Below, in pieces: positions 1 through 32,000 of a stretch of 32,000 nucleotides of DNA. The notes under the pieces were generated by a model that saw only the letters and a program-made list of their open reading frames with translations, did no database searches and was not told the DNA's origin. The DNA lies in contig NZ_CP042911.1 of NCBI RefSeq assembly GCF_008065095.1, positions 4,740,001 through 4,772,000 of the forward strand. The letters are read 5' to 3'. A program made the translations under genes and the position numbers. This DNA is from Gemmata obscuriglobus (lineage in GTDB: Bacteria; Planctomycetota; Planctomycetia; Gemmatales; Gemmataceae). The stretch's first letter is position 1. Each line of letters opens with the position of its first letter.

Positions 1-276
1 GGGGAGGAAGCCCTACGACTGGCCAGGGACCATATTGGCACGGTGGACTTACTCCTGACGGACGTGGTCATGCCGGGTGTCGGTGGGCACGAACTGGTCG
101 AGCGGCTCTGGCGCACAAACCCGAACATCCGGGTTCTCTTCACAAGCGGGTACATGGACGACGCTGTGGTGCGGCACGGCGTTGAAACCGCCAAGGTGAA
201 CTTCCTTCAGAAGCCGTACACCCCGGCGTCTCTGGCTCACACGGTTCACGAGGTTCTGAATCGTCCAGTGAGGTAA
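1..276 (+). CDS. C-terminal part of a receiver (REC) domain, probably the end of a hybrid sensor kinase or response regulator; 5' end lies outside the window
   Basis: Frame 1 is open from nt 1 (GEEALRLARDHIGTVDLLLTDVVMPG...). Receiver hallmarks are present: phospho-acceptor Asp in LLLTD, FTSGY (Thr/Ser) and LQKPY (Lys). Stop codon at 274-276. Confidence 0.8.
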   Translation, partial: GEEALRLARDHIGTVDLLLTDVVMPGVGGHELVERLWRTNPNIRVLFTSGYMDDAVVRHGVETAKVNFLQKPYTPASLAHTVHEVLNRPVR

Positions 277-343
277 ATGCGGTACGCTTTTTTCATCTCG
301 GCCAACCTTCGACGCGGTGGAACCGTCGTTGGTGGGGTGGTGA

Positions 344-703
344 ATGCCGAAGCTGTTACTGGCCGAAGAGAATGCGGCAGTTCGTAAGCTCGCGACTCGG
401 GTCCTTGCACACGCGGGGTACCAAATCACTGCGGTCGCAAACAGGGCCGCGGCGCTTGCCGCTTTACTCCGCTCACCTCCGGACTGTGTTGCCGCCATTC
501 TCAACCAAGGGGCACGCGGGCTCACCGGAACAGAAGTGATCGCACGCATTCGTTCCGTGCATCCGGCTTTACCAATTCTCCTCATCAGCGGAGGCCTGGA
601 GCCACCCCTGGACAGTCACACTCGGTTCCTGGGCAAGCCGTTCATACCAGACAAACTCGTCTGGGAGGTGGCTTGGTTGCTGGCCCACTCGGCCATCTCG
701 TGA
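344..703 (+). CDS. Stand-alone CheY-like receiver domain protein, atypical (no phospho-acceptor Asp visible)
   Basis: ATG start, 119 aa. The receiver fold pattern is MPKLLLAEEN...ILLISGG...FLGKPF, but the segment aligning to the phospho-Asp strand reads PDCVAAILNQGARGLTGTEV and contains no Asp. Confidence 0.75.
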   Translation: MPKLLLAEENAAVRKLATRVLAHAGYQITAVANRAAALAALLRSPPDCVAAILNQGARGLTGTEVIARIRSVHPALPILLISGGLEPPLDSHTRFLGKPFIPDKLVWEVAWLLAHSAIS

Positions 704-987
704 AGCAGCACGCCAAAAAGATCTCGGCTCGAAAGGGACGCGTGCCAAGCTTGTGTGCAGGCACGCTACCCCTTGCACACGGAACGAGCATTCGGTCCTT
801 GGCGGCAACTAAGCTATGGAAAATGAAATACGCGGAATGCCTTCAGTACAAACGACTTACATCTTTTTCGTTACCGTTTGTGACGAATTGGCGCGAGGTG
901 TGCTTTAGTTATTACCATCGAAGCGGTTCGGTCAGCAGAACGGTGGGAGAGGCGTGCTGCTGAACGGATCGTCATCGAAGCAAAACA

Positions 988-1047
988 CACTACCCGGGCG
1001 TGCGACAGTGGGGAGAGGCTGTCATATGTCCGGGTAGTGCCGTTTTT
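988..1047 (+). terminator. Intrinsic-terminator-like hairpin with a T5 tail
   Basis: CACTACCCGG (988-997) pairs perfectly with CCGGGTAGTG (1030-1039). An inner helix GACAG/CTGTC extends the stem, and CCGTTTTTGG follows. It sits in a gene-free, lower-GC stretch. Confidence 0.55.
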
Positions 1048-1254
1048 GGCGGTGAGAGTTCCAATCTCATTCGGTTATTCTCCAGGCGAGAGAGTGCTTG
1101 CCGGAAGATTGTGGACCCGAGCGACTTCCTGCCAGTCTCGCGATTCCTTTTGCTGCGGTGGCAATAGCCGTCAGGCATTGCACGAATAAACGAACATTTT
1201 CAATTACAAAATATACACAACAAGTCCTTCTGCTCTGATACATGAACCCGCAAT

Positions 1255-1349
1255 GGGTGTCGCTTTTGTCGACGAGCCGCGACCGCCAGGGAGCGGTGCC
1301 ACGTACCCCGCTCCCTGGCGGTCGCGGCTCGTCAAGAAAAGCGACACTC
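1255..1349. repeat. Very long inverted repeat: 42-position stem with a 26-bp perfect core, 2 mismatches and 1 G-T pair; 11-nt loop
   Basis: Base-by-base pairing of 1255-1296 with 1308-1349. The core GACGAGCCGCGACCGCCAGGGAGCGG (1271-1296) is complementary to CCGCTCCCTGGCGGTCGCGGCTCGTC (1308-1333). The loop is TGCCACGTACC. Confidence 0.9.
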
Positions 1350-1597
1350 CCACCGGGCACGTGTATGAGGTGACGCCTGCTCGGCGGAGCAGATTCCCGA
1401 GCCCACGCAGTTTCACCGCTCGCTCGCCCCAGTTCCCACCCAAATCCGGTTGAACAGCGCGCACGCTGGTCGGGACCCGGCCACCGCACCCCGGCGGTAC
1501 GGCGAAGTGGGGCGCACCGCCCGGCCAGACTGTTCGTCCGATGTCTCGGCTCTAAGATGTCAAGCGATTCGCCGAACTTCCAAAGGGAACACACTTC

Positions 1598-2674
1598 ATG
1601 GCCACATCCATCACGCGCCTGTACGGGCTCGGTCTGACGCCGGGCAAGCTCCGCGGGCTGCAGCGCATCAGCAACCCGAACGGCACGCTGAGCATGGTCG
1701 CCACCGACCAGAACAGCTCGATGATCAAAATGATGAAGGCGGCCACCGGCAAGGAGCCGACCTACGACGAGATCGCCGACGCGAAGGTGATGCTGTCCCG
1801 CGCGCTGGCCCCGCACTGCTCCGGGCTCCTCGTGGACGGCTACTACGGGTACGCCAGCACGGTGGCGGCGCACGCCGTCCCGCCGGGCACCGGCATCCTG
1901 ATCCGGGTCGAAAAGTCCGGCGCCGACAAGAACGCCGCCGGCGCGCCGTGCGGCGAGGTGGAGCCGGGTTGGGGCGTCCACAAGATCAAGCGCTGCGGCG
2001 CCGACGCGGTGAAGCTGCTGGCCCAGTTCGAGCCCACCGAGTTCGACAGCGCCGAGAAGAACTTCGAGTTCACCCGCCAGATGTACGAGCAGTGCATCGA
2101 GCACGACATCCTGTTCCTGCTGGAGCCGATCCACTTCCCGTTCAACGGCGAAAAGGAAGGCGCGGACAGCCAGAAGGCCCGCAAGGCCCAGACGGTGATC
2201 GACTCCGCCAAGTACCTGAGCCGGTACTGCGACATCTATAAGGCCGAGTTCCCCGGCACGTTCGGGGTCGAGTCGGACGCCCAACTGGTGGACAACCTGA
2301 AGCGGCTCAACGACGCCTGCGCCAAGCCGTGGGTGCTGCTGTCCGCCGGCGTGGACTACGACAAGTACAAGAAGCAAGTCGAGATGGCGATGAAGGCGGG
2401 CGCCAGCGGCATCCTCGGCGGCCGCGCGTTCTGGAAAGAGTTCTTCACCTACGCGAACCCGGCCGACCGGCAGAAGTTCGCCGAAACCGAGTGCGTGCGC
2501 CGGGTGAAGGAGACCGACGAGATCGTCCGCACCGGCACCCCGTGGTTCGCCAAGTACGGCATCACCACGGAAGACCTGCACGGCATCCGCACGGCCGAGG
2601 GGTGGCACGCCCGCTACGGCGGCGGCACCGCCGTCAAGGGGACCGGCCCGGTCGACCCGAACGCGGTGTATTGA
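1598..2674 (+). CDS. Class I aldolase of the DeoC/LacD family (tagatose-bisphosphate or sulfofructose-phosphate aldolase-like)
   Basis: 358 aa. Motifs include LSMVATDQ near the N-terminus, a Schiff-base Lys context CDIYKAEFPG (compare LacD xDVLKVEVP) and LSAGV...GASGILGGRAFW. An AAAGGGAA Shine-Dalgarno-like sequence precedes ATG 1598. Confidence 0.75.
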   Translation: MATSITRLYGLGLTPGKLRGLQRISNPNGTLSMVATDQNSSMIKMMKAATGKEPTYDEIADAKVMLSRALAPHCSGLLVDGYYGYASTVAAHAVPPGTGILIRVEKSGADKNAAGAPCGEVEPGWGVHKIKRCGADAVKLLAQFEPTEFDSAEKNFEFTRQMYEQCIEHDILFLLEPIHFPFNGEKEGADSQKARKAQTVIDSAKYLSRYCDIYKAEFPGTFGVESDAQLVDNLKRLNDACAKPWVLLSAGVDYDKYKKQVEMAMKAGASGILGGRAFWKEFFTYANPADRQKFAETECVRRVKETDEIVRTGTPWFAKYGITTEDLHGIRTAEGWHARYGGGTAVKGTGPVDPNAVY

Positions 2675-2725
2675 TCCTCGCTAGCACCGGGCGCACACAA
2701 CGGGTGTGAACGTCCGGCTCGCGGA

Positions 2726-3082
2726 TCAATCGAACCACTCGTCCGCGGGGTTGAACGCGGGCAGGGCGAACACGATCGTTTTCAGGCCGTGTTCGCTTGT
2801 AACGCGGTGCCGGGTGCGGGGCTCGATCCAGACCACGGTCCCCGGCCCCACCTCGTGCCACTCGCCGTTCAATTCCATCTTGCCCTGCCCTTCCAGAATG
2901 TAGTACACCTCGGTCGTGTCGCGGTGGTAGTGCCGGGTGGCGTCCGCGATGGTGGTGACGTGGAGCGAGCACGGGGCGCCGTCGGCACCGGTCAGGATGC
3001 GCGTGCTGACCCCGCACGGGCACGGCACGTTCGGCGCCTCGCTCTGCTTCTTGATGACGTAACCCGTCGCCGTTGCGGGCAT
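2726..3082 (-). CDS. Cupin-domain protein
   Basis: 118 aa. Cupin motifs are HYHRDTTEVYYILEGQG...GPGTVVWIEPRTRHRV (G-x5-H-x-H-like and P-x-G...H pattern). Confidence 0.75.
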   Translation of the reverse strand: MPATATGYVIKKQSEAPNVPCPCGVSTRILTGADGAPCSLHVTTIADATRHYHRDTTEVYYILEGQGKMELNGEWHEVGPGTVVWIEPRTRHRVTSEHGLKTIVFALPAFNPADEWFD

Positions 3083-3149
3083 GGTGGTTCTCCGCGGATT
3101 GAGAACACCTTACCCGCAGCAGCCACCGAGTTCGAGAGGACACCGACCC

Positions 3150-4022
3150 GTGCCGCGAGCTTTGTTCTTAATCTCCGTACTGTTCGGTGCGTTCGGGTGC
3201 GGCTCGGAACCGCCGTCCGTCGGCTCGCCGGCGCCCGCAAGTTCCGCCCCGGCTCTTGAGGGCGGCGCAGGTTTCCGGCACGGCGAGTCCGGCGGAATCA
3301 TCGGCTCGGTCACCTGGACCGGGGCGATACCGGTTGTCGAACCGGTCGCGGACGTGCGCCCCCGTCCGGACGGCACCGGGTACACCCGCCGCGTCCTCTC
3401 GCACCCTTACGCCCCGCGAATCGATCGCGCGAGTTACGCGCTCCTGGGCGCCGTCGTGTATTTGCGGAACGTTGATCCCGCTCGCGCGAAGCCGTGGGCC
3501 GCGGCGCCGGTGCGGGTGGAATTTCGCGACGCGCAGATCGTTGTGACTCCCGAAGGCGGCGAGCCGGGCCGGGTGGGGTTCGTGCGCCGCGGCGCCGCCG
3601 TGAGTTTCCGGTCCGCAGACCCGGTGTTCAACACGCTGCGGGGGCGCGGGGCCGCGTTCTTCGCGATCCCCTTCCCGGACCCGGACCAGGCGCTTGAGCG
3701 CACCTTCGATGCCCCCGGCCGCATCGAACTCACGAGCGCGTCGGGGTACCACTGGCAGGCGGCCGACCTGTTCGTCTGCGAGCACTCGTACTTCACCCTC
3801 TCGGGGCCGGACGGCCGGTTCGAGCTGTCACACGTGCCGGAAGGAACTTACGAACTCGTCGCCTGGCACCCCAACTGGAACACGGTGGCACACGAGCGCA
3901 ACCCGGAATCCGGGCTCGTTCAACGGGTCCGCTACGCCCCGCCGCTGGAAACGGTGCGCACGGTCACGGTGACGAGAGGCCAAAGCGCGTTCGCCCCGGT
4001 CAACCTCTCGCCTCCCAAATGA
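3150..4022 (+). CDS. Putative lipoprotein with a C-terminal carboxypeptidase-regulatory-like beta-sandwich
   Basis: In-frame GTG at 3150 gives (M)PRALFLISVLFGAFGCGS, a signal peptide plus lipobox (LFGAFG|C). The longer ATG at 3081 would overlap the divergent cupin start. The C-terminus GRFELSHVPEGTYELVAWHPNWN is typical of CarboxypepD_reg-like domains. Confidence 0.65.
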   Translation: MPRALFLISVLFGAFGCGSEPPSVGSPAPASSAPALEGGAGFRHGESGGIIGSVTWTGAIPVVEPVADVRPRPDGTGYTRRVLSHPYAPRIDRASYALLGAVVYLRNVDPARAKPWAAAPVRVEFRDAQIVVTPEGGEPGRVGFVRRGAAVSFRSADPVFNTLRGRGAAFFAIPFPDPDQALERTFDAPGRIELTSASGYHWQAADLFVCEHSYFTLSGPDGRFELSHVPEGTYELVAWHPNWNTVAHERNPESGLVQRVRYAPPLETVRTVTVTRGQSAFAPVNLSPPK

Positions 4023-4079
4023 TGCCGGGCCACACTGGTACGCGAACCGGCTGTTGGTGTCCGTTTTGGTTTTGTCTTC

Positions 4080-4143
4080 GTGGCACAGACCTTCCTGTCT
4101 GTGCGGGGCGAGAAGGCTGCACAGACAGGAAGGTCTGTGCCAC
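4080..4143. repeat. 25-bp perfect inverted repeat with a 14-nt loop; each arm is itself a CACAGAC-N6-GTCTGTG palindrome
   Basis: GTGGCACAGACCTTCCTGTCTGTGC (4080-4104) is the exact reverse complement of GCACAGACAGGAAGGTCTGTGCCAC (4119-4143). It lies between convergent stops at 4022 (+) and 4215 (-). Confidence 0.9.
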
Positions 4144-4214
4144 AAGAAACAGACACAACCAGCCGGACCGTGAATGAGTGAGCCGGCACGCGACGGTTGT
4201 GTTTCGACCTGGAT

Positions 4215-5660
4215 CTATGTCAGTGACTCGAACCGCGCTCGCACGGCCTTGGCGGCTAGAAATCCGTGGAGCAACAGCCCGCCCAGGCTCGCGAACCCCA
4301 GAACGGATTCCCACGAGTTCAGCTCCTCCGCGCGCGAGCGTAACAGTTGAAGTGAGCGGTCCAGGACGTTCGCGGAGTTCTGCAGCCCTTTCTCGGTGGC
4401 CGCAGTTTGCTCTTCAGTCATGTTCGCCTTACGAGCCCGGAACTCGGCCGCCCACGTGTCGTGCGACTCGGCACGCGTTTGGAGCATGGCGAACTGATGA
4501 ATGAGGTCGAACCGTTCAAACCGTTCGTATGCGAACAGGCCGAGGATGAGTGCCGACGCCCCGGCGCCCAAGAGCCGGAACCGGCCGGCGGGGATCTGGA
4601 AAACCGACGCCAAGTGAACCGCCACCAAGAACACGAACACCGCCGCCGGAGCGGCGCGCCGGTCCGTACCCGCGACCGCCGAGGCGACCAGCGCCAGCAC
4701 CACGACCATCAGCACCGTGCAGACCGCGGACAGGCATTTCTGCTGTCGGTCCAGCAGCACCCGGCCGTCGCGGTCGAACAGGAGCAGCATGTTAATGATG
4801 TGCTTCGCGAACCACGTGGCGGCCACGAACGCGGCGTAGGCGAAAATCAGGACCGCAAAGAACGGCTCCGCGGCCGGAACCTGCTCGCCCAGTTCCGCGA
4901 GCGCCCGCACGACCACGACCATTCCGATAATGAGGCCGAACTGCATACGCGGCGAAAACCGCGACAGCATCAAGAAGAACTGTAACACCCGCCGGTAAAA
5001 CCAGTTCTTGGCCCGAAGGGCTTCCAGCAGACCCGCCTTCGCCCACTCGGAATTCGGGTCCAGACGCAGCGCCTCGCGGAAGTGGTCAACGGCCTTTCGC
5101 GGTTCGTTCTCGTGCAGCAGCGTCCAGCCGCGGTTGGCGTGGGTGTAGGCGTCCTCGGGGTGCTTCTCCAGCGTGCCTTCCAGCGTGTGGGCGGCTTCGT
5201 CGTGGCGGCCGAGCTTCGTCAGCGCGACGGCGCGGTGGTTCAGACACACGTCGTCGTCGGGGTCGATCGCCAACCCCTCGTCCGCCGCCCGCAGGGCCGC
5301 TCTCCAGTCGTAACGCCCGATCTCGATGGCGGCGAGCTGGCCGAAGTACCCGGCGGCCCAACTGTTCAACTCGATCGCGCGGCGGATGGCCGCCTCGGCT
5401 CCGTCGAGGTTGCCGCACTTCGATTCGACCAAACTGAGTGCGAAGTGGGCTCGGGAGTCGTTCGGGGCCAGTTCGACCGCGCGGCGCGCCGCGTCCCCGG
5501 CGCCCGGTCGGTCCAGCGTGAAATGGCACAGCGCCGCGAGGATGTAACCCTCGGGGTCTTCGGGGTCGTCGCCGATCCGGGCCGTGATTTCGTTGCTGGC
5601 CAGGTCGTACCGCTTCTGCTCCATCAGAATGCGGGCGCGGGCGAACCGATCCGTTTGCAT
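4215..5660 (-). CDS. TPR-repeat protein fused to a polytopic membrane domain
   Basis: 481 aa. The N-terminal ~220 aa show TPR periodicity (A..A...Y/F..AL.LDP). Several hydrophobic helices follow (FGLIIGMVVVVRALA, FFAVLIFAYAAFVAATWF, AVCTVLMVVVLALVASAVAG, AAVFVFLVAVHLASVF, GAGASALILGLFAY, VLGFASLGGLLLHGFLAA). The ATG lies 3 nt after the upstream gene's stop. Confidence 0.8.
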   Translation of the reverse strand: MQTDRFARARILMEQKRYDLASNEITARIGDDPEDPEGYILAALCHFTLDRPGAGDAARRAVELAPNDSRAHFALSLVESKCGNLDGAEAAIRRAIELNSWAAGYFGQLAAIEIGRYDWRAALRAADEGLAIDPDDDVCLNHRAVALTKLGRHDEAAHTLEGTLEKHPEDAYTHANRGWTLLHENEPRKAVDHFREALRLDPNSEWAKAGLLEALRAKNWFYRRVLQFFLMLSRFSPRMQFGLIIGMVVVVRALAELGEQVPAAEPFFAVLIFAYAAFVAATWFAKHIINMLLLFDRDGRVLLDRQQKCLSAVCTVLMVVVLALVASAVAGTDRRAAPAAVFVFLVAVHLASVFQIPAGRFRLLGAGASALILGLFAYERFERFDLIHQFAMLQTRAESHDTWAAEFRARKANMTEEQTAATEKGLQNSANVLDRSLQLLRSRAEELNSWESVLGFASLGGLLLHGFLAAKAVRARFESLT

Positions 5661-5663
5661 GAT

Positions 5664-7004
5664 TCACTTTCGGAGGTATTTCAGGATGTCGTCGTACTGC
5701 CCGCCCTGGTTCGCGAACGTCGCGTAGTTCCGCGCGGTCGAAAACCACTCCTTCGTGGACGGTTTTACCTGCGGCACGGCCGCCAGTAGGTCTTTTGTGG
5801 TCAGCGGCTTCGGGACGCCGCTCGTGATCGCTTCCCGCAGCTTGGCCTCGACGGCCAAATCGATAACCGCCTTGAGATCCGCGCCGGAAAACTGATCGGC
5901 CTTCTTTGCTACCTGCTCGAAGTCGATCGACTGTTGGGGCTTGCCCGTAGTGAGGACGCGCAGGATCGACGCCCGTGCCGGAAGGTCCGGCGGTGGCACG
6001 AAGAGAATGCGGTCGAACCGGCCGGGGCGGCGGAACGCGGGGTCGAGGTGCCACGGCGCGTTGGTGGCGGCGAGAATAAGGACGCCCTCGTTCGACGTGG
6101 TCGCGCCGTCCAGTTCCGAAAGGAACTGGTTAATGATCATCCGCCCCGAACTCTGGCGCAGGTCGCTGCGGTTGGCCGCGAGGGCGTCCACCTCGTCGAA
6201 AAATAACACGCAGGGGCGGTTCCGCCGGGCCTCGTCGAACAGCGCGTGCAGGTTCTTTTCGCTCGAACCGAGCCACATATCCAGCACGTCCTCGATCCCG
6301 ACGGCAATGAACGACGCGTTCACCTCGCCGGCGGTGGCGCGGGCAAGGTGGGTCTTACCGCACCCGGGCGGACCGTACATCAGAATCCCGCCGCCGATCG
6401 CCTTGCCATAAGCCGCATAGAGCTCGGGGTGTTTCAGCGGGTGGATGATCTTGAGCTGGATCTCCTCCTTGATCGCGTCCATGCCGCCGACATCGCCGAA
6501 CCGCACCTTGGGTTTCTCTAACCGGGCCGACACGTCGGCCGCTTCTTCGACATCACCGACGGCGAGACGGCCGTCCGAAACTTCACTCTCATCGGGGGAC
6601 TGATCGATGCCGAGCCGGGAGGCGAACTCCGCGTCCACAGCGTCCGGGTCCATCTCGACCCCGAGCTTGTACCGGGCAACCGCCCGCTCGATGTCCCCCT
6701 CACGGAGCCACAGTTTTGCCAGGAGTACGTGAGCCTCTGCCGGCGCCTGCGGGTCGCGCACGAGGCTTTCCAGCACGACGAACGCCTGACTCGTTTGGCC
6801 CTGCTGGTGGTACAGCCGCGCCAGACCGAGCCGGGCCGTCAGATCCTGTGCGTGGGTGGCGAGGACGGCGCGGTACTCGGCCTCGGCTTCGGCGAAACGA
6901 CCCAGCCCCGCGAACGCTTCAGCGAGGTGTTTGCGGAGCGGAAGGTTGTCGGGACTGAGTTGGACGGCCGCGATGAGCCCTGCCAGCGGATCGGGTGTTG
7001 CCAT
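5664..7004 (-). CDS. AAA+ ATPase (classical clade, single AAA module) with an N-terminal TPR domain
   Basis: Walker A is GPPGCGKTH, Walker B is VLFFDEVD, and the second region of homology is ATNAPWHLDPAFRRPGRFDR. The N-terminus has TPR-like repeats. I prefer ATG at 7004 (MATPDPL); an alternative TTG lies at 7064. Confidence 0.85.
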   Translation of the reverse strand: MATPDPLAGLIAAVQLSPDNLPLRKHLAEAFAGLGRFAEAEAEYRAVLATHAQDLTARLGLARLYHQQGQTSQAFVVLESLVRDPQAPAEAHVLLAKLWLREGDIERAVARYKLGVEMDPDAVDAEFASRLGIDQSPDESEVSDGRLAVGDVEEAADVSARLEKPKVRFGDVGGMDAIKEEIQLKIIHPLKHPELYAAYGKAIGGGILMYGPPGCGKTHLARATAGEVNASFIAVGIEDVLDMWLGSSEKNLHALFDEARRNRPCVLFFDEVDALAANRSDLRQSSGRMIINQFLSELDGATTSNEGVLILAATNAPWHLDPAFRRPGRFDRILFVPPPDLPARASILRVLTTGKPQQSIDFEQVAKKADQFSGADLKAVIDLAVEAKLREAITSGVPKPLTTKDLLAAVPQVKPSTKEWFSTARNYATFANQGGQYDDILKYLRK

Positions 7005-7208
7005 GAAGCGTACTCTCGCGGGCGGGTGTGGCGGAGCGCAATCGATTTCCCCGGTACTTTTCAACTTAGGGGTGGTGACGGATGAGTGGGAACGGTCATT
7101 TTCGGCGGTGCGTGTTCCGGCGAGGCGAATCGACTCGATGCCGCGGGTTCTTCCTCGTATGGGGACCGCAACGAATGTCGTGCTCCGTGGTGCCGCCGCA
7201 TCAGCGGC

Positions 7209-7238
7209 GCGGCGCTGTAACGGGGGTTACAGCGCCGC
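7209..7238. repeat. Short palindromic element GCGGCGCTGTAAC-GGGG-GTTACAGCGCCGC, copy 1
   Basis: 13-bp perfect stem with a 4-nt G loop, inside a 620-bp gene-free divergent region. A second copy in the opposite orientation is at 19304-19329. Confidence 0.85.
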
Positions 7239-7689
7239 CCCTGGCACCGACTGGACATCAGGTGGACAGTCGCTACCGTCCGGGTGGTCGGGAACGGGTC
7301 ATTCGCTGGGGCATCGCTACCACCGAATCTCGCGCTCCGCGTCGCGGGTGCACTTTCAGCCCTCACCACTTGATCCGCCACAAGGTATTCCCCTCTCGTT
7401 GTTTACAGCAGAATCAACCGTTCCTGCCGGTTTGACTTGCCGGAGGAAAGCACTACTAAAGGCCACTCGGTCCGGCAGCACGAACTTCTGGAAGTGCTAC
7501 CGGGCAAGTTCAGTGGCCGATTTAACGGTCTTTACGGGATCTAGCGGGCGTTTCCTGCTACGACCGAGTTGGCGGCAGAGCACGTGAATCTGCGGGCGGT
7601 TTCCGGCACCGCGCTTCACAATTCCCTCAAAAGAGTTGCTTTCCCCGAGCGGCCTGTCGAGAATACCCGCAGAGCGAAGGACAGTCTCC

Positions 7690-8424
7690 ATGTTCATCTT
7701 CCCCGCGATCGACCTGTTGAACGGCCGAGCCGTGCGACTCCGGCAGGGCGACTACTCGCGCGAAACGGTCTTCTCGGACGACCCCGCCGCCGTGGCCCGT
7801 AAGTGGGTCGAACTCGGCGCGGATCGAATCCACGTTGTTGATCTCGACGGGGCTAAAGCCGGTAAACCGGTAAACGGCACCGTTATTCAGTCCATCGTGA
7901 GCGCCGCCGGCGTTCCCGTTCAGCTCGGCGGCGGCCTGCGAACCGATCAGGATCTCGAAACCGTTTTCGGTTGGGGGGTGCGCTGGGCCGTACTCGGCAC
8001 CCGCGCGCTTCAAGCCCCCGACTGGACCCGCGCCGTTGCGAACCGGTACCCGGAGCGCATTGTCCTGGGGGTGGACGCGAAAGGCGGGTACGTTGCCACC
8101 GAGGGGTGGCTCGAAGTGTCGCGCACCAAGGCGACGGACCTCGCGAGGCAGGTCAGTGACGCCCCGCTCGCGGCCGTGGTGTACACGGACATCGCGAAGG
8201 ACGGCATGATGAGCGGCCCCAACTTCGAGGCGCTCGTCGAGATGAAGAACGCGACCCCGCTCCCGGTGATCGCCAGCGGCGGGGTGTGCGAACTGGGCCA
8301 CGTCCGCCGGTTGATCGACGAAGGGATTCCGGGCTGCATCATCGGCCGGGCGCTGTACGAAGGGACTCTCGATCTCGCAGCCGCTCTTTCCTTGAGTCGA
8401 AAGTCCGAAAGTCCCAAGTCATAA
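7690..8424 (+). CDS. hisA: 1-(5-phosphoribosyl)-5-[(5-phosphoribosylamino)methylideneamino]imidazole-4-carboxamide isomerase (HisA)
   Basis: MFIFPAIDLLNGRAVRLRQGDY...HVVDLDGAKAG...ASGGV...GCIIGRALYEG is the canonical HisA (beta/alpha)8 signature. ATG at 7690. Confidence 0.9.
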   Translation: MFIFPAIDLLNGRAVRLRQGDYSRETVFSDDPAAVARKWVELGADRIHVVDLDGAKAGKPVNGTVIQSIVSAAGVPVQLGGGLRTDQDLETVFGWGVRWAVLGTRALQAPDWTRAVANRYPERIVLGVDAKGGYVATEGWLEVSRTKATDLARQVSDAPLAAVVYTDIAKDGMMSGPNFEALVEMKNATPLPVIASGGVCELGHVRRLIDEGIPGCIIGRALYEGTLDLAAALSLSRKSESPKS

Positions 8425-8487
8425 AGTCGAAACCCTGCACCTCACCGTCTTCGACTTTACGACTTCCGACCGAATGACTTGAGGCTC
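8394..8487. repeat. Imperfect palindrome built from AAGTC / GACTT units, spanning the hisA stop codon
   Basis: The left arm GAGTCGAAAGTCCGAAAGTCCCAAGTCATAAAGTCGAA faces the right arm TTCGACTTTACGACTTCCGACCGAATGACTTGAGGCTC. The perfect 10-bp core is TAAAGTCGAA (8422-8431) with TTCGACTTTA (8450-8459). Confidence 0.6.
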
Positions 8488-8508
8488 CTCTCCGCGAGGG
8501 TTCATGTC

Positions 8509-10656
8509 ATGGCCGTTAAGCACCTGGTCGAGAACGTTCGGGACATTGCACTCGTGGGGCACCGCGCCGCGGGCAAGACCAGCCTGGCCGATGCCCTGCT
8601 CTTCGACGCCCACGCGGTCGACCGGCTCGGCAGCGTCGATGATGGCACCTCGGTGGCCGACGCCGACGCCGAGGAGCACAAGCACCACTTCTCCATCGAC
8701 ACGCACGTCCTCCACGCGGACCACGACGGTAAGCACCTGAACATCCTCGACGCGCCGGGTTCGCCGGACTTCATCGGCGCGGCGCTGGAGGCGCTGGCGG
8801 CGGTCGAGACCGCGGTGATCGTCGTGTCGGCGGTCAACGGGGTGGAGGCGGTTACGCGCAAGATGTTCGCCGAAGCGACCGCCCTCGGGCTGTCGCGCGC
8901 GATCGTGGTCAACAAGCTCGACGCCGACAGCGTTGACCTGCCCTCGCTGGTGGAGAACATCCAGGCGTCGTTCGGTAAGAACTGCGTGCTGTTCAACGTG
9001 CCGGACCGCACCGGCCCCGGGATGCGCGAGATCTACTGCCTGCTCGACCCCAAGCAGATCCTCCCGCCCTCGGTGCCGGTGGACGTGGCGCGGTCCCGCT
9101 CGGCGCTGATCGAAGCGGTCGTGGAATCAGACGAGGCGCTCCTCGAAAAGTACCTGAGCGAAGGCAAGGTCACGCTGGCGGAACTCGAAGCCGACATCAC
9201 CCGCGCGCTGGAAGCGGGAACCCTGATCCCGATCTTCTGCGTCAGCGCGAAGAAGGACAAGGGCGTCCGCGAGTTGCTCGACGCGCTCGCTCGGTACGGG
9301 CTGTCGCCGGCGTTCGCCCGCAAGCGGCTCGACGGGTTCCAGATCGGGCACAACGGCTCGACGCACCAGATCGAGCCGACCGAGCAGGAAGAGTTCGTCG
9401 GGCAGGTGTTCAAGGTGGTCAACGACAAGTTCGTCGGGCACCTGAGTTTCGTGCGCGTGATGGCGGGGAAGCTCCAGCACAACCACAACGTCGTGAACCT
9501 CCGCAACGGGCAGACGCTCCGCATCGGGCACCTGCTAGAAGCGCAAGGCAAGGCGACCACACAGGTCCACGAAGCCGGCCCCGGCGACATCGTTGCCGTC
9601 GCGAAGGTGGAGGGGTTGGAGATCGGCGACACGATCGCGTACACGAACCACGCACCGAAGCTGCCCCTGCCGCACTTCCCGGCCCCGATGTTCGGGCTGG
9701 CGATCGAACCCAAGACCCGGGGCGACGAGCAGAAAATCTCCATCGGGCTGCACAAGCTCGCGTCCGAAGACCCGACCGTCAAGGTGACGCACGACGCCCA
9801 GACGCACGAGCTTGTCATCAGTGGGGTGAGCCAGCTCCACCTCGACATCATCCGCGAGCGGCTGAAGGCCCGGTTCGGCGTGGAGGTGAACACGAAAGAG
9901 CCCAAGATCCCGTACCGCGAGACGATCCAGGGTGACGGCGCCGGCGATCACAAGCACAAGAAGCAGACCGGCGGGCGGGGGCAGTTCGCGGAGGTCCACT
10001 TGCGCATCTACCCGCTGCCGCGCGAGATCACGACCCAGCAGCAGTGCGAGGAGCAGTTCGCGAACAAGTCGCGGTTCGAGAAGCTGCGGAGCGTCCATTA
10101 CGACCCGGCGTTCAACTTCGCGTTCCTGGACCACACCGTCGGAGGCAGCATCCCGACCAACTTCATCCCGGCGGTCGAGAAGGGGTGCAAGGAGATGCTC
10201 GAGCGCGGGGTGCTCGCCGGGTACCGCATCCAGGACTGTGCGGTGGAGGTCCACTTCGGTAAGTACCACGACGTGGACTCGTCGGAAGCCGCCTTCAAAA
10301 CGGCGGCCCGGCTCGCGTTCAAGAAGGCGTTCATGACCGCCCGCCCGGCGCTGCTGGAGCCGATCGTGAAGCTCGAAATCACGACCCCGAGCCGGTACAC
10401 CGGGGCGGTACTCGGCGACCTGCCGACCAAGCGCGCCCACGTCGAGAACCAGGACAGCCTGCCGGGCGACATGACGGTGATCTACGCCCGCGCGCCGCTC
10501 GCGGAGGTGGCGAAGTACGCGGCCCAGCTCGGCGGGATGACCCAGGGTCAAGGCTCATACGCGATGGAGCTGAGCCACTACGAGATGGTGCCCGCCGCCG
10601 TTCAGCAGCAGATCGCGAGCCGGGCACAACTCAAGAAGGACGAAGACGAGGAGTAA
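8509..10656 (+). CDS. Elongation factor G-like translational GTPase paralog (divergent G domain)
   Basis: G1 is GHRAAGKTS, G3 is DAPGSPDF and G4 is NKLD. EF-G domains II-V are recognisable (for example GQVFKVVNDKFVGHLSFVRV, ISGVSQLHLDIIRERL, LLEPIVKLEITTP). I prefer ATG 8509 (MAVKHL). Confidence 0.85.
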   Translation: MAVKHLVENVRDIALVGHRAAGKTSLADALLFDAHAVDRLGSVDDGTSVADADAEEHKHHFSIDTHVLHADHDGKHLNILDAPGSPDFIGAALEALAAVETAVIVVSAVNGVEAVTRKMFAEATALGLSRAIVVNKLDADSVDLPSLVENIQASFGKNCVLFNVPDRTGPGMREIYCLLDPKQILPPSVPVDVARSRSALIEAVVESDEALLEKYLSEGKVTLAELEADITRALEAGTLIPIFCVSAKKDKGVRELLDALARYGLSPAFARKRLDGFQIGHNGSTHQIEPTEQEEFVGQVFKVVNDKFVGHLSFVRVMAGKLQHNHNVVNLRNGQTLRIGHLLEAQGKATTQVHEAGPGDIVAVAKVEGLEIGDTIAYTNHAPKLPLPHFPAPMFGLAIEPKTRGDEQKISIGLHKLASEDPTVKVTHDAQTHELVISGVSQLHLDIIRERLKARFGVEVNTKEPKIPYRETIQGDGAGDHKHKKQTGGRGQFAEVHLRIYPLPREITTQQQCEEQFANKSRFEKLRSVHYDPAFNFAFLDHTVGGSIPTNFIPAVEKGCKEMLERGVLAGYRIQDCAVEVHFGKYHDVDSSEAAFKTAARLAFKKAFMTARPALLEPIVKLEITTPSRYTGAVLGDLPTKRAHVENQDSLPGDMTVIYARAPLAEVAKYAAQLGGMTQGQGSYAMELSHYEMVPAAVQQQIASRAQLKKDEDEE

Positions 10657-10878
10657 CGGTCGCGACGAACGGGTGTGCTCTGTCGGTTAGAGAACATGCG
10701 AATTTCGGTTACGCACCAGGGGGGCAGTCGCCCCCCGCTGCCCTGCGCGACCGTTGCAAACGCAAATGCGACCCGCACGTTCGTCATTTGGACAGCGCGA
10801 GCCCTGCTCGCCTGACTGGTGAACCGTCGATACTCCTAAAGCAGGCACCTCTCGCTCGCTCCCTTGGGACCCTCCGCA

Positions 10879-11607
10879 ATGAAAGCGGTTTACGACTTCT
10901 TCATAAACGAGTGGTACTTCTCGATCCCGCTCGTGATCATGTCGCTGATCGCCGGCGCGCTGGTCATTTGGCGGATCTTGCTCAACAACTCCGCCAAAAC
11001 GGACATGGACGACTTCCTGCCCGTGTTCCAGCAGACCCTCCGCAAAGGCGGGGTCAAAGCCGCCATCGCGCTGTGCAAGGAGGAAAAGGGACTGATCCCC
11101 AGCCGGTTGTTCGTTGCTGGGCTCGAAGCAGCGGATCAGGGCGCGGCGGCGATGCGCCGGAGTATGGCGAACGAGAACGAGTTGGAGATCGTCCCGCGGC
11201 TTCACTTCCTCCTCGCGCCCATTCTCGCGATCGCCAAAATCGCTACGATGGTCGGGCTGTTCTTCACCGTCATCTCGATGATCAACACGTTCAATGCCAT
11301 CGGCGAAGGGGCGGCAACCGGTAAGGCGAAGGAGATCGGCGGGCACGCGTCGAAAATTGGCCTCGCGCTGTTCGCCACCGCGCTCGGTCTGTTCACTGCG
11401 ATCCCGCTCGTGTTCAGTCACGTGCTGTTCAAAGAGTGGATCGCCAAGTTCGAGATCCGCGTGAAATCCTCGTCGCAAAAGCTCATCACTCTCGTGACCA
11501 ACTACAAGAAAGACCCCAAACTGCTCGACACCAGCGAGGAAGGCGAGCGAGACGACGAAGACGAGGGCCGCCCCGCCAGGTCCAGGCGGCGCGCGCGGGC
11601 GGACTGA
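10879..11607 (+). CDS. exbB: MotA/TolQ/ExbB-family proton channel protein
   Basis: Three TM helices and the C-terminal signature KIGLALFATALGLFTAIPLVFSHVLF are typical of ExbB/TolQ. Two ExbD genes follow. I prefer ATG 10879; an alternative TTG is at 10864. Confidence 0.8.
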   Translation: MKAVYDFFINEWYFSIPLVIMSLIAGALVIWRILLNNSAKTDMDDFLPVFQQTLRKGGVKAAIALCKEEKGLIPSRLFVAGLEAADQGAAAMRRSMANENELEIVPRLHFLLAPILAIAKIATMVGLFFTVISMINTFNAIGEGAATGKAKEIGGHASKIGLALFATALGLFTAIPLVFSHVLFKEWIAKFEIRVKSSSQKLITLVTNYKKDPKLLDTSEEGERDDEDEGRPARSRRRARAD

Positions 11608-11705
11608 GCCGCGGTGCCATTTGCCGGAGTGTGACGGCAGAGACGTTCCACCTGTTCGCAGCGACCAACCCGCGAAGACGTGCCCCATCCTATGAAGGCC
11701 CCGAC

Positions 11706-12506
11706 ATGGCCGTTGTGAAGCCCCCCAAGGCGTTCGACGTGTGGTTCGTTACCGCGAACACGGTGTACAAGGCCGTGCCGTACAACGTCGTCGCCGACTG
11801 GACCGCGCAGGGCCGGCTCGGCCGGACCGACAAGGTCCGGCCCGCGGGCACGGAAGTGCCGTGGGTTTCCGTCGGCAAGCACGAACTGCTCGCCGATTAC
11901 GTCGCGCGCCCGTCCCCAGCAACGGCCGTTCCGGCGAGTCCGGCCGCAGCACCCGCACGACATCAGGAACCCGACGCGGCCGACGCGCCGGCCGAACGAC
12001 CGAACGAGGCGGTCGAGTTGCCGGACCCGGAACCGCGTGGGCGCGTCCGCCGGCCCGAAGACGACGATGAGGTGGACATGATCCCGCTCATCGACATCAG
12101 CATGGTGCTGCTGGTGTTCTTCATCATGATCCAGGCGTCCGGAGCGCTCGCACCGATCGACGTACCGGAAATGAAGTACGCCGGGCAACTCACCGGCGAC
12201 CCCGACGCCGTGACCATCACCGTCGACAAGCTGAACGCCGAGAGCGTGTACTATTCGGTGCGGGTCGGCAACGTCGCCCCGCGACCGGAACACGACCAAC
12301 TACCCACGCCGGCGGCGGCCCTTCAGGCGCTCCAGTCGCTGCTGAAATCGACCGGCGCCTCTCGCGCTCCGGAAGTGCGGATCGCGTGCCACAAAGGTCT
12401 GCCCTGCGAGCGGGTGGACGAGTTGCAGCACGAGCTTGAGAAGCTCCGGAAAAGCGGGCTGGTCAACTCCACCGTCGCCACCGTCGTCGAGGTCAACGAG
12501 AAATGA
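11706..12506 (+). CDS. exbD: ExbD/TolR-family protein with an N-terminal GYF_2 (DUF4339)-like domain and a Pro/Ala-rich linker
   Basis: The ExbD core is DMIPLIDISMVLLVFFIM followed by a periplasmic domain. The N-terminus FDVWFVTANTVYKAVPYNVVADWTAQGRLGRTDKVRPAGTEVPWVSV has a GYF_2-like pattern. ATG at 11706. The upstream part of the 356-aa ORF is Arg-rich junk. Confidence 0.8.
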   Translation: MAVVKPPKAFDVWFVTANTVYKAVPYNVVADWTAQGRLGRTDKVRPAGTEVPWVSVGKHELLADYVARPSPATAVPASPAAAPARHQEPDAADAPAERPNEAVELPDPEPRGRVRRPEDDDEVDMIPLIDISMVLLVFFIMIQASGALAPIDVPEMKYAGQLTGDPDAVTITVDKLNAESVYYSVRVGNVAPRPEHDQLPTPAAALQALQSLLKSTGASRAPEVRIACHKGLPCERVDELQHELEKLRKSGLVNSTVATVVEVNEK

Positions 12507-13123
12507 GCCAGTGGCAGGTTCGCAAAGAGGGTGCTGTTGAGGTACTCGCGCTGCCCAACGCCGCCGAGGTGCTGGCGGGCCTGCGGGACGGCAACTTCCT
12601 TCCCACCGACGAGGTCAAGGGGCCGACCGATGGCGACTGGCAACCGATCGAGACGCACCCCACGTTCGCGGAAGCCGCCGCAGATGTCGAGCCGCTACCG
12701 CCCGAGGAAGTGGACGACACGCACCTCGACATGAACCCGCTAATCGACGTGTGTTTGGTGCTACTCATCTTCTTTATCCTCACCATCACTTACGCGTCGG
12801 TCGAGCGCGCGATTGAAGTGCCCGAAGACACCCCCGAGGGCAAAGGCACCCCGCGGGTGGAGTACAAGGACATCAAGGACCGGGTGTTCAAAGTCGTTGT
12901 TCGGATGGACGGGGAGCGCCCGGTCATCAAGATCGAGGACAAAGAGGTCGCGAAGGAACAGATCTTCAAAGAGATGGAAAGCGTCATCAACTCAACGGGG
13001 CGTAAGGAGATGGTGCTCGACCGCGATAAGGCCGTACCCTGGGGCGTTATTACAGCAATTCTCGATGCCGCGAAGGGCAATCAGGTCCACCGGATCGTTT
13101 ACAACCAGCGAAAACGAGATTAG
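12503..13123 (+). CDS. exbD: ExbD/TolR-family protein, second paralog, also with an N-terminal GYF_2-like domain
   Basis: DMNPLIDVCLVLLIFFIL is followed by the ExbD periplasmic fold (VVVRMDGERPVIKIEDKEV...VLDRDKAVPWGVITAILDAA). The N-terminus is WQVRKEG...LAGLRDGNFLPTDEVKGPTDGDWQPIETHPTF. An ATGA overlap with the upstream exbD indicates translational coupling. Confidence 0.85.
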   Translation: MSQWQVRKEGAVEVLALPNAAEVLAGLRDGNFLPTDEVKGPTDGDWQPIETHPTFAEAAADVEPLPPEEVDDTHLDMNPLIDVCLVLLIFFILTITYASVERAIEVPEDTPEGKGTPRVEYKDIKDRVFKVVVRMDGERPVIKIEDKEVAKEQIFKEMESVINSTGRKEMVLDRDKAVPWGVITAILDAAKGNQVHRIVYNQRKRD

Positions 13124-13279
13124 TCGCCCCATTCCTCCCATTTACCTCAAGCACCCGAGCTCGAAGCACTGCGACACTCGGAATGAAAATCGGCTCAAGT
13201 CCACCAACCGGTACAACCGATACACTCCGACAACGGGTCTGAACCGGTGTTGGGGAACACTTGTCGGACCGGACGGGGG

Positions 13280-14725
13280 ATGGTAATGAGCGATACGCGC
13301 AACCTTCTGGACCGTATCTCCGCGTTTCGCCAGCGGCTCGACTCGACGCCGAATCTCATCCCCGAAGCGCTCCCGGTGGACGGTACCGGAGCGGTTGTGC
13401 CCGTCGTGTCCGAGGTCGAGGCGTTCCGGTTCACCCTTCGCCGCATCCCTGGGACCGTCGGCGAAGGGGCGACAACGCACTACACCGACCGCGCCCAGCG
13501 GCTCCTGACGCGTGCCAAGGCATTACTGGACCGTCAGCGCACGTTTACCAACGACCCGCTCGTCGCGGCGTGCGCCGCAGACGAAACCGACCCGCTCGTT
13601 TGCTACCACCGTGAGACGGTCGGCATCCTCGACTCCGTGGTGCGACTCGCGCAAGGACTACCCGACTCGGCTGGGGGGCAGCTCAAGCTCTGCGACGGCC
13701 TTAACGGGCTGCTCGGCGTCGTTCAGGACCGGCTCGCCGTCCAAGAGCAGTTGCTCGCGCGCCGCCGCCGCGACGAAGACCGGATCGACAAACTCGCCGG
13801 CTTTTTTACAGCCTTGCACTGCAACTTGCCGGTGGCGATGGAGCCGGTCGCAGCACTCGCTGAAGAGCTGCTCGAAGAGGCGCGGCAGGGGCGGTCCATT
13901 CGGTACCTGTCCGCCCCGGTGATGTCGGCCAGCGCGCCGGGCGGGGCGCAGGCGTATGCGGTGCCGGCGCGGTACGTAGCGGCCCACGCGCTGAACGTGG
14001 CGCAGGTCGTCGCGCGGCTCGTCCCGTTCGATTACGAGTGGGCCGGCCGGCCGCTCGCGCCGGTCGTCGGCGCGCTCGTCATGGATTGCGGGATGCTCAA
14101 GATCCCGGCCGCGGTTTTGGCGAAGACGGAGCCGCTCACGGCCGACGAGCGCCGGGCGATCGAGGCCCACCCCCGGCTCGGCGCGGAGCTGCTCTTGTGG
14201 CGCTTCCCGAACCTCGCCGGCCCGCTGGCGGCAGCCGTTGCCACGCACCACGAGCGGACCGACGGCACCGGCTACCCGGCCGGCGTTGCTGGTACGCAAA
14301 TCCCGGCGCTGGGGCGGTTGCTCCGCGTGGCAGACGTGTACGCCGCGCTCAACGAGGAGCGGCCCCACCGCCCCGCGTCGGACCCGCGCGCGGCACTGAC
14401 CGACGTACTCCTCTTGGCCGAGCAAAGCCAGGTCGACCGCGACTTCGCCGAATACCTGCTCCACCTGTCGTTCTACCCGGTCAACACCGTCGTCGAGTTA
14501 ACCGACGGGCGAGTGGGGGTCGTGGTGGCGAATCACGCCAACCGCATGGACCCGCGGGCGCCCGGGCGCCCGGTCGTCGCGGTTCTGACGGACGCGGAAG
14601 GCGCCATCCTGCCGCGCGCCGAGCACCTCGACTTGTCCGCCTCCGATCGCGGCAGCATCGTGAAAGCGGTGCCCCTCGCGCGCCGGCGCGAGTTGCTCGG
14701 CTCCCGCTACCCGGACCTCGTTTGA
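13280..14725 (+). CDS. HD-GYP-domain protein with a degenerate HD dyad and an uncharacterised ~250-aa N-terminal region
   Basis: HHERTDGTGYP (14246-14278) and RVADVYAALNEER match the HD-GYP consensus. The position of LHDIGK reads VMDCGM (ATG GAT at 14081-14086). The start is ATG 13280 or 13286. Confidence 0.8.
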   Translation: MVMSDTRNLLDRISAFRQRLDSTPNLIPEALPVDGTGAVVPVVSEVEAFRFTLRRIPGTVGEGATTHYTDRAQRLLTRAKALLDRQRTFTNDPLVAACAADETDPLVCYHRETVGILDSVVRLAQGLPDSAGGQLKLCDGLNGLLGVVQDRLAVQEQLLARRRRDEDRIDKLAGFFTALHCNLPVAMEPVAALAEELLEEARQGRSIRYLSAPVMSASAPGGAQAYAVPARYVAAHALNVAQVVARLVPFDYEWAGRPLAPVVGALVMDCGMLKIPAAVLAKTEPLTADERRAIEAHPRLGAELLLWRFPNLAGPLAAAVATHHERTDGTGYPAGVAGTQIPALGRLLRVADVYAALNEERPHRPASDPRAALTDVLLLAEQSQVDRDFAEYLLHLSFYPVNTVVELTDGRVGVVVANHANRMDPRAPGRPVVAVLTDAEGAILPRAEHLDLSASDRGSIVKAVPLARRRELLGSRYPDLV

Positions 14726-14774
14726 TCGCGGTCGGTGGGCGAGCCGCTCACTGACCGCTGACAATCGCTCCGAA

Positions 14775-15491
14775 ATGAAATCGTACCTCGCGGCAACGCG
14801 ACACCCTTGGGTCTGTTTTCTGTTTCTCTTGCCGCTCATTGCAGCCTACGAGGGTGGCCTGTACCGAATCGGAGGCGACCAGGCGACTCGGCTCCGCAAC
14901 GGTGCCGATGCGTGGCTCCGGTGGGTACTTGAGCTGTTCGGCGCTGGGCACGTGCTCGTCGCACCGCTCATCGTACTCGGGCTGCTGCTCCTCTGGAGTT
15001 GGTGGCGCTGGTCCGACCGGCCCGAAGACCCGCTGACGGCGCTCTTCGGAATGGCGTTCGAGAGCGTGCTGTTTGCGGTCGTGCTGTGGCAGTTCAGCCG
15101 CAACTTCGGCCCGATTATCGACGGCCTGGGCATCAAGCTCCAACTCACCTTCCAAACCGCCCCCGCGGCCCAAATCCTCACCTTCATCGGTGCAGGCATT
15201 TACGAGGAAGTGCTGTTCCGGCTCGGGCTGTTCGGTGGTCTCGTGTTGCTCCTGCGTGTCGTCGGCCTGCCGGGAGTTGCGGCGCTGCCGTTAGCCGCGT
15301 TCGCAGCGGCTCTGGCGTTTGCAGCAGCTCACCACGTCGGCCCCTATGGCGAGCCGATGCGTGCGGACTACTTCGTGTTTCGCACGATCGCGGGGCTGTT
15401 CTTCACCTCGCTGTTCGTGTTCCGTGGGTTCGGGATCGCAGTGGGCGCGCACGCCGGCTACGACATTCTCGTCGGCGTGGTCGTTAGTTGA
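14775..15491 (+). CDS. CPBP-family (CAAX/Abi) intramembrane glutamic protease
   Basis: Polytopic protein. Motif 1 is IYEEVLFRLG (EExxxR), motif 2 is FAAAHH and motif 3 is GAHAGYD. Confidence 0.85.
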   Translation: MKSYLAATRHPWVCFLFLLPLIAAYEGGLYRIGGDQATRLRNGADAWLRWVLELFGAGHVLVAPLIVLGLLLLWSWWRWSDRPEDPLTALFGMAFESVLFAVVLWQFSRNFGPIIDGLGIKLQLTFQTAPAAQILTFIGAGIYEEVLFRLGLFGGLVLLLRVVGLPGVAALPLAAFAAALAFAAAHHVGPYGEPMRADYFVFRTIAGLFFTSLFVFRGFGIAVGAHAGYDILVGVVVS

Positions 15492-15646
15492 ATCCGTATT
15501 CGATGCGGTGCGACGCCGGGTGGTCTTGGCCCGAAATCGGCTTGCGGGCGCCTGATTGTGTGCGCCCGTCAGCCGTTGCACTTCGCACCGCGAGCCGCAC
15601 TCGTTACGAACGCGCGGGGCGGTCCGTCAGCGAACCAGAGCACGCC

Positions 15647-17197
15647 TCACGGCGCTCTGAGCATTCCAGGCATTCCTGGGTTCCCGGGCGGACCGATCAT
15701 CTGCCGGATGAGCGTGTCGCGGATCGCTGGAACCGCACGGGTTTCAAAGTCCGTCAGGCCGTACGTCCCCGGGAGCGTGAACTGCCCGCGTCCCACGTCA
15801 TCCTGCGTCACGTCCGCCTTCAGCGTCACATTGACGACGATCGTGAACAGCCCGTTGCCCGCATCCTTAAGGGCATAAGCGATATCGAAGTGAACAGGCT
15901 TCGGGTTCCCGTTGGCGTCCGGGTCCGGCGGTTCGACGAACGCGATGAGCTGATGGCCGATCGGCGGCGGCTGCGACTCAGGGGTGAAGACCTCACCCGG
16001 CGGCGGTTGAATCGCCTTGCCCCAGGACTCGTTCGCGAATGCCGTATTCACCGCGTTGGCGAACTCGGTTCGGATGCGTTCCTCGCGCCCTTCTTTGGTG
16101 CCTGCCCCTGGCGGGGTTGCGGTCTCGCTCACCCGCAGCGACACCACCGGTTGCTCTGCGGTGCCCAACCCCTTCAGCACTTCGGCCATTCCGCGGCCGA
16201 GCAGCTTATTCTCCGCCCGCGTCTCGACGTGGGTGATCGCGGGAGCGTAGAACTGCGCCAGCCGCCGGGTCACGGCGTCCCGGTGGAGTTTGTTCCGCGG
16301 GTCGGTGAGGTAAGCGCGGAGGAACCGCGGTTCGGTCATCGACGGCGGCGGGTTGTCCTTCATCACCGTGTCGAAGATCGTGTTGTCCCGGACCACCGGA
16401 TTAACGATGACACCCATGACGAAGAAGCACAGCAGCGCCCCCACGAACATGAACACGTAGGGCAGCAGCGGCGGCGCGGCGCGGCCCTCGCGCCCCGGCT
16501 CTTCGGGCACCTCGGTGATGTCCAACTCGATCAGGCTCAGGTTGATGTTGTTCTCGGCGTCCTTCGGCTCGTCGCCGTTGCGCACGACGTACCGCGCGAG
16601 ACCGCCCAGGTCCGCGGGCGGGAGTTCCCCGCGCTCGCCGCCGTCCGGACCCCGCGCCCACGCGAGGTAGTTCAAGTACGTCACCAAGTACTCGGAACGC
16701 GCCTCGTTGGTGAGCGTCACCGTGGTGAGTCCGCGCTTGCCGTAAGCGATACTGATGACGCTGTTCTGATAGTTCCCGTTGCTGTCGTAGTTGTGCGTGT
16801 AGCTGGCGTCGGAAACGTCGTCGATCGGCGTGACGGTCACCTGCTCGCGGAAGGCTTCGTACAGGTGCAGCGGGTCGGCATACACCCAGGTGCCGGCGTT
16901 CGCCCCGCCGCGCGTGCGGAACCGGGCCATCAGCAGCCACCCGCCGAGCAAGATGCCTCCGGTCTGGAGGCACGCGACCCCGAGCGGTTCGTGGAGGATG
17001 ATGCCCAGCCAGGGCATGAGCGTGAAGAGCAGCGTGGCGCCGATAATAAGCGGGCCGGCGATGCACCCGCACCCCGGGAGCGAATCGCTGGTCGACGCGA
17101 ACACGCCGGGCGACCCGACCCCTTCGTTGTCGCGCACAGCGGTGAGGTACTCGCGCGTCGCCTCGTCGAGTTCCTCGAAAATGAACGTCGTGGCCAT
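15647..17197 (-). CDS. Hypothetical membrane protein (about 3 TM helices), with no family I recognise
   Basis: 516 aa from ATG 17197 (alternative GTG at 17203). Hydrophobic helices are CIAGPLIIGATLLFTLMPWLGIIL, ACLQTGGILLGGWLLMA and LLPYVFMFVGALLCFFVMGVIV. Coding-like composition. It is co-directional with, and 140 nt downstream of, the ATP-grasp gene. Confidence 0.6.
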   Translation of the reverse strand: MATTFIFEELDEATREYLTAVRDNEGVGSPGVFASTSDSLPGCGCIAGPLIIGATLLFTLMPWLGIILHEPLGVACLQTGGILLGGWLLMARFRTRGGANAGTWVYADPLHLYEAFREQVTVTPIDDVSDASYTHNYDSNGNYQNSVISIAYGKRGLTTVTLTNEARSEYLVTYLNYLAWARGPDGGERGELPPADLGGLARYVVRNGDEPKDAENNINLSLIELDITEVPEEPGREGRAAPPLLPYVFMFVGALLCFFVMGVIVNPVVRDNTIFDTVMKDNPPPSMTEPRFLRAYLTDPRNKLHRDAVTRRLAQFYAPAITHVETRAENKLLGRGMAEVLKGLGTAEQPVVSLRVSETATPPGAGTKEGREERIRTEFANAVNTAFANESWGKAIQPPPGEVFTPESQPPPIGHQLIAFVEPPDPDANGNPKPVHFDIAYALKDAGNGLFTIVVNVTLKADVTQDDVGRGQFTLPGTYGLTDFETRAVPAIRDTLIRQMIGPPGNPGMPGMLRAP

Positions 17198-17342
17198 TCG
17201 CACTCCGCTACGATAGTCGGTCGAAGTCGAAAGTCGTGTCGTCGGAAGCCGTAACGCCGCGCACAGAGCAGGCGGCGGAATCCGGGCGCCAGGAGGCAGG
17301 CGGGTTCCGCTTTCAACGTTACCCCTCGCGAACCCGAAGCGC

Positions 17343-18482
17343 TCAGCCCACCATCTGGTGAGGCACGAACCGGCTGGTGTTTCGGGTGACGAGCGAATCG
17401 TCCTCGCGAATGCCCATCCCGCACGCCACGCCGTTCACCACCCAGCTCCCGATCACCGGGTAGCGGCCGTCGTGGGGCTTCATCTGCGGCGCGAGCGCCT
17501 GATACACATACGGCCCGCCCTGGTACGGTCCGTCGGTGCTCTGCACGAGGCGCCCGCCCATCACCACTTCGATGTTGGCCCCCTCGCGGGCGTGAACCGG
17601 CTTCTTCACATAGCTGCCGTCGGTGAGCGGGTCGAACGACGCCGGCAACAAGAACGGGCTATCCGGGTGCCGCTCATAGAGCAGCGGCAGGATGCTCTTG
17701 CAGCTCAGAATCATCTTCCACGGGGGCTCGACCCAGCGGGTCGGAGCGGTGCCGAGGTGGGGGCCGAACTCTTCACGCACCATCCACTCCCACGGGTACA
17801 GCTTGAAGCACCGGTGGATCGGGAAACCGGTGTTGTCCACGAACACCTTGCGCGGCCGGTCGTAGCCGATCTCCGCGACATCAATGAACGTGGTCTTCGC
17901 GCCGGCCTGAATCGCCACGTCCCGCATGTACTCTGCGGTGATGTAGTCCTCGGGCGTGTCGAGTTCGGTCATCGCCGCGAAGTGGATCGGACCGCTGTCC
18001 CGCTTCAGCACTTCTTTCCAGGCTTCGATCAGCTCCTCGTGGATGCTGTTGAACTGGTTGCCGCGCTCGTCCACGTCCTTGAGCCACATCCACTGCGCCA
18101 CCGACGCCTCGACCAGACCGGTCGGCGTGTCGGCGTTGTATTCAAGAAGTTTCGGTGGTCCCGCCCCGTCATACGCCAGGTCGAACCGGCCGTAGACGGA
18201 CGGCTCGTCGTTCTCCCACGAGCGGATGATGTACTGCTCGAACTCCTGCGGGATCATGAACAGCCCGAAGAGCCGCTTGTCGATCACGTCCTGCACGAGG
18301 TCGAGGCACATCTTGTGCAGCGCGGTGGTCGCTTCGTACAGTCGCTCGACTTCGTACTCGGTGAACTGGTAGTACGCGGACTCGTCCCAATACGGTTCGC
18401 CGCGCAGGGTGTGGTAGAACAGGCCGAACTCTTCGACCCGTTTTTGCCAGTTCGGACGGGGATCGACGCTGACCCTGCGCAT
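17343..18482 (-). CDS. Glutathionylspermidine synthase-family ATP-grasp protein (YgiC/YjfC-like)
   Basis: RPNWQKRVEEFGLFYH...YWDESAYYQFT..., GRFDLAYDG..PKLLEYNADTPTGLVEASVAQW and PWEW... match the GSP_synth pre-ATP-grasp family pattern. I prefer ATG 18482 (MRRVSV). Confidence 0.85.
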   Translation of the reverse strand: MRRVSVDPRPNWQKRVEEFGLFYHTLRGEPYWDESAYYQFTEYEVERLYEATTALHKMCLDLVQDVIDKRLFGLFMIPQEFEQYIIRSWENDEPSVYGRFDLAYDGAGPPKLLEYNADTPTGLVEASVAQWMWLKDVDERGNQFNSIHEELIEAWKEVLKRDSGPIHFAAMTELDTPEDYITAEYMRDVAIQAGAKTTFIDVAEIGYDRPRKVFVDNTGFPIHRCFKLYPWEWMVREEFGPHLGTAPTRWVEPPWKMILSCKSILPLLYERHPDSPFLLPASFDPLTDGSYVKKPVHAREGANIEVVMGGRLVQSTDGPYQGGPYVYQALAPQMKPHDGRYPVIGSWVVNGVACGMGIREDDSLVTRNTSRFVPHQMVG

Positions 18483-18611
18483 GAGAACTCCTACCGAACG
18501 GGCCGGTCGCGAGGTGCGCGGAAGCGCGGGCGGCCGGCGCAACCGGGCTGGCGTGGTGTCGTCACCACTGACCAGCCAGCTCGCGCCGGCCGCCCGCCGA
18601 ATGCGTGTGGA

Positions 18612-18917
18612 TCAGCCGCCGAAGCCGCCGCCGACGCGGCTGCCGACGGTCCCGAAGCCGCCCTTGGACACGCTCGCCATCGCCGGCGGGCGCGCCCCAC
18701 GGCCGCTCACCGCGGAGGGGCCGCCGCCGCCAAAGTGGCCGATGAAAATGAACGTACCCCCGCCGCTCCGGGATCGCCCCCCCGTGCGCCGTTCCGCCTG
18801 CTTGTCGGCTTCCGTTTCGTAGTTCGTTTCGGGCCACACGAAATACGCGCCCGTGAGTACGGTAGCACCGAGCACAACAAGAGACAGCTCACGCGACATG
18901 CGGGTCATGGCAGTCAC
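18612..18917 (-). CDS. Small membrane-anchored Gly-rich protein, possibly a miniature DUF1190 (YgiB/YjfM)-like partner of the ATP-grasp
   Basis: 101 aa. The N-terminal TM helix is LSLVVLGATVLTGAYFVW. The Gly-rich C-terminus is ...SKGGFGTVGSRVGGGFGG. It sits immediately upstream of, and co-directional with, the GSP-synthase-family gene, as ygiB-ygiC are arranged in enterobacteria. Compositional bias makes the coding call less certain. Confidence 0.5.
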   Translation of the reverse strand: MTAMTRMSRELSLVVLGATVLTGAYFVWPETNYETEADKQAERRTGGRSRSGGGTFIFIGHFGGGGPSAVSGRGARPPAMASVSKGGFGTVGSRVGGGFGG

Positions 18918-19303
18918 CCTGACAGGTGCGCCCGATCTGGGCGGTATCTAACTCTTCGTACCTAATCACCTACATCTTTACCACGTCCGCAGCGGCTTGG
19001 GTAGAGTTTTTTTCATGAACGGTCTAACACCTGCGGACAGATAGAGTTCTCCCACCCATATCGTGCGTGAAATCGCTCGAACCAACCCTTGGATTACGCT
19101 GGTAACTGAACCTGAGCGGCCGAATTATGAAGAAGGCATCACAATTAGCCTGCCTGTTGAACGACTTTGCCGGTCGATCTGGATAGCGAAACCGAGCCCA
19201 GAAGGGGCATTTCTGCGGTAGCGAACGGCCAGTGAACTGCCAGCTCCTGACCAGTCGGCCGGCAGCGAATGTCCAGCCGACAACCCACCAACTCCCGTCA
19301 AGT

Positions 19304-19329
19304 GGCGCTGTAACCCCCGTTACAGCGGC
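19304..19329. repeat. Short palindromic element CGCTGTAAC-CCCC-GTTACAGCG, copy 2 (inverted relative to copy 1)
   Basis: 9-bp perfect stem with a C4 loop, 26 nt downstream of the gabD-like stop codon on the minus strand. It is the reverse complement of the core at 7209-7238. Confidence 0.85.
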
Positions 19330-19354
19330 AGCCGAGGGACGATCGGACCGCGTG

Positions 19355-20815
19355 CTATCCTCGCAGCATCATCGAGACATACTTCGTTTCCAGGTATGCT
19401 TCGAGCCCCTCGTGAGCGAGTTCGCGCCCCATGCCGGACTCTTTCATCCCGCCGAACGGGCATTGTGGCGTTGCCGGAACCGGGTCGTTCAGCCCGATGA
19501 TGCCCGCCTCCAGCCCCTCCGCCATCCGCCACGCGATGCTCAGGTCGTTCGTAAACACGTAGGCGGCGAGACCGTATTTCGTGCTGTTGGCGGCAGCGAT
19601 CACCTCGTCGAGCTTGGAGAAGTCGAGCACCGGCATGACCGGCGCGAACGGCTCGTCCGTCAAAATCTTCGCGTCCGGCGTTACACCCCGCAGAATGGTG
19701 GGCTCCATGAAGTAGCCGTGCTCGAACGCCGACCCCTTGGGGCGACCGCCGCCCGTCAGGCAAGCGGCCCCCTTCCCCGTCGCATCGGCGATCAGTTCGC
19801 GGGTGGCGTCGACCCGCTTCTGTTCGATCATCGGCCCCACGACGACCCCGTCTTCCAGTCCGTTGCCGAGTTTAAGCTTCTTGGCCTCTTCGACCGCCAC
19901 CTCGGTGAACTTCTTCGCGATGTCCTGGTGAACGAAGAAGCGGCTGGGGCTGATGCACACCTGTCCGTTATTGCGGAACTTGCCGAGTACGGCGGCCTTG
20001 GCGACCACTTCGGGGTCGGCGTCCGGGAACACGATGAACGGCGCGTGGCCGCCGAGTTCGAGGCTGAGCCGCTTCACTTGGTCCGCGGCCTGCTTCATAA
20101 GGATCTTGCCGACCCGCGTGGAGCCGGTGAAGCTCACCTTGCGCACCGCCGGGTTCTCCATGAACTCGGTCGCGACCTCTTCGCCCGGCCCCAGCACCAT
20201 GTTCGCGACGCCCGGCGGCAGCTTGGCGTCTTCGATCAGTTCGAACAGCGCGATGCCGCACAGCGGGGTGAGTTCCGACGGCTTCGCAACGATGGTGCAA
20301 CCCGCGGCCAGCGCCGGCGCGATTTTGCGGCACAGGAGCGTGAGCGGGAAGTTCCACGGCGCGATCGCACCGACCACACCGACTGGGTGCTTGATGGTCA
20401 TGTGCCGCTTGGCGGCGTTGGCCGGCGGGATCACCTGCCCGTAGGCCCGCTTGCCCTCCTCCGCGAACCACTCGAAGGTGTCCGCGGAGTGCATCACCTC
20501 GCCCTTCGCCTCGACGAGGGGCTTGCCCTGCTCCATCGTCATCACCCGGCTGATGGCATCGGCGCGCTCGCGCATCAGGTCGGCGATCTTCTTCAAGAAC
20601 TTCGCGCGGTCGTAGGGCGTCAATTTCATCCAGCCCGGAAGGGCCGCGGACGCCGCCGCGACGGCCTTGGCGGTGTCAGCGCGGTTACCGAAGCTGACGT
20701 CCGCAAGGGTCTCTTCGGTCGCGGGGTTGACGACCGGGAGCTTGTTACCGGTGGACGACTCGCACCACGCCCCGTTGATGAACAGTTGGCGGTTCTTGAC
20801 GGGCAAAGCGGACAT
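19355..20815 (-). CDS. gabD: NAD(P)-dependent succinate-semialdehyde dehydrogenase-like aldehyde dehydrogenase
   Basis: 486 aa from ATG 20815 (MSALPVKNRQLFINGAW). MTMEQGKPLVEAKGEV...EWFAEEGKR, PWNFP, SLELGG (catalytic Glu) and GQVCISPSR (catalytic Cys) align closely, from memory, with E. coli GabD. The upstream 126 codons of the ORF are Arg-rich non-coding extension. Confidence 0.8.
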   Translation of the reverse strand: MSALPVKNRQLFINGAWCESSTGNKLPVVNPATEETLADVSFGNRADTAKAVAAASAALPGWMKLTPYDRAKFLKKIADLMRERADAISRVMTMEQGKPLVEAKGEVMHSADTFEWFAEEGKRAYGQVIPPANAAKRHMTIKHPVGVVGAIAPWNFPLTLLCRKIAPALAAGCTIVAKPSELTPLCGIALFELIEDAKLPPGVANMVLGPGEEVATEFMENPAVRKVSFTGSTRVGKILMKQAADQVKRLSLELGGHAPFIVFPDADPEVVAKAAVLGKFRNNGQVCISPSRFFVHQDIAKKFTEVAVEEAKKLKLGNGLEDGVVVGPMIEQKRVDATRELIADATGKGAACLTGGGRPKGSAFEHGYFMEPTILRGVTPDAKILTDEPFAPVMPVLDFSKLDEVIAAANSTKYGLAAYVFTNDLSIAWRMAEGLEAGIIGLNDPVPATPQCPFGGMKESGMGRELAHEGLEAYLETKYVSMMLRG

Positions 20816-21130
20816 CGTTGGACTCCAAAAAAAAGACGTGGCGAGATGCAGGTATGCTACGCACCGCCGAACGGAGCGAGCAGTGCCGCCTGACCGATCG
20901 CACACGGTCCGAGATCCCGCACAGCCGTCGGCTTCCGCACAATGCGATTGGACCGCTGCCCCGAGGCGTGTGTTGCCACGCCTGTGGAACTGAAACGCAC
21001 CAATCACGCGCCTGCCGCGGTGTAGCGCGGGTGACCGGCGCGCACCGCCGTTGACAGCGACGCGACAGGCGCGGGCCACTGACAGACGGGCGAAGGCGGT
21101 GCTGCGGCGCGACCGGCGGCAAAACGTTAG

Positions 21131-21173
21131 CGGCTCCGGCGGAGTGCCCTTGGGTCGGGGTCCGCCGGAGCCG
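21131..21173. repeat. 13-bp perfect inverted repeat (CGGCTCCGGCGGA / TCCGCCGGAGCCG) with a 17-nt loop
   Basis: Direct reading of 21131-21143 against 21161-21173. It lies in the 840-bp gene-free region between divergent gabD and the MOSC gene. Confidence 0.8.
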
Positions 21174-21655
21174 GTTAAAGAGAGCGAAGGCACCGCGACC
21201 CGCTCCCAGCACGGGCCGCGGTCGCTGCTGGCTCTGAAACAGCGCCCCGGGGAGTGAGGCCGGGGGCACAGCTATCATCGAACCGAGGCCGGGTAATTTG
21301 CAGGGGTAATTAATCAATACGGGCGAGCCAGAGAGTATTAATTATAATCGCCTTATCAATAGATCGAATTTACAGCCGCCCTGACTGAAAGTGTCGCCCC
21401 CGGCGGATCGGACAAATCGGTACCGAGATGGACCTGGGAAGCAAGAACGACGGGCACATGTGCTTGGTGCCCGGCTGAGCGCGAGTTTGCCAGGGCTAAA
21501 TCCGACCCTGGCGCGGAGGCTCGTCGACGCGACTCACCCGATGCCCCCGTGCCGGAAGTCCACCCGTGGTATCATTGATGTCGGGATCGACTGGTGGAAT
21601 GCTGCTTCGGAAGCGCCCGGGCGATCACTTCGGGCGGCGATCTTGAGGGCCACAC

Positions 21656-22288
21656 ATGAAAGTCGTCGCGCTGAGTGTCGGCGGGCCGCGCGAGATTGAA
21701 TGGAACGGCGATACGGTGCGGACCTCGATCTTCAAGACGCCGACCGAGCGCCGGCTACGGGTTTCCGCGCTCAACATCGAAGGAGACGAGCAGTCGGATC
21801 TGTCGGTCCACGGCGGGACCGAGAAGGCCGTGTACGCGTACCCGTCCGAGCACTACCCGTTGTGGCAGAAGGACCTCTCGGGCGCGGACCTGTCCGAAGC
21901 GGCGTTCGGAGAAAACCTGACCACCGAAGGGCTGACGGAAGAGGTGCGCATCGGCGACCGATTCCGAATCGGGACGGCCGAGTTCGTTGTCACCCAGCCC
22001 CGCATGCCCTGCTTCAAATTGGGGATCAAGTTCGGGCGGCAAGACGTACTCCGCCGGATGCTCAGGACCGGCCGAACCGGGTTCTATTTCTCGGTAGCGG
22101 TTGAGGGCGAGATCGGTGCCGGCGACACCATCGAGTTGGTTCAGGAATCGCAAGACGAACTGACCGTGAGTGATGTGGTCCGACTGTTCACAGTGGAAGC
22201 AAAGAACCAAACCCTGCTCCGCAGGGTCATGCGGTCCCCGGTGCTGCCGCAGAACTGGAAGGACTACTTCGGCGAACGGCTCGAGTGA
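21656..22288 (+). CDS. MOSC-domain protein (YiiM-like)
   Basis: GDEQSDLSVHGGTEKAVYAY..., GENLTTEGL.E..V.IGD.F.IG.A.F.VTQPR.PC.KL and a 3-alpha C-terminal segment are present. A GAGGG Shine-Dalgarno sequence precedes ATG 21656. Confidence 0.85.
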   Translation: MKVVALSVGGPREIEWNGDTVRTSIFKTPTERRLRVSALNIEGDEQSDLSVHGGTEKAVYAYPSEHYPLWQKDLSGADLSEAAFGENLTTEGLTEEVRIGDRFRIGTAEFVVTQPRMPCFKLGIKFGRQDVLRRMLRTGRTGFYFSVAVEGEIGAGDTIELVQESQDELTVSDVVRLFTVEAKNQTLLRRVMRSPVLPQNWKDYFGERLE

Positions 22289-22505
22289 TTCGTGACTCCT
22301 CGGCCATACTCATTTCGCGCCTCTTCCGAGAGTCAGTGCGGTTGAGCGATAGCGGGTCTGGCGACCTCGGTATATCGGCGAGTCCGATGGTCCGGTTTAG
22401 CATGTGCGGTCAGTCTCGCCGCTCATTGTGTCCTTCAGGAGTGGCAACGCCTGAGGCCAACCGATACGGAGGCCAGCGAGGCATTGCCATCTGGTAGGGG
22501 CTCCG

Positions 22506-22776
22506 ATGAGCGATGAAGCGGCGCTGCGGCGAGCGATCGACGCTGAGCCGGACGGTGATACGCCGCGGCTCGTATATGCCGGCTGGCTCGACGACACTGG
22601 ACCTGGGCACTCTGGACGACGAGACGGCGATCGTCGGGCTCGGCAACCTCCCCAACTTACAATCGCTGACACTCAACGGACGCGAATACACCAGAGGCGA
22701 ATTTCAGGAATTCGCGGCACAAGTGCTAAAACGTGCGGACGCTCTCTCAAAACCCACTTACGGCTTGTTGGGATGA
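22506..22776 (+). pseudogene. Decayed TIGR02996-domain / leucine-rich-repeat gene (internal deletion plus frameshift)
   Basis: Frame 3 gives MSDEAALRRAIDAEPDGDTPRLVYAGWLDD, the TIGR02996-type N-terminus, and then degenerates into Arg-rich sequence. From about 22590 frame 1 reads TLDLGTLDDETAIVGLGNLPNLQSLTLNGREYTRGEFQEFAAQVL...*, an LRR C-terminus, stopping at 22776. Confidence 0.55.
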
Positions 22777-23008
22777 TCCCTCGCTTTGTGCGAAGTGACG
22801 TTGCGAACGCCATTTTCCCTTTGCCGGTTCCAGCCCGAAGCGGGAGCCACGGCGTCGGTCAGAATTGTAACTACCCAGCTTCGCGCCGGTCGTGGGCAAT
22901 CCCACCGTGGCGGCCCTTCGTCTAAGGGGTATAATCGGGTATTGCGTTTCCGCAACGCCCCGGTGCCGAACACGCCAGGTAGCTCGTCTGCCTTCGGAGA
23001 TCGCTGAA

Positions 23009-26000
23009 ATGGCCGCGGTTCTCGAACCGAAAGACCCCACGGAAGCCGCCGCGAAGCTCGGCTCGCAGGTGGACGAGCAACTCGCACAGGCCACGACCCG
23101 CATCCGCGCCCACGACCTCGCGCTCGGCGCGCTGGTGCTCGTCGCGTTCGTGCTGGCCTACGCCACCGCGGTGATCCTGCTCGACAAATTCATCGACCTC
23201 CCGCAGTGGCTCCGGCAACTGTCGCTGCTCGGGTTCATCGGGGCGCTCGCGGCCATCACCTACCTCACAATCGTGACCCCGCTCCGCAAGAAGATCAACC
23301 CGCTCTACGCGGCGAAACAGGTCGAGAGCACCATCGACGACGCCAAGAACAGCGTCACCGGGTACGTCGACGCCCAACAGAAGGGCGCCCTCAACGCGAC
23401 CGTGAAGGCCGCCCTGGCGCGGCGCGCGGCGAAGTCGGTCGCCGAGGCCGACGTGAACAAGGCCGTCGACCACCGCAGCCTGCTCTACCTCGGCGGCGCC
23501 GCCATCGCGCTGGCCCTTACGCTCGTGGTCCTGTTCTTCGTGTTCCGCCCGTCGCAGTTCGGATCGCTCCTCACCCGCGCGTTCGTACCATTCATCTCAA
23601 CGCAAGTGGGGACCCGCACACAGATCAAGTTGACCAAGCCCGAACCCGCCGAACCGACCATCACCGAAGGCCAGACGGTCACGGTCGCGGTTCACATCGG
23701 CGGAAAGGTCCCCAGCACCGACAGCCCCGAGCGGGTGCGGCTGCTGATCCGGCACAACCCGGCGGACCCGAACTACATCGAAGTGCCGATGGTCGAAGCC
23801 GAGACCTCCCGCGACTTCGAGCTGCGCGTGCCCAACCACCACGTCCAGAACGGTTTCTGGTACAAGGTCGCCGCCGGGGACGACCAAACGGACGAGTACA
23901 AGGTGACGGTGCGGTCGCTGCCGCTGTTCACACACTTCCAGGCGACCTACGAGTCCCCGAAGTACCTGCGCCGCAAGGCCGAAACGATCAGCAGCCCGCT
24001 CATCCAGGGGTACCGCGGCACAACGGTGACCCTCACCGCACAAACCAACCACGACGTTCGCGACGGCGCGATGGTCATCGAGCCCGGCGGGACCGTCGTT
24101 CCGGGCACCACAACCGCGGACGACCCGAAGGCCCTCCAGTTCCGGTTCAAGCTCAAGGAGTCGGGCCGGTACAGGCTCACCTACACCACCACCGACGGCG
24201 AAAAGAGCGCCGAGCCGTTCGTGTCCACGATTGTGGTCCAGAACGACGCCGCGCCGACCCTCGTCATCGACAAGCCCGAAGAGGAAGAGGTCACCGTCCC
24301 GGCGAACGGACAGCTCGCGATCGACGGCAAGGTCGGCGACGACTTCGGCGTCGACACGATCACGCTGAAGATGCGTCTCACCGGCGCGACGGCGCGCGAC
24401 CTGTTGGAACGCCCCTTTTTGTACGGCAAGAGCAAATCGTTCAAGCGCGAGAAGGACGGCACCTACCCCACTGACGTGGAGTACAAGGGATCGGTCAACT
24501 TCGCCGAGCTGACGAAGGCCCCCGCCGGAGTGCCGTTCGAGGCCAAGCCGGACATGGTGATCGAGTACTGGCTCGAGGCCACCGACAACTGCACCGAGCC
24601 AAAGCCGAACGTCGGCAGGTCCGCGGTCAAGCGCGTGCGCCTCGCACCGCCGGTCGTCGAGGAGCCCAAGAAGCAAGAACAGAAGCAGCAAAATAACGAA
24701 CGGAAGAACGAAGAGCAGAAGCACAACGACGACCAGCAACAAAAGCTGGAGCAAGAGAGGCGCGACCAGCCGCAGAACGGCGGGCAGCAGCAGCAGAACG
24801 GCGAGCAACAGCCCAAAGAGGGCGAGCCCCAAAAGGGCAACGACGCCACTCCCAAGCGGGACGGCAACGACCCGATGGGCGCGAACCCGCCCCCGAAGGA
24901 AAAGGGACAGCCGAACAAACCCGAGGGCAAGCAGGACGGCTCCGGCGGCAAAGCGGACGGCACACCCGACAAGGGCTCGAACGAAGGCAACCCGATGCCG
25001 AAGGGGGCCGGCGAGAAGAGCGACAATCCGTCCAAGGGCATGAACGATGCCCAGCCCAACCCGATGCAGCCGAACGACCCGAACGGCACTGGAACGGGCG
25101 GCATGAACCAAGCGGAAACCGCCCCGCCGCCCAAGACGCCGGATGAGAAGGACGTTCAGAACAAGGCGGAACAGCTCAAGAACGCGATCGAGGAGGAGAA
25201 CAAGAGCGGCGGGTCCGTGAAGCCGAACGAGGCCCCGAGCGCGCAAGAACGCACCGACCCGGGCCGAGCCAAGCCCCAGCCGAAGAACGATAGCGGCAAC
25301 ACCAGCGGCATGGCGGAGCAGAAGCCCGAACAAAAGCCCGATCCGATGCAACCGGAAAAGGGCGCGGCCGCCAGCGGCAAGCCAGAGGGGAACCCCGAGA
25401 AATCCCCCGAGCCCTCGACCACGAAGCCGGACGGCTCAAAGCAGCCGGACCCGATGTCGGGGTCGGAGCCCAAGAACGGCGCGCCCCCCGAACCGCGCAA
25501 CGAACCGATCGAGAACGCTCCGGGCACCGAGAAGGCGCAGCCACAAGCAGGGCAATCCGCACCGAAGGAGCCGAAAGAGGCGAACCCGAAGCAAGATCAG
25601 AACGCGGGCGGTAGCGCCAAGCCAGCAACCTTGAAGGATGCGGATAAGCCCCCGATGGGCGCACCCAACCCTGGCGAGAAGTCCGATCCCGCGGCAGACG
25701 CCGGGAGCAAAGCCAAGCCGGCGCCGGACCCGGCACGCGGTGCCGAGAAGCCCGCCGACCCGAAAGGCCGCACCGCGCCACCGGAAGCCAAGGGAGAAAC
25801 CAAGCCCGAGGGCGGCGAGGCGAAACCGGATAAGGCACCACCGGCCGGGGAATCGAAAGGAATGCCGCCGAAAGAAGACGCGATGAACCCCGGCGCCGGG
25901 ATGGGGCAACCGGAAGCGAAGCCCGAACCCGACGGCGCGAACCAGCCGCAAAAGCCGAACGGCACCCGCGCCGCCGAAACCAAGCCTCAGAAGCCCGACG

Positions 26001-27406
26001 CGATGAACCCGCCGACCGGTGGCACGGGCAACGAGAAGGGTGACGAGAGCAACGGAGAAAAGCCCGACCCGAACAACGCCGGCAAGCCCCAGGGCGGTTC
26101 CGGCAACGGCGCGCCCAAGGACAAGAAGCCCAGCGAGCAGGAACTCAAGGAGTTTGACGAAGCCGCGAAGAACCTCACTTCGCCCGACGAGCAGAAGAAG
26201 GCCGACGCCCGCAACAAGCTCGATAAGACGATGGGTCAGGAGAAGCGCAAGGAACTGGAGAAGGTGGCCAACGACCGCCAGTCGCCGGACGAGAACACCC
26301 GCAAGGACGCCGAGCGTAAGTTCGATGACTTCAAGAAGGAAGCCCAGAACGGCCCCGCCGACAAGAAGGGCGGTACCGACGGCAAGAAGAACGAGACCGG
26401 TGGTAAGCCCGGCGACGCGCCGAAACTCGACGAGAAGCAGAAGAAGGAAATGGCCGACGCCATGAAGGACCTTCAGTCCGGCAACGAGCAGCAGAAGGCC
26501 GACGCCCGCAAGAAGCTCGATAAAACCTTTGGTGAGCAGGCTCGCAAGGAGGCCGAGCAGTTCATGAACGACCTGAAGTCCGACGACAAGGACAAGCAGG
26601 CCGCCGCGCAGCAGAAGTTTGACGACTTCAAGAAGGAGATGGAGAAGCGCGCCGCGGAAGAAAACGCCAAGAAAAACGGCGAAAGCGGCAAGGGCAAAGA
26701 GCCCATCGACGATCCAAACGCGCAAAAGGACAAAGAAAGTGCGAAGGGTCAGGAGCTCTCGAAAGAGGAGCTCGACGCCCTCACGAAGAAGGCCCAGGAT
26801 CTTCAATCGAAGGACCAGAAGACCCGCGAGCAGGCCGAGAAGGAACTGGACGACAAGATCGGCAAAGAGAACCGCGAGCGCCTCCAGGAGAAGATGAAGG
26901 AGCAGCAACCCGGTACGCCCGAGCAGGAGCAGAAGCTGCGCGAACAGGTGGAGCAGCACGCGAAGAACCACGCCAACCAACCGCAAGGCACGCCCGGTAA
27001 CAGACCCGCTGGCAGCGTGCCGACCAAGGAGGCGATGGAGGAGGACGCCCGGAACCGGCTCAAGACCGCGGAGCTGCAACTGGACCAGTTCGAGAAGAAG
27101 CGGTACGACGAGGCGTTCAAGCGCAAACAGGGCTTCACCGACGCCGAGTACGAGAAGTTCCTCCGCGGCTACGAGAAGCACGTCGAGAAGCTGCGCGACG
27201 ACGTGAACAAGGGCTCCGCAAGCGGCGAGAAGGCGCCGCCGAAGGGACCGGCCGAACCCGACCGGCCGATCACGGCGGGCAGCGGCGGGAAGGTCGAAAG
27301 CCGCCCCGGTATGTCGTCCGGCACGGCGGGCACCGTCACCACCGAACCGCCGGGCTTCGAGAACCTGCGGCGCAAGTTCGAGAAGCTCCTCAACGAGAAG
27401 AAGTGA
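23009..27406 (+). CDS. Giant (1466 aa) membrane-anchored protein: 2 N-terminal TM helices, Ig-like/beta-rich region, ~500-aa K/E/P/Q/G/N disordered region, then 3 x ~100-aa helical repeats; DUF4175/TIGR02302-like architecture
   Basis: ATG 23009 is preceded by GGAGA. The TM helices are LALGALVLVAFVLAYATAVILL and LSLLGFIGALAAITYLTIV. The beta-rich part carries DDFGVDTITLKM and EYWLEATDN motifs. Low complexity runs from ~24650 to ~26120. A strong terminator follows the stop. A TATAAT hexamer lies at 22930-22935. Confidence 0.8.
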   Translation: MAAVLEPKDPTEAAAKLGSQVDEQLAQATTRIRAHDLALGALVLVAFVLAYATAVILLDKFIDLPQWLRQLSLLGFIGALAAITYLTIVTPLRKKINPLYAAKQVESTIDDAKNSVTGYVDAQQKGALNATVKAALARRAAKSVAEADVNKAVDHRSLLYLGGAAIALALTLVVLFFVFRPSQFGSLLTRAFVPFISTQVGTRTQIKLTKPEPAEPTITEGQTVTVAVHIGGKVPSTDSPERVRLLIRHNPADPNYIEVPMVEAETSRDFELRVPNHHVQNGFWYKVAAGDDQTDEYKVTVRSLPLFTHFQATYESPKYLRRKAETISSPLIQGYRGTTVTLTAQTNHDVRDGAMVIEPGGTVVPGTTTADDPKALQFRFKLKESGRYRLTYTTTDGEKSAEPFVSTIVVQNDAAPTLVIDKPEEEEVTVPANGQLAIDGKVGDDFGVDTITLKMRLTGATARDLLERPFLYGKSKSFKREKDGTYPTDVEYKGSVNFAELTKAPAGVPFEAKPDMVIEYWLEATDNCTEPKPNVGRSAVKRVRLAPPVVEEPKKQEQKQQNNERKNEEQKHNDDQQQKLEQERRDQPQNGGQQQQNGEQQPKEGEPQKGNDATPKRDGNDPMGANPPPKEKGQPNKPEGKQDGSGGKADGTPDKGSNEGNPMPKGAGEKSDNPSKGMNDAQPNPMQPNDPNGTGTGGMNQAETAPPPKTPDEKDVQNKAEQLKNAIEEENKSGGSVKPNEAPSAQERTDPGRAKPQPKNDSGNTSGMAEQKPEQKPDPMQPEKGAAASGKPEGNPEKSPEPSTTKPDGSKQPDPMSGSEPKNGAPPEPRNEPIENAPGTEKAQPQAGQSAPKEPKEANPKQDQNAGGSAKPATLKDADKPPMGAPNPGEKSDPAADAGSKAKPAPDPARGAEKPADPKGRTAPPEAKGETKPEGGEAKPDKAPPAGESKGMPPKEDAMNPGAGMGQPEAKPEPDGANQPQKPNGTRAAETKPQKPDAMNPPTGGTGNEKGDESNGEKPDPNNAGKPQGGSGNGAPKDKKPSEQELKEFDEAAKNLTSPDEQKKADARNKLDKTMGQEKRKELEKVANDRQSPDENTRKDAERKFDDFKKEAQNGPADKKGGTDGKKNETGGKPGDAPKLDEKQKKEMADAMKDLQSGNEQQKADARKKLDKTFGEQARKEAEQFMNDLKSDDKDKQAAAQQKFDDFKKEMEKRAAEENAKKNGESGKGKEPIDDPNAQKDKESAKGQELSKEELDALTKKAQDLQSKDQKTREQAEKELDDKIGKENRERLQEKMKEQQPGTPEQEQKLREQVEQHAKNHANQPQGTPGNRPAGSVPTKEAMEEDARNRLKTAELQLDQFEKKRYDEAFKRKQGFTDAEYEKFLRGYEKHVEKLRDDVNKGSASGEKAPPKGPAEPDRPITAGSGGKVESRPGMSSGTAGTVTTEPPGFENLRRKFEKLLNEKK
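26125..26960 (+). repeat. Three tandem ~297-nt (99-codon) intragenic repeats
   Basis: The protein units are L(T/Q)S.(D/N)(E/Q)..K..A..KLDK..G...RKE.E...(ND)...D......KFDDFKKE. At nucleotide level AAGGCCGACGCCCGCAACAAGCTCGATAAGAC (26198) compares with AAGGCCGACGCCCGCAAGAAGCTCGATAAAAC (26495), an offset of 297 nt. The third unit, around 26790, is more diverged. Confidence 0.75.
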
Positions 27407-27425
27407 GTTCCGCCCGTACCGGCCG

Positions 27426-27468
27426 AAAACCCCGCGGCGCATTGAGCGCCGCGGGGTTTTTGTTCTTT
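27426..27468 (+). terminator. Rho-independent terminator of the giant gene
   Basis: AAAACCCCGCGGCGC-ATTGA-GCGCCGCGGGGTTTT forms a 15-bp perfect stem, followed by TGTTCTTT. It starts 20 nt after the stop codon. Confidence 0.9.
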
Positions 27469-27527
27469 CGGTCCCCCGTTCCCCTACGCTAACTAGGGCT
27501 CTTCACACCGGCTTCACGGGTTCCGTC

Positions 27528-29147
27528 ATGTCCGCCGCGAACCGCTACCTTGTGTCCTTCGACGCGCGCGACACGTTCCACCGGTTCGCGGACGTGCTGG
27601 TCATCGGCGCGGGCATCGCGGGGCTCCGCGCCGCGCTCGAGGTCCCGCCGGACCTCTCGGTCCTCGTCGTCACCAAGGACCGCGTGACCGAGAGCAACAG
27701 CTCCTACGCGCAGGGCGGAATCGCCGGCGTGCGGTCCCCGGAAGACACCTTCGGGAACCACGTCGAAGACACCCTGGTGGCGGGCGACGGCCTGTGCAGC
27801 CGCGACGTGGTGGAAATGGTCGTCCGCGAGGCGCCGCAGCAGATCGAGAACCTGATCGCGTTCGGCACCAAGTTCGACGAGGAGAACGGGCAGCTCGCGC
27901 TCACCCGGGAGGGCGGGCACAGCCATCGGCGGATCGTTCACGCGCTGGGCGACTCCACCGGCTTCGAGATGATGCGGGCGACGATCGCCCACGCCCGCAC
28001 GCGGCCCAACATCCGCATCTGGGACGACACCTTCACGATCGACCTGCTGACCCACGACGGCGCGTGCCGCGGCGCGGTGGTGGCGCGCAACGGCCTGGGC
28101 AAACTGCTGATCTGGGCGAAGCAAACGGTTCTCGCGTCCGGCGGGTGCGGGATGGTGTACCGCGAAACTACCAACCCCTCGGTCGCCACCGGCGACGGCA
28201 TGGCCGCGGCGTACCGCGCCGGCGCCGAACTCCGCGACATGGAGTTCATGCAGTTCCACCCGACCGTGCTCTACGTCGCGGGGTCCGCCCGGTACCTTAT
28301 CAGCGAGGCGGTCCGTGGGGAGGGGGCGCACCTGCGCGACGTGAACGGCGAGCGGTTCATGCTGAAGGACGACCCGCGCCACGAACTCGCGCCGCGCGAC
28401 ATCGTCGCGCGGGCCATCTTCCGCACCATGGAGCGCACCCAGCACCCGAACGTGTACCTGGACCTCTCGCACCTGGACCCGGCGATGGTGCTGAACCGCT
28501 TCCCCGGCATCAACCGCGTGTGCAAGAGCTTCGGCCTGGACATCACGAAGGACCGCATCCCGGTGCGGCCCGGCGCGCACTACATGGTCGGCGGCGTGAC
28601 GGTCGATGCGCAGGGGCGCACAACGGTCCCCGGCCTGTGGGCCGCCGGCGAGGTCACATCGAGCGGGCTGCACGGGGCCAACCGGCTCGCCTCCAACAGC
28701 CTCATTGAGGGGCTGGTGTACGGCACGCACTGCGGGCGCGGCGCGGCGGAGGCGGTCCGGAAAATGCCCCGCGACATGACCGCCTTTCCGGTCCGATCGG
28801 TCATCCCGCCGGACGACGACGCCGGGCTCGACCTGGCCGACCTACTGGCCTCCCTCCGGGGCCTGATGGTGCGGAAGATGGGCATAGTGCGCGAGCGGGC
28901 GCGGCTGCTCGAAGCGAAAGAAGACCTGCGGTTCTGGTGCCGGTACGCGCTGAGCCGGGAGTTCGACGGCAAAGCCGGCTGGGAGCTGCAAAACCTGCTC
29001 ACGATCGCGCGGCTCATGATCGCCGCCGCCCTCACCCGCGAGGAGTCCCGCGGTACGCACTTCCGCAGCGACTTCCCCGCCCGCAACGACGCCGCCGGCT
29101 GGGACCGGCGCCACGTGGTGAGCGAGCCGTTCGTCGCGCTCGTCTGA
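27528..29147 (+). CDS. nadB: L-aspartate oxidase
   Basis: The FAD dinucleotide motif is DVLVIGAGIAGLRAAL. Also present are SNSSYAQGGIA, HSHRRIVHA, RYLISEAVRGEGA, VRPGAHYMVGGV, GANRLASNSLIEGLV and ESRGTHFR, which together are canonical NadB. Confidence 0.9.
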   Translation: MSAANRYLVSFDARDTFHRFADVLVIGAGIAGLRAALEVPPDLSVLVVTKDRVTESNSSYAQGGIAGVRSPEDTFGNHVEDTLVAGDGLCSRDVVEMVVREAPQQIENLIAFGTKFDEENGQLALTREGGHSHRRIVHALGDSTGFEMMRATIAHARTRPNIRIWDDTFTIDLLTHDGACRGAVVARNGLGKLLIWAKQTVLASGGCGMVYRETTNPSVATGDGMAAAYRAGAELRDMEFMQFHPTVLYVAGSARYLISEAVRGEGAHLRDVNGERFMLKDDPRHELAPRDIVARAIFRTMERTQHPNVYLDLSHLDPAMVLNRFPGINRVCKSFGLDITKDRIPVRPGAHYMVGGVTVDAQGRTTVPGLWAAGEVTSSGLHGANRLASNSLIEGLVYGTHCGRGAAEAVRKMPRDMTAFPVRSVIPPDDDAGLDLADLLASLRGLMVRKMGIVRERARLLEAKEDLRFWCRYALSREFDGKAGWELQNLLTIARLMIAAALTREESRGTHFRSDFPARNDAAGWDRRHVVSEPFVALV

Positions 29148-29246
29148 CAGCGCGTCCCCGAACCATAGGCCCCATCAGGGGAACATCAATCCGCGAGAGG
29201 CGGTGCCCCGTCTCGTCTGTGTCGCCTCTCTCGCGGGATGTCTCAG

Positions 29247-29831
29247 ATGAAGTTGCTCACAGTCGCAGTCACACTGGTCGCGTTCGCCGTGACTGGTCGG
29301 GCCGAGGATCAGAAGGCCCAACCGCCGGTCACACTCGAACTGGTGGCCAAAAGCAACGAGTACAAGTTCGACGGCAACGGGAAGGCGCCCGCGGAGTTCA
29401 AAAAGTACCTCGAAGAGATCGCACAGGCCCAGAAGGACGGCAAGTTGGCCCGGCCCCCTCAACCGCCGGCGGTCGAGCTGGTGCTCAAATTCACCAACAC
29501 CACCAAGAACGACACCACGATTTACGTTGGCGGCGATTCAAATTCGTACACGTTCGATCTCACCGGCGGCAGCGGATCTGTCGCGGTCGGTAGCGGGCGC
29601 GCGTTCACGGAAGAGTTCCGGTTCCCCAAAGCGGTCACCCTGGCCCCGGGCAAGTTTCACGAGATCAGGGTCAAACAACTCGCCGACGGGCACCGCGGCG
29701 CGTCCCGCTACGTGTACTGGACCGGCCCCGGCGAGTACAAGCTGAGCGCCAAATACGTTCTCGCGAACGCCGACGGCAGCAAGGGCGCCGAACTCGCGAG
29801 CGAGTCCATCACGATCACCGTCGGCAAGTGA
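29247..29831 (+). CDS. Secreted protein of unknown function, paralog A
   Basis: The signal peptide is MKLLTVAVTLVAFAVTGRA|ED. The mature ~170 aa show a beta-rich pattern. The conserved ATG is shared with paralog B; an alternative ATG is at 29238. Confidence 0.75.
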   Translation: MKLLTVAVTLVAFAVTGRAEDQKAQPPVTLELVAKSNEYKFDGNGKAPAEFKKYLEEIAQAQKDGKLARPPQPPAVELVLKFTNTTKNDTTIYVGGDSNSYTFDLTGGSGSVAVGSGRAFTEEFRFPKAVTLAPGKFHEIRVKQLADGHRGASRYVYWTGPGEYKLSAKYVLANADGSKGAELASESITITVGK

Positions 29832-29924
29832 CCGGTCAGCGCCGCCATCTTCGCGGCGCGCCCGCAATCCGCACCCACAACGGCGTCGTCTGGTCTGTGT
29901 CGCCTTCCCCGTGGAGTGCCGCAA

Positions 29925-30506
29925 ATGAAACTGCTCACAGTGACCGTTGCGCTGATCGCCTTCGCCGTGTCGGCTTCGGGAGAGGACAAGAAGGCCGAAC
30001 CCCCGGTCAAGCTGAAACTGGTCGCCAAAACCGACAAGTACAAGTTCGGCAGCGGCACAGTTCCCGCGGAGTTCAAAAAGTACCTCGAAGAGATTGCGCA
30101 GGCCCAGAAGGACGGCAAGCCGGCCCAACCACCCAAACCGCCGGCGGTCGATTTGGTGCTGGAGATCGTCAACACGAGCAAGGACGAGGTGACGATTTAC
30201 GTGGGCGGGGACGCCAACACCTGGACCTTCGACCTGACCGGCGGCGACGGCACAGTGAACCTCGGCAGCGGGCTGGCGATGACGCTGGAGTTCCGGCTAC
30301 CGAAGGCGGTGACGCTGCCCCCGGGTAAGTCTCACGAGATCCCGGTGAAGCGGTTGTCCGACGGCGCCCGCGGGGCGGGCCGGTACGTGTACTGGACCGG
30401 CCCCGGCGAGTACAAACTGAGCGCCAAGTACACGATTTCTGATAAGGACGGTGAGAAGGCCTACGAACTGAAGAGCGAGCCGGTGAAGATCACCGTCGAG
30501 AAGTAG
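29925..30506 (+). CDS. Secreted protein of unknown function, paralog B
   Basis: The signal peptide is MKLLTVTVALIAFAVSASG|ED. GGAG lies 8 nt upstream of ATG 29925. By eye it is about 60-65% identical to paralog A across the full length. Confidence 0.75.
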   Translation: MKLLTVTVALIAFAVSASGEDKKAEPPVKLKLVAKTDKYKFGSGTVPAEFKKYLEEIAQAQKDGKPAQPPKPPAVDLVLEIVNTSKDEVTIYVGGDANTWTFDLTGGDGTVNLGSGLAMTLEFRLPKAVTLPPGKSHEIPVKRLSDGARGAGRYVYWTGPGEYKLSAKYTISDKDGEKAYELKSEPVKITVEK

Positions 30507-30524
30507 CCTCGTTAGCACACCGAC

Positions 30525-30561
30525 CGGCCCGCGGGACGCTCAGGCAGTGTCCCGCGGGCCG
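30525..30561 (+). terminator. 13-bp perfect GC-rich hairpin after paralog B (terminator-like, weak T tail)
   Basis: CGGCCCGCGGGAC (30525-30537) pairs with GTCCCGCGGGCCG (30549-30561) around an 11-nt loop. CATTCATT follows. Confidence 0.5.
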
Positions 30562-30613
30562 CATTCATTGACACAAGGGCAAGGGAGACGGTACGGTAAG
30601 GTGAGGAGGGAAC

Positions 30614-31177
30614 ATGAGTACACAAGTGATGCCCTACGCGACCCTCGCGGACCTGATGAAAGTCGAAGGGAAGGCCGAACTCATCAACGGGAGGATCGTG
30701 ACCTTCATGCCCAGCGGATTTTTGCCCAGCCGCGTCGCGCGCAAGATTGTTCGCGCTCTTGAGGACTACGCAACGAGTGGCGGTCACGGTGAACCGGTTG
30801 CCGACCCGACGGGGTACGCCTTCGACCCTCCATTACCATCGGGTCGTCAATCTCTTTGCCCAGACGCATCGTTTTACACCGGCGCACTTCCCACGAACCC
30901 GATGGGGTTCATCGAAGGTTTCCCGGTCTTTGCGGTCGAGGTGCGGAGCGAGAGCGACTACGGCCCGAAGGCCGATCGCGAGTACGCGGACAAACGCGCC
31001 GATTACTTCTCAGCGGGCACGCGGGTGGTCTGGGATGTCGATCCGGTCGCACAGACGGTCACGAGTTACTCCGCCACCGCGCCGACAACATCGACGACGT
31101 TCCGACGCGGAAGCACGGCCGACGCCGAACCTGCGGTACCCGGATGGCGTCTGTCGGTTGACGCGCTATTCACTTGA
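30614..31177 (+). CDS. Uma2-family (DUF820) putative endonuclease
   Basis: KAELINGRIV..MP, PDASFY, FPVFAVEVRSESD...ADYFSAGTRVVWDVDP match the PD-(D/E)xK-like Uma2 pattern. A GAGGAGGG Shine-Dalgarno sequence precedes the ATG. Confidence 0.8.
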   Translation: MSTQVMPYATLADLMKVEGKAELINGRIVTFMPSGFLPSRVARKIVRALEDYATSGGHGEPVADPTGYAFDPPLPSGRQSLCPDASFYTGALPTNPMGFIEGFPVFAVEVRSESDYGPKADREYADKRADYFSAGTRVVWDVDPVAQTVTSYSATAPTTSTTFRRGSTADAEPAVPGWRLSVDALFT

Positions 31178-31228
31178 TTCTTGCCGGAAGTGGTGTAGTT
31201 TTACTGCGATCTGAAGAGGAATAGAACT

Positions 31229-31303
31229 GTGTCGAACGTCTCCGCTATCCTGGTTACCGCGAGCGCCGTAATTGGCGCCGTCGTGATTATTACCACCGGG
31301 TAA
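31229..31303 (+). CDS. Candidate leader peptide (24 aa, Ile/Val/Thr-rich) upstream of cimA; alternatively a hydrophobic micro-protein
   Basis: AAGAGGA (31214-31220) lies 8 nt upstream of GTG 31229. Translation is (M)SNVSAILVTASAVIGAVVIITTG with stop TAA at 31301-31303. This ORF is not in the supplied track because it is too short. Confidence 0.4.
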   Translation: MSNVSAILVTASAVIGAVVIITTG

Positions 31304-31334
31304 GCGGGGTCCGCCGAAGGTTCAGCCTTACGCA

Positions 31335-31364
31335 CCCCGGAGTTCCCTCCGGGGTTTTTCTTTT
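31335..31364 (+). terminator. Rho-independent terminator / attenuator hairpin immediately upstream of cimA
   Basis: CCCCGGAG-TTCC-CTCCGGGG forms an 8-bp perfect stem, followed by TTTTTCTTTT. It ends 22 nt before the cimA ATG. Confidence 0.75.
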
Positions 31365-31385
31365 CTGCACTCTCCCGAGTCCGCC

Positions 31386-32000
31386 ATGAGCCGCGTCAGC
31401 ATCTACGACACCACCCTCCGGGATGGGAGTCAGGGCGAAGGGGTCAACTTCTCGCTCCAGGACAAGCTGCTCCTCACGAAGCGGCTGGACGAGATCGGCG
31501 TGGAGTACATCGAGGGCGGCTACCCGCTCTCCAACCCGAAGGACTTCGAGTACTTCCAGGCGGTGCGCGGGCTGGACCTCAAACACGCCAAGGTCTGTGC
31601 GTTCGGCATGACCCGGCGAAAGAACGCGCCCGCGGAAACCGACACGTGCCTCAAGGCCCTGCTGGACGCGCACACGCCGGTCGTGACGATCGTGGGCAAA
31701 ACGTGGGACTTCCACGTCACGGAGGTGCTCGGCACCACGCTCGACGAGAACTGCGCGATGATCGCGGACTCCGTTCAATACTGCAAAGCGCAGGGCCGGG
31801 AGGTGTTCTACGACGCCGAGCACTTCTTCGACGGCTATCGCGCGAACCCGGAGTACGCACTCCGCACGCTCAAAGCCGCCGCGGGCGCCGGTGCGGCGGC
31901 GGTGATCCTTTGCGACACCAACGGGGGCACCATGCCGGAGCGCGTCGCCGAGGTGGTGGCGATCGTGACGCGGGCGTTGCCGTGTGAGGTCGGCATCCAC
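31386..32000 (+). CDS. cimA: Citramalate synthase / 2-isopropylmalate synthase family protein, CimA-type N-terminus; 3' end lies outside the window
   Basis: Hand translation of frame 3 from ATG 31386 gives MSRVSIYDTTLRDGSQGEGVNFSLQDKLLLTKRLDEIGVEYIEGGYPLSNPKDFEYF...ILCDTNGGTMP...VGIH. It is open to the window end (205 codons). It is absent from the ORF track only because no stop is present. The listed antisense ORF 31290..32000 is its shadow. Confidence 0.85.
   Translation, partial: MSRVSIYDTTLRDGSQGEGVNFSLQDKLLLTKRLDEIGVEYIEGGYPLSNPKDFEYFQAVRGLDLKHAKVCAFGMTRRKNAPAETDTCLKALLDAHTPVVTIVGKTWDFHVTEVLGTTLDENCAMIADSVQYCKAQGREVFYDAEHFFDGYRANPEYALRTLKAAAGAGAAAVILCDTNGGTMPERVAEVVAIVTRALPCEVGIH

Follow-up and report, generated by a model that had tools for sequence, protein, structure and literature searches.

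Among the closest described counterparts of the element reported here are the enterobacterial leaders ilvL (of ilvGMEDA) and ivbL (of ilvBN), in which a short open reading frame (ORF) with a run of branched-chain codons is followed by an intrinsic terminator, an antiterminator strand further upstream can pair with the 5′ arm of that terminator, and the position of the ribosome decides the outcome for a branched-chain amino acid biosynthetic gene. The leader peptide of E. coli thrL (Thr_leader in Rfam) mixes Ile and Thr codons and ends in ...ITITTGNGAG. Leaders with two stems, P1 as antiterminator and P2 as terminator, lie ahead of actinobacterial ilvB genes (the Corynebacterium ilvB uORF and the ilvB-II motif), with Ile, Leu and Val codons overrepresented in the uORF (PMC11109978; PMC1262725). 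When the candidate regulatory codons of the Streptomyces coelicolor ilvB leader were mutated, regulation was unchanged (PMC1262725), a result that is inconsistent with codon sensing and calls for caution in reading similar-looking leaders this way. A Leu T-box makes the terminator/antiterminator choice ahead of a gene of the LeuA/CimA family, Geobacter leuA (PMC2700814); an Ile T-box on Geobacter cimA was dropped as a comparison, as the paper describes the Leu T-box on leuA. According to a 2010 survey, demonstrated cases of leader-peptide attenuation had until then been confined to Proteobacteria and Actinobacteria, to which the survey added Firmicutes (PMC2965389). In the open literature we found no example from planctomycetes or for cimA, in agreement with a first-pass annotation that knew of none in Planctomycetota, and our search confirmed no published RNA-level regulator of cimA itself.

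We analyzed the region ahead of cimA in the window, by which we mean the whole 32,000-nt stretch of Gemmata obscuriglobus DNA. The threonine-independent route to 2-oxobutyrate and isoleucine begins with CimA. At this site the first-pass annotation had proposed a leader-peptide attenuator, a reading now supported by conservation of the element at cimA and by a competing antiterminator that covaries. From sequence comparison, the element is likely to be an isoleucine-responsive leader-peptide transcription attenuator, perhaps responsive to valine too. With about half of the planctomycete loci compared sharing the arrangement, it is very probably an amino-acid-sensing attenuator of the classical type, a first for this phylum as far as published descriptions go.

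Like ilvL and ivbL, the cimA leader combines a short ORF carrying a branched-chain codon run with an intrinsic terminator whose 5′ arm is open to capture by an upstream strand, the position of the ribosome is proposed here to decide between the two structures, and the gene concerned belongs to branched-chain amino acid biosynthesis. The annotation's view that the layout copies the logic of those leaders is therefore apt for how the element is proposed to work but not as a statement of kinship: there is no sequence or Rfam-level similarity, the regulated gene is one that enterobacteria lack, we detected no 1:2 hairpin, and with the stop codon inside or adjacent to the antiterminator, the role of anti-antiterminator appears to fall to the terminating ribosome itself. 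In addition, ilvL mixes Ile, Val and Leu, whereas the run of the cimA leader is dominated by Ile. The actinobacterial ilvB leaders share the two-stem design but belong to another phylum and another gene, and their ORFs overlap the terminator hairpin. The end of thrL superficially resembles the ...VVIITTG of the Gemmata clade, but its Rfam model has no match here and Thr is not enriched in the planctomycete family. Unlike the cimA leader, T-boxes lack an ORF and sense uncharged tRNA directly, and none was found at the window or at 20 other cimA loci.

Organization of the cimA upstream region

The gap between the Uma2 stop codon and the cimA ATG is 208 nt, as previously annotated (Table 1). The identification of the downstream gene as citramalate synthase was also confirmed: the full-length cimA, found on an identical contig (L082), scores 695 bits against TIGR00977 (cutoff 450). 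Within the gap, the Shine-Dalgarno-like sequence, the GTG start and the 24-codon ORF are all present where they had been placed, and AAGAG(G/A) is found 7-8 nt ahead of a GTG start in three relatives as well (L003, L004, L006). The encoded peptide contains 5 Val, 4 Ile and 1 Leu (10 of 24 residues) together with 3 Thr, and the ORF ends 82 nt upstream of cimA.

Table 1. Features of the cimA upstream region, with positions counted from the first letter of the window.
Feature	Position	Strand	Basis
Uma2 ORF	30614-31177	+	Pfam Uma2
Promoter-like element	31174-31201	+	Inferred from alignment with relatives
Shine-Dalgarno-like AAGAGGA	31214-31220	+	Read from sequence; 8 nt before GTG at 31229
Leader ORF, 24 codons and TAA, MSNVSAILVTASAVIGAVVIITTG	31229-31303	+	Read from sequence
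In-ORF hairpin CGCGAGCGCCGTAATTGGCGCCGTCG (-13.2 kcal/mol), then UGAUUAUU	31258-31283	+	Folding; recurs in relatives
Main codon run GTC GTG ATT ATT (Val18 Val19 Ile20 Ile21)	31280-31291	+	Codons and their rarity
Antiterminator hairpin (predicted), CGGGGU 31305-31310 with ACCCCG 31334-31339	31305-31339	+	Folding; family covariation
Intrinsic terminator, 9-bp GC-rich hairpin 31334-31355 and U tract TTTTCTTTTCT	31334-31366	+	Folding; covariation
cimA 5′ part, citramalate synthase, putative regulated gene	31386-32000	+	TIGR00977, 2e-84 on the fragment

The terminator hairpin, ACCCCGGAG-TTCC-CTCCGGGGT, has a folding energy of -17.2 kcal/mol and, together with its U tract (31356-31366), is present as annotated, except that it begins 30 nt past the leader stop codon instead of 31. 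The earlier figure of 22 nt between U tract and cimA depends on the end chosen for the tract, and becomes about 20 nt with the end at 31366.

The promoter-like element starts with a -35-like TTGATT (31174-31179), which overlaps the stop codon of Uma2; after 16 nt of spacer comes a poor -10-like hexamer, TAGTTT (31196-31201). It aligns with TTGAC-N16/17-TAnnnT in three relatives (L003, L004, L005), and TTGAC-N17-19-TAnnnT was found 5′ of 29 of the 42 leaders described below. A sigma-70 consensus scan of the window returned no promoter sites, the element being too weak for the scan; its putative assignment comes from the alignment to relatives.

Conservation in front of cimA

We compared 81 cimA upstream regions, comprising the window and 80 genomes. 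The same layout, in which a short ORF carrying an Ile/Val run and its stop codon are followed by a 20-45 nt spacer, a GC hairpin with U tract and then cimA, was present in 42 of them, spanning Gemmatales, Isosphaerales, Planctomycetales, Pirellulales and Phycisphaerae, so that ORF, branched-chain run and terminator, whose conservation the first-pass annotation had suggested checking, recur together across several orders. Leader ORFs homologous to that of the window end in ...VVVVITTG (L003), ...TVVVITTG (L006) and ...VVVVITTD (L007). Decayed versions in L001 and L005 indicate that the element is dispensable in some relatives.

The control set consisted of 894 terminator-like hairpins at other sites of the window and of the 80 related loci. 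At least 5 Ile/Val in 8 residues were found ahead of cimA in 28 of the 81 regions, compared with 5 of the 894 controls (0.56%); at least 6 in 8, the score of the window leader, were found in 19 of the 81 regions and in a single control, which proved to be a displaced cimA leader.

A covariance model (R1) built from a seed of 10 relatives, with the window left out, matched the window at 31250-31364 over its full length (model positions 1-128 of 128; 48.8 bits, E 3.6e-11), the best match in the 32 kb. Over 520 kb it detected 39 loci (the window and 38 further cimA-upstream hits among the 80 related loci), almost only at cimA-upstream sites and on the cimA strand. By comparison, a search of 31000-31600 against Rfam (E up to 10) identified no T-box, riboswitch, protein-binding leader or known leader such as Thr_leader, Leu_leader, His_leader or Trp_leader; the best scores, 27.4 bits for rnk_pseudo (gathering threshold 55) and 21.5 bits for anti-hemB (49.5), were both on the terminator hairpin alone. 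For 20 other cimA loci, Rfam at gathering thresholds returned only terminator look-alikes and one tRNA, with no T-box among them.

Codon content of the leaders

In the window leader, ATT accounts for three of the four Ile codons and one Val codon is GTA, compared with 13% of Ile codons and 3.8% of Val codons, respectively, in the long ORFs of the window; the visible part of cimA has 8 ATC and no ATT. The codon bias on which the first-pass annotation had remarked is thus real. Besides the main run, the leader has a second pair, GTA ATT, at 31268-31273.

Across the family, in statistics that use related sequences and a selection step on Ile/Val content, Ile makes up 18.1% of leader residues versus 4.8% in cimA (3.8-fold enriched), and ATT 62% of leader Ile codons versus 21% in cimA. 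Enrichment is modest for Val and absent for Thr (5.7% versus 5.3%), and Leu is depleted. The label "ilv-type" consequently stands for Ile, and to a modest degree for Val, but not for Leu, and the annotated Thr codons probably do not belong to the signal; with a signal that is mainly Ile, the sequences are better fitted by the label "Ile-type". The TT at the end of the leader peptide is specific to the Gemmata clade and, given the lack of Thr enrichment across the planctomycete family, is probably not regulatory.

A minus-strand ORF (31201-31335) also reads ...VVIITT..., the codon run being quasi-palindromic. We rejected it because it starts inside the terminator arm and lacks a conserved counterpart; long antisense shadow ORFs are moreover normal at such GC content.

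Terminator and antiterminator

In the family alignment, 95.7% of terminator cells are paired and 84 cells changed on both sides, values that none of 500 shuffles reached. Elsewhere in this genome a canonical terminator is likewise found 3′ of an ordinary gene, at 27426-27470. The predicted antiterminator encloses an inner helix, and its 3′ strand (31334-31339) is common to it and the terminator. In the first-pass annotation the CGGGGT/ACCCCG complementarity appeared as a weak candidate. The pairing is present but forms part of a longer hairpin that dominates the nascent-RNA fold (starting 9 nt before the stop codon ends and reaching to the terminator loop), at -19.3 kcal/mol versus -17.2 kcal/mol for the terminator. 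With masked folding, this hairpin forms in the nascent RNA, also with a ribosome over the Ile codons, and is blocked with a ribosome on the stop codon. The full-length RNA at equilibrium always adopts the terminator fold, meaning that the switch must be kinetic.

Taken by itself, the window antiterminator (6 bp plus the inner helix) has a duplex z-score of -0.87 versus shuffles, and 38% of shuffled spacers sequester the terminator arm equally well; it is not distinguishable from chance, and its significance is at the family level. Covariation there was judged by cross-locus permutation and with a model-based alignment (A4). The duplex energy between the stop-codon segment and its own terminator arm averages -14.7 kcal/mol, compared with -11.4 kcal/mol cross-locus (0 of 5000 permutations), and that of a control segment with the terminator arm is -6.2 kcal/mol. 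The first-pass annotation had asked for a structure that competes with the terminator; one exists, and at the family level it and the terminator arm covary. Among the compensatory sets are CTTCGGGGT/ACCCCGAAG (L006), GCTTCAGGGC/GCCCTGAAGC (L002), ccTGAgg/CCTCAGG (L017, L022, L033) and gTAGggc/GCCCTAC (L037). On the model alignment, 27 antiterminator cells changed on both sides versus 10.2 expected (1 of 500 shuffles). In each of the 42 loci, 6 nt or more of the terminator arm are tied up in the nascent-RNA fold, the sequestered fraction being 0.78 versus 0.52 with a shuffled spacer (p=4.5e-13). Two other alignments were set aside: the MAFFT alignment of the stop-to-terminator segment (A2) split the GGGG core and was dropped for pair counts, and a duplex-anchored alignment was rejected for covariation as it is fitted to the structure itself.

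By median distance, the 5′ strand of the antiterminator starts 16 nt past the last Ile/Val run and 4 nt before the stop codon ends, a spacing that fits a ribosome footprint. Sequence elements, conservation, codon enrichment and mutually exclusive structures are observed together with their geometry. Conserved upstream pairing of the antiterminator strand (the 1:2, or anti-antiterminator, pairing) was not detectable across the family (0.63 observed versus 0.61 shuffled, p=0.23), from which an untranslated transcript is predicted to read through; the minimum-free-energy fold of the window pairs 31240-31246 with 31303-31309.

Proposed mechanism and alternatives

We infer that the leader ORF is translated and that stalling within it sets termination efficiency and, with it, a physiological response, in the following way. 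Transcription would start a few nucleotides 5′ of the Shine-Dalgarno sequence, and a ribosome would be on the leader while RNA polymerase heads for the terminator. When charged tRNA-Ile is plentiful, the ribosome would reach the TAA (31301-31303), its footprint would cover CGGGGU, and the arm ACCCCGGAG would be free to pair with CUCCGGGGU, so that transcription would stop at the U tract ahead of cimA. When tRNA-Ile is scarce, the ribosome would stall on the main codon run, about 13 nt 5′ of CGGGGU; this strand, now exposed, would capture the terminator 5′ arm in the 31305-31339 hairpin, the terminator could not form, and cimA would be transcribed. The specificity suggested by the codons, with Ile enriched, Leu depleted and ATT in place of the usual ATC, is in line with the Ile pathway of CimA.

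The alternative that fares best, although we judge it unlikely, is a conditional terminator controlled not by codon-specific stalling but by a protein, by a small molecule, by a tRNA or by the overall rate of translation, with the Ile/Val ORF serving ribosome loading or arising as a by-product of RNA constraints (a U-rich pause element). Such constraints are suggested by nucleotide-level conservation within the ORF, where GCGCAGGGAGTGCGC is shared by 8 loci and a hairpin with UGAUUAUU after it likewise by 8, and both the undetectable 1:2 hairpin and the unresponsiveness of the look-alike Streptomyces ilvB and leuA leaders to codon mutations (PMC1262725) would fit as well. However, it is specifically Ile, the product in which the pathway ends, that is enriched, with Leu depleted; the codon run is in frame, with the stop codon at or in the antiterminator, even in very divergent sequences; the distance from run to antiterminator matches a ribosome footprint; and the region has no match to an Rfam riboswitch, T-box or protein-binding leader. 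These points favor codon-specific stalling.

It is very improbable that the ORF codes for a small hydrophobic membrane micro-protein that functions independently and has the hairpin simply as its terminator. Although the peptide is hydrophobic, approaches the length of a membrane-spanning segment, and is preceded by a Shine-Dalgarno sequence and a start codon, the family does not conserve sequence or length outside the Ile/Val run: leader ORFs range from 15 to 58 codons with unrelated N-termini and have only that run in common. R1 matches lie almost only directly 5′ of cimA on the same strand, rare codons take the place of the ATC expected in a real protein, the sequence around the stop codon is complementary to the terminator arm, and an exact look-up of four leader peptides in a 15-billion-protein collection gave no match. 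Still less probable, and already contradicted by the comparative data, is an ordinary Uma2 terminator next to a chance intergenic ORF: the hairpin does lie downstream of Uma2 on the same strand, and spurious ORFs abound in high-GC genomes, but it is 157 nt beyond the Uma2 stop codon, Ile/Val-rich ORFs are 40 to 200 times rarer ahead of control terminators, the upstream neighbor varies between genomes, and leader and terminator are found at cimA in distant orders and in a genome that has no Uma2 gene there (L003).

Implications and further observations

The attenuator reading extends leader-peptide attenuation to Planctomycetota, and the Ile-specific codon run provides independent regulatory evidence that TIGR00977 genes in this phylum serve isoleucine via the citramalate route. 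A membrane-enclosed nucleoid with spatially separate transcription and translation has been proposed for G. obscuriglobus (Gottshall et al. 2014, as cited in PMC5394234 and PMC5287468). Since an attenuator depends on a ribosome trailing the polymerase, and works only with the ribosome within a few tens of nucleotides of RNA polymerase, the question of coupling becomes testable at a defined locus; if the reading is true, a functional attenuator would be genetic proof of tight transcription-translation coupling in this species and a ready in vivo reporter. With about 40 sequences and covariation in both helices, the element is also ready for curation as an RNA family, which would improve the annotation of planctomycete intergenic regions.

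More tentatively, the data may reflect a Planctomycetota-wide family of Ile-specific attenuators, with a related leader at a verrucomicrobial aspartokinase-cimA operon, a minimal two-hairpin design, a stop codon within the antiterminator, a terminating ribosome in place of 1:2 pairing, and tight coupling in G. obscuriglobus. Some family members appear to be translated from leaderless transcripts. The hairpin within the leader ORF may be a pause or synchronizing hairpin; a hairpin followed by (U)GAUUAUU is also found in seven other loci (L006, L015, L052, L054, L057, L058 and L076).

Organization of the cimA leader

All elements listed by the first-pass annotation are present in the gap between a Uma2-family gene and cimA (Shine-Dalgarno sequence, GTG-initiated ORF, hairpin with U tract, and the cimA ATG itself), and together they very probably form an isoleucine-responsive leader-peptide transcription attenuator. 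The downstream gene is identified as citramalate synthase by its profile matches: the fragment in the window matches TIGR00977 at 2e-84, and the full-length gene on a window-identical contig reaches 695 bits (cutoff 450). A 30-nt spacer separates the leader TAA from the terminator hairpin, and the 191-nt leader region folds more stably than 200 of 200 dinucleotide shuffles (z = -3.2). Gemmata obscuriglobus UQM 2246 (GCA_000171775.1) has an identical Uma2 protein and a leader identical over its whole length. The leader promoter is presumed from alignment with relatives, while a consensus promoter scan found 0 sites for the window leader; the Uma2 stop codon sits within its -35-like hexamer. Since the codons of GTCGTGATTATTACCACC are quasi-palindromic, an antisense ORF contains ...PVVIITTAPI... 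as well; lacking a conserved counterpart, this ORF was dismissed as coincidence.

Features of the window (window positions)
Feature	Position	Description
Intrinsic terminator	27426-27470	AAAACCCCGCGGCGC-ATTGA-GCGCCGCGGGGTTTT TGTTCTTTC; 3' of 1504-aa gene ending 27406
Tandem paralogous genes	29238-29831; 29916-30506	197 and 196 aa, 69% identical
Uma2-family gene	30614 to ~31177-31179	putative restriction endonuclease-like; stop TGA 31175-31177; between paralog pair and cimA leader
Presumed leader promoter	31174-31179 (-35-like)	TTGATT, 16-nt spacer, TAGTTT
Antisense ORF	31201-31335	minus strand, 44 codons
Shine-Dalgarno-like sequence	31214-31220	AAGAGGA, 8 nt 5' of GTG 31229
Leader ORF	31229-31303	encodes MSNVSAILVTASAVIGAVVIITTG, stop TAA
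In-ORF hairpin	31258-31291	stable hairpin plus the (U)GAUUAUU that follows at once
Antiterminator candidate	31305-31310	CGGGGT, complementary to ACCCCG 31334-31339
Terminator hairpin	31334-31355	ACCCCGGAG-TTCC-CTCCGGGGT, 9 bp, -17.2 kcal/mol; then TTTTCTTTTCT
cimA start	31386	ATG; 208-nt gap from Uma2 ORF end (31177)

Recurrence upstream of cimA

We compared the window with 80 loci (designated by L numbers) that carry the nearest relatives of its CimA, a single locus per species and nearly all from Planctomycetota. The layout was defined as a short stop-delimited ORF in which 4 or more of 8 residues are Ile/Val, its stop, a spacer usually of 20-45 nt, a hairpin of -11 kcal/mol or lower with a U tract, and then cimA. 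Conservation of the mini-ORF and terminator was confirmed, with the same element order in 42 of the 81 cimA upstream regions, window included. The controls were every terminator-like hairpin found elsewhere on either strand of the window and loci, 894 in all. Of the cimA upstream regions, 28/81 reached an Ile/Val score of 5 or more versus 0.56% of the controls, and 19/81 reached 6 or more versus one control (0.1%). That sole control is the cimA leader of L025 itself, shifted by a 480-nt insertion; the inserted stretch between leader terminator and cimA (L025:2530-3000, ~480 nt) carries inverted-repeat (REP-like) sequences such as CCTCCTCACCCCGTCCCTCTCCTCCAGAGGAGGAGAGGGTGG.

The upstream neighbor is variable: L003 has nadB and a secreted-protein gene without Uma2, and retains the leader. 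Because the leader is kept with cimA though its neighbor changes, the element belongs to cimA rather than to the upstream gene. In L004, a frame with a Uma2-like C-terminal end lies directly 5' of the leader.

A covariance model of the leader (R1), seeded with ten relatives and without the window, matches 31250-31364 over its full length, its top hit across the 32 kb (48.8 bits; E 3.6e-11, a rough value because calibration was shortened). Across 520 kb of loci, 39 of 43 matches immediately precede cimA in the same orientation; the other four comprise one before a verrucomicrobial aspartokinase-cimA operon and three terminator look-alikes.

Leader peptide endings and pairing segments in relatives
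Locus	Peptide ending	Stop segment	Terminator 5' arm
L002		GCTTCAGGGC	GCCCTGAAGC
L003	...AVIGVVVVITTG		
L006	...VAIIATVVVITTG	CTTCGGGGT	ACCCCGAAG
L007	...ATVVVVITTD	CTCCGGGG	CCCCGGAG
L015	...IRIEIVIITGVS		
L017, L022, L033		ccTGAgg	CCTCAGG
L037	...ASIIAIAIIITYPM	gTAGggc	GCCCTAC
L038	...TPIIIESIIITSPPTR		
L046	MIIADIIVVIIPHGG	GGGTAGGGCC	GGCCCTGCCC
L048	...GIIGVGIVIIRVG		
L064		CGGGCCT	AGGCCCG

Codon usage and the amino acid probably sensed

The rare-codon bias first noticed in the window leader holds: three of its four Ile codons are ATT and one Val codon is GTA, whereas ATT makes up 13% of Ile codons and GTA 3.8% of Val codons in the window's long high-GC3 ORFs, and the stretch of cimA within the window contains 8 ATC and 0 ATT. 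Among the 42 leaders, ATT accounts for 62% of Ile codons versus 21% in cimA, and II or III occurs in 30 (counted from the listed peptides). Over the last 25 residues at most, Ile reaches 18.1% versus 4.8% in CimA, Val 13.8% versus 9.3%, Thr 5.7% versus 5.3% and Leu 3.6% versus 8.6%; choosing leaders by Ile+Val inflates the Ile and Val values, but accounts neither for Ile exceeding Val nor for Leu being depleted. This composition therefore points to a signal that is primarily isoleucine, the sole end product of the citramalate branch, and the two Thr codons of the Gemmata clade probably have no regulatory role. The ilv-type reading of the first-pass annotation is supported as to attenuation and narrowed as to the amino acid.

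The in-ORF hairpin runs straight into (U)GAUUAUU, which supplies ATT ATT codons, and the same arrangement is seen in L006, L015, L052, L054, L057, L058 and L076. It resembles a transcriptional pause site that could synchronize polymerase and ribosome, and could account for the preference for ATT over ATC.

The proposed antiterminator/terminator switch

The antiterminator seen as weak in the window by eye is indeed at chance level there (z = -0.87; 38% of shuffled spacers do equally well), but in relatives the segment at or after the leader stop is clearly complementary to the terminator 5' arm and covaries with it, in some cases with the stop codon inside the pairing (ccTGAgg in L017, L022 and L033; gTAGggc in L037). 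The case rests on homology and family-level covariation. Stop segments pair with their own arms at a mean duplex energy of -14.7 kcal/mol versus -11.4 with the arms of other loci (0/5000 permutations went as low); for a control segment lying 70 nt further 5' the value is -6.2 kcal/mol. Since the loci are related, the permutation figure and the shuffle figures that follow are not clean probabilities. In nascent folds that begin 9 nt before the stop-codon end and run up to the terminator loop, 42/42 loci sequester 6 nt or more of the terminator arm; the sequestered fraction is 0.78, and 0.52 when the spacers are dinucleotide-shuffled (Wilcoxon p = 4.5e-13). In the model alignment, made without fitting to the antiterminator helix, 78.8% of the cells of this helix are paired versus 33-57% with the partner slid by 1-3 columns, and 27 cells changed on both sides versus 10.2 expected (1/500 shuffles); in the terminator helix, 95.7% of cells pair and 84 are compensatory (0/500 shuffles).

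Competing structures also appear when the window's nascent transcript is folded under constraint: masking 31271-31301 leaves 31305-31310 paired with 31334-31339, and masking 31286-31316 leaves the terminator arm unpaired. The nascent fold including the 31305-31339 hairpin (-19.3 kcal/mol) is comparable in energy to the terminator. At equilibrium the terminator always wins, so switching must depend on kinetics, as it does in other attenuators.

Median distances put the start of the antiterminator strand 4 nt before the stop-codon end, its end 7 nt past the stop, and the strand itself 16 nt 3' of the last Ile/Val run, spacing as expected if a ribosome paused at the run leaves the strand just exposed and one on the stop covers it. 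We found no conserved 1:2 hairpin (the classical anti-antiterminator) among the leaders; the layout seems to comprise two hairpins, with the terminating ribosome itself blocking antitermination, and an untranslated leader would consequently read through.

Relation to known systems

The cimA leader belongs to the same functional class as ilvL, ivbL and thrL, and its nearest two-stem layout is the Corynebacterium ilvB uORF motif (PMC11109978). The best Rfam matches to the window leader fell far under threshold and aligned to the terminator only, placing it outside every curated family. No T-box or riboswitch was found in it or in 20 other cimA loci, and none of four leader peptides (0/4) occurred in a collection of 15 billion proteins. 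Codon mutants of the similar-looking Streptomyces ilvB and leuA leaders did not behave as classical attenuators (PMC1262725). According to a 2010 survey, which itself added Firmicutes, leader-peptide systems had until then been shown in Proteobacteria and Actinobacteria only (PMC2965389); the open-access literature yielded no report of one in Planctomycetota or at cimA. The mechanism is textbook; the phylum, regulated gene and family are new. The host adds interest, as spatial separation of transcription from translation has been proposed for G. obscuriglobus (Gottshall et al. 2014, as cited in PMC5394234 and PMC5287468). Since such an attenuator works only with a ribosome close behind the polymerase, coupling in this species could be tested genetically at this defined locus.

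Variant and decayed leaders

In a Verrucomicrobiia MAG (L073:1559-1670), a short ORF ending ...MNSKRGKVVKTIIVTP and a terminator ACCCTCGGTTGACCATCGAGGGT with T tract precede an aspartokinase gene, itself 5' of cimA (start 2992). R1 scores this leader at 28.9 bits; its codons seem to be a mixture of Lys, Val, Thr and Ile, and it suggests related attenuators beyond Planctomycetota.

Eight leader ORFs (L001, L002, L004, L005, L011, L012, L013, L034) contain GCGCAGGGAGTGCGC (peptide AQGVR), with zero synonymous variation across Gemmatales and Isosphaerales; it forms a hairpin of 4-5 bp capped by a GGGAG loop, and the window and L003 carry another hairpin there. For seven leaders (L012, L013, L017, L022, L026, L034, L076), the first in-frame start lies 6-9 nt past the -10-like hexamer of a TTGAC-N17-19-TAnnnT element, so near that these peptides may be made from leaderless mRNAs; leaders of the Gemmata clade, by contrast, have a 5' UTR of 20-30 nt with AAGAG(G/A).

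Decay is evident at L001 (2826-2950), where the ORF frame and hairpin are kept and the Ile/Val run (…VRAGVRVGNTG) and U tract are lost, and upstream of cimA in L005, whose leader has the ending …SVVPNLFAI and another hairpin. Some Gemmataceae seem to have lost the attenuator.

Neighboring features

The tandem paralogs lie between nadB and Uma2, have signal-peptide-like N-termini and gave no match in a Pfam search; L003 has one copy only (2175-2756). The terminator at 27426-27470 is canonical and could act bidirectionally because its 5' side bears an A tract, and it shows that hairpin and U-tract terminators serve ordinary gene ends in this genome.
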